Origin: a virus
Direction: 5' to 3' (one strand)
DNA length: 64,000 bases
Virus record (IMG/VR): IMGVR_UViG_3300031673_000004
Span: 32,001-96,000 of that record
The notes beneath the pieces were generated by a model that was given only the letters and a program-made list of their open reading frames with translations, made no database searches and had not been told where the DNA came from. Shown in pieces: positions 1-64,000 of the stretch. Numbering within the stretch: the stretch's first letter is position 1; each line of letters begins with the position of its first letter. Position numbers and translations under genes: made by a program.

Positions 1-375
1 GGATGTAAAGATTGGCCATGTAATCGCCCAGTAGGTGCACTACTAGATTTGCATCCAGGCTATAGAAATCCGAAAACACGGCAACAACTCTTATGGGAAT
101 GCCCTAATCAAGTCTGCGCACAAATTCCGCTAGAGAATTTGGAAAAGGCACTATTGGACTCTTTAGCAGAAAAAAAGAAAAGAGGAAATCCTGCATTAGA
201 CGCAGCCCGTGCAGGCACTCCCCCACAACAAAAATTTAGCGTGGCAGAATCTCCTTCATATGGAAAAACAATTGCAGGAGATACGAATATTGCAACTATA
301 CCTAAAGCAGACTTAGTAGAAGAAATAGAAGTGAAACCTGTAAAGAAGAAGAAGAAAAAGGCAAAGAGAAAATAA
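1..375 (+). CDS. 5'-truncated protein; Cys-containing segment then Lys-rich tail (possibly end of a GT9-type glycosyltransferase)
   Basis: Frame is open from base 1 (GCKDWPCNRP...WECPNQVCAQIPLE) to TAA 373-375; product assignment is weak. Confidence 0.5.
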   Translation, partial: GCKDWPCNRPVGALLDLHPGYRNPKTRQQLLWECPNQVCAQIPLENLEKALLDSLAEKKKRGNPALDAARAGTPPQQKFSVAESPSYGKTIAGDTNIATIPKADLVEEIEVKPVKKKKKKAKRK

Positions 376-399
376 CCGTTATCTTTGAAAGGAATTATC

Positions 400-1050
400 A
401 TGAGAATAGAACAACCATCCATAAAAGTCCTTTTTCATTATCCTATAACTGATGACGGAGAAATACTACAACCTGAAGTCTTTCTTGAAATGGTAGGTAG
501 AACGTGTTATAAGTCTGAAGGTAAGATTACAGAAACAAGTGCTAGGGATTTCATTAGAATGTTGAATGATCGCGGACACGCAGCGATGTTGGAACACTGT
601 GTAGCTTCTGCACATATTGTATGTAATCGTGGGCTTACACATGAACTTGTTAGGCATAGAATAGCGTCGTATGGTCAGGAAAGCACACGGTTTTGTAATT
701 ATTCCAAAGATCAGTTTGATCATACTATCGGTGTTATTATGCCTCCATTCGCTACTACTGATGGCAGGGCTGAAATTGAATGGCGACAGGCTATGGTTGA
801 CGCTGAGAAGCATTATTTTAATCTTATTGGGATAGGCGAACCAGCACAAATTGCAAGGGGTGTACTCCCGATAGATCTCAAAACGGAAATATGGATTACG
901 ACTAATCTGCGTGAATGGCAGCATATCTTTAGTTTGCGTTGTTCGAATAAAGCACACCCACAAATCAGGCAGACATTCCGTAGCGCACTTCCCATTTTTG
1001 CTAAAAATGTTCCATCGATGTTTTCAAAACTGAATTCAAAGTTTTCTTAG
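400..1050 (+). CDS. thyX: Flavin-dependent thymidylate synthase
   Basis: ThyX motif RGLTHELVRHRIASYGQESTRF, GHAAMLEH, NLREWQH...LR...AHPQIR; AAAGGA upstream of ATG 400. Confidence 0.95.
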   Translation: MRIEQPSIKVLFHYPITDDGEILQPEVFLEMVGRTCYKSEGKITETSARDFIRMLNDRGHAAMLEHCVASAHIVCNRGLTHELVRHRIASYGQESTRFCNYSKDQFDHTIGVIMPPFATTDGRAEIEWRQAMVDAEKHYFNLIGIGEPAQIARGVLPIDLKTEIWITTNLREWQHIFSLRCSNKAHPQIRQTFRSALPIFAKNVPSMFSKLNSKFS

Positions 1051-1058
1051 GGGGCATT

Positions 1059-2315
1059 ATGAAAAAAGGAAACAATGTAGATCATCCTGAGCACTATAAT
1101 AAACACCCTGCTGGGATTGAATGTATTGATGTAATCGAGCACTTTGGTTGTAATATAGCCAATGCTATGAAGTATCTATGGCGAGCAGGGCTTAAACCAA
1201 GTTCCGATTTAATTGAAGATTTAGAAAAGGCCAATTGGTACATTTTGCGTGAAATCGCACGGAAGAAAAAATATAAGGGAGTAAAAAAAATGACTGAACC
1301 CACAAAACTTATATGCTATAAAGGCGACCGTAGTGCCTGTTGGCTGTACCGCCTTCACGCTCCCATGGTGCACCTTGCCCGAAATAACCCAAAAGGATTT
1401 CACATTACAGTAGCAGGATCTATAGGAGAAGACCAAGTAGGAAAGTATGATTTAGCAATCCTCCAGCGGCAGTATAAACTGGATGTGTTTCAATATATTC
1501 TCCAGATGAAAAAAAAAGGAACAAAATTGGTCTATGAAATAGATGACGACTTATTTCATGTGCCCAAATGGAATCCGTCATATCAAGTTCTAGGAAAGAA
1601 AAAAGTACAGGATGGTATTAAATATTTCGTATCTGAAGTTGATGCAATGTTTGTAACAACCGAAGCATTAAAATCAGTCTACGAAAATTATTGCAAACAT
1701 ATTTATGTGTTACCAAATTCGATTGACTTTGATTTTATATTTCCGCTAGATAATCCTAGAGAAAATACATCTAAACCAGTAGTCTGTTGGCAGGGATCTA
1801 TGACGCATGAACATGATCTTGCTGTTGCCAAAAGAGAATTTATAAAACTAGCAAAGGATAAAGATATATTATTTAAAATGTGGTGTGGGTTGGATCGGGT
1901 AACCAGAAAACCAAATTTTGATATACCGGGGGCACAAACAATTCAACTTACCCCTTTCGAAGGCTTTTTTCAGATGTTCGGTCAATTAGGGGTTTATATT
2001 GGCTTAGCCCCCTTAGCAGCAACACAATTCAATAGAAGTAAATCAAACTTGAAGTTTTTGGAGTATACAGTGTATAATGCAGTCACTGTGGCATCTGACT
2101 TTGGACCATATAAAGATACCATAGAAGATGGCGTCACAGGAATTTTGGTTGCAAATAACAATGATTGGTATAATAAGGTAAAGGAACTATTGGACAATGA
2201 AGATTTATATACTTCTATATTGACAAATGCAAAGAAATTGGTAGCTGAAAAATTTGATATAAACAAGAATTACATTTACTGGGAACAGGCAATCAAACAA
2301 ATTTTAGGAGAGTGA
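1059..2315 (+). CDS. DUF3310 domain fused in frame to a GT-B (GT4-like) glycosyltransferase
   Basis: N-terminal NVDHPEHY..IECIDVI..NAMKYLWRAG.K...EDLEKANWY; downstream YEIDDDLF, LAPL...FNRSKSNLKFLEY; internal AAGGGAG before ATG 1290. Confidence 0.8.
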   Translation: MKKGNNVDHPEHYNKHPAGIECIDVIEHFGCNIANAMKYLWRAGLKPSSDLIEDLEKANWYILREIARKKKYKGVKKMTEPTKLICYKGDRSACWLYRLHAPMVHLARNNPKGFHITVAGSIGEDQVGKYDLAILQRQYKLDVFQYILQMKKKGTKLVYEIDDDLFHVPKWNPSYQVLGKKKVQDGIKYFVSEVDAMFVTTEALKSVYENYCKHIYVLPNSIDFDFIFPLDNPRENTSKPVVCWQGSMTHEHDLAVAKREFIKLAKDKDILFKMWCGLDRVTRKPNFDIPGAQTIQLTPFEGFFQMFGQLGVYIGLAPLAATQFNRSKSNLKFLEYTVYNAVTVASDFGPYKDTIEDGVTGILVANNNDWYNKVKELLDNEDLYTSILTNAKKLVAEKFDINKNYIYWEQAIKQILGE

Positions 2316-2316
2316 T

Positions 2317-2745
2317 ATGTCACCAACAGTCTATTTCGTTTTTATAACTTGTCAGTTCGGTATCTGGCTAGGATGGGTAGAGGAGTCTGAATATAACATA
2401 TGGAAAACTGAGAAATGTGCCTTGACGCTGCATGATGTTCGCGGCTACATTTTTCAGCCCGTACCAGGATCCAACGATAGAATGGCTGTAACAATTGGCC
2501 CGCCATATCCTGGGGATACAAAGCAGCTAGAGATCGCATTGTTCCCACATTCAGTAGAAATCATCGGAGAAATTCGTACTGAAAAGGGAGTTAAAATATG
2601 CACAGGAAGTCCTACCCTCTACACTCGCTATACAGAAGCCTTGGATAAGTGGCGTGCAGCATTGTCAAACATTCACACACCTACCCCCTCTGATATTGCA
2701 AATTTATCAAAGATGAAGAATGTGACAAAGTTCCCCGGAAGATAA
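2317..2745 (+). CDS. Hypothetical protein
   Basis: 142-aa ORF, GGAG upstream, tightly packed. Confidence 0.7.
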   Translation: MSPTVYFVFITCQFGIWLGWVEESEYNIWKTEKCALTLHDVRGYIFQPVPGSNDRMAVTIGPPYPGDTKQLEIALFPHSVEIIGEIRTEKGVKICTGSPTLYTRYTEALDKWRAALSNIHTPTPSDIANLSKMKNVTKFPGR

Positions 2746-2746
2746 C

Positions 2747-3106
2747 ATGAAAGCAAAAAAAGAAAGTTTTATACTAGGAAACCTGGATAAAAAGACCAGG
2801 TTAGATGCTACACAGCATGCGTTTGTAATTAAAGAGAAAACTAAAGCGACTGATGGGACAATTAGCTGGACTAGTAAATATTATTATTCAGAGATTGGTG
2901 ACGCAATTCGTGGATATGCACGCCATGTACTGCGTCGTCCTAGCATGGCCAAACATTTAGATGGTGACATAAAGACTTTGATAGAACTTATCAGCAAACT
3001 CGAAAAAACAATTAAAAAGATGGGTGATAAATTAAATTTACAATTCGACAGGCAACTGCAAGATCCTGTAGAATCTCATCTATTTAATTCTGAGGATTCA
3101 AAATGA
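2747..3106 (+). CDS. Hypothetical protein
   Basis: 119-aa ORF packed between neighbours. Confidence 0.7.
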   Translation: MKAKKESFILGNLDKKTRLDATQHAFVIKEKTKATDGTISWTSKYYYSEIGDAIRGYARHVLRRPSMAKHLDGDIKTLIELISKLEKTIKKMGDKLNLQFDRQLQDPVESHLFNSEDSK

Positions 3107-3726
3107 ATCATAAAGTAAATACTGCAGATTACTACATTGGGAAGATAACTAAGAAATATATCATTGATTTTCTCAATGCTTTGTTATTTTCTAATTCAGT
3201 TCTTTGGGATGGTAACGACCAATTTAATGAACTGCCAATATTTAAGACTACTGTAGAAGATGGAGTTCATAAGGAACAACGCGGTGCACTGTTTGTAAAC
3301 AGTAAAAGCTCCAAAGCACTGCGGTTATCTATAATAGCCATAGAGACTACTATTCAGCAAGTGTGCTATAGACTTTGCGGATTGAACGAACCACTCAGGA
3401 TCGATGAGGGTAAACGACTATATTACCCGTTAGATGGGATCGTTATTGATGTATCTATTGCAGATCTAAATTTAGGCAGCAGTGAACCTGCTTCCTACTC
3501 GTTCTCAGATAATACGAACAACACAGGAAAACTTAACAATAAAAAATTATTTACTATTCTTAATTATCTGCTTACTTCAACATTTATTACAATAGAAGAT
3601 CCTGAAATTTTTGCGGATTTGACAGAAGATCATTTGAGTTCACCTCCTATCCCTTCCGATCCACATTTTAGGCCAGTATTCGGAGTCCGAGATGTCATCG
3701 ATACCGTTGATAATAGCAGGCATTGA
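3103..3726 (+). CDS. Hypothetical protein
   Basis: 207-aa ORF, ATGA overlap, GAGGA upstream. Confidence 0.7.
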   Translation: MNHKVNTADYYIGKITKKYIIDFLNALLFSNSVLWDGNDQFNELPIFKTTVEDGVHKEQRGALFVNSKSSKALRLSIIAIETTIQQVCYRLCGLNEPLRIDEGKRLYYPLDGIVIDVSIADLNLGSSEPASYSFSDNTNNTGKLNNKKLFTILNYLLTSTFITIEDPEIFADLTEDHLSSPPIPSDPHFRPVFGVRDVIDTVDNSRH

Positions 3727-3749
3727 CCTGTAGTGGTAAAAATAGAATA

Positions 3750-5324
3750 ATGAAAAAAAAGACACAAAAAATTCTTTTAGGAAAACATTTTGGAAAATTA
3801 GTTGTTATAAGGGCTAGTAAAAAAATAAAAAGAGGAGATATTGTCTGGGAGTGTTTATGTGAGTGTGGTAATACAATTATGCTTCCCACGTATCGATTAC
3901 TATACAAAAGTGGAACACGGAGTTGTGGGTGCTTAGTGGGAAGTAAAAGAAAAGAATTAACAGGTAAGCGTTTTGGGAAATTAGTCGCCCTCGAACCAAC
4001 AAGTATAGTAAAAGGTAAAAGTATTGTTTGGCGGTGTATCTGTGACTGTGGAAACGAAGTACTTGTAAAAAGTGGCCATTTACTTAGTAGGGGACAAAAA
4101 GGTACGAACAGTTGTGGATGTTTAAAAGGAAATAAACTTAATTTAATAGGAAAAAAATTTGGGGAACTTACTGTTCTCCGGGAAACCCCACAACGGAGGA
4201 CAACTTCTACAGAATGGGAATGTTCTTGTAGTTGTGGAGAGTATATTACCGTTCCTGCTACTTATCTAGTAAGAAAAAGTAAAAAACCGAAACATTGTGG
4301 CTGTTTAAATAAAAAGTTTGGTGAAGATGCTGCCTTTAATGTATTGTATCAGTCATATAAAAAAAGAGCAGAAAAAAATGGATTAATATTTACATTAACT
4401 AGAAAGGAATTTAGAACATTAACAAAACAACCTTGTGTTTATTGCGCTTCTAAACCATTTCAAGTTCAGTATATCGGAGGAAACAATCGAAAAAGACATG
4501 AATATATTTACAGTGGAATTGATCGTATAGATAGTTCTAAGGGTTATACTTTAGATAATTGCAGTCCTTGTTGTAAGATCTGCAATTTTGCTAAAAGTAA
4601 TATGAATGTAGGAGAGTTTTTACTTCATATAACTAAAATAATAAAAAATAATAAAAAAATAATTTTAACATTACAGAATAAACACATAATTTCTACTACA
4701 AATGCCATAAATATTACAAAACATATTAAGAAGATAAATAATAAGGAGAATACTATGAAACATTTTAAAAGTACTTATGTAGGATTAGATTTAAGTCTAA
4801 CTAATACGGGTATCTGTGTATTAGGAACTAATAATAGAATTATACATTTAGATGTAATAGCTACAAAAAAATTAAGAGGGGGTGATAGATTAATTTTCAT
4901 AAAAGAAGCTATCAAAAATATTCTTAATAAATATGAAGATACAATATTAAATATTTTTGTGGAAGGATACTCATATGGAAGCAGAGGTCGCGCCGTGTTT
5001 AATATCGGGGAACTTGGAGGTGTTATCTCTGTTATGTTATTAGAAAATAAACATAGCTACTTTATTGTGCCACCCAAAACATTAAAACTGTTTATATGCA
5101 ATTCAGGGAATGCCCCAAAAAGTATTATGTTTGAACAAGTCTATCGAAAATATAAAATTGGTTCAGAACATCTTTTACACGGAAATGACAATGCGTTAGA
5201 TGCTTTTTGTTTGGCTAAATTTGGGGAAAGTTATACGCAATGGATGTTAGGAAATATTAATTATTTAAATTATGAATTAAGATCATTCAAAAAGATTAAA
5301 GACAGAATAACTTTCCAAGGATGA
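3750..5324 (+). CDS. HNH endonuclease with three GKxFGxL..WxCxCxCG repeats, fused in frame to a RuvC-like Holliday junction resolvase (internal start 4755)
   Basis: CVYC...GIDRIDSSKGYTLDNCSPCCKICN (HNH); VGLDLSLTNTG, VEGYSYGS, ELGG, PPKTLK, NDNALDA (RuvC-like); AAGGAG before ATG 4755. Confidence 0.85.
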   Translation: MKKKTQKILLGKHFGKLVVIRASKKIKRGDIVWECLCECGNTIMLPTYRLLYKSGTRSCGCLVGSKRKELTGKRFGKLVALEPTSIVKGKSIVWRCICDCGNEVLVKSGHLLSRGQKGTNSCGCLKGNKLNLIGKKFGELTVLRETPQRRTTSTEWECSCSCGEYITVPATYLVRKSKKPKHCGCLNKKFGEDAAFNVLYQSYKKRAEKNGLIFTLTRKEFRTLTKQPCVYCASKPFQVQYIGGNNRKRHEYIYSGIDRIDSSKGYTLDNCSPCCKICNFAKSNMNVGEFLLHITKIIKNNKKIILTLQNKHIISTTNAINITKHIKKINNKENTMKHFKSTYVGLDLSLTNTGICVLGTNNRIIHLDVIATKKLRGGDRLIFIKEAIKNILNKYEDTILNIFVEGYSYGSRGRAVFNIGELGGVISVMLLENKHSYFIVPPKTLKLFICNSGNAPKSIMFEQVYRKYKIGSEHLLHGNDNALDAFCLAKFGESYTQWMLGNINYLNYELRSFKKIKDRITFQG

Positions 5325-5400
5325 GATTGCTACACTCAAAGGAATGAACCCTAAATGCACACTGTAAATTAACGTAAAGTAGGTATAAGAAAATATTCTC

Positions 5401-6036
5401 ATGTTAGCTAATCTTGTAAATATAATAGTCGTAGGGTATGGACCAAAGGTAAAACATTTGGATAAAGCGTGCTTAAATAGTATACTTTTTAATACTAGCC
5501 ACCCTTATATTATTACATATTTTGACAACTATGCTTCTGGAATGTCTTTAACCGCAGTTTGGAATAAATTAGTTAAGTTCAGTGATACAAAATTTATTTG
5601 TTTATTGAATAATGACACGCGAGTAACAGAAAATTGGCTAGGAAAACTTGTTGATACATTAACCACCGATGAGCGTATTGGATTTGTTGGTCCATCTGGT
5701 AATTGCCACTCGGTACAATCTTCAGTTGTATCTGAGGAACACGCGCAAAAGCACATTGGAAAAGTAGTTATGTTAAAAGATCCACCCAGCGGTTTTTGTT
5801 TATTGTTCAGAAAAAAAATATGGGATGAAATAAACGGATTTAATGAACAGTATAATCTTTATGGAAGCGAAAGCGATTTTTGTGATCGTGCTACAAAAGT
5901 TGGGTATAAGTATGCTTGGAGAAAAGACGTATTTATACACCATTTAGGCGAAAGTAGCTCAAAAGCCTATGCAATTGATACGATAAAAGAAAGAGAAAAA
6001 GCAAAAAAATTGTATTGGGAATCCCGTGATAAATAA
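5401..6036 (+). CDS. GT2 glycosyltransferase
   Basis: LLNNDT, WLGKL, VGP, SGFCLL, YGSESDFC motifs. Confidence 0.9.
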   Translation: MLANLVNIIVVGYGPKVKHLDKACLNSILFNTSHPYIITYFDNYASGMSLTAVWNKLVKFSDTKFICLLNNDTRVTENWLGKLVDTLTTDERIGFVGPSGNCHSVQSSVVSEEHAQKHIGKVVMLKDPPSGFCLLFRKKIWDEINGFNEQYNLYGSESDFCDRATKVGYKYAWRKDVFIHHLGESSSKAYAIDTIKEREKAKKLYWESRDK

Positions 6037-7309
6037 TAAAAAACTATGGAGTAACGAAGATATTATATTTTTAAAGAAACACTATGCAACTAATGGTGCC
6101 CTTTTTATCCATGAACAATTAGGTAGAAGCATACATGCTATTCATAATAAGGCATCCTTGTTATCCTTAACGTATAGTAAGCCTAAAGCTAAAAAAATAT
6201 GTGTAGCTGCAGGATGTACTAGCCCTGTATGTGCTTTGGATTTATGCACCAGGCATTATCAACAACAAAATATTAAAAAAACAAGGGCAAATGGGTGCAC
6301 ACGTAGGGTTTGTTTGCACAAATGGACAGAGGCTGAATTGGCTATACTAAGAACGCAATTTCCTATAGGTGGAAAAAATTTAGTCGCATCCATTCTGCAA
6401 ATAAGTAAAAATGTAATAAAATATAAAGCACACAAATTATGTCTTCGGTATACAAAAGTAAAACAATTATGTGCAATGCCTCTTTGTAACAATCCTGCAA
6501 TATATCGTGGTTATTGTTCAGTTTGCCGTGGTTTAGCTGAAAAGCATTCAATTACGCTTATACAATATTTAGCATTACTTAATTTACAAAACAATAAATG
6601 TGGGATTTGTGGAAAGGTAGAAACGAAACAACAATGCGGAAAAGTACAAAATTTGTGCGTTGATCATGACCATAATACATCAGCTATTCGTGGGCTTTTA
6701 TGCCATAATTGTAATGCAGGGTTAGGTTTATTAGGGGATGACTTAATAGTTATTCAAAAGAATTTGACAGCATATATAAATAATTCCTTTAAATTTAGGA
6801 TTATGGAAAGAAAGTCATATGTGGATAAAGCTAAACGTAGGAAAGATTATCCATTGTATGCGTCATTCAAAATTAATTTAGAGGAATATATATTTATGCT
6901 TGCGCAACAACATAATGTATGTGGGTGCTGTGGTCAAAAAGAAAATATTAAAAACGCGGGTAAACTAAGTGATCAACTCTCCATAGATCATGTACATAAT
7001 AATTGGATTTGTAGAATATGTGGTGTTTCTATGCAGACACACAGTCGTCCTGATAAATGTTTTGGTTGCTCTGCACACTCTAAATTTATTCGTCCAGTAA
7101 TACGTGGGTTATTATGCGGTAGATGTAATAGGGGTATAGGAAAATTAGGAGATAATCCCCCAGTCATTTTACAAAATATTGCAATCTATCAGGAAAATAT
7201 TAATAAAGTGCAATATGTATTAGAAGAAGCCAGTGTAAAAGCATCAGGAATGGACGGAGAGGCTGCCCGTACAGAAGCTAAGAAGCTCTATTGGAGCACC
7301 AGAAAATGA
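6026..7309 (+). mobile_element. Free-standing homing endonuclease with two Endonuclease VII-type HNH domains
   Basis: Two CxxC...DHxH...IRGLLCxxCNxGxG units plus W(S/T)xxE/D helical repeats; C-terminus duplicates the end of the upstream GT2. Confidence 0.85.
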
Positions 7310-8367
7310 CCATGCATGTATGTATTGCTACGCCGCATACCCGAGTCGCAGGAGGAACAAAGGTACTTTTGCGGCTGGCCCAATTATTACGATCATTCGA
7401 TATTACAGTTACTGTCCTTACACAGTCTCTTTCCAGTATAGAGTGGCTGGGAAAACCTCCACAATTTGAAATTAAACAGGTTGATAATATTTCAAAGTAT
7501 ACGGTTCCACCAAGTTGTACACATCTGATTACCTACGGTGATGGTCAATCATTTGGGCCAATGCCGGATATTCCTATAGTACTTTATCTGCAGGGATTTG
7601 GAACTAGTCAGTATGAACGAGAATGTATAAATTTGATGTATCCGTATAATGCAGTTATTACCACGTCTAAATGGTTGGCAAATATCGCTGAGAAGCAATT
7701 CAAACATAAAAATGTAAGGATAATTCCTCCAGGGATTGATCCTATTTTCATTCCTAGGGAAAGACTGCGATCCCTTGCAGATTTAAAAATTGACCCTTAT
7801 TGGAGTTGGGATATTAAAGAACCAGAAAAAGTAGATACAGATTCTATGCTTACGATTGGCTGCCTCTATCATCATGCCGGTTCAAAAAATATGGAAGAGT
7901 TTTTCAATGCCATGAATGCCGTTCACAAGGACCAAGAGATCCGGGTACTGCTTTTATCTGCCAAGGAAGTACATAAAGACGTATTCAAAAATGCCAAATG
8001 TCCCTATTATGTTTATGTAAATCCTCCTCAAGATAGAATTCCTTATCTATATTATCTTTCCAATATATGGGTTGCCCCCAGCAAGAATGAAGGTTTTGGG
8101 CTATGCCCCTTGGAAGCAATGGCATGTGGCACACCTGCAGTAATTAAACCTTCGTTTGGATTGGATGAATACTTAATTGATAATCATAATTGTCTATTAT
8201 TCAACAATTCAATGGAACGAAGCAATATGGCACTACGTACTGGACTTCTTCTAAGAGATAAAGAACTACAAACAAAACTTATAAAAAATGGGATTGAGTT
8301 AGCAGGGAAGTTTACGTGGGACAAGTTCATAAAGTCTTTTTTGAGGGTACTTGAAGATACAAAATGA
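7306..8367 (+). CDS. GT4 glycosyltransferase
   Basis: EGFGLCPLEAMACGTP signature; N-terminal GG motif. Confidence 0.9.
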   Translation: MTMHVCIATPHTRVAGGTKVLLRLAQLLRSFDITVTVLTQSLSSIEWLGKPPQFEIKQVDNISKYTVPPSCTHLITYGDGQSFGPMPDIPIVLYLQGFGTSQYERECINLMYPYNAVITTSKWLANIAEKQFKHKNVRIIPPGIDPIFIPRERLRSLADLKIDPYWSWDIKEPEKVDTDSMLTIGCLYHHAGSKNMEEFFNAMNAVHKDQEIRVLLLSAKEVHKDVFKNAKCPYYVYVNPPQDRIPYLYYLSNIWVAPSKNEGFGLCPLEAMACGTPAVIKPSFGLDEYLIDNHNCLLFNNSMERSNMALRTGLLLRDKELQTKLIKNGIELAGKFTWDKFIKSFLRVLEDTK

Positions 8368-9287
8368 ATATAGGATTCATAGAACCCGGATTACACGTCT
8401 GTGGCGGTATTAGGCGAATAATGGAAGTATCCAATCGTCTGGTTGGATTAGGTCACAATGTTACGCTTCTCACACCAACGGGAAGTCCGTGCGTGTGGTT
8501 GCCCACTAAGGCTGAAGTTATTAAACTTGACAAAATAGCAAATAAACAATTTGATGTAATAATTTTTAATTTAGCTGAACAGTATAAGCATGCAAAGATA
8601 GCAAAAGCTGCAAAAAAGATATTTTGGGTGTTGGCACCGGAGGCATTATATAAAAATCCGGAAATACCAATTCGAGCACTTAACCAAGGATTCTATTTAA
8701 TTGCCAATTCAACATTCACAAAACAATATATAACAAAGCATGTCACTAACAAATTAGATTATGACATTCCAATAGTTCCTGGAGGTATTAATCCAGAACA
8801 TTTTAAATATGATTCGACAATTCCTACACAATACCATGCCATGTACTATGGTTCAAAGCGCCCATGGAAGGGGACAAGCATTATAGAGACAGGATTACAT
8901 AGCACTAAATATAGTAACTTTCTAAAGATGGAGGGATTGAATACACCCCAAGATCAATTGTATAAATTATATAATAGTTCAACTGTGTATATTTCAGCAG
9001 GGCAAGCCGAGGGATTTAATTTCAATATTTTAGAGGCTTTTGCATGTGGTTGTCCAGTAATTTGTACTGATGATGGTGGTAACAGGGATTTTGTTAGAGA
9101 TGGAAAGAACGCACTTGTGGTACGCAGGAATTCACAAGATATAGCTAATGCAGTAAACAAATTATTGGATAATAAACAATTACAACGAGAATTACGGAAC
9201 GAATGTTTAAAAACTGCAAGAAATGTAAAGTATGATTGGGATGTTGTAACTAAGAAATTTGAGAGTATTGTAGGTACGTTGATATGA
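8364..9287 (+). CDS. GT4 glycosyltransferase
   Basis: EGFNFNILEAFACGCPV signature. Confidence 0.9.
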   Translation: MNIGFIEPGLHVCGGIRRIMEVSNRLVGLGHNVTLLTPTGSPCVWLPTKAEVIKLDKIANKQFDVIIFNLAEQYKHAKIAKAAKKIFWVLAPEALYKNPEIPIRALNQGFYLIANSTFTKQYITKHVTNKLDYDIPIVPGGINPEHFKYDSTIPTQYHAMYYGSKRPWKGTSIIETGLHSTKYSNFLKMEGLNTPQDQLYKLYNSSTVYISAGQAEGFNFNILEAFACGCPVICTDDGGNRDFVRDGKNALVVRRNSQDIANAVNKLLDNKQLQRELRNECLKTARNVKYDWDVVTKKFESIVGTLI

Positions 9288-9958
9288 ACATATACGATTA
9301 TTATGATTTCGGTACTGCATCTGGTGGCAGCTTTAACTTCGGGAAAAAGTTTAGCGGTAAGTCTGGTCTTGGGGTTGAAATACTGAAGCATAGAGTTGAC
9401 AAATTACACATTAAAGGTATACCGTGCCTTCTAGCGGATATTGCTAAGCATGATTTTGGCAGTGAAAAAGTAAAATTTATACTCATGTGTCATTTTTTAG
9501 AGCATTTGAATGATAAAAAAATGGTTAAGCATGTTATTGAAACAGCTTCAAAAACGGCTACTGATTTTATGTATATAGAGGGTCCATCTTTTGATTTTGA
9601 TAGTTATTTGAAGGGTTTGGGTTTTAAATTTTTCTGGTTGGATGGGTGTGGTCATAAGATAAGAGTTACTATTAATTTATTGAAAACGATTTTTTCTGAA
9701 TTGGGACTCAAAGACTTTACGTTTCAAACCGAACGACCTTATGTAGTTGATTCGACATCGCGTGATATTTTTCCGTATAATTACCCAACTACTCACACAT
9801 ATTTTGATTCTAAAATTCACGGATCTAAACGTATAGTTAAGTTTAGTGATGGCGTTTTTAGATCATTTAATGTGTTTATTTGGCTTAACAAAAATGTTGA
9901 TAAAAATAGAAGACAGACTTTATTAAATAAAAGAAAAATATTCTCAGTATATAAATAA
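9284..9958 (+). CDS. Class I SAM-dependent methyltransferase-like protein
   Basis: YDFGTASGGS, GLGVEI, HFLEHL motifs. Confidence 0.7.
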   Translation: MNIYDYYDFGTASGGSFNFGKKFSGKSGLGVEILKHRVDKLHIKGIPCLLADIAKHDFGSEKVKFILMCHFLEHLNDKKMVKHVIETASKTATDFMYIEGPSFDFDSYLKGLGFKFFWLDGCGHKIRVTINLLKTIFSELGLKDFTFQTERPYVVDSTSRDIFPYNYPTTHTYFDSKIHGSKRIVKFSDGVFRSFNVFIWLNKNVDKNRRQTLLNKRKIFSVYK

Positions 9959-9983
9959 CTACAATTGGTACGAGAGGTTAATA

Positions 9984-10733
9984 GTGAATCTTTCAGTAAT
10001 AATAACATGCAAAGATAGACTAGAAAATTTAAAGTTTTGCCTTGCTTCTATCCGTGCATGTGGTCCAAGACCAAGAACAATAGTAGTGGATTTTGGGAGT
10101 AATCAGCCGTTGGCATTTCCGGAGTACAAAAGCTGGGTTCGTATCATACGAGTGGATAGATCTACAAAAATGTTTCATAAAGCGCGTGCAATAAATATTG
10201 GAATTAGGAATGTTACTACACGCTTTTTGTGTATTACTGATGCAGATCAAATTTTCCAACCTAATTTTTTTGGTGTCGTAAAGCAGACGCTACAAAAAAA
10301 TACAAACGCTTTTGTAATGTGCAAGTCTTATTTTTTGACAACGACACCAGCACTTATTCCGTTTTCTTGCAATGGAAAAGAGTATTATAAATTTTTAGAA
10401 AGAGCAAAACAAAGTGGTATAATCCTTCACGGAGATGGATGTTGTAATGGCGTTTCTACACAATGGGCAATAAATGTTCACGGCTATGACGAAACATATG
10501 TTAGATACAGAGCACAAGATTCTGATTTTGCTCTACGAGCTGTGCGAGGAGGTCTTACTAAAGTATGGATTCATGGTAAGACTAGTATGATTCATTTACC
10601 GCATTTACGTCAGGGTGCATATTACGAAGGTGATATAAAGGTTTATAACAAAGCCAAGTACAAACAAAAAACAAAAATGCCAACGAAAGCGATCCTTGTC
10701 GCTAACCACAATAAGGAGTGGGGAAAACTGTGA
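9984..10733 (+). CDS. GT2/GT7-like glycosyltransferase
   Basis: IVVDFGS, KARAINIG, TDAD, GYDE...QDSDF. Confidence 0.85.
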   Translation: MNLSVIITCKDRLENLKFCLASIRACGPRPRTIVVDFGSNQPLAFPEYKSWVRIIRVDRSTKMFHKARAINIGIRNVTTRFLCITDADQIFQPNFFGVVKQTLQKNTNAFVMCKSYFLTTTPALIPFSCNGKEYYKFLERAKQSGIILHGDGCCNGVSTQWAINVHGYDETYVRYRAQDSDFALRAVRGGLTKVWIHGKTSMIHLPHLRQGAYYEGDIKVYNKAKYKQKTKMPTKAILVANHNKEWGKL

Positions 10734-11647
10734 AAATATTTTGTTTAAGGAAATATTTTTTTATTGAGATGGCAGCAACGTCTAATGTACACGTTGTATC
10801 GCACGGATTGGCGCGGCCAATTCAATTCAAACACCACTTAGTTGAGTTTACTGACCATTTTGTTGCTGAACAACCTGATTTTTTCTATTTTTGGAAAGAT
10901 GAGCAGCTTACTAGGGATATCCTTATAAAATTAAAAGCAGCGAGTCCACACACAAAATTTGTAATGTATTATGCAGACCAACGCGGGGGTGTTCCTCCAC
11001 TAATCGCAGAGAGACGTGGCCTATTAGACGTATTGTTTATAAATAATGAAGACCCTACACAATTTAAGATGTACAAAAAGATTGGTATACCTAAAGTGTT
11101 TACATTGCACCACTGTGTTCCCACAAATGAATTTAAAGATTTTGACGTTCCCATTACCCATGATGTATTTTTTGGGGGAAACAACTTTAACCATAAAAAA
11201 TTTCCTCTAGGAAAATTTAGGTATGATTTGATTATGCGAGTACATGGATTGTTCAAGACAGTTGTTTATGGGAATGGTTGGCCCTTTGGTACTGAAAAGC
11301 GGGTTCCCCGACAGCAATATGCAAGAGTTCTACGTAGAGCCAATGTAAATCTAGGATCAAATCATTATGACGTTTTGCGGTACTATGATAGACGCTTATT
11401 TGAATGTATGGCTTCTGGCAGAGCGCATATAACTAGATATGTTCCTGGTATGGAGAAGCATTTCGAAAACGGAAAACATTTGGTTTGGTTTCGTTCAATT
11501 AAAGAAGGGTTAAACGCTATTCAAAATTTGTTAAAGTACCCGGAAAAAAGAGAAGCAATTGCTGCCGCTGGTAAAAAGCTCGTTTTTGAACAGCACAGTT
11601 TTGAGGTACGTGCTAACCAGTTACAACAGATTTTGGAATCGATATGA
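10718..11647 (+). CDS. CgeB-like (Glyco_trans_1_2) glycosyltransferase; start may be GTG 10730
   Basis: DVFFGG, VYGNGW, RLFECMASG, FENGKHLVWF, REAIAAAG. Confidence 0.8.
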   Translation: MGKTVKIFCLRKYFFIEMAATSNVHVVSHGLARPIQFKHHLVEFTDHFVAEQPDFFYFWKDEQLTRDILIKLKAASPHTKFVMYYADQRGGVPPLIAERRGLLDVLFINNEDPTQFKMYKKIGIPKVFTLHHCVPTNEFKDFDVPITHDVFFGGNNFNHKKFPLGKFRYDLIMRVHGLFKTVVYGNGWPFGTEKRVPRQQYARVLRRANVNLGSNHYDVLRYYDRRLFECMASGRAHITRYVPGMEKHFENGKHLVWFRSIKEGLNAIQNLLKYPEKREAIAAAGKKLVFEQHSFEVRANQLQQILESI

Positions 11648-12630
11648 TATTAACTGTTGCCGCTATTTTAGATGAATTTTCAGAGACTTGTTTTTCTCAT
11701 GAATGCCACCTCATTCCTGTTAGGAGTACTGATTACTTATCGAGATTGAGAAAATCTGGAAAGATAGATTTATTGCTAGTTGAATCAGTGTGGCGTGGTC
11801 CCGGAAATAGTTGGAGTCACTACTTAGTTAATAATAGAAAGCACCCAGTCCCTTCTGGTCTGCCCATTTTAATGAAATTAATTAAAGAATGTAAAAGACT
11901 GCAGATACCTACATTGTTTTGGGCCAAAGAGGACCCTGTTCATTTTAAGCATTTCATAATATCAGCCGGTGTGTTTGATTGGATTGCTACAACAGATGTG
12001 AATTGTATGCAACAGTATAAAAATAAATTTGGGCATAATCGGGTATTTGCTCTGCCCTTCGCTGCCCAAACTGCCATACACATTCCTAAAGGCATAGAGG
12101 GAAGGATTTCGCTGGCTTGTTTTGCTGGGGCTTGTAGAAATAAACAATACCCAAATAGAGCCGCTGCAATGGATTTCGTGCTAAAACCGGCGATAAAATA
12201 CGGTTTACACATCTATGATAGGCACAAAGTAGGTAGTAGCGGGGAAGATTTTCCGGCTATTTATAAAGATTGCGTACAGGGTGGAGTTCCATATACTCAA
12301 ATGTTAGAAAAGTATACACAGTATAAAGTATTTTTAAATGTAAACTCGATTGATACTTCTCCAACAATGTTTTCGCGTAGAGTATTTGAACTGCTCGCCT
12401 GTGGTACTCCTGTGATCAGTTCTCCATCCACTGGAATTGAGAAAATGTTGCCAGAGGTACTGATTTCTCATAATAAAAAAGAAACTGAACAACACTTGCA
12501 GAGACTTTTGAATGACGATAAGTATTGGAAACAGATTTCTACGGCGGGGATAGCTAGAGTGAAAAGTGGGCATACATATGCTCATAGATTAAAAACTATC
12601 TGTGAAACTATTGGTATAACTGAAAAATAA
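11644..12630 (+). CDS. CgeB-like glycosyltransferase
   Basis: FWAKEDPVHF, LPFAAQ, YKVFLNVNSI..SPTMFSRRVFELLACGTP, HTYAHRL. Confidence 0.85.
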   Translation: MILTVAAILDEFSETCFSHECHLIPVRSTDYLSRLRKSGKIDLLLVESVWRGPGNSWSHYLVNNRKHPVPSGLPILMKLIKECKRLQIPTLFWAKEDPVHFKHFIISAGVFDWIATTDVNCMQQYKNKFGHNRVFALPFAAQTAIHIPKGIEGRISLACFAGACRNKQYPNRAAAMDFVLKPAIKYGLHIYDRHKVGSSGEDFPAIYKDCVQGGVPYTQMLEKYTQYKVFLNVNSIDTSPTMFSRRVFELLACGTPVISSPSTGIEKMLPEVLISHNKKETEQHLQRLLNDDKYWKQISTAGIARVKSGHTYAHRLKTICETIGITEK

Positions 12631-12632
12631 CT

Positions 12633-13244
12633 ATGATAGTAGAAGCGTTTAAAAAATATGAAGAGCAAATCTTGTCTAAACTTAGACTTGAATATTGTGG
12701 ACTTATATGGTGTGAGTTAGGCAACCAACGTTATTGTGGGAAACCTGCCAAGGGAATGTATGAATTAAAGGGAGTAAAGCACACTTCCATTGACATAAAT
12801 GGGCTTGGAGGAGCAGTACCTATCGATTTAGATTCTCCTATTCCTAGTAACATGGAAAATAAGTTTGATGTAGTAACCAATTATGGTACATCTGACCACG
12901 TAAATAATCAATATTCTGTGTTCAAGAATGTCCATTTGATGTGCAAACTTAATGGCATTATGTTGCATGGAGTGCCATTGATTGGTAATTGGGTTAAACA
13001 CTGTAGATATTACTATTCTAAACAATTTTTTGAGGGATTGTCTATTAAATGTGGGTACAGAATAATTGATTTAAAGGTGCTTAACTCTGGTTTTTATCGC
13101 CATCCTAAGAATTTGGTAGTAGGGGTGCTTCAAAGGGTAGAAAATGTTGCTTTTGTTTCTCAAAGACAGTTTATTGGGATTTCTGGAATTAACGACTCAA
13201 AAAATCTGAATCGTACTGGTAATTACTCTATTAAAAGAAAGTAA
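12633..13244 (+). CDS. SAM-dependent methyltransferase-like protein
   Basis: CELGNQ, SIDING, FDVVTNYGTSDHV. Confidence 0.75.
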   Translation: MIVEAFKKYEEQILSKLRLEYCGLIWCELGNQRYCGKPAKGMYELKGVKHTSIDINGLGGAVPIDLDSPIPSNMENKFDVVTNYGTSDHVNNQYSVFKNVHLMCKLNGIMLHGVPLIGNWVKHCRYYYSKQFFEGLSIKCGYRIIDLKVLNSGFYRHPKNLVVGVLQRVENVAFVSQRQFIGISGINDSKNLNRTGNYSIKRK

Positions 13245-13253
13245 TATACGTCG

Positions 13254-13925
13254 ATGTTAAACACCTTAATAAAAAGAAACACGATGCTAAATGCTAGAAA
13301 ATTAGACCATTTAGTAAATCAAATAAAATATATAATCTCAAATAATATAGAAGGAGATGTAGTTCAATGTGGTGTATGGATGGGAGGTAGTGCAGTATTA
13401 ATGGCAAAAACAATGCAGAATTTAGGATCTACTAGAACCCTGCGTTTGTTTGATTCGTTTGCCGATCCCCATGAGCCATTGCCAATTGATGGCAAATATC
13501 TAGTAAAGGAATTAGGGGGAAAGCAACGGGCTAAGGGCCGACTACAAACAATAGATGGGTACTATAAAAGGGTAACAAGGGGAATAGGTCCAGGAAATAG
13601 TAAGCATGTTTATAATCTACTTGCAAATGTTATTGCCTACCCTAAAGATAAGATAAAAATATACAAAGGATGGTTTCAACATACACTCGCTCCGTATAGT
13701 AAGCGAATTGATAAAATAGCTTTGTTGATGTTGGATTGTGATTTGTATGCACCAACCAAACTTTGTATGCGGTATTTGTACACGAAAGTAGCCAAAAATG
13801 GAGTGGTCATTGTAGATGATTATTTAACACTTGATGGGTGTCATGCAGCAATAACTGAAACGGTAGAAAGTAACATAGTGCCAATACAAGTTGCTAATAC
13901 TGGGTGTGTCTATTGGGAAAAATAA
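13254..13925 (+). CDS. TylF/MycF-family O-methyltransferase
   Basis: GDVVQCGVWMGGS, LFDSF, KGWF..TL, LDCDLY, VDDY. Confidence 0.9.
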   Translation: MLNTLIKRNTMLNARKLDHLVNQIKYIISNNIEGDVVQCGVWMGGSAVLMAKTMQNLGSTRTLRLFDSFADPHEPLPIDGKYLVKELGGKQRAKGRLQTIDGYYKRVTRGIGPGNSKHVYNLLANVIAYPKDKIKIYKGWFQHTLAPYSKRIDKIALLMLDCDLYAPTKLCMRYLYTKVAKNGVVIVDDYLTLDGCHAAITETVESNIVPIQVANTGCVYWEK

Positions 13926-14435
13926 AGGAGATAGTATGATAAAACAAGAAATAGATGCTGTAATAAAAAAGAGTACAATGAATCAAACAGGCTTAGCGTT
14001 TATTCAAAGTAAGGTAATTGAGTTAGTGAACAAAAAAGTGCAAGGTGATATAGTAGAATGTGGTGTTTGGATGGGGGGCACCTCAGCTAAAATCGCACAA
14101 ATGTTATTGGAATACAAGGACGACAGAGTAATTCGGTTATTTGATTCTTTTGATGATATCTGTGAGCCACTACCGCTTGACGGAGCACGCTTAATAAAGC
14201 AGGTTGGTGGTTCTAAAAACGCACAGGGGCGGTTGCAGCCAGTTAAGGGCTTTTATAGAAAACGTAAGTTATCTGGTCCCGGAAATGCCAAATATGTATA
14301 TAATCTTATGACTAAGGTAGTTGGTTATCCGAAAAACAGAGTAAAAATATACAAAGGATGGTTTCAACATACACTCGCTCCGTATAGTAAGCGAATTGAT
14401 AAAATAGCTTTGTTGATGTTGGATTGTGATTTGTA
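13654..14435 (+). repeat. 94-bp identical direct repeat (13654-13747 and 14342-14435) inside the two TylF genes
   Basis: TAAAAATATACAAAGGATGG...GGATTGTGATTTGTA matches base for base. Confidence 0.9.
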
Positions 14436-14619
14436 CGTTTCTATCAAGATTTGCTTGGAACATTTGTATAAAAAGCTAGTTCCTGGAGGTATAATAATTA
14501 TTGATGACTATTATTACTATGATGGAGCGAAATTAGCAGTAGATGAGTATATAAAGGATTACAAGGTTAATGTTACTATTCCGAAGCTTGGTAAGTATGT
14601 GTGCTGGACAAAACAATAG
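13936..14619 (+). CDS. TylF/MycF-family O-methyltransferase (paralogue)
   Basis: GDIVECGVWMGG, LFDSF, KGWF, LDCDLY, IDDY; AAGGAG before ATG 13936. Confidence 0.9.
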   Translation: MIKQEIDAVIKKSTMNQTGLAFIQSKVIELVNKKVQGDIVECGVWMGGTSAKIAQMLLEYKDDRVIRLFDSFDDICEPLPLDGARLIKQVGGSKNAQGRLQPVKGFYRKRKLSGPGNAKYVYNLMTKVVGYPKNRVKIYKGWFQHTLAPYSKRIDKIALLMLDCDLYVSIKICLEHLYKKLVPGGIIIIDDYYYYDGAKLAVDEYIKDYKVNVTIPKLGKYVCWTKQ

Positions 14620-14628
14620 GTAACACCT

Positions 14629-15726
14629 ATGGTAAAGATTCTTCATATAGGACATACTAACACACCGCATGTTCATGATGTAATTCAGCAAATTGATGAA
14701 CATACAGATTTTCAAAACGCGCTTCTAAGCTGTCAAACTGAAGAGTTTGTACCTTATGAACTTTTTAAACGTATACCTGTATATGTCTATAACTATTTAG
14801 ATTTCGTAGATACACCAGCAATGCGGTCTGCTGTTGATAACGTCTTGAAAGCAGAAAAACCTGACTTGATTATTGGGCACTCGTTTTCACAAGTGGCTGT
14901 GATTATGAACTATGTGTTGAGTGTAACCAACGTTCCAGCTATGTCTTTTATTTGGGGATCTTCTGATTGTGTAAAAAGCTTTAAGAATGCAATATTTACA
15001 AGGATATACTATAATAATTTAACCGTTTTGAAAAAAATAAATTACTTAGTATGCACAAATAGATGGTTAAATTTACAGGCAGTTAATAGCTATGGCATTA
15101 CATTAGATGATTTCGTTGAAGCTGGTCCTCCAGTTAATCTGGCACAGTATACAAATCATATACCAGATACATCCAAACCAAGGTTATTTTTAGCCAAGCC
15201 ACGGTGTGAAAAGTACATATACGCGTGTTTGCCCGCCGCATTTAAACAATTTCCTAAACTAGAGGTTCATGCCTTCCGAGTTCCTAAAAGCATTGTCCTC
15301 GCTAAGAAAGTTGGTGTGCATAACCAAGTACGTTTTCATAATTACCCACAAACTCAAGAAAATTTTGCCAATATGATAAAATATGTTAACATTGTTCACA
15401 CAATTACACCAGACCCAGGAACAGGAGGGACGGCAGTTCAGGCAACATACGCGGGGTGTGTAAATCTGATGCGGCAGTGTCAATCAAGCAAATGGATGAT
15501 TGAGGACGGAATAAATGCGGTAATGTGTCGTTTAAATGTACCCGATGTAATGCAAAAGTTATTCTATAGTGTGCAAAATATGCCTAAATTATGTCAAAGA
15601 TTTAGAGAAAATAGCAGACATTTAATTAGGTTTGACAGAGAAAATACATGGAAGAATCTGCATAAAGCAATTCTAAATTGTTTAGAAGGAAAGAAAGGTA
15701 GGATTACTCCAATGGTTACTGTATAA
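14629..15726 (+). CDS. GT-B fold glycosyltransferase-like protein (paralogue 1)
   Basis: KILHIGH..TPHV, EKPDLIIGH; shared layout with 15726 and 17731. Confidence 0.65.
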   Translation: MVKILHIGHTNTPHVHDVIQQIDEHTDFQNALLSCQTEEFVPYELFKRIPVYVYNYLDFVDTPAMRSAVDNVLKAEKPDLIIGHSFSQVAVIMNYVLSVTNVPAMSFIWGSSDCVKSFKNAIFTRIYYNNLTVLKKINYLVCTNRWLNLQAVNSYGITLDDFVEAGPPVNLAQYTNHIPDTSKPRLFLAKPRCEKYIYACLPAAFKQFPKLEVHAFRVPKSIVLAKKVGVHNQVRFHNYPQTQENFANMIKYVNIVHTITPDPGTGGTAVQATYAGCVNLMRQCQSSKWMIEDGINAVMCRLNVPDVMQKLFYSVQNMPKLCQRFRENSRHLIRFDRENTWKNLHKAILNCLEGKKGRITPMVTV

Positions 15727-16850
15727 TGACTATAAAAAAACCAAAAATACTTCATATTGGAGGATCACACTCTGTTCACGTTGCAGATTTGGTTTCAGAG
15801 TTACACGCACAAGGCTATCCTCAGTGTGTACTAAGCTATAAGCGCGGGAACTTACTTCCTAAGCGGGTTCCCACATACTTTTATCCATATAATAAATTCT
15901 ATCCCAATAACACACTTCCTAAAGATGAAGAGTATCTAAAGCGTTATATTTCGAGTATTTTGCAGAAAGAGAAACCAAATATAATCCATGGACACTTTTT
16001 GGCATTTAGTTGCGTAGCGATTAATCTGGCGAGTGGTTTATCTGGACTTCCACTGTATTTGACACCTTGGTCTTCTAGAGCTTGGATTAAGGATAAGGTG
16101 CTGTTTAGTAGGATCAATTATGGAATATCTCGTGCAAAATATTTTCTGTTAGACCAGCGGTGGGTATTTGATATATTCAAGAGTTACTATAAGCATACGT
16201 TAAAAGACAGTATGCATGTACCTTGGAGGATGCCACTGTACCTATCTACACACCATGATTTTACCAAAGAACAAAAGGATACATCTAGGCCAAAGTTGTT
16301 ATCTGCTAGAGTAATGCAGGATAGAAATCATCAGGAATTGTTTGTTCAGGCACTTCCAATTATATTTGAGAAACATCCTGATGCTACTGCTACACTTATG
16401 ATTGGGCAGTCTGCTGCACAAGGAAACAAGTATTTTAATTTGATGGTTGCTTTAGCTAAAAAATTAGGCATTTTCAATAGATGTCATTTTATAAACAGAG
16501 CACTTTCCCAAGTAGAATTCTCTAAGCTGATTAAAGAACACAATATTGTATATTCCGTATCAGAGAGTGATATGGGAGGATCTCAAACTACATATCAATC
16601 TATGTACGCAGGTGCTATTACTATAGTAAAAACTTCTTCATACGGGTACCTGCCACTAGTTCCAAATAAGAATTCCCTCGTGACTGATTTAACTAAGGAA
16701 GCAGTGCAAAAGGTGTTACTATACGCTGCTGATCATGTTAAAGAGTTATGTGGTAAATTTTTTGACAACAGCAGAACGTTACGTCTGGCAAGTAATGAGT
16801 ATATGCTCCCGATTTTAACCAAATTATACGATAAGGAAGTAGTTAAATAG
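15726..16850 (+). CDS. GT-B fold glycosyltransferase-like protein (paralogue 2)
   Basis: KILHIGGSHSVHV, EKPNIIHGH, TPW, QSMYAG. Confidence 0.65.
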   Translation: MTIKKPKILHIGGSHSVHVADLVSELHAQGYPQCVLSYKRGNLLPKRVPTYFYPYNKFYPNNTLPKDEEYLKRYISSILQKEKPNIIHGHFLAFSCVAINLASGLSGLPLYLTPWSSRAWIKDKVLFSRINYGISRAKYFLLDQRWVFDIFKSYYKHTLKDSMHVPWRMPLYLSTHHDFTKEQKDTSRPKLLSARVMQDRNHQELFVQALPIIFEKHPDATATLMIGQSAAQGNKYFNLMVALAKKLGIFNRCHFINRALSQVEFSKLIKEHNIVYSVSESDMGGSQTTYQSMYAGAITIVKTSSYGYLPLVPNKNSLVTDLTKEAVQKVLLYAADHVKELCGKFFDNSRTLRLASNEYMLPILTKLYDKEVVK

Positions 16851-16951
16851 ATATGTGCTGCACTAGAAGTATTTGCTAACTGTTGGTGTGGGAAACCTCT
16901 TATCTATTTTGGTAAATAAATTGCTTGGCGCTTAACACAAGGATACAAACC

Positions 16952-17734
16952 ATGAAAATTCAAAAAATAAAAAATCATTGGAATGAATTAGCTGCAGCAG
17001 CGGAACATTCTTATAAGGCATCCTGGGATGATTATTATATGTTGCAGAAAGAAATAGCTGAAATAAGTAATAACATACAGTGTACGGCTTCTATTTGTGA
17101 TATGGGCTGTAACAATGGCTATTGTGATTTCGAGCTTTTAAAAAGACATGACAAACTACGTATTACTGGAATTGATTTCTCAGAGAAAGCAATAGAACAG
17201 GCAAATAAAATCCGTGACGATAGTCCTTACAAGGAACGCTGTACCTTTTTAGTAGGAAATATTTTAGATGTAAACAGTTACCCAGCAGATAAATTTGATA
17301 CCATTATTGTAAAGCGTACTCTAATAAATCTAATAAGTGATGAGGCACAACTACAAGCCGTACATAACTTGTTTTCTATGGTATGGTGTGGCGGGAACGT
17401 AATTATAATGGAAGCTGTTGAGGAAAATTTGCAGAGACTAAACAAGTTACGGGCAGCGTTTGATTTACCAGATCTGGTACAGCCTTGGCACAATCGATAT
17501 CTTAGTAAATCGGTCGTTAATAAACTATCTTTAGATTTTTGTGTGTCACATGACGACGACTATTCTAGTTCGTATTATGTTTTGTCTAGGGTAGTTTACC
17601 CTTGGATTGCTAAGATAACCAATAGTAATGTAGAATATCTAAATGAAATAAACAGAGTCGCAATGTTGCTTCCTAATTTTGGGGACTATGGTATACAGCG
17701 CATATTTATCCTATATAGAAATGGTGAAATTTGA
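16952..17734 (+). CDS. Class I SAM-dependent methyltransferase
   Basis: ICDMGCNNG, GIDFSEKAIEQA, FDTII. Confidence 0.85.
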   Translation: MKIQKIKNHWNELAAAAEHSYKASWDDYYMLQKEIAEISNNIQCTASICDMGCNNGYCDFELLKRHDKLRITGIDFSEKAIEQANKIRDDSPYKERCTFLVGNILDVNSYPADKFDTIIVKRTLINLISDEAQLQAVHNLFSMVWCGGNVIIMEAVEENLQRLNKLRAAFDLPDLVQPWHNRYLSKSVVNKLSLDFCVSHDDDYSSSYYVLSRVVYPWIAKITNSNVEYLNEINRVAMLLPNFGDYGIQRIFILYRNGEI

Positions 17735-18801
17735 CAAAGATTTTGCACATAGGTGGTGTGAACTCCCCCCACGTAACTGGGATTTTGGAACAAATTAAAC
17801 AATATACTAACTTTGAGCAGTGTGTAATAAGTTATCCAACTACAATAAAAGATTATGATAAAAAACTTTTTATGGGTATTTCAACATATTACTATAACTA
17901 TCCATTATTTTTCAAAAATAAACCAATTAATGCAGTAGAAAGTAAAAAACTAGAGAAATTTATTGCTAAGGTTATCGCAGCGGAACATCCAGATATAATT
18001 CATGGACACTACTTATCCAAGTGTGCTATGCCTATGTACTACGCAATAGTGTACAGCAACAAGCCAGGAATAGTTGTTCCTTGGTCTATATGGGATATAG
18101 CACAGAACTCACATATGTTTAGTAGAATTAAAGCATGTCTAAATGCTTGTTCTTACGTAATGTGCAACAATACAAAATTTTTGAATGTACTATTAGATGC
18201 ATATAGTCAAAGTAGATCCAAGGGAATATTTTCGTTTCCCCCTGTGCGGTTATACCTATATAAGAACGCTGTACCTAATACGCATGTACCCCGATTGCTA
18301 ATTACACGTACACATTATCAAGCTGCATTCTTTAGTATACTTCCTAAAATAATAAAAATGTTTCCTAACATAGAAATAACTTCTTTATCTCCAGGAAATA
18401 TAGTTCAGTTGTCAAAAAAATTAGGTATATATAATAAAATAACGTTTTTACCAAGTATGCTTACTCAGGAGGACTTTGCTAAAACGGTACAAAACCACAA
18501 TATTGTTAGATCTATGGCACCAGATCATGGAACATCTAGTACAACTATTCAAGCCGCCTACTCTGGGGCGGTTGTTTTGTCACATAAAAGTTCTTGGTCT
18601 TACCTAAAAAATAATGTTAATATTATTGAATGTGATTTAACTGTAGAAGATATTCAAAATAAACTTATTTATGCAATAAAAAATTTGAAAACTCTTTGCC
18701 CTATGTTTAAGAAAAATAACGCTTTCCTTAAAGGTTGGGATGCAGACGTTACTTGGAAAAATTTACTTACAGCATATAGTACGATGCTAAAAGGGAGATA
18801 A
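17731..18801 (+). CDS. GT-B fold glycosyltransferase-like protein (paralogue 3)
   Basis: KILHIGGVNSPHV, EHPDIIHGH, QAAYSG. Confidence 0.65.
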   Translation: MTKILHIGGVNSPHVTGILEQIKQYTNFEQCVISYPTTIKDYDKKLFMGISTYYYNYPLFFKNKPINAVESKKLEKFIAKVIAAEHPDIIHGHYLSKCAMPMYYAIVYSNKPGIVVPWSIWDIAQNSHMFSRIKACLNACSYVMCNNTKFLNVLLDAYSQSRSKGIFSFPPVRLYLYKNAVPNTHVPRLLITRTHYQAAFFSILPKIIKMFPNIEITSLSPGNIVQLSKKLGIYNKITFLPSMLTQEDFAKTVQNHNIVRSMAPDHGTSSTTIQAAYSGAVVLSHKSSWSYLKNNVNIIECDLTVEDIQNKLIYAIKNLKTLCPMFKKNNAFLKGWDADVTWKNLLTAYSTMLKGR

Positions 18802-18802
18802 T

Positions 18803-19831
18803 ATGAAAACTATTTTGATCACAGGTGGCGCAGGCTTCATTGGTTCCAATTTTGTAAAATATATTATGAATAAGTATCCAAAATACAAAATTTTGATATT
18901 GGATGCATTAACTTATGCTGGTTCAGTAGATAATCTTCCACAGCTACTTATAGGAAATGCGTCTGATCGTGGTGAATTTTGGTATGGTAACATTACAAAC
19001 GCTAATTTAGTAGACACCTTAGTACGTAGATCTACTATTATTGTTCATTTTGCAGCGGAGACACATGTAACAAGATCTATTTACGATAATACTTTATTCT
19101 TTCATACAGATGTCTTAGGTACTCAAACCATTGCTAATGCCGTATGTAAGCACAAAAACACTATTGAGCGTTTTATCCATATTTCTACATCGGAAGTTTA
19201 TGGAACAGCACTAACAGAATCAATGGATGAAAATCACCCATTGAACCCGAGCAGCCCATATGCAGCAGCAAAAGTTGGAGCAGATAGGTTGGTTTATTCT
19301 TATTGGAATACATATAAAATTCCTGCAATTATTATTCGACCATTTAACAATTATGGACCAAGACAGCATCTTGAAAAAGTTATTCCTCGTTTTATTACCA
19401 GTAGTATACTAAAAGAACCTATGCGTATTCATGGAGATGGATCTGCGAAAAGAGACTTTGTTTATGTTGAAGATGTATGTAGTGCACTTGATGTTGTTAT
19501 GCACGCTGATCTTAACAAAGTTATCGGAGAGGTATTTAATGTTGGAAGCGGAAAAGATATTTCTATTGGAGATATTGCTAAGACTATAACAAGGGTAATG
19601 CAGAGCAGTAGTAGCACAACTATAGTGGATAGACCAGGACAAGTTATTAGACATACGGCAAATATTAATAAAATACAAAACGTTTTAGGATGGAAACCTG
19701 AAACATCGTGGGTTGACGGCCTCAATAAAACAATTGCCTGGTATAATGCTAATAAGCGTCTTTGGGAGAAACAACTATGGTTGCGTGATATCCCCATTGT
19801 TACTGCCGAGGGAGTAAAAGCATGGCATTAA
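18803..19831 (+). CDS. rmlB: NDP-sugar 4,6-dehydratase (RmlB/RfbB-like)
   Basis: ILITGGAGFIGSNF, DALTYAG, HFAAETHV, STSEVYG, PYAAAK, NNYGP. Confidence 0.88.
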   Translation: MKTILITGGAGFIGSNFVKYIMNKYPKYKILILDALTYAGSVDNLPQLLIGNASDRGEFWYGNITNANLVDTLVRRSTIIVHFAAETHVTRSIYDNTLFFHTDVLGTQTIANAVCKHKNTIERFIHISTSEVYGTALTESMDENHPLNPSSPYAAAKVGADRLVYSYWNTYKIPAIIIRPFNNYGPRQHLEKVIPRFITSSILKEPMRIHGDGSAKRDFVYVEDVCSALDVVMHADLNKVIGEVFNVGSGKDISIGDIAKTITRVMQSSSSTTIVDRPGQVIRHTANINKIQNVLGWKPETSWVDGLNKTIAWYNANKRLWEKQLWLRDIPIVTAEGVKAWH

Positions 19832-20007
19832 AATCTTTATTGAGACTAATACTTAGTGATTTATCTCGATATAAAGAAACTTATCACATCAGACAAGGTA
19901 GTAAGAATTTTTTCTTGATATGCTTAGAATCAGTTTTATTTAAATATCGTACAAGACATTCCACCTTCTTCGCGTATTTTATCTGCAGATATTGGAATAA
20001 TTCATGA
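19822..20007 (+). pseudogene. Probable internally deleted acetyltransferase remnant
   Basis: LILSDLSRY start resembles CysE/WcaB-like N-termini; another frame reads NIVQDIPP, like the end of a hexapeptide domain; the core is absent. Confidence 0.4.
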
Positions 20008-21131
20008 AGATTGAATTCTACAAACATAACATTGGACTTAGAGAAAAGATAAGCATATGGAAATGCTTAAATTCTACTTTTTTAACTACAGGAGAACATG
20101 TTGTCAAGTTTGAAAGGGATCTTGCAAGGTACTTAACTGTGCAACAGGGCATTGGAGTAACAAGTTGCACTGCTGCGTTACATTTGTCCCTATTAGCTTT
20201 AGGTATTGGTTCTGGAGATGAAGTTATTACCACACCAATGACATTTGCAGCAACTGCATTAGCAATTATACAATGCGGTGCAACCCCTGTTTTTGTTGAT
20301 GTTGAAAAAACAACTGGCAATATGGATACTAATTTAATAAAAAAAGCGATCACAGATAAAACAAAAGCAATAGTTCCAGTACATTTATATGGCCAAATGT
20401 GCAACATGCTAGAAATAAAAAGAATAGCAGACAAGCACAACTTGTTTATTATAGAAGATGCGGCGCACGCATTAGAAAGTTATCGGGACTTTATTAAGCC
20501 TGGGCAAGTATCAACTACTGCATGTTTCAGTTTTTATACTACTAAGAGCATAACATGTGGTGAGGGTGGTGCAATTGTTACAAATTCAGATAGTCTTGCA
20601 AAGAAGATTAGATTACTTAGAACGCATGGATTATCACAAGATGCTGCAAATAGGTATGAAAAATTTAAGCATTGGGATATTGTAGATTTTGGTTGGAAAT
20701 ATAATATGAGCAATATTCAAGCCAGCTTACTTATTCCACAATTGAAAAACGTAGAAAATTATTGGAAAAAAAGAGAAAAATGCTTTAATATATATGTGCA
20801 GGAACTACAGGGCATAGGGGGCGTTCGCATACTCAGTAAAGTACCGAATGCGAAGCATGGGTGTCATTTATTTACTGTACTTGTCGCACCGGACAAGCGG
20901 GATTTGATTGTTAAAAAGTTGCAGAGTGTTGGGATTAACACAACAGTTAATTACAGACCAGTGCATTTATTAAAAAAATTTAGAGAAGTATATGGATATG
21001 ATTGTGGAGATTTTCCAAACGCTGAAGAAATTGGTGCATCAACGATTTCTTTGCCGTTATATCCAAAACTAAAAAATAAAGAAACGCTGTATGTAATAAA
21101 GACTGTTAAAAATATTGTTGGAAGTGTGTAA
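20004..21131 (+). CDS. DegT/DnrJ/EryC1/StrS sugar aminotransferase
   Basis: SCTAALHL, GDEVIT, PVHLYG, EDAAHA, FSFY.TK.ITCGEGG, SLPLYP. Confidence 0.95.
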   Translation: MKIEFYKHNIGLREKISIWKCLNSTFLTTGEHVVKFERDLARYLTVQQGIGVTSCTAALHLSLLALGIGSGDEVITTPMTFAATALAIIQCGATPVFVDVEKTTGNMDTNLIKKAITDKTKAIVPVHLYGQMCNMLEIKRIADKHNLFIIEDAAHALESYRDFIKPGQVSTTACFSFYTTKSITCGEGGAIVTNSDSLAKKIRLLRTHGLSQDAANRYEKFKHWDIVDFGWKYNMSNIQASLLIPQLKNVENYWKKREKCFNIYVQELQGIGGVRILSKVPNAKHGCHLFTVLVAPDKRDLIVKKLQSVGINTTVNYRPVHLLKKFREVYGYDCGDFPNAEEIGASTISLPLYPKLKNKETLYVIKTVKNIVGSV

Positions 21132-21149
21132 CTGTAGTAGGGTAATTAA

Positions 21150-22211
21150 ATGAATAACATTTTTCTGATTGTTGGAGCACGTCCTAACTTTATAAAAGCT
21201 GCGGCAATACTTGTAGCGGCAAAAAAGCAGAACGTGGTCATTGACCTAATTCATACAGGCCAACATTATGACGCTACTATGAGTGATATCTTCTTTCAGG
21301 AGTTACATATTGACCCGCCATTGGTTAACTTAGGGATCGCTACTTTAGCTACTTATGGGGAATTTTTATACAAGTGTAAAACGAGATTTATAGAACTGTT
21401 TTCAGTATATAAACCGAAGATTGTAATAGTAGTTGGTGATGTCATAAGTTCGTTAGCTGCAGCATTGGCCGCAAATATCACTAAAACGACGTTAATTCAT
21501 GTTGAAGCTGGTTTAAGGTCATTTGATTATACGATGCCGGAAGAACTTAACAGAATACTAATAGATTCTGTAAGCGATTTTTTCTTTGTCACAGAGCCTG
21601 CTGGAGTTGAAAATCTGAAAAAAGAGGGCAAAGAGCATAATGTATACCTTGTTGGTAACACAATGATTGATACGCTATATGCTAACCTAGCTGCAATAAA
21701 CCATAGAAAATACTGCAGAGAATTACATTTAAAAGAAGATGAATACGTTGTTATGACTATTCACAGACCAAGTAATGTTGGGAGTAATTTAATAGACATT
21801 CTCAAGAACATTAACAAAATAGGCTGTGATCTTCCGATAATTTTTCCGGTTCATCCAAAGATTGGGAGTAACTTAGCGCATTTGAACTTGAAAAATGTTA
21901 AATTGATATCGCCTTTGGGTTATTTTGAGTTTTTATCGTTAGTATTAGATTGCAAATTTGTAATAACGGATTCAGGGGGATTGCAGGAGGAAACAAGCGC
22001 ACTCGGTATTCCCTGCTTGACATTAAGAAATAATACGGAAAGACCTATTACTATTGAAAGAGGAACAAATACACTAGTTGGACAAGATTATCCTGCCTTA
22101 TTGCGTGCAGTTAATAATATTATGGCTAACGAATGTGTAAAACTGGCAGAACTTATTTGGGATGGCAAGGCTGGTAGTAGAATAATTAGTACTCTAAGAA
22201 CCATACTATGA
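21150..22211 (+). CDS. wecB: UDP-N-acetylglucosamine 2-epimerase
   Basis: GARPNFIK, HTGQHYD, HVEAGLRS, PEELNR, TDSGGLQEE, TERP. Confidence 0.95.
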   Translation: MNNIFLIVGARPNFIKAAAILVAAKKQNVVIDLIHTGQHYDATMSDIFFQELHIDPPLVNLGIATLATYGEFLYKCKTRFIELFSVYKPKIVIVVGDVISSLAAALAANITKTTLIHVEAGLRSFDYTMPEELNRILIDSVSDFFFVTEPAGVENLKKEGKEHNVYLVGNTMIDTLYANLAAINHRKYCRELHLKEDEYVVMTIHRPSNVGSNLIDILKNINKIGCDLPIIFPVHPKIGSNLAHLNLKNVKLISPLGYFEFLSLVLDCKFVITDSGGLQEETSALGIPCLTLRNNTERPITIERGTNTLVGQDYPALLRAVNNIMANECVKLAELIWDGKAGSRIISTLRTIL

Positions 22212-22504
22212 AGAGACTCCATGAAAATAATAATTTAGGTCCACGCGCTCGCATACTAAATTTACAATGGAAAAACTCAAAAACTAAACGTGGGAATAAG
22301 AAAAAGAAAGTACAATCTCACCCAAAAAGACAAAAGAAAGATATAAATAAGCATGATCCTAGAACTAAATCTATAAACTACTCAAACGTAGAACGTAAAT
22401 CAATTAATGAAGGATTATGGCAACAACCTATACAGTTAATGAAAACAGCAATCGAAACACCAGACATTATAATCTACGAAGTAGAATATTTGGATAATGA
22501 ATGA
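22208..22504 (+). CDS. Small basic hypothetical protein
   Basis: 98-aa ORF overlapping both neighbours by ATGA. Confidence 0.55.
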   Translation: MKRLHENNNLGPRARILNLQWKNSKTKRGNKKKKVQSHPKRQKKDINKHDPRTKSINYSNVERKSINEGLWQQPIQLMKTAIETPDIIIYEVEYLDNE

Positions 22505-23256
22505 AACCTAAAGTTTCCATACTAGTTCTCACGTATAATCGTGTTGACCTATCTAGTCGATATATTCCATTATTGCTCGCACATGCGGGTAATGTCCCAC
22601 TAGAAATGCTTATTTGGGACAATGGATCAGACGATGGATCCTATGATTGGGCGTCTGCATTTGGACGAGCAGATTGCAGGGTATCCAAGGTAGTTGGGCA
22701 TGCCAGAAATATTGGCATGGAAGCGTTTAATTACCTTGCAAAAGAGGCAAAAGGGGAGTACATCATCAAGGTAGACGATGATATCGATGTACCGCTATGC
22801 TACGCAGAACGCCTTGTGGGGGCATACGAGTGGGTAGGTGAAGAACAATTGCTTTTTTTGGGTTGGGATATGCCTTGGGCCAGGGGGCCTAAATCAGGGG
22901 GTGATACCTTCGCAACACGGTCAGGAATGAATTTATATCGAGGCACCCGTGGTAAAATTGTCAAAGTAAATGATAAAGACTCAGTTCTTATTCATTATGA
23001 CGCTTCAGAATTCATGATAAACGGAGTATGTAGATTGTCCCCAAGAAACAGATTTTTAGAAATTGGTGGTCACCCAAAGGGGATAATATATGGTGTCGAT
23101 AAACATATAAGTGCCCGTGCTGCAGCACATGGCTATTGGATTGGGTACTTATCTTCTCAGGATCTAGTGTATCATCGAGGGGCAGATGACAAACCCGAGT
23201 ATAGGGCAATGAAAGACAATGAACTACGCAGGGTGAATAGCCCTAAAGATGTATAA
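22501..23256 (+). CDS. GT2 glycosyltransferase
   Basis: VSILVLTYNR, DNGSDDGS, KVDDD. Confidence 0.88.
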   Translation: MKPKVSILVLTYNRVDLSSRYIPLLLAHAGNVPLEMLIWDNGSDDGSYDWASAFGRADCRVSKVVGHARNIGMEAFNYLAKEAKGEYIIKVDDDIDVPLCYAERLVGAYEWVGEEQLLFLGWDMPWARGPKSGGDTFATRSGMNLYRGTRGKIVKVNDKDSVLIHYDASEFMINGVCRLSPRNRFLEIGGHPKGIIYGVDKHISARAAAHGYWIGYLSSQDLVYHRGADDKPEYRAMKDNELRRVNSPKDV

Positions 23257-24085
23257 AATGCATAGAGACGGATATAAACCAAAAGTGAGTATTATTATCC
23301 CTGTTCACAATGAGTCAGCAAAGACAGTTCGCTGTTTGGCAAGTATTCGTGCTAATACTAAACTTCCATACGAAATAGTCTGGGTAGATAATAACTCCAA
23401 TGATGATAATTTTGGATTGATAAGAAGGCAGGCCACTAGACCTAATGTACATACAAAACTGATAAAATTGAAACAAAATGTAGGTTTTGTAAAAGCAACA
23501 AATATTGGAATAAAAGAGGCAGAATCGAGCAGTAAGTACATTATTCTTTTGAACAATGATACTGAAGTGAGTAGATATTGGGCTACAAAATTAGTAACAC
23601 CACTGCGAAAAGACGCAACTGTTGGTGCAGTAGGACCAATTACTCAGAGTAGCATATCTTGGCAAGAAGCCACCAATCTCAACCGAAGATGGGATTTGAA
23701 GATTCCAAAGTTTACAAAAGGTGGGGATAACACAAAAAATATCCACAAATATAACGAGATAATATCCCGTAAATTCAAAGATAAATATATGGATATTGGT
23801 GCATTACCTTTGTCATTCTTTTGTGTTGCACTAAGGAAAGAAACATTTGATCAAATTGGATTGTTAGATGAAGATTTTGGTATTGGACTGGGGGATGATG
23901 ATGAATATTGTTTTAGGTTACGTGCGCATAATCTAACGTTGGTTTTAAGTTTGGAAACATTTGTATACCACCACCACAGAACAACTTTCAAAGCGCTAAA
24001 ATTACCTGTAGATTCTATTAGAAGAAAGAACATACGGGTACTCAGAGAAAAAAAGAAAGCGGTCATGCGAGAAGTAAATGGGTAA
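23249..24085 (+). CDS. GT2 glycosyltransferase
   Basis: SIIIPVHN, VDNNS, LLNNDT, GLLDEDFGIGLGDDDEYC. Confidence 0.92.
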   Translation: MYKMHRDGYKPKVSIIIPVHNESAKTVRCLASIRANTKLPYEIVWVDNNSNDDNFGLIRRQATRPNVHTKLIKLKQNVGFVKATNIGIKEAESSSKYIILLNNDTEVSRYWATKLVTPLRKDATVGAVGPITQSSISWQEATNLNRRWDLKIPKFTKGGDNTKNIHKYNEIISRKFKDKYMDIGALPLSFFCVALRKETFDQIGLLDEDFGIGLGDDDEYCFRLRAHNLTLVLSLETFVYHHHRTTFKALKLPVDSIRRKNIRVLREKKKAVMREVNG

Positions 24086-24884
24086 TCCAGTCATAAGCAT
24101 TGTAGTTCCGGTCCTAGATCAGCCGGATATGACTGTAAAATGTTTTCATTCTATTCGTACAGTTACTAAACTGCCTTTCGAGGTCATCTGGATAGACAAT
24201 GCATCCATAAAAGACAGTCGGAAAATAATAGCTAGGCAGGCTGATTTATTCAAGGGTAAATGTATCCTGATAAAAAACGATGAGAATAAAGGATTTATCA
24301 AAGCAACCAATCAAGGAATTCAAGCTGCTCGCGGTGAATATATCATTCTGCTAAATAATGATACAGAGGTATTTCCTGATTGGGAAAGCAATCTGATCAA
24401 ACCTCTGTATCATCATGCTAATGTTGGTGTAGTTGGACCTATTACCCAAAGCAAGCTATCGTGGCAAACAAACAAATATTTGAATTATCGTTGGGAAGTT
24501 GGAATTCCCCCGTACAATGATTCTATCAAATTGCATTACTGGATGAAATTAAAAAAAATGCACAAAGATAAATACTTAGATGTCACGGGAATGCCCATTT
24601 CATTTTTCTGTGCTGCGATGCACCGATCACTATTTGATAAAATAGGAGCGCTCTGTGAAGAAATGAGCATAGGTTTAGGAGACGATGACGAGTTCTGCAT
24701 GCGCATGAGGGCTCATGGATATAAACAATGGCTAAGTCTAGGAACATTTGTTTACCATAATCACCGAACAACCTTCAAAGCACTCAACCTGGGAGTGGAG
24801 TCTCTCCAGAGGTACAATATGTGCATATTCAAAAAGAAAGAACGAGAATTACGTAAAAATCCACCAGAACATAGTTTTCAGTAG
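24078..24884 (+). CDS. GT2 glycosyltransferase (paralogue of 23249)
   Basis: SIVVPV, IDNAS, LLNNDT, GLGDDDEFC. Confidence 0.92.
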   Translation: MGNPVISIVVPVLDQPDMTVKCFHSIRTVTKLPFEVIWIDNASIKDSRKIIARQADLFKGKCILIKNDENKGFIKATNQGIQAARGEYIILLNNDTEVFPDWESNLIKPLYHHANVGVVGPITQSKLSWQTNKYLNYRWEVGIPPYNDSIKLHYWMKLKKMHKDKYLDVTGMPISFFCAAMHRSLFDKIGALCEEMSIGLGDDDEFCMRMRAHGYKQWLSLGTFVYHNHRTTFKALNLGVESLQRYNMCIFKKKERELRKNPPEHSFQ

Positions 24885-24898
24885 AGTATAATACTCGT

Positions 24899-26368
24899 AT
24901 GGATGTACAAATCGAAGTAGGTCCAGTGCGGCTTAAAGTCACAACACGGCTACCCCTTGAGGACACACGATTGCTGCGTAAGCACCTTACATATACAGTA
25001 AATAATTATCAGTATACTACCCAGTATAAACTTTATGGTTGGGATGGCAGAAAAACACTAATATATAAAGATCAAACTGCACCTGCAGGGTGTCTTTACA
25101 GAATACGTACTTTCCTAGAGGAAAAACTGCACTATAATGTAGAAGTTATTTATAAGAATAATTACGAACCTTGCGGAACTAGCGATATTTATGGGTTCAA
25201 ATTAGAAACATTTCAAAAACAAGCTGTCAAACGGATTCTGAAATACCGCCGTGGAATAATAAGTGCTCCAGTCAGATCGGGAAAGACTGCAATTGCAGCA
25301 GCAGCAATTAAAAATATTGGACATTATTCTGCTTGGGTAGTTACATACGGAAAAGATTTAGTGCGTCAAACAAAAAAAGATTTAGAATACCATTTACAAA
25401 TACCAGTCGGGATATTCTCTGAAGGTGTATACGTGCAGGGTAAAGTAATGGTAACAAGCTATCAAGCAATTACCCGTGCGCTTTCCGCAGTAAAAGGCAA
25501 AGAAGAGAACGTAACATTAAAGGAAGAAACTCAGCAAAGAAATCTAGCATTATTAAGATTGGTTCGTAATGTAAAGGTTGTTATATTTGATGAATGTCAT
25601 CATGCACTTGCCCCAAAAAATAATATCTTATTAAATGAATTACTCTCTGCGGGTTATGTTATCGGATTGTCAGGAACACCCAAGCCAGACAATACACATT
25701 ATCTGGAACTAGAAGCAGCAATTGGTGCTATCATTTTTAAGGTGCAATACAAAACACTAATTAACCATGGACGGATTGCTCGGCCTATGATTGTCCTGTA
25801 TCAACTTCCATATCGATGGTACACTACTGGACTTAAAGAGTTTCCAGACATTTATGCTACCAATATAGTACAGAACATGTATAGGAATAAATTTATTGCT
25901 GACATAGTTAAAAACTTGTACAAATCAAATAAGACTGCGTTTGTAATGATAAGGAACTTACTTCATGGCCCAATCTTACGGGCACTCATCCCTGGAAGTG
26001 TCTTTGTTAAGGGAAAAATTTCTAGTGAAATTAGAGAAGGATTATACAAAGCCCTTAATGATAAAACAATTCAATGTATTATTGCTACTGTCGGAAAGGA
26101 AGGCTTGAACATCCGTGGACTGGATGCAATGATAAACGCAGAAGGATACAAGTCCTCGGTTACGACGATGCAAAAACTAAGGTCACTTACAGCAACCAAG
26201 GATAAAAAATATGGCATTATTGTAGACTTTATGGATCGAGGTAAATTTTTGAGTGCTCATAGCAAGCGGCGTGCAGCATTGTATAAACGAATGGGAGCTA
26301 TAAAATTAAAAGTAAAACAGGTTCCGGTTGATCTTTATAAAGAGGAGTCTCCTTCATGGACACAGTAA
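24899..26368 (+). CDS. Superfamily 2 helicase (UvsW/XPB-like)
   Basis: GWDG, APVRSGKT, DECHH, GLSGTP, EGLNI, IVDFMD. Confidence 0.9.
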   Translation: MDVQIEVGPVRLKVTTRLPLEDTRLLRKHLTYTVNNYQYTTQYKLYGWDGRKTLIYKDQTAPAGCLYRIRTFLEEKLHYNVEVIYKNNYEPCGTSDIYGFKLETFQKQAVKRILKYRRGIISAPVRSGKTAIAAAAIKNIGHYSAWVVTYGKDLVRQTKKDLEYHLQIPVGIFSEGVYVQGKVMVTSYQAITRALSAVKGKEENVTLKEETQQRNLALLRLVRNVKVVIFDECHHALAPKNNILLNELLSAGYVIGLSGTPKPDNTHYLELEAAIGAIIFKVQYKTLINHGRIARPMIVLYQLPYRWYTTGLKEFPDIYATNIVQNMYRNKFIADIVKNLYKSNKTAFVMIRNLLHGPILRALIPGSVFVKGKISSEIREGLYKALNDKTIQCIIATVGKEGLNIRGLDAMINAEGYKSSVTTMQKLRSLTATKDKKYGIIVDFMDRGKFLSAHSKRRAALYKRMGAIKLKVKQVPVDLYKEESPSWTQ

Positions 26369-26889
26369 GCGTAGAAGATCTAATGATTAATAGTGCACTG
26401 GCTGGGAAAGCACAAAGAGATCCAGTGGAAAGAAGCATTATCAAAAAGTTAATACGATTGAAGCATCAAAATAAGCGTTTGCGGGATCACATTGAAAAGA
26501 CAGGTGCATGGGCACATTTAAAAGAAGTAGTTCTTTGGAAGCCGTTTGATTTTTACCACTATTTTTGTACTAAGTATCATGAAAAATACCGTAGTGAGTA
26601 TCGCCAAGTAGGCAATATTGTACGAGCGTACCAAAGGATAGATTCATTTCAACTAGGTAATCATATTGACAAGAAGGAATATAAACAGTTCATCGACCGC
26701 GCTTTTGAGAGATACTTTACAAACATTAGTAAACCGACAATCGCACACATTTGTACGCCTACTTTGTATAATTACTTAATGAAGGAAGATGCCCAGTTTG
26801 CAACACCAGCAGATTATCATAGACTGGATCAAGTGCTAGCAGAAGAGAATGAAAAGTTCGAGAGCTATGTGCAGCAGTTTGATAGCTAA
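26356..26889 (+). CDS. Hypothetical protein in replication block
   Basis: 177-aa ORF, GAGGAG upstream, precedes the loader and helicase genes. Confidence 0.7.
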   Translation: MDTVSVEDLMINSALAGKAQRDPVERSIIKKLIRLKHQNKRLRDHIEKTGAWAHLKEVVLWKPFDFYHYFCTKYHEKYRSEYRQVGNIVRAYQRIDSFQLGNHIDKKEYKQFIDRAFERYFTNISKPTIAHICTPTLYNYLMKEDAQFATPADYHRLDQVLAEENEKFESYVQQFDS

Positions 26890-26896
26890 GGTAACT

Positions 26897-27637
26897 ATGT
26901 ATCAAATAGATCAAAAAGAGTTTAACCGACTACAGAGAATACGAGAAAATTGTCCTGTTTGTGGGGGATTGGGCTATTCTGAAACACGGAAATTAGATGG
27001 TAAGATTAATCTGACAGATTGTATCTGTGTTCAGAATATAAGCTACGAATTAAAAATGATAGAGGCAAATATTCCAACACAATATAGACATTGGACATTC
27101 AAACAGTTAGATAAAAAAATAATTAAGGACAATAAAAAATCAATTGAAAAAATAAAGGACTATATTGAAAATCTCAAGGACAATATAATTAACGGGAAAG
27201 GGTTGTGGTTTCATGCTCCCCCCGGATTGGCCAAGAGTTCGCTGATATGTAATATCTTGAGGAAAGCAATAGATAGAGGATTCAAGCCCTACTTTGGGAG
27301 GGCATCACATTTTATTTCATTAAAATTTCAAATTGCAAGAAATGATCCTGATGCTAAGGCCCTCTTACAGCATATTTTCAATTCAGTAGATATATTAGCA
27401 ATAGAGGAATTAGATAAGGTATATTTGACTACTAAGCCGAATTCCTTCGGACGAGAACTTTTTTATGAACTATTATCAGATTTGTATGATGCTAGAATAG
27501 CATTGTTGGTAAGTTCAAACGTTATACGGAATGAATGTGAACCAAAATTTCCAACGTTCATTCGAGATAGATTCCGGTATCTAGAAGATATTCCGATATT
27601 TGGTGAATCAGGACGGAAAAATTTGAAGAAAAAATAA
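26897..27637 (+). CDS. DnaC/IstB-like AAA+ helicase loader
   Basis: CPVC...CIC zinc motif, ANIP, Walker A variant APPGLAKS, LAIEELDK, SSN, DRF. Confidence 0.8.
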   Translation: MYQIDQKEFNRLQRIRENCPVCGGLGYSETRKLDGKINLTDCICVQNISYELKMIEANIPTQYRHWTFKQLDKKIIKDNKKSIEKIKDYIENLKDNIINGKGLWFHAPPGLAKSSLICNILRKAIDRGFKPYFGRASHFISLKFQIARNDPDAKALLQHIFNSVDILAIEELDKVYLTTKPNSFGRELFYELLSDLYDARIALLVSSNVIRNECEPKFPTFIRDRFRYLEDIPIFGESGRKNLKKK

Positions 27638-29044
27638 ATGCCAAGTCTCAGTTCAAAAGCTAATGAGCGCAGGCTTCTTGCGCTCCTCCTACAGTCCCCC
27701 ACGCATATGCGGGCAATCCGCCTGAATTTAGATATTTTTGTGAATCCGAAATATAGAAAAGCTGCTGAACTTATAAAAAAATATGTAAAGAGATACAAGT
27801 CTCCACCAAGTAAAAATGCACTTAAAAGATTTTCAAGTAAAGTAGTAAAACCAAGCATAAAAGAGGCAGAAGACATTGTAGATGCGTTAAATGTACTAGA
27901 TAAACTTCCAAAAGTTGTTCAGACCGATGCTGAATTCGAGTTTGAGCAAGCAGAAAATTACAGAACTGGCCGAGTGCTACTCGATGTAGTGGAGCATATT
28001 AAAAATAAATTTGAAGAAGGTGACACGGACTACATAGATATGCGTAAAAAAATGATTTCTGAATTATTAGCATTTGGAAATGGTAACGACGCAATCGTTC
28101 GTGGAAAGATATATGACAGGATAAAAGAAAGATTTGAAGAATATGAATCTGCTGAACGGGGAGATGTAGGTAGTATTATTCCTTTTGGGATTAAACCTTT
28201 TGATGATAATTTAGGTGGTATGCACAAATCTTTTGTAACATTAATCTATTCTAAGACTGGGGGTGGAAAAACCCGCACAGCCGTAAATGTGGCATACAAT
28301 GCAGCAATAGCTGGGTATAATGTAATGTATTTTTCGTTAGAAATGGCATTTAACTTACTGGCCAGTTGCTTTGATTCAAGAATGGCCTGGGTAGACGGAG
28401 ATAAAATAATATTTGGAAAACTAGACAAAATAAATAAACGAAGATATGCACATGCCCTGAAAAAACAATTGAAGGAAAAATTAAACGTGTGGATAGTTGA
28501 TATTGCAATGGGGGCATCATCTTCTATGATTTTAGAAGAGATCGAAGTATATCGTGCCGCAAATGGGGTAAACCCAGATTTAGTCGTTATTGACTACGCT
28601 AATCTTATGGAACCGATGAAGCGGTACAATGGGAGGTCTGAAAAATACGATTTTCTTTTCAAGGAGTATCATGAGATAGCAAAATATTGTAACGTAGCAA
28701 TCCTTACTGCTACACAAGAAAGTAGGGATGCATCTAAAGCAGACATCGATGCTAAGTATAAGAAACAGGAAGTGGAACAAGGCGTCCATAATATCGGGCT
28801 GTCTAATTTTATGGCCCCGCACTGCGAAAGTGTGGTTAGACTAAAACAGGACAGTAAAGATTTACTACAAAATAGGCTGTGGTCAATTATTGATAAAAAT
28901 AGATATGGAACACACGGGAAAGAAATTCCATTAATGGCTATATGGGAAAAGAATTACGTTGGGGATAGAGTAATTACCGGGATGAAAGTCTATAAGCTCA
29001 AAAAGCGCTACTCGTACCAAGATAGTAAGGAAGATGCTGCTTGA
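27638..29044 (+). CDS. dnaB: DnaB-like replicative helicase
   Basis: SKTGGGKT, YFSLEM, VVIDYANL, TATQ, KNRYG. Confidence 0.9.
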   Translation: MPSLSSKANERRLLALLLQSPTHMRAIRLNLDIFVNPKYRKAAELIKKYVKRYKSPPSKNALKRFSSKVVKPSIKEAEDIVDALNVLDKLPKVVQTDAEFEFEQAENYRTGRVLLDVVEHIKNKFEEGDTDYIDMRKKMISELLAFGNGNDAIVRGKIYDRIKERFEEYESAERGDVGSIIPFGIKPFDDNLGGMHKSFVTLIYSKTGGGKTRTAVNVAYNAAIAGYNVMYFSLEMAFNLLASCFDSRMAWVDGDKIIFGKLDKINKRRYAHALKKQLKEKLNVWIVDIAMGASSSMILEEIEVYRAANGVNPDLVVIDYANLMEPMKRYNGRSEKYDFLFKEYHEIAKYCNVAILTATQESRDASKADIDAKYKKQEVEQGVHNIGLSNFMAPHCESVVRLKQDSKDLLQNRLWSIIDKNRYGTHGKEIPLMAIWEKNYVGDRVITGMKVYKLKKRYSYQDSKEDAA

Positions 29045-29508
29045 ACATTGAATCCTTCTACAGAGAAGCTGGAATAGTCCTAGAGCCATTCGGGGGACGT
29101 TGGCGTGCACGGTGCCCCTTTCACAATGAGAAAACCCCTTCATTTGTTGTTTATGAGGATGCAAGTTACCATTGCTTTGGCTGCAGAGCACATGGTACCG
29201 CTAAAGATATTCAAGAAAGATTCAATGTAGATTATCGACCTTTTCCAGATTTGTGTGCAACTAAAGATCCAATAATAACTAATTTTATTCAATTTAAATC
29301 AAAGATGGACGACGAATTAAATTTACTTGTAATTGACTTGGATAATGATATAAGATTCAAGGCTTATGACATGTTTGATGCACTCATGATCGATACAAAA
29401 GCATTAACAGATTGTCTTGAAATAAGCTTGTTGGATTTAATTGCCTTTACAAAAAGAGGGTTTACAGACATCGAAAAAATAGTAGCCGAAAATCACTGCA
29501 GACAGTAA
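29041..29508 (+). CDS. Stand-alone CHC2 zinc-finger protein (primase zinc-binding domain)
   Basis: CPFHNEKTPSF...YHCFGC; no TOPRIM domain follows. Confidence 0.85.
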   Translation: MNIESFYREAGIVLEPFGGRWRARCPFHNEKTPSFVVYEDASYHCFGCRAHGTAKDIQERFNVDYRPFPDLCATKDPIITNFIQFKSKMDDELNLLVIDLDNDIRFKAYDMFDALMIDTKALTDCLEISLLDLIAFTKRGFTDIEKIVAENHCRQ

Positions 29509-29524
29509 CTTTTAACTTGACTTT

Positions 29525-31300
<1,776 letters not shown>

Positions 31301-31365
31301 CTGCTTCCCTAGTATTATATCTGTAGCACTAATTATTATAAATTCTGTATTTGTTAGGAACGTCT

Positions 31366-34300
31366 ATGGGTGACCCCCGTAAGCACTGCTCTATAAAATG
31401 TCCACGATTAAATTTAGACATTGGATCTCCTCGACTTAGGGGTAAAGGATCACGCAAAGCAAAAATACTACTTGTGGGGGAAGCCCCTGGACAATCTGAA
31501 GATATAGATGGAACTCCATTTGTAGGGAGTTCCGGGGAGCTATTAGACGATGTTCTCACAGAATTAGATATTAATCGTAAAGATATTTACATCACTAATG
31601 CTGTAAAATGTGCCACACCAGTTGAAAATAAAAAACCAGGAAAAAAAGAAATTACAGCATGTAGGAGGTATCTCCTAAAGGAAATAGAAGTAATAAAGCC
31701 TAACGTGATAGGTTGCTTGGGAGCGATTGCTCTCGAAGCAGTGCTTAAACGCAAAGGAATAACTAAACTACAAAATAACGTGTTTCAAAGTGAGGAGCTA
31801 CAAACAAAGGTAGTTCCTGTTCTGCATCCAGCGTACATCCTGCGCAATCCTGGAGAGTACGACAACCTGTTAAAAGGGATGCTGCTCATTAAACAGGAAT
31901 CTAGAGCAAGAGAAAGAGTAGTATTAGCTAAAACAAAAACAAAATGGATAGACGCAGATACTCCAAAAAAAATAGATAAAGTACTTGAGCAATTAGAAAA
32001 TGTAGATGCATTCGCATTCGACGTAGAAACTACATCATTGGATCCACTAATAGCTAAAATACTTCTAATGGCGCTGTCCTGGCAGATTGGATTGGGGGTA
32101 ACAATTAAATGGGATAGGCTATCCCAAGAACAGAAAGATAGACTCCAGAAAATATTTATTTCTAAGAAGGAAAAGATAGGGCAAAACTTAAAGTATGATG
32201 TTCAAGTCCTATGGGTCAATAACTTCCGGGTAAAGGGGCCATACTTCGATACCCTCCCAGCAATAGCCCTTATTGATGAAAATATACCAAAGAAGACACT
32301 TGAAGTGCTGACATTGCGCTATTTAGATCTGGGGGAGTATTGGGCACCCTTAGACGAATTTAAAGCTAAATATATGAAAGAGCATAAAATAAAAAAGGAA
32401 GACTTCAACTATGGTATGATTCCTTATAATATTTTATGTACATATGCACAGGGGGATGCTGACGCCACTTATCGTCTATATGTAATATTCAAGAAGGAGT
32501 TAATCAAACAAAATCTGATGGATTTTTATAAAAAATACACTTTGCCTACTCTAAAAATTCTGATGCGGATAGAGCGTAAAGGAATAAAAATAAATAGAAA
32601 AAAATTGAAAAAAATCATTAAAGAATATCAAGGAAAAGTAGTCATATCAGAAAAAGATATAAAAACTACCACAGAGGTTAAAAAATATCAAAAAATAAGA
32701 TTTGCACATGTAAGCAAACAATTTAAGGAAAAATGGGAGAAGTCTAAAACATTAAGAAGCAGATCTTCACAGATTGAATATCTAAAAGCTAGAGTTAAGA
32801 AGAAGGATTGGAAGTTCAATCCAAAATCCTCAAAGCAACTTCGAGAACTCCTTTTCGATATGCTAAAACTTCCTGTAACTAAACTAACAAAGACAAAACA
32901 GGCATGCACTGACGCATCCGTATTAACTATATTAGCAAATAGCAACCAAGTTGAGATTGCACAAAAAATTATAACGAATAGAAAACTTACAAAATTTTTA
33001 TCCACATACCTAGTATCCGTGTATAACAAATCGAAGATTGATGGAAGAGTACATCCTAGTTACATGCAGCATCGGGCCGTAACCGGAAGATTAAGTAGTG
33101 AGAACCCCAACTTCCAAAACATAAAACGGGACGCGATAGAATTTAAGAAATGCTTCTTAGCTGATCCTGGAATGGTCATTTTACGAGCAGATTTAGCACA
33201 GGCGGAATTTAGATGCTGGGCACATTACTCTAATGATCAAAAAATGATTCATGATATCGAATCTGGAATGGATATCCACCGTAAGACAGCATCTGAGATA
33301 TTCGGAGTACCAGAAGACGAAGTAACTAAAGAACAGCGGGAGGCTGCCAAGAATTGTGTTGCAGGAGACACATGGATACCGACTATAACTGGTTTTAGGA
33401 AAATAGCTACTATCAAGAAAGGTGATATCGTTTTAGATCATTACAATCGACCACAAAAAGTAAAGAAAACAATTAACAAAAAAGATACTATGTATGTAAT
33501 TAATACTGAATGTGGAAGTCTCAAATGTACAAAAGATCACCCATTTTATATACTTGATCAAAACGCAAATTTGATTACAAAAACGTTAAGTACTCTTTCC
33601 ACTGGGGATTACATACTATCATGCACACCTAAAAATCTGCAAAAAAAATATGTTACTTGGAAATATACAGGTGAAAAAAGAACATCATTTAAACCTATTT
33701 TTAAGAAATGGAAATTAAATTCTAAATTAGGGTATTTAATTGGATTTATAATCGCGGAGGGTTCAATAAGCAGCAAACTAGGGCATAAAAATGTCAGTTG
33801 GGTACAAAAAGGAAGATTTGTAGAGGTAATTGATAAGGTAAGTACCGAAATCTTTGGGGACAGGGTAAAAAGATATACAGATAAACGCACTAGAGTAGTT
33901 ACTTGGAAGGTAAGTTCCTTAGAGTTTGTTGAATTTCTGAAGTATGTAGGGATGTGTACTGATAATAAAAAGGGGTTTAAATCTTTTCCAGATAAAATGA
34001 TGGAATCACCACCATGTGTACAAAAAGCATTTTTGCAGGGCTATTTTTTGGGGGATGGCACATTTAAAAATCATATAGCATGTGTTGGTACTGTCTCCAA
34101 AGAACTTCGAGATGGCGTATGCTTACTACTTCGTAGTTTTGGTATTTATCCAAAAGTATTTATAGAACATCCAAAAAAAGGATCTGATTTTTACAATATA
34201 CATATTACCACACAGGAAGAATTAAAAATATTGATAAACACGATTAAAGTAAGCGTACCTAAAAACTGGACCTATCCAAAACAAAACAATGGTAGAAAGT

Positions 34301-35082
34301 TTCTGCATAACATTAATGACCTCTATAAACTAAGACATCCTGATGCTGACACTCGCTACAATATAAAAATACGGAAGCATCTTACACATCTTTTCTTAAA
34401 AAAGCGTTGTCCTGGAGTAAATAAAACTGTAGATAAACTGATTGACCACGGGATCTACTCAGTACGAATAAATTCAATAAAAAAACTCAAAAAAGATACC
34501 GTGTATGATTTTGTAACAACAGGTGATAAGACGATGATAGCTAATGGATTCTTTTCACTTGACTGTGTTTTTGGACTTATGTTTGGGCGTGGGACAAAAT
34601 CTATATCAGAACAATACGGGATTTCTAGAGATGATGCAGATGCTATTAGAGATCTATTTTTCAAAACCTACCCCATGGCTGCACTATGGCTGGATAAACA
34701 AGTTGCCTTTGTCCAAACCTACGGATTCGTAAAAACATGGTTGGGCCGAGTACGTAGACTACCAGAAATACACAGTGACGACCATATGGTAAAAGCAGAA
34801 GCTGAGAGACAGACAAAGAACAGCCCGATCCAAGGACTAGCTTCAGATATGAATAATCACTTTATGGTTATGAATCTAAAGTTTGCTAAAAAGAAAAATA
34901 TTTACTGTTATCCTATGGGTACAATCCATGATGCTAATTATATACAAGTAAGGGAATCAGATGTAGATAGGCTAATTGAAGTAATGACCAAAGTAGTAAA
35001 TAGCTCTTTTCCAGGTTTTAGGTGCAAAATGGCATTAGATTTTGAAGTGGGAAAGACTCTCGGAACATTGAAAGGGGTATAA
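31366..35082 (+). CDS. polA: Family-4 uracil-DNA glycosylase fused to family A DNA polymerase (3'-5' exonuclease + polymerase), intein-containing
   Basis: VGEAPG.SED..G.PFVG, TNAVKC, HPAYILR (UDG); FDVETT, NLKYD, YAQGDAD (exo); TGRLSS.NPNFQN, ADLAQAE, NSPIQG, TIHDA (pol A). Confidence 0.93.
33355..34563 (+). mobile_element. LAGLIDADG intein in PolA motif B, ending in Asp
   Basis: AAKN|CVAGDT...TKDHPF...GFIIAEG...GYFLGDG...VYDF...NGFFSLD|CVFGLMFG. Confidence 0.88.
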
Positions 35083-35084
35083 TT

Positions 35085-37187
35085 ATGGCAAAGCAAAAAA
35101 AGAAAGATAAAACTAAGGTTGACTCTGTAGATCAACTAATAGTAAACATCCAGAAAGAGTACGGAAGGACAGCTATACGCCGAATGAACGATAAATCAAT
35201 TATAAAGGTAGATACAATTTCTACTGGGTCCATACTGGTTGATGAAGCCTTGGGAATAGGGGGATTCCCCCGTGGAAGGCTCGTAGAGGTATTCGGACCT
35301 GAAGGATCTGGAAAAGCACAGCCACTAGATGCAAAAATCCTAACGCCTATTGGGTGGAAAACTATGGGCGACATTCGCCCAGGCGATCTTATAATTGCGG
35401 CAGATGGCAATTCGGCTGTTGTCAGCGTGACATTTCCACAAGGTAAAAAAGACATATTTGAAATAGTTTTTTCAGATGGAAGTAAAACTGAATGTTGTAA
35501 AGACCACCTATGGACGGTACAAACTTGGGAGGACAAACAAAACAATTTATGGAGAATTTTGCCGTTATGCGAAATAGTGAAGGACTTCAAACTAAGCGAC
35601 AGATTAAAGTATATGATTCCATTAGTAGATCCCGTAACGTTTAGTAAGCAGGAAAAAGAATTACCATTAGATCCATACATTTTAGGAATGCTCCTCGGTG
35701 ACGGGAGTTTTTCGCAAGGAAGTACTATAAAATTTTCTACAGCGGATGCTGAACTGGTAACTTCATTACAAACATTTGCTAAACAAACTAAATTGAAAGT
35801 AAAGAAAATAGGTAAGAGTAAATATGATTACACAATTAGTAAAATTAAAAGGGGCCATAATAAATCGTGGCTAACAAAAACACTAGAAAAGCTTGGGTTG
35901 CATGGGCTACGATCTCACGAAAAGTTTATCCCTATAGAATACTTATATGCGTCAATCCAAGATAGAATGGCGATACTCCAAGGATTATTGGACACTGACG
36001 GGTCTATTAGTAACGGACACCGTATGGTAGAGTTTGTTACAACAAGTAGATTACTTGCTGAAGGTGTGCAACATTTGGTACAAAGTCTAGGGGGTAAAAC
36101 GGGCATATCGACTAAACAGACACATTATACCTACGCAGGAAATACATTATCAGGAAAACCTGCATATAGAATGTCCATACTAGCACCAAGAAACATAGCG
36201 TTATTTAGACTAACACGTAAATTACACAAATCTAAAATTTGTAAACAATTAGACTATCGAAGCAGGTGGATAGCAGGCATAAATTACATTGGTAAAAAAG
36301 AAGCCAAATGTATTTATGTAGATCACCCAGACCACCTGTACGTAACTAACGACTTTATCGTTACGCACAACACCACGTTATCACTGCATTGTATCGCAGA
36401 GGCGCAAAAATTAGGAGGAGAGGCACTATTTATAGACGCTGAACATGCGTTTGATCCGACTTTAGCTCAAAAGATCGGGGTAAACCCTGAATTACTTTCG
36501 ATCTGTCAGCCTGACTCTGGAGAGCAAGGCTTGGACGTTCTTGAGATGGGCGTAGCGTCTGGTAAACTGGCCATAGCAGTCGTAGATTCTGTCTCTGCAC
36601 TCGTCCCACAGGCTGAGATAGATGGAGACATGGCTGCGCAACAGATGGGCCTCCAGGCGCGTCTAATGGGCAAGGCAATGCGCAAAATCAATGGTTTTGT
36701 CTCTAAAACCAACACTTTAGTTATATTTATCAATCAACTAAGACAAAAAATTGGGGTAGTATTCGGAAATCCTGAAACGACCAGTGGTGGAAATGCCCTC
36801 AAGTTCTATGCAAGTATCCGCATGGACATTCGTAGAATTGGATCCATCAAGGAAAAAGGCAAGAAAAAAGATAAAGATGAAAAAGCAGAGGTTAAAATTA
36901 TAGGTAACAAAGTAAGAATAAAAATTATTAAGAACAAATTAGCTCCACCCTTCAAAACAATAGAAACAGATCTTATCTTTGGGCATGGATTTAATAAAGA
37001 AGGAGAAATTCTTGATCTCGGGTATGATTTAGATGTCTTAGAAATGCAGGGAGCTTGGTATAATTATAAGGACGAAAGAATAGGACAGGGTAAGCCCAAT
37101 GCATGTAAAGTATTAAGAAAGACACCTAAGTTACTAAGGGCTATTGTAGCGGACATTCACAAGGCGCAAGCAGATGAAAATAGCTAA
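35085..37187 (+). CDS. recA: RecA recombinase, intein-containing
   Basis: [19 protein letters not shown]|[40 protein letters not shown]. Confidence 0.97.
35316..36371 (+). mobile_element. Ala-initiated class 3 LAGLIDADG intein in RecA Walker A
   Basis: GSGK|AQPLDAK...DHLW...GMLLGDG...GLLDTDG...KCIYV...IVTHN|TT; W, C and T triplet present. Confidence 0.9.
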
Positions 37188-37479
37188 ACATTATGATACA
37201 ACGCTTTCACATAAGTTTCCTAATGGAGATATTGCCACAGTCCGGTTAGGAACACTCATAGAGGTGGATACTGTCCTAGACACCGCATCTGATTCTGATA
37301 TTGATAAATTCAGTGCGAAGCTGTCAAAACGGACATATAAACTAACAATGAAGGATATTAAACGTTTCTCAAAAGAAGACCCTCTTGTGAAAGCAGTATG
37401 TGTTGGAGTGCAGGAGGGCATGCAAATTGTAGACACTGAAAAAGAGGCCATGCGCATCCTCGAAGAAAACGATGACTAA
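37174..37479 (+). CDS. Hypothetical protein
   Basis: 101-aa ORF overlapping both neighbours. Confidence 0.65.
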
Positions 37480-38044
37480 AAAAATAAAAAAGAACTATGC
37501 AGCAACGGTTGTAACCGGGGATCTTGATGAATTGAACGAAAAGGATAAACTTTCCTTTTTGAAACAGGAGTATAAAGTAGCAAAGGACACAGTTATTGAC
37601 TATGCCAGAGCAAAAGCAGAAATTCAAAAATACATTGTGCAATTACCGACACATCCAGATTATGTAGACCTTTCAGAAATAAATACATTATATGCACTTG
37701 CACAATCATATTCATCTAGAGTAACTGCTATCGAGGTACTCGCAATTGACAATCATGCCAGATGGAAACGTTTGGTAGATTTGTTGGAAGCATATATAGA
37801 AGATAAACGCAGTGAGTTACTAGTATCTGAAGAATTTGAGGACTACACAGTTCAAAAGGCAGAAGCTAAGGCGCATACCCTACTAAAGAAAGAGCACAAG
37901 ACTCTACATGGACTGAAGAACAAGATGACAGAAGCTGAAAGTTTTTATCGTATGATTACGACTAAGAAAAAGGATTTAACCTCAGTCTTAACAACTCTTG
38001 GTAAGCAAGTGAAAGCATTGTCTCTCGAAAAATCAATCCAGTAA
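37472..38044 (+). CDS. Helical/coiled-coil protein, possibly UvsY-like recombination mediator
   Basis: All-helical pattern; lies between recA and the SSB-like gene (context inference). Confidence 0.5.
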   Translation: MTKKIKKNYAATVVTGDLDELNEKDKLSFLKQEYKVAKDTVIDYARAKAEIQKYIVQLPTHPDYVDLSEINTLYALAQSYSSRVTAIEVLAIDNHARWKRLVDLLEAYIEDKRSELLVSEEFEDYTVQKAEAKAHTLLKKEHKTLHGLKNKMTEAESFYRMITTKKKDLTSVLTTLGKQVKALSLEKSIQ

Positions 38045-38060
38045 ACAAGGAGAAAGAAAA

Positions 38061-38849
38061 ATGGCACTGAAGATAAAACGAACAGAGCAGGTGCACGTAG
38101 ATGAGGGAGATTATAAAGCAATAGTTTCTGACATCAAAGAACAAAAAGGAAATTGGGGGAACTACTACATCTGGACTTTCATTGTTAAAGGGGCGACAGA
38201 TGAAGGAGAGGAAATCGAGGGACCAGCTAAAGTAACAGGGATAACCTCAGAAATTTTTTCAAGTGGGTCTAAACTGTGCAAATGGGCTGGGGCAGCAGGG
38301 ATCGATGTAGATGATGATGAGATCGATTTAGATGAGGCAAAAAAGGCTATAGTAAAAGTTTACATCGAGGATGAGGAAAGCTCAAAAGACGGAAGGATTT
38401 TCTCAAGGGTCACAAAAGTAAAGAAATTTAGAAAAGGAAAAAAGGTAGAGGAAGAGGAAGAGGAAGAGGAAGAGGAAGAAGAAGAAGAGAAACCAAAGAA
38501 AAAGAGTACAAAGAAAGCTACAAAGAAATCTAAGAAGAAAGCTGCGCCTGTAGAGGAAGAGGAAGAGGAAGAGGAAGAGGAAGAGGAAGAGGAAGAGAAA
38601 CCAAAGAAAAAAGGTACAAGGAAAGCTCCGAAAAAGGGGGCAAAGAAGGCTAAGCCTGTAGAGGAAGAGGAAGAGGAAGAGGAAGAGGAAGAGGAAGAGG
38701 AAGAGGAAGAGGAAGAAGAAGAGAAACCAAAGAAAAAGAGTACAAAAAAAACTAAGAAGAAAAAAGAGACGGAAGACGAAGAAGAAGGGGAAGAAGGGGA
38801 AGAAGAGGAAGAAGACGAGGCACTTTTCAACTTTGAAGACGATGATTGA
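38061..38849 (+). CDS. SSB-like (OB-fold-like) protein with alternating poly-Glu and Lys-rich blocks
   Basis: VDEGDYKAIV...YYIWTF beta-rich N-terminus; three En-KPKKK repeats; acidic tip LFNFEDDD; AAGGAG upstream. Confidence 0.6.
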   Translation: MALKIKRTEQVHVDEGDYKAIVSDIKEQKGNWGNYYIWTFIVKGATDEGEEIEGPAKVTGITSEIFSSGSKLCKWAGAAGIDVDDDEIDLDEAKKAIVKVYIEDEESSKDGRIFSRVTKVKKFRKGKKVEEEEEEEEEEEEEEKPKKKSTKKATKKSKKKAAPVEEEEEEEEEEEEEEEKPKKKGTRKAPKKGAKKAKPVEEEEEEEEEEEEEEEEEEEEEKPKKKSTKKTKKKKETEDEEEGEEGEEEEEDEALFNFEDDD

Positions 38850-39913
38850 TGGTAGGGATTTTACATACGGCAGATCTGCACAGGGGTGCGCATTCTGCGC
38901 ACCCCATTTATAATACTCGGGTTATCCCCGAGTTAGTGAATTTAGCTATAAGAAAACAGTGCGAGTACATACTTGTCGTCGGTGATATTTTCGATAAAGC
39001 TAAGCCAGACCAAACAGTAAAAGATTATTTAGTTAGACAGCTACTGGATGCAAAACAACAAATCAACTTTATTTTTGTACCTGGAAACCATGACTACACG
39101 ACTAAAGCATTGGAGTATCATTCACTAAACTATCTATTATATCTGCGAGAGGCCAGTAACTACAAAGTAAATATACAGGTAGTAGAACCTGGAGAGTATA
39201 GCACATTCAAAAATCTAAGCGTTTTTGTTATGCAGGAATGGGGAAATGTAGACATAGCTGCAAAGGAAAATAATGGAACTAAGCCACTGATAATTGCATG
39301 GCATGGGCTCGTGCCTGGGTTACAATTTTCAAATATTGTGCATGTCCCCAAGGAAACAACTAACTCTATAAAAAAAATTTTATCAAGCACGAATGCACAA
39401 TACATTGCATTGGGAGATATTCATCAGCCCATAGAACTACACCAACGCTGCTGGTACCCAGGTCCACCTGTTCAAAAGGCATATTCAGACAAAGACGGTG
39501 TATTATTGGTTACAATGAACATGCAAAAAATCACGGTAAAAAAGTACCAACTTCCACTACCAAAAAAAATTACATTAGAAGTTGCATTTGAAGAAGGGGT
39601 TGATTCTGAAGAGACTATTATAGAATTTATAACAAACAAAGTTCCTGCCAATAATTTTCTGAAGTTGAAGTTTGAGTTACCACTAAAAGTGTGGGGGGCG
39701 CTTAACCGAAGTTACATCCAAGAGACACTAAAGGATCATTGTTTAGAAATAAAATTGGAGAATGATCCTATTCCAGATGCTCACATTCGTAAATCTATAG
39801 AAAAAGTTTCAAAAGCAAAATCGCTTCAACAAGAGATAGATATAGTTTTAGACGAAGAAAACTATGGACTAGATAAAGATAAACTTAGAAAAACATGTAG
39901 AAAATATCTATGA
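38846..39913 (+). CDS. sbcD: SbcD/Mre11-like metallophosphoesterase nuclease
   Basis: HTADLH, VGDIFD, PGNHD, AWHG, ALGDIH, YPGPP. Confidence 0.9.
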   Translation: MMVGILHTADLHRGAHSAHPIYNTRVIPELVNLAIRKQCEYILVVGDIFDKAKPDQTVKDYLVRQLLDAKQQINFIFVPGNHDYTTKALEYHSLNYLLYLREASNYKVNIQVVEPGEYSTFKNLSVFVMQEWGNVDIAAKENNGTKPLIIAWHGLVPGLQFSNIVHVPKETTNSIKKILSSTNAQYIALGDIHQPIELHQRCWYPGPPVQKAYSDKDGVLLVTMNMQKITVKKYQLPLPKKITLEVAFEEGVDSEETIIEFITNKVPANNFLKLKFELPLKVWGALNRSYIQETLKDHCLEIKLENDPIPDAHIRKSIEKVSKAKSLQQEIDIVLDEENYGLDKDKLRKTCRKYL

Positions 39914-41856
39914 TAGAATTACAAAAATTAACGTTAGACGGATGGCTGAGTTACGATAAGGCAACTTTCAAACTCAACAATCCAGGTATAACTAGAATCC
40001 ATGGAGAGATCGGATCAGGAAAATCAGCTATATTAGAGGCCATATTTTACCTATTATTCGGAAAAACACTCAGGGGTAAGGAAAGCGTAGATAATCTCGT
40101 AAATAAAATTTTGCAGCAGGGCTACGATATAGCGCTATGGTATACACTAGACACTATCCCATATGCAGTACGTGAGATACGGGGACGAGCGAACCACGGG
40201 TTATACTTCTACAAATATAGTAAAGATTTACGCGGAAAGTCTGATCCGGAGACACGAAAAATAATTCTAGAGACTTTGGGAATGAGTGCTGACGACTTTA
40301 GATCGATTGCATTTTTGGGGCAACGACAAACACAGCTTCTAGTAGAAGGTAAGCCTGCAGAACGGGCACATGCTATTATAGATATATTTTCTTTAAATAA
40401 ATATGATGAACTTATTACGGGTTGTGATGTAGATCTAAAAGAGGCTGTACAGGAAAAGAAAAATTTAGCAGCAGATTCTGAACGATATGCACAGGAACTG
40501 GAGAATCTAGAGAATTCCCTACTAGATGATGTCACCTTGGAGGATGTCGATCCAAGAGATTTACCCATACTAGAAGATAAAATTGATACTGTGGTCAAAA
40601 AAATATCTAAAATTAGACGTATGGCAGAGCAAGTCCAGAATATAATAACCAAAGTAAGTATGCTAGACGAACAACGGCAACATGCCCGTAAGCTGTCTAT
40701 TGAAATAAAGAAATTAAAAGAGGAACGTGCTAGATACAACAAACCAGATTCAGATATTACCGAAATAGAAGATGCACTAGACGAGCTACAACAAGAATAT
40801 GCAAGTATAAAACACAAGCTTACGCATGCCACGAATGAAATAAAAAATGCTAAGGCTATGACAAACTTGTGCCCCATTAATGCAGAACGATGCCCAGTTA
40901 ATGTTCCTTTGGAAAATAAGGAAGCGGTAATAAAAAAGTTTACCAGTCATGCAAAAAAGGCGCAGGAAGAAGGGCAGATCATTGATAAGGAAATAAGCAA
41001 AGCTAAAAGGACTATCCAACTTATAAAAACATGTGAAACGATAGAAGCAGCTATAGAGGAAAAGAAAGATTCTATAAGACAAGCTCAGAATGTAGAATTG
41101 GAGAAAATAAATATCAACGATGAGAAGAATAAATTCCAGAAATATAAAGATACTATCGACCATGGCAACAAAAAGCTAAACGAGTTAATGAATGCACGCA
41201 CTGAGTTAAAAACCACATTAGCTGTTACCCAGGAGAGGCGATCAATACAAGAAAAGATAAATGTAGCCTTAGCTGAAAAAGAGAAAGCAGTAATAGATCT
41301 AAAAACTCAAGTAAATGCGAAGAGTGTTGAAGCACAGTACCTTGCTGGTGCATTGTCTATTTTCAAGAAAATGAAGATGTACAAAATTGACTTAGTTCTG
41401 CAATTACTCAACGTACATCTTAAAGATGTGCTCGAAAAAATCTCCAATGAGGAGTACAAGGCTGAGTTCGTCTCTCAACGTACCGGATCTAACAAAAAGA
41501 AAAAATTAGATAAAATAGGTATTTTAGTCTATGATAGCTATAAAGTAATACCGATTGAACTTTGTTCTGAGGGGCAAGCCACAGAAGTGGGTTTAGCAGT
41601 ATTATTAAGTACATGGAAGACCGCAAACTCTATATCGCAGAAAGGCGTGTCCTCGTTGTGGTTGGATGAAGTCTTCGGGCCATTAAACGAGGAAATTATA
41701 CATAGAATATTTGATACAGTCATTGAAATCGCTAAGGAACTGGGTGCAACTTCAATAAAGGTAATATCTCATAGAGATCTAGATTCTCGTTTATTTGACT
41801 ACTTTTGGGATTTGAAAAGAATAGATGGAATAACCACTGTTAGGAGTACTACATGA
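39910..41856 (+). CDS. sbcC: SbcC/Rad50-like SMC ATPase
   Basis: GEIGSGKS, long coiled coil, CP.....CP hook, CSEGQ signature, LWLDE, VISH. Confidence 0.9.
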   Translation: MIELQKLTLDGWLSYDKATFKLNNPGITRIHGEIGSGKSAILEAIFYLLFGKTLRGKESVDNLVNKILQQGYDIALWYTLDTIPYAVREIRGRANHGLYFYKYSKDLRGKSDPETRKIILETLGMSADDFRSIAFLGQRQTQLLVEGKPAERAHAIIDIFSLNKYDELITGCDVDLKEAVQEKKNLAADSERYAQELENLENSLLDDVTLEDVDPRDLPILEDKIDTVVKKISKIRRMAEQVQNIITKVSMLDEQRQHARKLSIEIKKLKEERARYNKPDSDITEIEDALDELQQEYASIKHKLTHATNEIKNAKAMTNLCPINAERCPVNVPLENKEAVIKKFTSHAKKAQEEGQIIDKEISKAKRTIQLIKTCETIEAAIEEKKDSIRQAQNVELEKININDEKNKFQKYKDTIDHGNKKLNELMNARTELKTTLAVTQERRSIQEKINVALAEKEKAVIDLKTQVNAKSVEAQYLAGALSIFKKMKMYKIDLVLQLLNVHLKDVLEKISNEEYKAEFVSQRTGSNKKKKLDKIGILVYDSYKVIPIELCSEGQATEVGLAVLLSTWKTANSISQKGVSSLWLDEVFGPLNEEIIHRIFDTVIEIAKELGATSIKVISHRDLDSRLFDYFWDLKRIDGITTVRSTT

Positions 41857-44800
41857 CAATCCTAAATGAATTGGCTCAACAAATATTAGCAGCAAAATAT
41901 TACACGGACGAAGAAACTACCCCAGAACAACTATTCATGAGAGTCGCAAAAGTTGCGGCCATTCCTGACGTTATAGATCGCTTTGTACAAAAAGATGGCA
42001 CAATTGCGAGTAATTTGGGTGATTATTTTAAACCATATACAGATATATTTAACCGGGTTATTGCACGCAGAGGATATACCATTGATGCAGCCCTAGGAGC
42101 AAAAGAAATTGCAAGCGAGTATTGGGGAGAGGAAACCAAAAAATATTATGATGCTATGTGTAATTTGGAGTTTATGCCAGCAACACCAACTCTAATAAAT
42201 GCAGGACGATCCATTGGAATGCTTTCCAGTTGTTTCTTTTTGCGGGTTCCAGATTCACTGGAAGGGATCATGGAGACAAATAAGCAGACCGCTATAATTG
42301 CAAAAATGGGAGGTGGAGTTGGGTTAGATATCTCTGAGCTACGTCCTAAAGGCTCTCCAGTAGGTACAACTTCAAAAGGAGTATCGAGCGGGCCAGTTAG
42401 TTTTTTACGCATATTCAATGAGACGGGAATGCAGGTCCAACAAGGCGGAGTACGGCGTGCCGCAATGATTGCAGTCATGGTTATTAATCACCCAGATATA
42501 CTTGAATTTATAAAATGTAAAGAGGAAGAGGGGGTTCTATCAAATTTCAACATATCGGTATTAATTCCCGATACCTTTATGGAAGCAATCGAGGTACATC
42601 CCGAAAATATTTGGATTTGTGAATGGAAAAATACACAATATATAATAAATAAAGAAACAGATATTCCTGAGTTATATGATGCTAACCAGCCTATCGATAT
42701 TGAAGAATACTATCGTGTTAAAGATATTTGGGAAATCATTGTAGATAAGGCATGGCATAATGGGGAGCCTGGAATTGTCTTTTGGGATGAAGTTAATCGT
42801 AAAGATATATTCAAAGGGAAGTTCGGTAAATTAGGGTTAAATCCGTGTGTACCAAAAGACACTTGGATTATGACCCTTAAGGGGCCAAGACAAGTAGCTG
42901 ATTTACTTACTAAGGATTTTTCTGCAGCGATAGATGGTGAAAATTTTCCTGCTAGAAAATTCATTAAAACAGGGAGTAAACAGTTAGTAAGAATAACCAC
43001 AAAAGAGGGATTTCAAGTAAAAACTACATTAAATCACTTGTTTAGAAAAGTAATCGGAAAAAGACATGTCAGAGATCCTAATAATTACAACGGAACACGA
43101 TTAACAGACTACTATGAGGACTGGGTTCCTGCAGGAGAGTTAAACCCAGGTGATACAGTCCGCATGCATCATCATAAAAATCTTCCCGTATGGAAAGGCC
43201 CTGGCACGTATTCTGACGGTTATTTATTAGGATTACTAATTGGTGATGGCTACTTAACAAAAACCAATGTAGGAAAAATAGAAATATGGGATGATGCAGG
43301 ATCACAAGAAATGATAGACAAAGTATTAGAATTTGTAAAAACACTGCATAAGCGATCTGATTTCAAGGGATTTAATTATGCAGAAAAAACAAAAAAGCAT
43401 ACGTTAACATTAGCTGCACTACATAAGCTAGCTAAGCATTATGGTGCTGTACAGGGAAATAAGCATCTTACTGAAAAAATTGAAAAGACATCATATGCTT
43501 TTCACGTTGGTTTCCTGCGAGGATTTTTTGATGCAGATGGATCTGTGCAGGGAACACAGGAAAAGGGTGTATCAGTAAGAGTAGGGCAAAGTTCAATAGA
43601 TGATTTACGTATAGTGCAGCGCATGCTCCTACGGATTGGTATCTATTCAAAAATTTATAAACGACGAGAGGCAGGTATTCACTACTTACCCGACTCAAAC
43701 AGGAACTTGGCACCCTACCCGGTAAAAGCCTCTTTTGAATTAATTATTAGTGGAGAAGGCTTAGAAATATTTCTTAATAAAATATCATTCTACCATACGC
43801 AAAAAAGAGAACTATTGACTAATAAGGTATGCAATTATAAACGCAATATTAATAAAATGAAGTTTATTGCCACAGTTGAACATATTGAATTACTTCCAGC
43901 AGAGAACGTGTACGATACAACAGTACCGCTCATCCATGCGTTTGATGGCAATGGGTTTTACCTACACAATTGCAGTGAACAATTTCTTGTAGAAAAAGAT
44001 TCTTGTTCATTGGCAGCTATCAATCTTGGCGTATGCTGGTACTATTCAGAAAGAGATAAACGAGTTCGTGTTGATTATGACAGATTAGAAGCTCTTATTA
44101 AATTGGGAGTTCAATTTTTAGATAACACCTTGGACATAAATTCTTTTCCACTACCGGAGATTGAAGAGCAGACGTTAAAGATACGCCGCATTGGGCTAGG
44201 CACCATGGGGCTGCATGATCTCATGCTACGCAAGGAAATAAGGTATGGATCTAAAGAAAGTTTAAGTTTAATTGACAATATTTATTCTTTTATAGAAAAA
44301 ACTGCGCGAAATACATCTACCCAATTAGGATCAATTCGAGGAGTTCCTGATGCGCTAAAAGAATTTAATGTAAGGAACGCAGGATTATTAACAGTGCAAC
44401 CAACGGGAACAGTTTCTATAATATGTAATCAAACGTCCCCAGGAATTGAACCTGTATTTCAGTGGAGTTTTACCCGAAAAGATAGTTATGGAACACATCA
44501 AATGAAACACTTTATACTGGAAAAATTTCCAAATGAATTACCTAGTTATGCAGTTACAGCGTTGGATATCCCCCCTAGAGAACATGTACTAGTTCAAGCC
44601 CAGATCCAAAAATATATAGACAGTGGGATCTCCAAGTGCCTAGCTAAAGGTACGTTAATACCAACTAACAAGGGAATTATACCAATTGAAAATCTGGGTA
44701 TAAATAATATTCCAAGGACTTTCGGAAAACCATTAAAGGATTTAGAAGTATTTAGCGAGGATAAAAATTGGCACAAAGTTAACTCATTTTATTTTGGTGG

Positions 44801-46514
44801 GATACAAAATACAATAAAAATTACACTAAATAATGGGGTAATTTTAGAAGGAACAGAAAACCATAAGATAATGACAGTTGATGGGTGGAAAAAACTAAAT
44901 GAACTAAAAATTGGTGCGTATACATTGACTATAAGTCGAAATTTTAATAAATTAAAAGGAAAAAATAAACTTCCTAAACTTGGAAAATTTAATGCAAATG
45001 CAAATAAAATTTCTGTTCCGCGTTATATGTCAAAAAATTTAGCAACATTCTTAGGAATGCTTGCGGCAGATGGTCATACAGAAGAAACAACAGGATTAGT
45101 TGGCCTTTATGAAAAGAATAAAAAGGTTGGGAAATTATTTGATGATTTAACTAAAAAATTATTTAAACAATCCCCAAAAATAACTAAAGATAAACGTACA
45201 GGAGTAATTATACATGCTATTACAAGCAGAGTATTTTGTCGTTGGATAGAAAGTTTAATTGGAAAAAGAGCAGCAGATAAGCATATTCCAGTACAAATTT
45301 TACGCGGGAGTGAAACAGAAATATTAGGATTTGCTAAAGGGGTAACTCTTGATGGATATATCGCACAAGGAGCATTGATACTTTACGATGGCAAATCTGA
45401 ACAACTTGCGAGAGAATTATGTGCTTTAACTCATTTTATTGGAAGAGCCCCGTACTTAGGTAAAAAATTAGTTAAATCGCATAACTATTATACATATAAT
45501 GTACGCATATTTAATTTTAAAGGAATTGAGACACACAAGATATCAACACGCCAGGATAAAGATAGATTAGTAAAAATTCCAAATAAATGGCACGCCATAA
45601 ATTATCTTAAATTACCTGCGGACCATCCTAAATATAGTGCTATGCGAAGTATCTGGCAGAGAAAACAAAAAATAGCAAAACAATCAACTCTTAAGGCGCT
45701 TAATCAGACATATCCTTATGATGAATACTATGTAAAAGTTTCAAAAATTGAAAAATCACGAGTACCTGTGTATGATCTAGAGGTAGAAAATACGCATTCA
45801 TATATAGTCAACGGATTACTCTCCCATAATACAGTCAATGCACCAAACAGTACAACTAGAGAACAGGTTGACAATATATTCAGATTAGCGTATAAAACCA
45901 AATGCAAGTCTACAACCATTTATAGGAGTGGTAGTAGAAAGACTGAGGTACTCATTAAAGAGCAGGAAATAACTAAGGACTCTAATGAATCTGACGAGGA
46001 AACTACTAAACAACAAAAATCAACAGCGCCTAGATTCCGTGGGCCAGTGTTGTTTGGAGCTACATTCAAAATAAATACTCCTGGGGGTAAGGCATATATT
46101 ACGATAAATGAGGACGATTACGGTCTTAGAGAGGTTTTTGTACATATTAGCAAGGCAGGCTCAGAAATTACGACGCACGTAGAAGCAGAGGGCAGATTAA
46201 TTTCACATTCGTTAAAACATTGGATACCAGCAAAAACTATTATCGGCCATTTGGCGGGACACAAATCTAACCCAATTTTCGATAGCGGCAGATCTGTAAA
46301 AAGCGTACCAGATGCCGTAGCTATTGTAATGCGAGAGTATCTAGACCGTTATGAAGGCTTCTCAGAATACCTGGACAAGGAAAACGCAACTCCAGTTACT
46401 ACACCCCAACTCTCCGGGGAAATATCGGGTGAGCTATGTCCTGATTGTGGAGAAGTACTATACCAATCTGGTGGTTGTAACTATTGCTATTGTGGATTTA
46501 GCAGATGCGGCTAG
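41853..46514 (+). CDS. nrdJ: Class II (B12-dependent) ribonucleotide reductase with two inteins and C-terminal TSCPD/zinc-ribbon
   Basis: PATPTLINAG, SSCF, GGGVG, QGGVRRAA, NP|CSEQ, RRIGLG, QPTGT, SK|TVN, YRSGSR, CPDCG..GGC..C..CGFSRC. Confidence 0.93.
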   Translation: MTILNELAQQILAAKYYTDEETTPEQLFMRVAKVAAIPDVIDRFVQKDGTIASNLGDYFKPYTDIFNRVIARRGYTIDAALGAKEIASEYWGEETKKYYDAMCNLEFMPATPTLINAGRSIGMLSSCFFLRVPDSLEGIMETNKQTAIIAKMGGGVGLDISELRPKGSPVGTTSKGVSSGPVSFLRIFNETGMQVQQGGVRRAAMIAVMVINHPDILEFIKCKEEEGVLSNFNISVLIPDTFMEAIEVHPENIWICEWKNTQYIINKETDIPELYDANQPIDIEEYYRVKDIWEIIVDKAWHNGEPGIVFWDEVNRKDIFKGKFGKLGLNPCVPKDTWIMTLKGPRQVADLLTKDFSAAIDGENFPARKFIKTGSKQLVRITTKEGFQVKTTLNHLFRKVIGKRHVRDPNNYNGTRLTDYYEDWVPAGELNPGDTVRMHHHKNLPVWKGPGTYSDGYLLGLLIGDGYLTKTNVGKIEIWDDAGSQEMIDKVLEFVKTLHKRSDFKGFNYAEKTKKHTLTLAALHKLAKHYGAVQGNKHLTEKIEKTSYAFHVGFLRGFFDADGSVQGTQEKGVSVRVGQSSIDDLRIVQRMLLRIGIYSKIYKRREAGIHYLPDSNRNLAPYPVKASFELIISGEGLEIFLNKISFYHTQKRELLTNKVCNYKRNINKMKFIATVEHIELLPAENVYDTTVPLIHAFDGNGFYLHNCSEQFLVEKDSCSLAAINLGVCWYYSERDKRVRVDYDRLEALIKLGVQFLDNTLDINSFPLPEIEEQTLKIRRIGLGTMGLHDLMLRKEIRYGSKESLSLIDNIYSFIEKTARNTSTQLGSIRGVPDALKEFNVRNAGLLTVQPTGTVSIICNQTSPGIEPVFQWSFTRKDSYGTHQMKHFILEKFPNELPSYAVTALDIPPREHVLVQAQIQKYIDSGISKCLAKGTLIPTNKGIIPIENLGINNIPRTFGKPLKDLEVFSEDKNWHKVNSFYFGGIQNTIKITLNNGVILEGTENHKIMTVDGWKKLNELKIGAYTLTISRNFNKLKGKNKLPKLGKFNANANKISVPRYMSKNLATFLGMLAADGHTEETTGLVGLYEKNKKVGKLFDDLTKKLFKQSPKITKDKRTGVIIHAITSRVFCRWIESLIGKRAADKHIPVQILRGSETEILGFAKGVTLDGYIAQGALILYDGKSEQLARELCALTHFIGRAPYLGKKLVKSHNYYTYNVRIFNFKGIETHKISTRQDKDRLVKIPNKWHAINYLKLPADHPKYSAMRSIWQRKQKIAKQSTLKALNQTYPYDEYYVKVSKIEKSRVPVYDLEVENTHSYIVNGLLSHNTVNAPNSTTREQVDNIFRLAYKTKCKSTTIYRSGSRKTEVLIKEQEITKDSNESDEETTKQQKSTAPRFRGPVLFGATFKINTPGGKAYITINEDDYGLREVFVHISKAGSEITTHVEAEGRLISHSLKHWIPAKTIIGHLAGHKSNPIFDSGRSVKSVPDAVAIVMREYLDRYEGFSEYLDKENATPVTTPQLSGEISGELCPDCGEVLYQSGGCNYCYCGFSRCG
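42846..43970 (+). mobile_element. LAGLIDADG intein 1 in NrdJ at the catalytic NPC Cys
   Basis: NP|CVPKDT...GLLIGDG...GFFDADG...NGFYLHN|CSEQ. Confidence 0.92.
44637..45830 (+). mobile_element. LAGLIDADG intein 2 in NrdJ
   Basis: ISK|CLAKGT...TENH...GMLAADG...GVTLDG...NGLLSHN|TVN. Confidence 0.92.
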
Positions 46515-46518
46515 GGCT

Positions 46519-46806
46519 ATGTTTGTACACAAATGTGCACTTAGAAGAGAAACTTTACCAGTATTACCATGTGATTGTTCCGCATGTGAATGGTATATTC
46601 ATGAAGCTACCTATAATAATTGTTTTTGGGCCTTAGCATATATATTTGAAAATCAACCTGGAACTAAATTATCATTTGAAGAAATCGCAGTATTAGAAGG
46701 AGTTACAGTTGATGAAATAGTTATAGCATACGAAACTGCTATTAATAAATTACGTAAAGACTCCAGAAATATACTGAAAAGTGATAATTTCGGCAACGTG
46801 AGTTAA
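46519..46806 (+). CDS. Small Cys-rich protein with sigma-70 region 4-like HTH
   Basis: C...C..C.W......NNCFW then LSFEEIAVLEGVT...AINKLR; ATG just after nrdJ stop. Confidence 0.65.
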   Translation: MFVHKCALRRETLPVLPCDCSACEWYIHEATYNNCFWALAYIFENQPGTKLSFEEIAVLEGVTVDEIVIAYETAINKLRKDSRNILKSDNFGNVS

Positions 46807-46811
46807 ACAAT

Positions 46812-47327
46812 TTGAGGCAAATTATGCTATGTAATAGCGATGTTGTCGAAAAACATATTGGGTCTGAACTAGCAAGACTGCAATTTGAAAATGCTCTTTT
46901 AAAAGGATGGATTAAATCAGGCCAGGAAGTACGGACTTGCGTAGTTTGTGGCAAGCCCATCAACAACATTAGTATTCAACGGATGCTTCGGCCATATCTA
47001 TGGGACTGTAGAGAATGTTTTCAAAAGAAGCCGAGAAAAATAATTTCATTGGAACACGATTTCACGCTAGACATTTTGGACATTCTGAAAGAGACGACGC
47101 GCTTATATGGGAATATCAAGGCACAATGTGGGGCATTGGGAATTTCAATCCCATATTTTTATTCGATAATAGATAAATACTGTGGTGAACATTTTGTATC
47201 GTTTATGGCAAAATATGCAACTGGGAAACGAAAAGAAACATATGCTAAAAAGCTTGCAAAAATTGTGGATCCCCCTAACGTGTTATCTGGGTTCAAGATT
47301 AAAATTCCCGAATTGGCCGCCGTATAA
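46812..47327 (+). CDS. Zinc-finger plus HTH-like protein
   Basis: CVVC...CREC; GALGISIPYFY. Confidence 0.6.
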   Translation: MRQIMLCNSDVVEKHIGSELARLQFENALLKGWIKSGQEVRTCVVCGKPINNISIQRMLRPYLWDCRECFQKKPRKIISLEHDFTLDILDILKETTRLYGNIKAQCGALGISIPYFYSIIDKYCGEHFVSFMAKYATGKRKETYAKKLAKIVDPPNVLSGFKIKIPELAAV

Positions 47328-47417
47328 TCCTCTTTCTTTTATTTCCAAACATGGTAGATCAGATATACTCAGGGAAACCCCCTCGTATAGTACCTTTGTC
47401 TTACAAGGAGAGAATCA

Positions 47418-48254
47418 ATGAACCGTACAAGAATGAAACAATTGCAAGCAATCAGCCACAGATTACACCAAGACAGGTCATCTGTAGCAAGCGAATTCAT
47501 CACAGGATTAAAGGCTACATTAGCAAAACGTGGCTACAGGGCTGACCTGACCCTTTCAACTAACGCAAGGTCCACAATGGGGCGGTTTAGAGCATCTGTT
47601 CCATTTGACGTGCAATTGGGACATCCGTCTGAAGAGGACTTGATGACATTGGTTGCTCAATCCTACCCTAATCATGAAATCGATTGGGGATTGGTTGAAG
47701 TCGATTCAGATTTGGGTCTTGTTCTTCTTGATCTGCAGCCCTCAACTGAAATGGTTCCCGTGAAAAGCATCAGTGAGATACCTCCTGAGTTCAAGTCTAT
47801 AGGAAGCGGTATTTACAAACGCGCAGCGGATGCTTCAGGTAATGTCCGTGAGATTTGGACATTGAAGCGTGGGGATGATGGTCTGGTTCTATACCGCAAT
47901 AATGATGATGTAGAAATTGAAGCTAAAGCAGATGGGTTCAAAGCAGGCGACATTGCAAATACCCCGTATGGCCCTGGCCGCATTCTTCGTTTCGATGAAA
48001 TGGGAAATGCCTTTGTGCAAATTGGTAATAACAAACGCATGGTCGCTGCAAAGGAACTAGGGATATATAGCATCGAGAAGGAAAAGAAGAAGCTTACCGA
48101 TTACTATAGTGAAGCTTATGGAGATCCTGCCTTTGCGAAAGCCCTGACAGAGAACTATGACACTCGCAAGAAAAATAAAAGCGGACCAGCAAATGGCAAA
48201 AACCCAAAAGGTGCTCCCGCTGACATCAACAAAATGAATATGGTTCATAAATAA
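47418..48254 (+). CDS. Hypothetical protein (possibly virion-associated)
   Basis: 278-aa ORF, AAGGAG upstream; KOW/SH3-like GDIANTPYGPG segment. Confidence 0.7.
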   Translation: MNRTRMKQLQAISHRLHQDRSSVASEFITGLKATLAKRGYRADLTLSTNARSTMGRFRASVPFDVQLGHPSEEDLMTLVAQSYPNHEIDWGLVEVDSDLGLVLLDLQPSTEMVPVKSISEIPPEFKSIGSGIYKRAADASGNVREIWTLKRGDDGLVLYRNNDDVEIEAKADGFKAGDIANTPYGPGRILRFDEMGNAFVQIGNNKRMVAAKELGIYSIEKEKKKLTDYYSEAYGDPAFAKALTENYDTRKKNKSGPANGKNPKGAPADINKMNMVHK

Positions 48255-48295
48255 ACAGAACTGGCTGTAACGTTACAATCAGTGGAGATAAAGTT

Positions 48296-49654
48296 ATGCC
48301 GAAACAAGCCAGTATTCGTGTAAAAGCTCCGGGGCGGCCTCCGAAAGCATGGTTTAATAAGATGGAAAAGGAAGTTCAGGAAGGAAACCCAGATTATTCC
48401 GATGACCAAGTTAAAAAAACAGTCGGGAACATTTGGTATAATGAACTTTCACAGTACAGAAAAAATAAACTTACAAAGAAACATGAAAACAGCCTACGTG
48501 TCTCGGGAGAACGGATTATAGGTGAAAGAGTGTATGCGACTGAGGTCAAGGCTTCCCAATTCCCCAATTTGTTCAGTTCCGATACGTCCAAATGGATAAA
48601 ATTACAAACTAGGAATCTTGCTGCAAACATGGGGCCAATTTCCAGCCCGGCACAAGCAATTGCATTTGTGAATGATGCAGCCAAACAGGTTATTACAGAA
48701 ATAACTGCTGCAGTATCCGAGGAAGTGACTAAAATCATTGAAGCAGAAAAAGAAGATATTCTTAATGATATTGTCACGGAGACAACACAATTTGAAGAGG
48801 AATTAACAAATCCTGCAGGCGCTCCACAAATCCCCATGGAAATGAATGAGGCCCCAGCAGAAGAACCTGTAGAGGCACCCATTGCTGCATCCAGAAAAGC
48901 GCTAATGCCTCATAAGCTTAGAATAGCTTTTGAAAAAGCAGCTAATCCAGCAGAGCAATCTTTATCCTTAGTCAAACTTGATCCTACATTTTTAGCTCAT
49001 TTGGACGAGTTAGAAGACCAAGCAGAATCAGTAGAAACCTTAGCTGAGTGGGTCAAAGATTACATCGTTGGGCGTGGTTTACTGGACCCCGATACTGCAG
49101 CACAGGCTGATTGGATTGAGCCGACTAAGCTGCTGACTTCAAGTTTACATAAAAGAAAAGCAGTTGAGTATTTAAGTGATCTGATTGATCCAATTTACGA
49201 TCATAAAGAAAGAGTAGAAAGAGTGCTTAGTAAAATGACTGATGCTGAATCAATAAATGCGTGGGATATGGGGCGTGAGGCAGGCATAGAACCATTAACA
49301 GCCGAACATATCCTAGATAGATTAGTACAAGAAGGGTTAGCAGATAAAGATGGGGTTTGGTATTCAAAAAAAGCAGGTTTAGAAGATGAAGAAGAATTCC
49401 AGTCAGAGGAAGCTAACGAAGAAGAGGAATTTCAGCCGCAAGATGATGACATATTTATGAACGATTCTGGGCCATTGGGTAGTAGAACAAGTGTTAGTGC
49501 TGGTGGAACGTTCTTGGGAGAGTTTTCTACTGAGGACGAAGCAGAACTAGCTATAAAATCGTGGATGGAAGAAAATCAGTGGTATCCCAATGTATGGAAA
49601 ATATCAGATCATGGAAATATGATTGGTCCGATTGTCTTAGCAGCAGATAGATAA
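48296..49654 (+). CDS. Acidic modular hypothetical protein
   Basis: 452-aa ORF, GGAG upstream; repeated basic-x-Ala junctions. Confidence 0.7.
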   Translation: MPKQASIRVKAPGRPPKAWFNKMEKEVQEGNPDYSDDQVKKTVGNIWYNELSQYRKNKLTKKHENSLRVSGERIIGERVYATEVKASQFPNLFSSDTSKWIKLQTRNLAANMGPISSPAQAIAFVNDAAKQVITEITAAVSEEVTKIIEAEKEDILNDIVTETTQFEEELTNPAGAPQIPMEMNEAPAEEPVEAPIAASRKALMPHKLRIAFEKAANPAEQSLSLVKLDPTFLAHLDELEDQAESVETLAEWVKDYIVGRGLLDPDTAAQADWIEPTKLLTSSLHKRKAVEYLSDLIDPIYDHKERVERVLSKMTDAESINAWDMGREAGIEPLTAEHILDRLVQEGLADKDGVWYSKKAGLEDEEEFQSEEANEEEEFQPQDDDIFMNDSGPLGSRTSVSAGGTFLGEFSTEDEAELAIKSWMEENQWYPNVWKISDHGNMIGPIVLAADR

Positions 49655-49688
49655 GTAAAAATTCTTTAATCTAGCGAGGTAGGAACCA

Positions 49689-50498
49689 ATGACCATTCTT
49701 TCTAACGTAGAATTCGAAAAGCTAGTTACAGATCAATCTCCTAGATTGAGGACAATTGCAAAACAACGCTGTGACCAAGCTCCAACAGGGGTTCTTACAC
49801 GGGCTGACATTGATCAGTATATCCAAGCCTGTACCTATTCTGGTGATAAAAAAGCTGCTCAATGGCTGAAATCACTGATCGTAGTTTCAAAAAACGGAAA
49901 ATTGGCACGGCTACGCAGCAACGAAGCCACATGGGAAGATCATGTAGAAGAGGTACATCGATTAAGCGCAGCCAAGGAAGCCTTGGATATTGGGCAGCAC
50001 GTCCGTTGCAAAGAATCAGGAAGATACGGTTCGATTGCTGATTATAATCCAGACTCAAAAGAATATATAGTTGTCTTAGACCCATTTCAAATAATGGTCT
50101 ATAAGAGTAATCAGATAGAAACAGTGGCGAGCCATAAGATTAATGCACAAAGGTCTAAACAAGCAGGATTCATGCAACCTATGGTAGAGGAAGGAACTTG
50201 GATTACTATTGATGGCCCCCAAGGTGGTGAGAGTATCCCTGCAGATTATGTAGGTTCAGAAGATATAGAAAAACTAAAGAATGAAATTGAGGTGAATGGA
50301 ACAGCATCTCTTGAAGGGACTTCCTTACGAGATTTTTGTGAAAATTCTGAAATATACAGTATAGAAGTAGAGACAGGATATAGTGCATATCTTTCTGCTC
50401 CTGGGTATATGGACAGAACTGAAAATACAGTTTTTGATACAGAAGAAGAAGCATGGGCACATCTCAAAGAAATGTATCCCGAAGAATTTGAAAATTAA
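49689..50498 (+). CDS. Modular hypothetical protein
   Basis: 269-aa ORF; SH3-like IGQHVRC segment; C-terminal AYLSAPGYMDRT module. Confidence 0.7.
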   Translation: MTILSNVEFEKLVTDQSPRLRTIAKQRCDQAPTGVLTRADIDQYIQACTYSGDKKAAQWLKSLIVVSKNGKLARLRSNEATWEDHVEEVHRLSAAKEALDIGQHVRCKESGRYGSIADYNPDSKEYIVVLDPFQIMVYKSNQIETVASHKINAQRSKQAGFMQPMVEEGTWITIDGPQGGESIPADYVGSEDIEKLKNEIEVNGTASLEGTSLRDFCENSEIYSIEVETGYSAYLSAPGYMDRTENTVFDTEEEAWAHLKEMYPEEFEN

Positions 50499-50504
50499 TA
50501 AAAA

Positions 50505-51269
50505 ATGGCGATTAAGCTAAAATGGAAAGGTGAAACTCTTTGGGCGTATCCAAAAGATAGCCCAAATAGAGTTCAAAAATACAATATTTACGACGATCAA
50601 GGGCGCTATTTTATAACAGATAATCAACATTTTGTAGATGAATTTATAGCTGAAGACCAAGAAGGCACTGATCCTCTTAATAGAGAAGGTTGCATAGGGC
50701 AATTACACACAATGAGAATAGAAGCTACAGAAGTCCTAGCGCAGTACGACCGTAACAGGGCACCCATTATTGATGACTCTATTGGAGAGCCTGTAGGAGG
50801 TGCTTACGGTCGTGCAACACGCCTAGCTGACATTGAGGCAGAAGCAGTAGAGTTCGCCAATGCATTTCTGTTAGACTTCGATCTTCCATCGACACCTTAT
50901 ATGCATGTTGGCAATATGAAGGGATTCGAAAACCTTAGAAAACCATTCAAGCAGGTAGTTGGAGTTATCGTTGTAAATGCAAATTTCAATACTCTTAGTG
51001 GGCATAGAATTAGATTAGGGTTAGCAATTCCTGTACATAAAGGGGAGTTTCAAAAACCATCTATTGTATATTATCAAGATAAGAAACGAGTATTTTCACA
51101 GGATTTATTAAATGATATCATAAGTTCTATCGAAACAACTAGACCTAAACTAAAAAATGAGTTCACGCCAAATGTGGAATTCCAGCATATAGAAAATATC
51201 GAAAAACCCCTATTCAGCGCTCCAGACGATCCTACTGGTTGGAGCCTTCTCATCACAGAACGCTACTAA
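50505..51269 (+). CDS. Hypothetical protein
   Basis: 254-aa ORF in a packed operon. Confidence 0.7.
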   Translation: MAIKLKWKGETLWAYPKDSPNRVQKYNIYDDQGRYFITDNQHFVDEFIAEDQEGTDPLNREGCIGQLHTMRIEATEVLAQYDRNRAPIIDDSIGEPVGGAYGRATRLADIEAEAVEFANAFLLDFDLPSTPYMHVGNMKGFENLRKPFKQVVGVIVVNANFNTLSGHRIRLGLAIPVHKGEFQKPSIVYYQDKKRVFSQDLLNDIISSIETTRPKLKNEFTPNVEFQHIENIEKPLFSAPDDPTGWSLLITERY

Positions 51270-51274
51270 GCGAT

Positions 51275-52138
51275 ATGCGATCAACCATCGTTAAGAAAAA
51301 ACCCGGAAAACACCGGACAGTCTATCCGCCACTTACAGATGCCCAATTAGCCCTATGCCCAAATGGAGATCCCCGCTGCAGGTTGTGTCAACTCAGACCG
51401 GAGCAAATTGTAGAATTGCACAGACAAAAATTTGAAGAAAAGTTGACCTATGCACAGATGCTTAAATATATTAGAAAAACATTCAACATGGGGGAAGACT
51501 TTACAAGAATAAGCAGGCATTTTAATAAACATTTGAAAAATGCTCAACTAGCAGTACAAAAATTAGCTACAAGACAAAAAGATGTGGCATATCCTGAGCT
51601 AATGAAAGCGCTCGAACCTATTAGTACTGATGTAAAGATAACGACTAGTGGTGCGTTAGAAAAAGCATATGAACAGCTTGTCAAAATGGCGCAAACATTT
51701 ACTGATAAAGTGTTTACCGTCCAAAATAAAATAGCGCTTACCATAGAGGGCAGAGATTTAGATGATGAAATTGATGGAGTTCCTGTATTAGAACTATTGG
51801 AAAAACAATCAAGATTAAATAAGGAAGCAAGAGAATTTATAAAAGAAGTATCTATACTCCGTGCACCAAAAGTAATGGTAGCACAGTTCCTGGAATCATT
51901 TATTGATGCTGTAATAAAAGAACTGAGTATACTAATAAGTAACTTGGCCGGTGAATTGAAGCATGATATCAGTGCGGAACTACTAGATGCAGGACACCCC
52001 GATCTGTTGAGCGATGTAACATATGCTAATATATTCAAAAAAATGGCCTTGGACTATAGGGATCGTATGGTAAATCTAAAACGACAAAAAATGGCAGATG
52101 CATTATCTGCTTTACAAGATTTGGAGAAATTAATTTAA
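51275..52138 (+). CDS. CxxC/HTH protein with helical C-terminus (terminase small subunit-like possible)
   Basis: CRLC...ISRHFNKH; function is a weak inference. Confidence 0.55.
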   Translation: MRSTIVKKKPGKHRTVYPPLTDAQLALCPNGDPRCRLCQLRPEQIVELHRQKFEEKLTYAQMLKYIRKTFNMGEDFTRISRHFNKHLKNAQLAVQKLATRQKDVAYPELMKALEPISTDVKITTSGALEKAYEQLVKMAQTFTDKVFTVQNKIALTIEGRDLDDEIDGVPVLELLEKQSRLNKEAREFIKEVSILRAPKVMVAQFLESFIDAVIKELSILISNLAGELKHDISAELLDAGHPDLLSDVTYANIFKKMALDYRDRMVNLKRQKMADALSALQDLEKLI

Positions 52139-52509
52139 TGCAACTGGTAATTATTGAGTCACCATTATCAGGTGACTTTCCGAAGAATATTAGATATGCA
52201 CGTTTGTGCATGCTTGATTGTCTGCAACGAGGAGAAGCACCTTTTGCATCACACTTACTGTATCCGCAGTGTTTGAATGATGATAAGCAGGCAGATCGCC
52301 AATTAGGAATAACTGCTGGGTTTGCGTGGGCAAAAATAGCTGTAAAACGTATATTTTATATGGATTTAGGTTACAGCAGTGGAATGCAGGCAGCTAAGGC
52401 AGACGCAAAAAAACTAAAGCAAAAGATTGAGGGGCGATATTTACCTGAAAAACTTATGCAACAACTAGATCAGCCAGGATACAACGCCACAAAAGGCTTC
52501 CGAGATTAG
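52138..52509 (+). CDS. Nucleoside 2-deoxyribosyltransferase-like fold phage protein
   Basis: VIIESP..G...NIRYAR, GEAPFASHLLYPQ, DLGYSSGM. Confidence 0.7.
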   Translation: MQLVIIESPLSGDFPKNIRYARLCMLDCLQRGEAPFASHLLYPQCLNDDKQADRQLGITAGFAWAKIAVKRIFYMDLGYSSGMQAAKADAKKLKQKIEGRYLPEKLMQQLDQPGYNATKGFRD

Positions 52510-52510
52510 T

Positions 52511-53032
52511 ATGATTGTAACTACTGCAGACAGCATTTTAACCTTACGCATGAGCGCTCCAAGTTGGGTGGATGATCGCTCTGTGCTGTGTGCTCCTAGT
52601 TTAGTACATTTTGATGCACTTGCAGGGTTTTTACAATTTCAAACAGCCTGTGCTGGATCAAGAAACTCATGGATGCAAACCATAGTATTCAACGATTGGC
52701 AGTCTATAGTAACTACACGGATGCCATGGGGACCATTAATGCCGGAAACCGATGAGGACCGTATAGAAAGAGAACGGACAGAAGAGGAAACAACTATAGT
52801 TGGAACTGAGTCTTGGCCAGATGTTTTAGCTAAGTTTCCTGAATTAGTCAATATGGATGTATCTATAGATTGTTCCTGTCCCTTTTTCCGTTGGTATGGC
52901 ACAGAATACAATCTTGAACAGCGGGATACAGCACTTTTTCCAGAAGGGGTTCCCTACCCACATATACGTGATCCTGAATTACATAACATAATTTGCAAGC
53001 ACTTAGCTGCTGTTTTTGCGAACCATTTTTAG
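52511..53032 (+). CDS. SWIM zinc-finger protein
   Basis: CSCPFF...ICKHLAAV. Confidence 0.75.
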   Translation: MIVTTADSILTLRMSAPSWVDDRSVLCAPSLVHFDALAGFLQFQTACAGSRNSWMQTIVFNDWQSIVTTRMPWGPLMPETDEDRIERERTEEETTIVGTESWPDVLAKFPELVNMDVSIDCSCPFFRWYGTEYNLEQRDTALFPEGVPYPHIRDPELHNIICKHLAAVFANHF

Positions 53033-53110
53033 AACAGTAATTTAAGTTTATTGCTAAAGTTGGTGTACCTTGAAGAGTAATTAAATATTATTAATTATTG
53101 TGAAAAAGCA

Positions 53111-56100
53111 ATGGTAAAAAAAGCATCAATTATTGATTATCCACGCAGGGAACTGGATAAATCCATCTGGAAAATAGATGATGAGGAGCTAGCGTTACAA
53201 CCAAATATTAAGGATGATATTGCCGATATAGTCGGGTCATTCCTGGATGACCTGGATCTCCCAGAGGAATCTATCATAGATGTTTTAATTTATGGGTCGA
53301 TACTTACAAACCAGTACAATTCACAGACAGATGTAGATGCAAGGATCCTGTTAGACCCTAAGATAATCAGCCAATATTATCCAGGAATGACGGGAGATCA
53401 GCTATATGATGTAACCATGGATACTGTACATGGGGTATTACTGGGCAATACTAAGCATCCATTCAATGCAACGATTGTAGTCGAGGGTGAAAAGACTGAA
53501 TTAGGCCAAGCCCCTTTAGGGATTAGTGATCGTGACCCGGTTTATAGTATCAAGAAAGAAAAAGTAATACACGAAGGTCTTGGATATGATGAATCATTTG
53601 ATCCCGATAAAGAGTTTACAAAAGAGCGTGTTGAAGTAACAGAAATAATGACAAAACTTGATAATCTTGTACAAGACGCAAAAACGAAGGCAATTGATAT
53701 AGAAGTCCTGGAAGACGCAGTTGGACAGGTATCTAACTCCGATCAGCTTATAAAAAAGATTGAAGAAAGACTAAAGAGTTTAAATACTACCATTCAAAAG
53801 ATGGTAAGTGAATATAACAGTATTAAAGAGGAACGTGGAAGGTCCTATAAAGAAGCTCCAGTGGACAATAGACATAAAGCTCCTGGGAATATACGTGAAA
53901 AATTCCTCGAAAAATATCGGTACATAGATATGTTGAAAAAACTCAAAAGATTATTTAAAGGTGGAATTGATACATCTGAGGTAGAAGATGTAGCTAAAAC
54001 ATTAAATATAGCTGGAAAAATGCAATGGGGCATAAAAATTCAAGCAGTAAATATTAATAAAAAAGATTTACACACTCTTTGGTATGAAAATGAAGCAGGT
54101 GACAAATTCATTCCCGATTTGGAAGGTGCGATAGATGACCCACCTGAAGAGTTCGTTTATCAATTTTCACAATTTCCAAATGAACTTACACTTAATATGC
54201 TATACCTTGTGGAATCCGATAAAGTAGAAAACTGCCAGCATCCTGAAGAAGCTATCAAAGCAACCTATGGCTGGATTGATGGAATTGAAGGTCGTGAATG
54301 CACATTATGTAATGGGACACAAACAAAAAAAATAGATGAAGATTGGCCAAAAGAATGGGATGCTTATGGATCAAGAGATGTAGGATGTGGGCATTCTTCT
54401 TGGTCCGAAGATTTAGTATTAGCCTTAGCAAATAGTAATGATTTTACATTGTCGGAAGCAATTCTAATTGCAGGAAATGCATGTTCACGTTGTATGAATG
54501 CACTTGCCTATGAATATGGATTAGATTGGGGTTACCCTGAATTTAGCGAGGAGTGGAAAAACACCAATACTGAATGTGACTTTTGCAAAGACACGAAAGA
54601 CAAAAAACAAGCGGCCCTTCCATACAGACAACCTGGCCCACCTGAAACGTTAGAAGCACCTCCTACAATGCAGACAGGGCCTGCTGCACCTAGCTCTATT
54701 GATGTAGGACGTATTGACGAAGGTGGTATGCTCAATCAAGTACATGGCTCCACATGTCCTCACTGTGGGCACGTAAACCCCATGACGGCTAATGAATCAG
54801 ATGAAATAACCTGTGAAGGGTGTGGCAAGAAATTTGAAGCTAAAGATGGGTTTTCACTAGGTACAGGAGTAAGCACCCCTCCGCAAACTAATCCCTATGC
54901 TTATGAATCCGACTTTGCTCTTTATGGTCAGATAGATGATATAAAAACAGGACATTTACTTTCTGGAGTAACTATCATGAAAAATTTGATTAGAAAATTG
55001 GATAAAATTAATGCTGACTCTACTGGAGGAACTGGTGGTGTTTTTGGTGAGCCCCCCGGTAAAAATCCAGGCGACGATCCCTATTCTTCCGGTGGAGGTG
55101 CTTTAGCTGAATATGGAACAGAAGGTGAACCAGAAGAGGATAAGAAAAAAAAGAAAAAGAGAGAAATAGATGATGACATGATTTGGGAAATTGTTACGGT
55201 GCTAGATGGGATCGATATTGCCCCATTTCTAGAAGATGATGAATTACTAGAAGAACTATTAGCTGCTTTCCCATTATTTGGAGAAGCTAGCACAAAGATA
55301 GATAGAATTGTAGGCTTAGTAACAGAACCCCCAGAAGGGAGTGGGCAGTATAGCGCTCCCGTAAATCCTGATTATGACACCGAGCCCCACCAACGACCAC
55401 GGAAAAGGAAGATTGGCCCACTGGAAGATGGTACCGGCAGGGGAAAAGGTCGTCCGAGCGGTCTACGTAGAAATAAGAATACAGAAGAATGCCCCGTGGG
55501 TGGTCCTGGAAAGGGTGACGGAGAAGGAAGAGGAAGAGGTAAATTTAGAAAAAAGATAGAGGAAACGGGGGAGGCTGTAGGCATTGATTGGTTTGATTCA
55601 TACCCAACGAAGTATAATGCTGCTGATAACGAAATGAAAGAGCTTATACTTGAATGGTTAGAAAGCAACCCAAATCCAGATGACGATGATGTACATGCCC
55701 TTGCTGATGAAGTTGGTATGGAATCAGACGAATTGGAAGAAATAATTTATGAACTTGCAACAGATCACGCAGAAGAAGATGATACTGAAGATGCACCAGA
55801 TGCTGATAGCATGGAGGGGGTCGAAGAGTTAGATGTAGAAATGGCAGAAGCTATTGGTGAAGAAATTGGAATTGACTGGGAAGATTCTCCATTTGATCCA
55901 GAACAATTTCTCATGGGCCTAAATGTAGAACTAGAACATGGAACTAAAAACCCCGAAACAAATGTAACAAATGATGATTTAATCGAAACAGCAAAAATAG
56001 CTTGGGCACATCTAAAAGAAATAGATGACTACTATGATCGTCTCAAACAAATGGAAGATGCCGCAAAGGAACATACAAAGGACACACCAGATACCGGGGA

Positions 56101-56719
56101 ATCAGAAGAAACAGACTCGGAAGAAACAGAATCAGATGAAACAGAATCAGGAGGAACTGTGGGCGGATTTAGTGATGGATTTCCTGGGAAAACTGCTGCG
56201 GCATATATGACACTGTGCCCAACCTGTAAGACAATCCAAAAGGCACCCATTGAGGGTGAAGGAATTCAATGCCCTTTTTGCAGTAGGGGGTGGCTAGATT
56301 CGTTAGAAAATAGTGATCCAGCTAAATATGCAGAATATAAAGAACAGAATAAGTATAATTTAGTGGAATTACAGGAGCAAACGCAGCAACAACGCGGGAT
56401 GCCCCACATGGGAACACGACTAGACAAAAAAGTAGCCCAACAAATCAATCAAGAATTAAGCAATACTGGCTTAGATGGAAACACTTCATTCCACCAAGCA
56501 CATATGGGATATCATGCCGCCCTAGAAATACTAGAAACATATGGCTTAAAACCAGTTACAGGTATTGATGATTATCCCCTAATTGCCGATAATGAAGGAC
56601 AGCGTTTTTTAGATTTAGAATACAATGGTGAAAGGCTTGAGAACATGAAGCTTACATTCAGTTGGTATAAACATACTCACACAGGAAATTATGAATGTAT
56701 CGCACATTTAAATTACTAA
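53111..56719 (+). CDS. Large acidic multidomain protein: Pol-beta-type nucleotidyltransferase, several CxxC fingers, DUF5661-like domain
   Basis: YGSILTNQY...TDVDAR (GS..DxD); CTLC, CSRC, CDFC, CPHC/CEGC, CPTC/CPFC; GLNVELEH...AWAHLKE..DYYDRL. Confidence 0.75.
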   Translation: MVKKASIIDYPRRELDKSIWKIDDEELALQPNIKDDIADIVGSFLDDLDLPEESIIDVLIYGSILTNQYNSQTDVDARILLDPKIISQYYPGMTGDQLYDVTMDTVHGVLLGNTKHPFNATIVVEGEKTELGQAPLGISDRDPVYSIKKEKVIHEGLGYDESFDPDKEFTKERVEVTEIMTKLDNLVQDAKTKAIDIEVLEDAVGQVSNSDQLIKKIEERLKSLNTTIQKMVSEYNSIKEERGRSYKEAPVDNRHKAPGNIREKFLEKYRYIDMLKKLKRLFKGGIDTSEVEDVAKTLNIAGKMQWGIKIQAVNINKKDLHTLWYENEAGDKFIPDLEGAIDDPPEEFVYQFSQFPNELTLNMLYLVESDKVENCQHPEEAIKATYGWIDGIEGRECTLCNGTQTKKIDEDWPKEWDAYGSRDVGCGHSSWSEDLVLALANSNDFTLSEAILIAGNACSRCMNALAYEYGLDWGYPEFSEEWKNTNTECDFCKDTKDKKQAALPYRQPGPPETLEAPPTMQTGPAAPSSIDVGRIDEGGMLNQVHGSTCPHCGHVNPMTANESDEITCEGCGKKFEAKDGFSLGTGVSTPPQTNPYAYESDFALYGQIDDIKTGHLLSGVTIMKNLIRKLDKINADSTGGTGGVFGEPPGKNPGDDPYSSGGGALAEYGTEGEPEEDKKKKKKREIDDDMIWEIVTVLDGIDIAPFLEDDELLEELLAAFPLFGEASTKIDRIVGLVTEPPEGSGQYSAPVNPDYDTEPHQRPRKRKIGPLEDGTGRGKGRPSGLRRNKNTEECPVGGPGKGDGEGRGRGKFRKKIEETGEAVGIDWFDSYPTKYNAADNEMKELILEWLESNPNPDDDDVHALADEVGMESDELEEIIYELATDHAEEDDTEDAPDADSMEGVEELDVEMAEAIGEEIGIDWEDSPFDPEQFLMGLNVELEHGTKNPETNVTNDDLIETAKIAWAHLKEIDDYYDRLKQMEDAAKEHTKDTPDTGESEETDSEETESDETESGGTVGGFSDGFPGKTAAAYMTLCPTCKTIQKAPIEGEGIQCPFCSRGWLDSLENSDPAKYAEYKEQNKYNLVELQEQTQQQRGMPHMGTRLDKKVAQQINQELSNTGLDGNTSFHQAHMGYHAALEILETYGLKPVTGIDDYPLIADNEGQRFLDLEYNGERLENMKLTFSWYKHTHTGNYECIAHLNY

Positions 56720-57195
56720 ACAAATTCAAATTGTATTCTTCATACGTAATAAAGCATAAGTGGTACGTCTTTTTAGAGTGCTACAAGTTAGGTATTCCTC
56801 GCCAGGGAATTACCCATGATTTAAGTAAGCTAATTCCAGATGAGTTCTTTCCCTACGCGAGTCACTTTTATGGATATAATAAAAGAATTGAAAGCAAGTC
56901 TGGATACTTCAAAAAAGTAGATTCAGGTGATAAAGCTTTTGATGCAGCATGGTTCAAACACATAAAGAGAAATAAGCACCACTGGCAATATTGGCTTTTA
57001 GCTGATGAAAACGGAAAAATAAAATCAGTAGAAATGCCAATCAGATTTAGAAAAGAAATGGTAGCAGATTGGAAAGGTGCAGCTAAAGCCCAGGGCAATC
57101 CTAGCGTATTTGCCTGGTATGATAAATATAAACATAAAATGCATTTAGGTGCTGAAACGCAACGATGGATTGAAAAGGAATTGAACAAAATATGA
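56695..57195 (+). CDS. HD-domain protein (DUF5662-like)
   Basis: HKWYV, HDLSK, H..RNKHHWQYW, EMVADW. Confidence 0.8.
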   Translation: MYRTFKLLNKFKLYSSYVIKHKWYVFLECYKLGIPRQGITHDLSKLIPDEFFPYASHFYGYNKRIESKSGYFKKVDSGDKAFDAAWFKHIKRNKHHWQYWLLADENGKIKSVEMPIRFRKEMVADWKGAAKAQGNPSVFAWYDKYKHKMHLGAETQRWIEKELNKI

Positions 57196-57458
57196 TAAAT
57201 AAAATAGAAGAGCTTAGAGCGCTTGCTAAGGAAGCATCAATTATAGCTAGAAGTAAATTCGATGAACCCGTTATACATTTAATGTGGATGACCGATGGTA
57301 AGATAGTCCTCACTCTATACTCCCCGAGTTTACATCTAAACAATGGAAAAAATAACCATGAGTATGTCAGTAAGTCAGTTAATGGGCTTCTGGACAAAAT
57401 TGATACTATAATTAATGATGTAAAATCAGAGCTTTACGAAAAAAATAACAATTCATAA
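57192..57458 (+). CDS. Hypothetical protein
   Basis: 88-aa ORF with ATGA overlap. Confidence 0.6.
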   Translation: MINKIEELRALAKEASIIARSKFDEPVIHLMWMTDGKIVLTLYSPSLHLNNGKNNHEYVSKSVNGLLDKIDTIINDVKSELYEKNNNS

Positions 57459-57467
57459 AAAAAATAG

Positions 57468-57496
57468 TTGACAAAACTAAATTTAATGCAGATAAT
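57468..57496 (+). promoter_or_regulatory. Sigma-70 type promoter
   Basis: TTGACA (57468)-17 nt-GATAAT (57491), A-tract upstream. Confidence 0.8.
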
Positions 57497-57531
57497 CTCC
57501 GTGTAACGTGGTAAACACATGGAGAGGGTTA

Positions 57532-57969
57532 ATGGACAAGTTTGCAGAAAAATATGTGACGTATCGGACATTCCGTTCCAAGGATAACCTGACAAATGGG
57601 ACATTCATTTATGATATGCGTGGGGCAATCACAGCTTGCTGTGAAGTTGATTCCGAATCCAAGCAAATCAAAGTTGGGTTTTCATTTCTGAATCCAACTG
57701 ATTCGCAATTCTTGGTTCGTGGAAAAGGATTGGCAAAAAAGAAGTTACTGAGTGATCCAATTCTTTTGGAAAATGTGGGAATCAATGAAAAAGGAAAGCT
57801 GAAAGTAACAGATGCCGTTTTTCAGTATTTGGTACATTTGACTGGATTACGCATGAAAGAATTGACAGAGAAACTAAAGATTAAAGAGTACCATGGAGAC
57901 TTTACAAAATGTAACTTCATGGCTTGGTTTCCAAATTTTCTTGATTATTTGCAGTATGGCAATACATAA
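57532..57969 (+). CDS. Hypothetical protein
   Basis: GGAGAGGG before ATG 57532; follows the promoter. Confidence 0.7.
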   Translation: MDKFAEKYVTYRTFRSKDNLTNGTFIYDMRGAITACCEVDSESKQIKVGFSFLNPTDSQFLVRGKGLAKKKLLSDPILLENVGINEKGKLKVTDAVFQYLVHLTGLRMKELTEKLKIKEYHGDFTKCNFMAWFPNFLDYLQYGNT

Positions 57970-57972
57970 TCG

Positions 57973-57984
57973 GTTCTTTGAAAA
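57973..57984 (+). promoter_or_regulatory. boxA-like antitermination site
   Basis: GTTCTTTGAAAA just before the tRNA cluster; matches rrn-type boxA. Confidence 0.6.
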
Positions 57985-57991
57985 ATGTTTA

Positions 57992-58053
57992 GTGACCCGT
58001 GAATCTGATCGTTATGGTTTCCCCCCCGCTGTAACATTAGAAACACGGGTCAC
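57992..58053 (+). other. Long hairpin ahead of the first tRNA
   Basis: GTGACCCGTG/CACGGGTCAC, TCTGAT/ATTAGA, GTTATGG/CTGTAAC. Confidence 0.6.
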
Positions 58054-58059
58054 ATCTTT

Positions 58060-58133
58060 CGGCGCGTAGCTCAGTTTGGAAGAGCCCTCGCTCGATAAGC
58101 GAGAAGTCGTTGGTTCGAGTCCAACCGGGCCGA
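58060..58133 (+). tRNA. tRNA-Ile(GAU), C33
   Basis: Cloverleaf; anticodon arm CTCGC-TCGATAA-GCGAG; GTTCGAGT T loop; one G-G mismatch in acceptor stem. Confidence 0.85.
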
Positions 58134-58140
58134 TAATTGA

Positions 58141-58215
58141 TGCGGGTTAGCGCAGCCTGGTTAGCGTGTCTGGCTCATAACCAGAAAGTCGCTGGTTCAA
58201 ATCCAGCACCCGCAA
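58141..58215 (+). tRNA. tRNA-Met/Ile2 (CAU)
   Basis: TGCGGGT/ACCCGCA acceptor; TCTGG-CTCATAA-CCAGA. Confidence 0.9.
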
Positions 58216-58253
58216 TATAGAGTAAACAACTTAGTATAATCATAAGTAGCAAT

Positions 58254-58265
58254 GTTCTTTGACAA
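58254..58265 (+). promoter_or_regulatory. Second boxA-like site, downstream of a TATAAT (58235)
   Basis: GTTCTTTGACAA. Confidence 0.55.
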
Positions 58266-58780
58266 CCGGGTGAAGTTCAGTAACGATGAAAATCCTGTGT
58301 TAGGAGTGGTTTTATCCACTTCTATCCTGGTTGAAAAAGCTGCACAAGGCGCGTTGCGGCTTGTGCTGGAGATGCTTCGCACCTCCTTCAGCGTTCCTGG
58401 AGGAATCCAGGGCTTGCACCCCAAGAGCAAGTAAGTAAACCGGCTATATTGGGTAACCGGAGGCTAAGATGTGGTAGGTGGAAAGCCCCACGCCCATTGA
58501 TAACGATGGATGCGATGCGAACCACATCATTTTCCTCCAAGTAGCAAAGAGCCGTGGAGGATGTAGGTAAATAAGTTCTCGGCTAATTAATAGAGGTTTA
58601 CTGGAAAGTACGCTTATTTGTACCTACCAAATTACGTCTTTTTGGTGCCTCGTGTAATTTTACTCTCCCAACACTTGGGACTGCGTTAGGTGTGCATACC
58701 TACCCAGGTCAAGGGATATTTTATCCTGGCTAAACGTGGTCTACTAGCGGGACGCTGCTAGGATGAGCCGGGCGTTTTTA
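58263..58780 (+). ncRNA. Large (~500 nt) structured ncRNA candidate between tRNAs
   Basis: No credible ORF; many helices, e.g. CAACCGGG/CCTGGTTG, GCACAAG/CTTGTGC, CCTGGA/TCCAGG, GATGTGGT/ACCACATC, CCTCCA/TGGAGG, GTAGGTA/TACCTAC. Confidence 0.6.
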
Positions 58781-58784
58781 ATAA

Positions 58785-58859
58785 CGGGACATAGCGCAGT
58801 CTGGGCAGCGCAGGGCGTTTGGGGCGCTCAGGTCAGAGGTTCGAATCCTCTTGTCCCGA
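58785..58859 (+). tRNA. tRNA-Pro(UGG)
   Basis: CGGGACA/TGTCCCG acceptor; GGGCG-TTTGGGG-CGCTC; GTTCGAAT. Confidence 0.92.
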
Positions 58860-58922
58860 TTTTTTAGGGCCATAGGGCTCATTAACTTGCTTCCACAGGA
58901 TTATGAAAGATAAAATATTAGT

Positions 58923-59128
58923 TTGGGCATAGAAGGTTCCTAAAAACTTTTTATTGGAAAAAATTACCTTCCGCCCAATACACTTGTGTGGCATAGAAAG
59001 TTCCTAAAAAACTTTTAAAAGACTTACTTTCCGCCACATATTAACTTTATAGGCATAGGAAGTTCCTAAAATAGCCAAACTGGGTACTGGCCAATGGCCA
59101 GCCCAGCCTCTATTACTTCCCGCCTATA
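58923..59128 (+). ncRNA. Three tandem covarying hairpins GGC-ATA-GRARGT-TCCTAAAA...TTACYTYC-C-GCC
   Basis: Copies 58923-58978, 58987-59038, 59048-59128 with compensatory changes in both helices. Confidence 0.8.
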
Positions 59129-59143
59129 TTTGTGAGGGACACT

Positions 59144-61021
59144 ATGAAAGCATACGTGAATCTGTTCAAAGCATTGCCTGTAGGAAAGCGCACTAAGTCC
59201 TTCTCAACAAAGTACTTGGACAAGGGCGTGCTGGTCGAGGATTCTGTAATTGAGGCACACGGAACTGCCAAAGTTGCTAAACTGGTTCGAAGTCTCGTTC
59301 CTACAGATTCCCAGATGAACAAGACCTTCCACAAATCATGGAAGAAAGTCAGGGACGCATCTATTGAGCAGCTAGTTATAGAGCAGATCATTCACTATTT
59401 TACAACCTACAGCTTTGAAGCATTGGGCTTCTACAGTAAAGAGACTGTTTACATCCCGAATGAAAAGTTGGAGCTAGAAGCGAAAGGCGGCATCACTTTT
59501 TATGTTCTGCGTGGCATCACACGGGATGAACTGATTGATGTGGTACACAAGCTCATTTCTTCAGGGATTGCCCTATCTGACCAAGATCTTACTGATTTGG
59601 TCAAAGTCATTAAGGATCAAAAATTAAAAATTGATCCAGCTAAATCAAGCAATAGGGAGATGGCTGTCAGGTTGTACAACTTGCTTGATATTACTCCCAA
59701 AGACCCAGTTGAATACTTGCGAATGAAAGTATACGGTGCAACTGAAAGTACGCTGCTAATTAAGAACAAGGAAGCTATTGAAGCTATTTCTAGTTCTTAT
59801 AGTTCTGCGCTTGGGAAAAAAATCAATGCGTTCAGCGAATACAAGAAAAAGTTTGGGCTTGAGGGTTTAGCGTCCATTTTCTACAGGTTCAAGCCGTTGT
59901 TCTTGGCATTCAAAAATAAGAAATCAGCAGCGACAGTAAATAGTATTCGGCGGCTAGCAGTAAAGTATCACCAGCCCATGCCAGAAGATTACATTGCTTC
60001 AGTCACCAAGCATTTGCGCAACGGCACATTCAGTGCAGCCAAGCTCAATAAGAGCCTTACTAAAGCAAATATATTCAGAAAGGTACGGCTCGCACAAGCA
60101 CTGCGTCTCTATGATAACCAGGATGCATCTGGTATCGTGTACTCTATTCGCAATGGTAAATCATTTGCCGGTACTATCAATCCACTTGGTAAGAGCGTCA
60201 AAAGATCACTATCAGTAGTAATGGATAGTTTGGGCGCAGACCTTTCCCATGTAAAAGGAAAGAAAATCTTTATGGATGCAGGGTTGGTTGTTCCTACATC
60301 AGGCAAGATGTTCATGGGTGATGTACCATTTGGGTCGTATTTTTCTACTGATGATTCACTAGTGCTAGGAGTATCTTGGCGAGATCTAGAAGATGTCCGT
60401 GTTGATCTGGATCTTTCTATTATCTCAGTGGATGGAAAGATCGGTTGGGATGGTTATTACAGAGATCCAAGCTGCCTCTTTTCAGGAGATATTACAGCGG
60501 CCCCCAAGGGAGCTACTGAAGCACATTTGATTCGTGCCGATTCGGAGGATGGGATTTATCTCCTTAACTTGAATTACTATAACGCTAATTACTATAACGC
60601 TGATATTAATGGAGGAATAGTCCCATTCACTCTGTTCGTAACCGAGGAGAAAGGATTCGAGCGTATTGAACGGCGCGCTGTAATGTCTCAGGATAATATG
60701 GTATTCTGGGCTGACTCTAGCATAGACAGCAAGTACAACCAGAAGACTATCGGTGTTTTGAAAATCAAGGATGGTACCAAAACATTCCATGCCTTCGAGT
60801 TCAAGACTGGTAAAAGTATCACTTCCCGAAACAATGAAAAAAGTATGAACACGATTAGCTACTATGACAAATATCTGGATTCTCTTCTTGACTTGGAAAC
60901 ACTCGTAGAATGGGCAGGGGCTAAAATAGTAGATACTCCTGAGAAAGCAGATATTGATTTATCTATGAAATCGCTTACAAAGAGCACACTGATTGATCTT
61001 CTGGTAGCTGATACCAAATAA
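59144..61021 (+). CDS. Large protein with helical N-terminus and TerD-like C-terminal domain
   Basis: GAGGG before ATG 59144; C-terminal GVSW...VDLDLS...IGWDG...FSGDITAAPKGATE resembles TerD motifs. Confidence 0.65.
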   Translation: MKAYVNLFKALPVGKRTKSFSTKYLDKGVLVEDSVIEAHGTAKVAKLVRSLVPTDSQMNKTFHKSWKKVRDASIEQLVIEQIIHYFTTYSFEALGFYSKETVYIPNEKLELEAKGGITFYVLRGITRDELIDVVHKLISSGIALSDQDLTDLVKVIKDQKLKIDPAKSSNREMAVRLYNLLDITPKDPVEYLRMKVYGATESTLLIKNKEAIEAISSSYSSALGKKINAFSEYKKKFGLEGLASIFYRFKPLFLAFKNKKSAATVNSIRRLAVKYHQPMPEDYIASVTKHLRNGTFSAAKLNKSLTKANIFRKVRLAQALRLYDNQDASGIVYSIRNGKSFAGTINPLGKSVKRSLSVVMDSLGADLSHVKGKKIFMDAGLVVPTSGKMFMGDVPFGSYFSTDDSLVLGVSWRDLEDVRVDLDLSIISVDGKIGWDGYYRDPSCLFSGDITAAPKGATEAHLIRADSEDGIYLLNLNYYNANYYNADINGGIVPFTLFVTEEKGFERIERRAVMSQDNMVFWADSSIDSKYNQKTIGVLKIKDGTKTFHAFEFKTGKSITSRNNEKSMNTISYYDKYLDSLLDLETLVEWAGAKIVDTPEKADIDLSMKSLTKSTLIDLLVADTK

Positions 61022-61210
61022 CGACTCTTGGAGGGCATACTATGGCCCCTGACAGCCAAAAGCTTGATCGGGTCTTCGGAGCACGCTCCAAACCGCCTAC
61101 GCAAGCCCGGTAGGACTAAGACGGTTAGGAAGCTTCTGGAGTATAGCGAATTCTTGCTTGGGGAAATACTATATTCTGGATCTTTTTAGGGCTTATTTTT
61201 GGAGGATATA

Positions 61211-61486
61211 ATGAAACTAAAAAATATTATCTTAGGTCTTATAGAACAACTTCCCATTAAAAGAGCGTTCATAAATTTCTTCGTAACAAAAAATGCCTGG
61301 GGAATGTTTCATAAAAATTCACATCTAAGTACTAAAAGCGGTAAACATAAAATTGAATATGGATCAAAGGAATCCGCAAGGAGAGCTGCAGACAATATGC
61401 AAAAGAAGTATGGGAACTATTACAGTGTTTACAAATGTATATTCTGTGATGGTTACCATATTGGTAAAAACAGGGACAATAAATAG
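61211..61486 (+). CDS. Small CxxC..H zinc-binding phage protein
   Basis: GGAGG before ATG 61211; YKCIFCDGYHIG. Confidence 0.75.
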   Translation: MKLKNIILGLIEQLPIKRAFINFFVTKNAWGMFHKNSHLSTKSGKHKIEYGSKESARRAADNMQKKYGNYYSVYKCIFCDGYHIGKNRDNK

Positions 61487-61588
61487 TTTTAAATTGCAGC
61501 GCATTAAAGATAGGCCAGAGGGTAGGTCTTGAGGGTACTCACAGTAGTCAACCATAGAGATGGTTTTGGTAACGCCCACCCCGAATTT

Positions 61589-61661
61589 GGGCACGTAGCT
61601 CTAACGGGAGAGCAGAAGCCCTGCAAGCTTACGGTTGCCAGTTCGAATCTGGCCGTGTCCA
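61589..61661 (+). tRNA. tRNA-Ala(UGC), C33
   Basis: GGGCACG/CGTGTCC with G3:U70; AAGC-CCTGCAA-GCTT; A73. Confidence 0.85.
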
Positions 61662-61667
61662 TGTTTT

Positions 61668-61740
61668 GCCCAGGTAGCCGAATGGAATAGGCGGCAGTCT
61701 TAGGAACTGCAATTTGGGGGTTCGAATCCCTTCCTGGGTA
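61668..61740 (+). tRNA. tRNA-Leu(UAG), short variable loop
   Basis: GCCCAGG/CCTGGGT; GCAGT-CTTAGGA-ACTGC. Confidence 0.85.
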
Positions 61741-61754
61741 TCTCATTATTATTT

Positions 61755-61864
61755 GGGGCTAAACCGTAAGGTTGAATGGTACAGGTAAGTTGGATAACCA
61801 ATGGCATCCGGGCGTTCAAGGTTACCACGGCCTTCTATCCGGTGTTCCAACCTGGCCAAGCCCT
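61755..61864 (+). ncRNA. ~110-nt rod-like hairpin RNA candidate
   Basis: GGGCT/AGCCC, AGG..GTTGGA/TCCAACCT, AAGGTT/GGCCTT. Confidence 0.4.
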
Positions 61865-61869
61865 ATTTT

Positions 61870-61953
61870 GGAAGCTAAACTTGTCGTGGGATAAGTCCCG
61901 GTTGCTACCCGGAGTGTGGGCAAAACCATGTGGTTCGACTCCACTAGAGGCCA
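61870..61953 (+). tRNA. Non-canonical tRNA-like RNA with GCU (Ser) anticodon and Sec/allo-tRNA-like arms
   Basis: D arm ACTTGTC-GTGG-GATAAGT, CCGG-TTGCTAC-CCGG, long variable arm, 4-bp T stem GTGG/CCAC, 8-position acceptor with 3 mismatches. Confidence 0.55.
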
Positions 61954-62024
61954 TATATATAACAGACAGATAGTAATGTCAAGTAACTATTCAAGAGTTC
62001 AATCCCCTCACCACATATTTTTTT

Positions 62025-62095
62025 GGGTTGGTAGCTCAATGCTAGAGCGAGCGTATGCGCATAGCTGACACACGGTTCAATTCCTGTCCAGCCCA
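62025..62095 (+). ncRNA. tRNA-like RNA without a normal anticodon loop
   Basis: GGGTTGG/CCAGCCC acceptor, GCTC/GAGC D arm, TTCAATT T loop; anticodon arm is AGC-G-TATGCGCATA-GCT. Confidence 0.55.
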
Positions 62096-62098
62096 TAA

Positions 62099-62184
62099 TA
62101 CGAACGCCTGGAGATGTAGGTTTGAATCCTGCTCCCGTGGCAATTACGGGATAGTTTAAAGGAGAGAATACCAGGCCGTTTTTT
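62099..62184 (+). ncRNA. Circularly permuted tRNA-like RNA (YrlA/Y RNA-like) 1
   Basis: TACGAACG-CCTGG, T arm GTAGG/CCTGC, TCCCGTG-GCAAT-TACGGGA closed acceptor, D arm, CCAGG-CCGTT. Confidence 0.7.
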
Positions 62185-62213
62185 CAAGGTTTAGTAAGTT
62201 ATGGTATTTTAAC

Positions 62214-62242
62214 TTTACAAACTTTACATTCATGAGTATTAT
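62214..62242 (+). promoter_or_regulatory. Sigma-70 type promoter, probably giving a leaderless mRNA
   Basis: TTTACA-17 nt-TATTAT, ATG 6 nt downstream, no SD. Confidence 0.65.
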
Positions 62243-62248
62243 ATCCAC

Positions 62249-63031
62249 ATGGAACAAATCAAAAAATGCAAATTCGCTAATGGCACTGTTTACGCACTGC
62301 ACACAGATGATGGCTACCCAATTGAAACAACAGATACTTTTCTTCCCTTTTACACAAAAGATGCCATCGGAAAGCACCAAAACAAACTAGACAATTATCA
62401 GCTTGGGGATCGTTCGGAACGTTGGATGATCGGTGTTTCTGTAATGTCAGGTTGCCCTGTGAAATGTCAATTTTGTGCAACGGGGCAACTTCCAAGGTAC
62501 CGAAATCTTACAAGTGATGAAATTGTTGATCAAGTTCGATTTGTCCTTCAGCAACACCCAACATTAGAATTCAGCAAAGCTAAAGAACACAAAATAAATT
62601 ACACTAGAATAGGTGAACCGTTTTTATGTATTGATTCCGTGAGAAAAGCAATCGGAGAGATTGAAAAAATATACCCAAATACTCATCATTATGTTTCTAC
62701 TATTGGAATCAAAGGATCCGATTTTTCCTGGATTCAAGAAAATATAACATTACAAATATCATTGCATGCATGTTCTGACCAGCGTAGAGATGAATTAATC
62801 CCATTTCGCAATAAAATGACTATAGAAGAGTTAGGGGCAATTCGAACCAAAAGCAAATTGAAGACAACATTGAATCTTACTCTTGTAAATAAAGATGATT
62901 TTGACATAGAAATTTTGAAAAAATATTTCCCTCCAAAGTATTTCTTCATCAAGCTAAGCCCTATCAATCCTAATACAGTTTCGGAAGCACATGGATTAGA
63001 CAGTGTAATCGAAGCAGTTAACTTAGTCTGA
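62249..63031 (+). CDS. RlmN/Cfr-like radical SAM protein lacking the C-terminal catalytic tail
   Basis: SGCPVKCQFCATG, RNLTSDEIVDQV, RIGEP, STIG, LQISLHA...RDELIP. Confidence 0.88.
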   Translation: MEQIKKCKFANGTVYALHTDDGYPIETTDTFLPFYTKDAIGKHQNKLDNYQLGDRSERWMIGVSVMSGCPVKCQFCATGQLPRYRNLTSDEIVDQVRFVLQQHPTLEFSKAKEHKINYTRIGEPFLCIDSVRKAIGEIEKIYPNTHHYVSTIGIKGSDFSWIQENITLQISLHACSDQRRDELIPFRNKMTIEELGAIRTKSKLKTTLNLTLVNKDDFDIEILKKYFPPKYFFIKLSPINPNTVSEAHGLDSVIEAVNLV

Positions 63032-63043
63032 AAGGAGCTTATC

Positions 63044-63163
63044 ATGGCGGAAATTATGGAGCAATTGGATGAGGCTGGTTACGATTACGCAATTGCCATT
63101 GCAACACAAGCAGAAATCGATGCAGGTGCAGCTTGTGGGCAGCTTTCCATCATTGTAGAGTAA
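63044..63163 (+). CDS. 39-aa peptide carrying the RlmN C-terminal AACGQL motif (absent from ORF track)
   Basis: AAGGAG then MAEIMEQLDEAGYDYAIAIATQAEIDAGAACGQLSIIVE; in frame with upstream TGA. Confidence 0.85.
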   Translation: MAEIMEQLDEAGYDYAIAIATQAEIDAGAACGQLSIIVE

Positions 63164-63170
63164 CTTTTAT

Positions 63171-63276
63171 GCCGGGAGTGGATGAGTGCCGATATCACCA
63201 GAGTGGACAGTGGGGATAGCGGGTTTCTCCGGAGTGCCCGTCCGCCACGCAGAGTTCAAGTCTCTGCCTCCCGGTC
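63171..63276 (+). ncRNA. Enlarged tRNA-like RNA (acceptor and T arm, atypical middle)
   Basis: GCCGGGAG/CTCCCGGT, GCAGAG-TTCAAGT-CTCTGC, internal GTGG/CCAC and GCGGGT/GCCCGT. Confidence 0.55.
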
Positions 63277-63294
63277 TTGTCTGAACCTACACGG

Positions 63295-63447
63295 TTGCTC
63301 TGAGGCGCGGCAGCGCCTGGGTTGCGGTTGTGGAGCTTCTACATACAAAGCCAATCTGCGTCTGCCGACAAAAGGAAAGGCATGTAGGGAAGCAATGGAG
63401 CCGGGTGGCGGAATCCGGCCAGAGCAAAACGGGTTGTCGGATGCAGC
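63295..63447 (+). ncRNA. Multi-helix, possibly pseudoknotted RNA candidate
   Basis: TTGCTCTG/CAGAGCAA, AGGCGC/GCGCCT, GCTTC-TACAT/ATGTAG-GAAGC, CCGACAA/TTGTCGG. Confidence 0.5.
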
Positions 63448-63455
63448 AGTTTATT

Positions 63456-63654
63456 GTAAATTACGAATCCCGGAGATCGCCGGTTCGAATCCGGTCAGGG
63501 TAACACCACGGCTAATCTGAATTTTACAAAGTCTAGCTAACATGTAAAATTCCCTTGAACCGATCTTCAGTTCGCGGCTGTCGAAGAGTTCATTGAACAA
63601 GATTAATACGGGATATATCCTGTAGCTCAGTGGTTAGAGCACCGGGAATTTTAC
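63456..63654 (+). ncRNA. Circularly permuted tRNA-like RNA (YrlA/Y RNA-like) 2 with structured insert
   Basis: TACGAA-TCCCGG, T arm GCCGG/CCGGT, CAGGGTA ... TATCCTG-TAGCTCAGTGGTTAGAGCA-CCGGGA. Confidence 0.75.
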
Positions 63655-63725
63655 GCGGGTATGGCCGACTGGATAGGCTCAGGGCCTCCAACCCTGCTAA
63701 GCACGTTCGATTCGTGTTGCCCGCT
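63655..63725 (+). tRNA. tRNA-Gly(UCC), C33
   Basis: GCGGGTA/TGCCCGC, U73; CAGGG-CCTCCAA-CCCTG. Confidence 0.85.
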
Positions 63726-63728
63726 TAT

Positions 63729-63801
63729 GACAGTGTAGCCAAATGGTAAGGCACTGGTCTGCAAAACCAGTATGTGATGGGTTCAAATCCCTCCGCTGTC
63801 T
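63729..63801 (+). tRNA. tRNA-Cys(GCA)
   Basis: GACAGTG/CGCTGTC, U73; CTGGT-CTGCAAA-ACCAG. Confidence 0.92.
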
Positions 63802-63804
63802 TTT

Positions 63805-63877
63805 GCCGGGGTGACGGAAAGGTATACGTGCTGCTCTCAAAAAGCAGATTTTGTCGGTTCGAATCCGACTCCCGGTA
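63805..63877 (+). tRNA. tRNA-Leu(CAA), short variable loop
   Basis: GCCGGGG/TCCCGGT; CTGCT-CTCAAAA-AGCAG. Confidence 0.88.
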
Positions 63878-63898
63878 TAATGTTAATAGGAGATAAGC

Positions 63899-64000
63899 AT
63901 GTACAGAGTATGGGTTACACAAGGACAAGGCCCAGGTGAAAAACCTCAATGTGAATTTGAAACATTAGAAGAGGCACTCGCAGAAGTAGAAAAAATGAAA
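63899..64000 (+). CDS. 3'-truncated hypothetical protein
   Basis: AGGAG before ATG 63899; open to window end. Confidence 0.6.
   Translation, partial: MYRVWVTQGQGPGEKPQCEFETLEEALAEVEKMK

Follow-up and report, generated by a model that had tools for sequence, protein, structure and literature searches.

Two neighbouring phage genes as putative subunits of one RlmN/Cfr-type radical SAM enzyme with a detached cysteine peptide

In the stretch of DNA analysed here (64,000 nucleotides, hereafter the window), two neighbouring ORFs of a large tailed soil phage are regarded here, with somewhat better than even confidence, as coding for a single radical SAM enzyme of class A (RlmN/Cfr type) that consists of two subunits and acts on nucleic acid (Table 1). 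RlmN, the C2-methyl synthase of 23S rRNA A2503 and tRNA A37 (PDB 3RF9/3RFA, 4PL1, 5HR6/5HR7 and 6FZ6), and Cfr, the C8-methyltransferase of 23S rRNA A2503 (TIGR04432; PDB 9P0P), are the textbook cases of methylation via a protein-bound methyl-cysteine, and two cysteines have been held indispensable for it. RlmN carries both of them, the methyl carrier Cys355 and the resolving Cys118, on a single chain, in contrast to the two polypeptides of the phage pair. The original prediction had described an RlmN-like core that stops at a TGA, bears Gly in place of Cys118 and is followed by a short ORF with its own AAGGAG and an AACGQL loop, and the ORF1 motifs, the TGA, the AAGGAG, the GAACGQL loop and the Gly codon were all recovered at their predicted positions.

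Table 1. Positions in the window of the two genes, their key codons and motifs, and the flanking tRNA genes
Feature	Position	Strand	Remark
tRNA-Ala, tRNA-Leu	61588-61742		Flank of pair
tRNA, Rfam-only	62025-62095		Flank of pair
Putative core subunit gene, RlmN/Cfr-like radical SAM (ORF1)	62249..63031	+	260 aa, TGA 63029-63031
Gly62 codon, RlmN Cys118 (resolving Cys) position	62432..62434	+	PDB alignment; invariant in 15-row alignment A1
CPVKCQFC, CxxxCxxC [4Fe-4S] ligands Cys69, Cys73, Cys76	62453..62476	+	Aligned to RlmN cluster motif
Arg120 codon (TRIGEP)	62606..62608	+	Aligns with E. coli RlmN Gly177, adjoining Met176
AAGGAG, Shine-Dalgarno-like	63032..63037	+	Six bases before peptide ATG at 63044
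Putative small subunit gene, 39 aa	63044..63163	+	Strand YDYAIAI and AACGQL loop
Cys31 codon, RlmN Cys355 (methyl carrier) equivalent	63134..63136	+	Alignment; invariant in 17/17 rows
tRNA-Gly, tRNA-Cys, tRNA-Leu	63655-63878		Flank of pair

The core is a distant relative of RlmN and Cfr. Its translation contains the cluster motif together with GEP and ISLHA, and it was matched by the RlmN model TIGR00048 at 2.9e-20 (72.5 bits, the cut-off of 290 not being reached) over residues 56–195 only, by the Cfr model TIGR04432 at 48.9 bits (cut-off 550, not reached) and by PF04055 at 1.9e-6 (28.6 bits, just below the cut-off of 29.5). Among PDB chains phmmer matched RlmN at 7e-11, and in PHROGs the core matched only phrog_24834, a family of unknown function. 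A Foldseek search with the AF2 model of the core (pLDDT 81.9) returned RlmN chains at ranks 1–10 (E 1.3e-10 to 4e-7, TMq 0.63–0.68; best matches 6FZ6, 3RF9 and 5HR6) and Cfr at rank 11 (E 9.8e-7). RlmN is the best match in both sequence and fold, with CxxxCxxC, GEP, SLH and AACGQL common to it and the phage proteins. Cfr has the same class A radical SAM methylase fold, but it is the weaker match and, unlike the phage pair, is a single chain with both cysteines, and nothing suggests that the phage enzyme would confer antibiotic resistance. The N-terminal helical RNA-binding domain of RlmN has no counterpart in the core: the matches begin at position 102 of the 355 model positions and at chain residues 112–116, and only 55 core residues precede them, of which residues 2–31 were modelled as strands and 37–41 as a short helix. 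A 22-residue insertion (residues 34–55) was modelled with low confidence at 36–49.

The position of the resolving cysteine could be assigned by alignment. phmmer aligned the core segment SERWMIGVSVMSGC with DDRATL[A118]VSSQVGC of the C118A RlmN chains 4PL1 and 5HR6, and also with ...TTVCVSCQVGC of 6FZ6, which has Cys at that position, so that Gly62 corresponds to Cys118. By residue count on the PDB alignment, a Thr of the core takes the place of RlmN Met176 and Arg120 that of Gly177. The only conserved cysteines of the core are the three cluster ligands (15-row alignment A1), and Cys31 is the sole invariant one of the peptide (17-row alignment); the resolving cysteine is thus absent, as predicted, and no other conserved cysteine offers a substitute. 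The core ends 45 residues before a Cys355-type loop would be reached, and the methyl-carrier cysteine is not on the same chain.

That loop is found on the 39-residue peptide, where GAACGQL holds Cys31. phmmer aligned the peptide segment EIDAGAACGQLS with RlmN GDDIDAACGQLA, which contains Cys355, in a stretch that is below significance on its own; the alignment and the invariance of Cys31 uphold the prediction that the peptide bears the Cys355 loop. A PHROGs search with the peptide gave no match. The peptide is strongly acidic, with eight Asp/Glu and no basic residues, and its core region hardly varies between phages whose hosts are unrelated. Its median pairwise dN/dS was 0.063 (991 pairs, 26-codon core), a value that is biased low because the sequences were picked with a motif. 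The peptide is a gene under selection. A Shine-Dalgarno-like word at −20 to −4, such as the one preceding it, occurs in only 14 of 57 window ORFs (background 0.13), and the 25 bases upstream of ORF1 contain no such word.

Since the peptide ORF and ORF1 share a frame and only four sense codons lie between the TGA and the ATG, the two could in principle be read as a single 304-residue chain by read-through of the TGA, with the 39-residue ORF as a mere by-product, and the pair of Moorella phage MTATph1 is in frame as well. The in-frame stop of MTATph1, however, is TAA, and other lineages have other frames, gaps of more than 1 kb or an upstream peptide. In the window, which is translated with code 11, TGA is an ordinary stop that ends 18 of the 57 ORFs (non-nested, plus strand, at least 100 aa), and no suppressor tRNA was present among the 9 tRNAs found. 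With the peptide possessing its own Shine-Dalgarno-like site and ATG, we regard read-through as highly improbable. A bare in-frame stop would also result from a faulty read or assembly, or from a pseudogene in decay, and nothing more speaks for these. On the other hand, the TGA was unchanged in contigs of two further runs, X4 and X5, which come from samples other than that of the window, although possibly from the same sampling campaign; these contigs were identical across 63029, where a continuous protein would need a sense codon, and the only difference in the peptide ORF among the runs compared was synonymous (63112 A>G, X5 contig). Together with the conserved split described below and the low dN/dS of the peptide, the other-run contigs refute an error or pseudogene in practice, and we give it next to no weight. 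The window itself may derive from run X1. In the RNA run X7 we also came across one 151-base contig identical to 62370–62520, which is not proof of transcription because DNA can occur in such libraries.

Related loci were collected with an alignment as query, a single core protein having found nothing. A word-indexed search with an E limit of 1e-5 returned 2561 proteins, and an exhaustive one with a limit of 0.001 returned 2839 cluster representatives; megablast of 61000–64000 against cultured phages gave no match. The survey set drew 158 distinct core ORFs from 245 loci. The 118 position was occupied by Gly in 124 cores, none of them fused to a Cys tail, and a separate peptide ORF was present within the examined locus for 120 of these 124, so the predicted split proved genuine and conserved. 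Neither Gly with fusion nor Cys with a split occurred at all (0 and 0 among the 158). A peptide HMM found a homologue in 80 of the 83 first loci; in one record of 112,725 bases (L017/L163, estimated 90% complete) the core was present and no peptide match was found anywhere. Downstream peptide genes lie within 150 nt of the core in 70 loci, at 151–2000 nt in 46 and beyond 2000 nt in one locus, and three loci have the peptide gene upstream. Every reading frame relative to the core is represented, and the cores stop with TAA or TGA. Cultured phages with the pair infect Bacteroides, Moorella, Vibrio, Yersinia and Pectobacterium and account for at least 8 records; they include Pectobacterium phages Arno18, Arno162 and Wc4, Yersinia phage vB_YenM_P778, Vibrio phage D479, Kehishuvirus 'tikkala' and Moorella phage MTATph1. 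Abundant gut crAss-like phages have the pair as well. Vibrio phage D479, the one cultured record of the 8 with a duplication, has two peptide copies in tandem, and in P0125 the peptide is fused to the N-terminus of the core, which fits the peptide as a fixed subunit. The pair fits a fissioned two-subunit design, in which both genes are kept across lineages and their products are predicted to assemble.

Assembly was assessed on a model of the complex, which the original prediction had proposed to build. The core and peptide gave an ipSAE of 0.84 (0.82–0.84 in three runs), compared with 0.02 for the best of 3 controls, although this pass may stem from likeness to RlmN, because a single-chain relative of the split halves has already been solved. 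In calibration the pass mark was reached by 58 of 80 solved complexes and by 2 of 110 mismatched pairs. The runs shared at least 84% of contacts, with a partner pLDDT of at least 81. In the model, peptide residues 13–17 lie against core residues 232–236 (FFIKL) and residues 23–38 against core residues 75–78 and 119–121, so that the peptide is placed at the cluster face and is predicted to dock as the last strand and Cys loop of RlmN, sitting much as they do there.

Whether the split and the loss of Cys118 belong together, as the original prediction had supposed, was examined among the relatives. The co-occurrence holds in one direction: every unfused core (124/124) lacks Cys118. The loss is nevertheless not tied to the split, because a whole clade of single-chain relatives is also without Cys118. 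These relatives (I/V/N type, for example P0203, P0215 and L212–L232; about 300–330 aa, mostly from CPR/DPANN bins) have a fused ...SNCGQ tail (...IGSNCGQ). Their residue in the 118 position is I, V, N, T, A or M, and they share with the phage pair the Cys355 loop and an Arg before MGEP; no NCBIfam model matched them above its cut-off. In 4 of the 5 CPR/DPANN genomes tested, such a protein was the only RlmN-family match, and the fifth genome had a near-canonical RlmN in addition to it. A quick tree with SH-aLRT support only placed all Cys118-bearing representatives in one clade (SH-aLRT 98, 29 rows) and the Cys118-less fused forms in another (SH-aLRT 100, 19 rows), with the Gly types unresolved at the base, which is compatible with a single origin of the split. 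Short phage RlmN-like enzymes of the VICCS...GGGCGQLW type, which are phage-borne and have no N-terminal domain, like the core, belong to the Cys118-bearing clade and differ from the phage pair in being single chains with both catalytic cysteines; that of Stenotrophomonas phage BUCTxx99 (WPH68542.1) is annotated as 'prohibitin family protein', and its gene lies inside a tRNA array. A further, related Gly clade of KIGVS type (19 metagenome loci) has no Cys peptide nearby, and nothing of this type was found in viral contigs; Gly at the 118 position would therefore not always be accompanied by methyl-Cys chemistry, which counts against the two-subunit reading preferred below.

The loss of Cys118 was accompanied by a second change. 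Two residues ahead of MGEP, all 37 Cys-type representatives have S, G or A, and Arg stands there in 16 of the 19 representatives of Gly type and in 27 of the 29 others without Cys118; at the level of loci, every scorable Gly core (116/116) and every I/V core (18/18) has Arg. In these alignments, the loss of Cys118 together with the gain of Arg suggests that the active site has been rebuilt rather than disabled.

On our preferred reading, that of two subunits of one enzyme, the reaction, the type of nucleic acid acted on and the turnover can be inferred as follows. The [4Fe-4S]/SAM site would be held by the 260-residue core, and the acidic peptide would be bound non-covalently, its YDYAIAI strand completing the sheet beside core FFIKL and its AACGQL loop putting Cys31 over the cluster face, whereby the RlmN active site would be rebuilt from two chains. 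By analogy with RlmN, Cys31 would be S-methylated by one SAM, and a second SAM would yield a 5'-dA radical and then a Cys-S-CH2 radical, which would add to an sp2 carbon of adenine in the nucleic acid, more likely RNA than DNA. The step performed by Cys118 in RlmN would be done differently across the Cys118-less clade, with Arg120 as the foremost candidate for a role in it, a suggestion drawn from covariation alone. Because of this putative substitute, we think it more likely that a methylated product is released and the core turns over than that a permanent adduct forms.

The original prediction had proposed the adduct. Without a resolving cysteine, the link Cys31-CH2-adenine would never be broken, one peptide would be used per reaction, and the peptide would stay covalently on a tRNA, rRNA or other nucleic acid, which it could mark, block or shield. 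The chemistry behind this is in print: PMC9692996 reports that RlmN C118 mutants stay cross-linked to RNA and that Cfr also uses a two-Cys mechanism, and the title of 5HR6, 'C118A RlmN with cross-linked tRNA purified from Escherichia coli', agrees, that of 5HR7 saying the same. This trapping of the adduct counts against our preferred reading and for a consumable peptide. The absence of any other conserved cysteine and the restriction of the split to cores without Cys118 also favour consumption, and a part spent in one reaction would cost little as a separate peptide. The strong AAGGAG ahead of this separate gene, where ORF1 has no such word, and the double peptide of D479 would suit a consumed peptide too and weigh against our reading. 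The C118A/S mutants resemble the phage core in having no thiol at 118 and keeping the methyl-carrier Cys, but they are laboratory single-chain proteins without compensating changes, whereas the phage clade has the covarying Arg and is under selection. If loss of Cys118 gave a dead-end adduct, the single-chain relatives, which are the only RlmN-family match in most of the CPR/DPANN genomes tested, would be destroyed in use as whole enzymes that work once. The covarying Arg points to a substitute mechanism, P0125 has the peptide fused, the duplication is confined to the one cultured record, and a strongly acidic peptide would be an odd thing to fix onto RNA. Of the claim that the split and the Cys118 loss fit together, it stands that the split never occurs with Cys118; the fused clade, the Arg and P0125 speak against the rest. 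We consider a consumable tag unlikely, and about equally unlikely the fuller version in which the peptide is a single-use co-substrate, Cys31 becomes methylene-bridged to an adenine of host or phage RNA (or DNA), the acidic 39-mer is left attached and Arg120 stabilises the adduct. If true, a great many phages would possess an enzyme that naturally conjugates a peptide to nucleic acid.

The kind of target bears on a further alternative, in which the same enzyme would modify bases of phage DNA and shield the genome from host nucleases. The missing RlmN N-terminal RNA-binding part, as seen in the alignments, would favour this and count against our preferred reading, and the pair sits in the replication/nucleotide-metabolism part of the phage, with nucleotide kinase-glycosyltransferase and aminotransferase genes elsewhere in the window. 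The tRNA genes, which in the window do lie on both sides of the pair as the original prediction had noted, are no trait of the family: a tRNA gene occurs within 2.5 kb of the Gly-type core for only 9 of 124 distinct cores, a rarity that would suit a DNA target, and we rejected these neighbours as a clue to the target. To our knowledge, however, RNA is the substrate of every characterised RlmN/Cfr family member; modifying thousands of bases seems a poor task for a step that depends on a peptide, and no conserved DNA-modification partner gene was found adjoining the pair in the surveyed loci. A DNA target is, in our judgement, quite unlikely.

The remaining proposal of the original prediction, that the peptide itself is a RiPP-like substrate whose Cys31 or a neighbouring residue is modified by the core to give the product, has more against it than for it. 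A small precursor-like ORF adjoining a radical SAM gene would suit it, and in 41 of 124 loci genes for a second radical SAM protein (MoaA/viperin-like, with no family above its cut-off) and a small methyltransferase lie between core and peptide. But the peptide is homologous to the C-terminal strand and loop of RlmN and has no leader-core architecture, the core gave no Pfam or NCBIfam match to a SPASM, auxiliary cluster or RRE domain (PF04055, below its cut-off, being the only Pfam match), and near-invariance of the peptide across unrelated hosts is typical of an enzyme part; we consider this reading very unlikely. Some second radical SAM gene is present in 49 of 124 loci and NAMPT or NMNAT-Nudix genes in 13 of 124; no second radical SAM, methyltransferase, NAMPT or NMNAT-Nudix neighbour was found in the window, and conserved neighbours give no handle on function.

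A search of published articles turned up none that describes an RlmN-like enzyme that is split or encoded by a phage. PMC2836569 states only that the family includes sequences 'from viruses', and its supplementary full alignment may contain such sequences.

A large clade in nature thus lacks the second of the two cysteines, and its phage members put the first on a detachable 39-residue peptide. Either possibility would be new for radical SAM enzymology: the adduct is resolved in another way, for which Arg120 is the candidate, or the adduct is the product, and nucleic acid would then, if this is true, be modified in a way not seen before. Because gut crAss-like phages and cultured phages carry the pair, it is directly testable, and how it affects the RNA of host or phage may be relevant to phage takeover or counter-defence.

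Translation of the window, together with family and PDB alignments, bore out the original prediction of an RlmN-like ORF ending at a TGA and of a separate ORF carrying the AACGQL motif; both lie in the same frame with four sense codons in between. ORF1 matched the NCBIfam model TIGR00048 over residues 56–195 (2.9e-20, 72.5 bits, cut-off 290) with lower scores for the Cfr models, and in Pfam it matched PF04055 alone, slightly below the cut-off of that family. Judged by its sequence, ORF1 is a distant RlmN/Cfr relative; its AlphaFold2 model had a pLDDT of 81.9, and Foldseek ranked RlmN chains at 1–10 and Cfr at 11. The 39-aa peptide, which contains eight Asp/Glu and no basic residues, had no family match in Pfam, NCBIfam or PHROGs. 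When ORF1 and the peptide were aligned to PDB chains by phmmer, Gly62 fell at the position of the resolving Cys118 of E. coli RlmN (occupied by Ala in chains 4PL1 and 5HR6, both C118A, and by Cys in 6FZ6), confirming the predicted Gly, and the peptide stretch EIDAGAACGQLS, below significance on its own, was aligned with GDDIDAACGQLA around the methyl-carrier Cys355.

Features of the window and of loci compared with it (window positions unless a locus is named)
Feature	Location	Strand	Remarks
ORF1 (core, 260 aa)	62249-63031	+	CPVKCQFC, GEP and ISLHA present; stop TGA 63029-63031
AAGGAG	63032-63037	+	directly after the ORF1 stop
39-aa ORF (peptide)	63044-63163	+	MAEIMEQLDEAGYDYAIAIATQAEIDAGAACGQLSIIVE
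Arg120 codon of the core	62606-62608	+	aligned with E. coli RlmN Gly177, by counting along the phmmer alignment
Cloverleaf-like fold, 111 nt	63168-63278	+	directly 3' of the peptide gene; -47.6 kcal/mol, z -2.4; long acceptor stem, T-arm with loop GUUCAAG, long extra arm; no tRNA call by ARAGORN or Rfam
tRNA-Arg(ACG), 138-nt intron	63296-63504	+	ARAGORN with introns allowed; absent from default run and Rfam
tRNA	62025-62095	+	Rfam only (39.8 bits), ~150 nt 5' of ORF1; ARAGORN tRNA-Arg(GCG) only with lowered threshold
Nucleotide kinase + glycosyltransferase ORF	1059-2315	+	single ORF (PHROGs matches)
Aminotransferase ORF	20004-21131	+	PHROGs match
700-aa ORF	35085-37187	+	residues 70-440 match P-loop families (terminase large subunit, DnaC-like loader); UvsX-like recombinase matches in three stretches, best 430-586
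Four-gene cassette	L016 2501-4574		core, 255-aa second radical SAM (MoaA/viperin-like), 148-aa class I methyltransferase, Cys peptide
Doubled peptide unit (Vibrio phage D479)	L003 2857-3081		...EVKEAGFDAGLAIATDAEV.AGAACGQMAIL, tandemly doubled inside one ORF
319-aa RlmN-like enzyme (Stenotrophomonas phage BUCTxx99)	L084 2995-3954		single chain, both catalytic Cys, inside a tRNA array

A sense codon at 63029, which would make one continuous protein, was not found in further sequence data: the position was identical in contigs from X4 and X5, two additional metagenome runs from soil, while the run X1 may be where the window itself came from. Two differences in X5 were a synonymous change at 63112, in the third codon position within the peptide ORF, and an Ile121 to Met change at 62611 that gives the residue usual for the family. 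The window reads as using the standard code (stops of 57 non-nested plus-strand ORFs: TAA 32, TGA 18, TAG 7), and no suppressor tRNA was present among the nine tRNAs found in it.

The split is conserved, and it is this conservation that settles whether it is real. In cultured phages, core and peptide are annotated as two genes: the core stop is TAA in Kehishuvirus ‘tikkala’ and Vibrio phage D479, with the peptide in a different frame, and also in Moorella phage MTATph1, with the peptide in frame, while in Yersinia phage P778 a 98-aa ORF one gene further along contains the peptide motif. The D479 peptide ORF, which holds two tandem units, matched eight cultured phage records by tblastn, D479 being the only one with the duplication. 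Core homologues numbered 2561 at E ≤1e-5 in a word-indexed search (the best 120 of the 2561 all 257–298 aa long) and 2839 at E ≤0.001 among cluster representatives in an exhaustive search. Of the 245 loci that we pooled, 159 came from IMG/VR, 80 from genome bins and 5 from cultured phage records, the remaining one being the window; together they contained 158 distinct core ORFs. Gly at the 118 position without a Cys tail was accompanied by a separate peptide ORF in the examined locus in 120 cores and by none in 4 (L046, with the peptide just beyond the locus edge; L072 and L180, short stretches; L223, partial); 16 cores had Cys and 18 had Val/Ile, each with a fused tail, and the combinations of Gly with a fused tail and of Cys with a split did not occur among the 158. 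The downstream distance from Gly core to peptide gene was 150 nt or less in 70 of the 124 cases, 151–2000 nt in 46 and greater in 1; in 3 the peptide gene preceded the core. Genes for a second radical SAM protein and a small class I methyltransferase stood between core and peptide in 41 of the 124 Gly loci, which rules out read-through as a route to one chain at these loci. This four-gene cassette recurred in phage contigs from Bacteroidota bins and from Clostridia/Bacilli bins. One IMG/VR contig of 112,725 bases (L017/L163) had a Gly-type core and no peptide match in the whole record; its DNA 3' of the core is unlike that of close relatives. The median pairwise dN/dS of the 26-codon peptide core was 0.063 over 991 pairs, a value biased low because the sequences were chosen by motif.

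The expectation that the split and the loss of Cys118 go together held in one direction only: every split form lacked Cys118, but so did many single-chain relatives. By a crude motif test on cluster representatives with a sufficiently long tail, unfused and fused forms numbered 25 and 0 for Gly, 8 and 25 for Cys, and 11 and 20 for other residues. The genome-bin loci repeated the pattern, with an I/V type bearing a fused ...IGSNCGQ tail chiefly in CPR and DPANN bins and a VICCS...GGGCGQLW type retaining both Cys. This I/V-type protein (L212–L232) was the sole RlmN-family match in four of five CPR/DPANN genomes (G004, G005, G007 and G008), and the fifth had a near-canonical RlmN besides it. A maximum-likelihood tree built by a quick method from 74 cores grouped all Cys118-bearing forms in one clade (SH-aLRT 98, 29 rows) and the I/V/N fused forms in a separate one (SH-aLRT 100, 19 rows), leaving the Gly forms unresolved at the base. 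These single-chain Cys118-less relatives weaken the proposal that each peptide is used once and left attached to nucleic acid as a tag, a proposal with a sound chemical basis in the C118A precedent.

The residue two before MGEP covaried with the 118 position. Among representatives it was S/G/A in 37/37 of the Cys type, and Arg in 16/19 of the Gly type and 27/29 of the others lacking Cys118; among locus cores it was Arg in all 116 scorable Gly and all 18 I/V cores and Ser in all 16 Cys cores. The Gly177 aligned with Arg120 of the window core adjoins Met176, which is named in the review PMC9692996 as a stabiliser of the Cys355 radical. We infer that the Cys118-less clade probably has a remodelled, working active site, and the covarying Arg likewise argues against a tag consumed in one turnover.

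The enzyme–peptide complex was modelled from the core alignment A1 and the peptide alignment A4 with a 4Fe-4S cluster and SAM, and the peptide docked as the own last strand and Cys loop of RlmN are placed. The complex score was 0.84 (0.82–0.84 in three runs) vs 0.02 for the highest-scoring of three controls, at a pass mark reached by 58/80 solved complexes and 2/110 mismatched pairs in calibration; at least 84% of contacts were common to the runs, with partner pLDDT of at least 81. Peptide residues 13–17 (YDYAI) were predicted to pair with core 232–236 (FFIKL), and residues 23–38, including Cys31, to contact core 75–78 (FCAT, cluster motif) and 119–121, spanning Arg120. Since core and peptide correspond to two pieces of a single chain of known structure, the pass demonstrates resemblance to RlmN, may stem from the predictor having memorised that structure, and is not proof of binding.

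Variant architectures were also found. In the metagenomic protein P0125 (315 aa), the peptide is fused N-terminally to a Gly-type core, a circularly permuted single-chain form that fits the peptide being a fixed subunit; given this form as well, we consider a consumable tag unlikely. A related clade with Gly at the 118 position, the KIGVS type (KIGVS...YCFT, ~270 aa; P0178, P0188, P0196, P0198, P0200, P0209, P0210, P0213, P0229 and P0232), has Gln/Glu before MGDP and retains the GF.YA strand, immediately after which it stops, short of the Cys loop. None of 19 metagenome loci (L247–L265) had a Cys peptide nearby, a hairpin with a T-run, read as a terminator, comes after several of the genes, and the type appears to lack both catalytic Cys. 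The BUCTxx99 enzyme is annotated ‘prohibitin family protein’, a product name that looks wrong.

The window pair is located within a tRNA array, as originally noted, but this is not a family trait, a tRNA gene lying within 2.5 kb of only 9 of the 124 distinct Gly cores. NAD-salvage genes (NAMPT, NMNAT-Nudix; Pfam) were near 13 of the 124, and the window had neither these nor a second radical SAM gene with a methyltransferase. With tRNA neighbours rare and the salvage and cassette genes absent from the window, the context points to no target. The window also encodes helicases, including a DnaB-like one, a UvsX-like recombinase, an SbcC-like protein and endonuclease VII, and comes from a large tailed phage. 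Its kinase/glycosyltransferase and aminotransferase ORFs could belong to a pathway for modifying DNA bases, and the 700-aa ORF may represent either a fusion or a recombinase gene that has been interrupted.

A search of full-text literature, covering main texts, turned up no paper describing an RlmN-like enzyme that is split or encoded by a phage; in excerpts of Kaminska et al. (PMC2836569) viral sequences are merely mentioned as family members. The best-supported reading is that the pair is a putative two-subunit class A radical SAM enzyme with a nucleic acid as target, in which the small subunit would provide the methyl-carrier Cys and the step of RlmN Cys118 would be taken over by the remodelled site.
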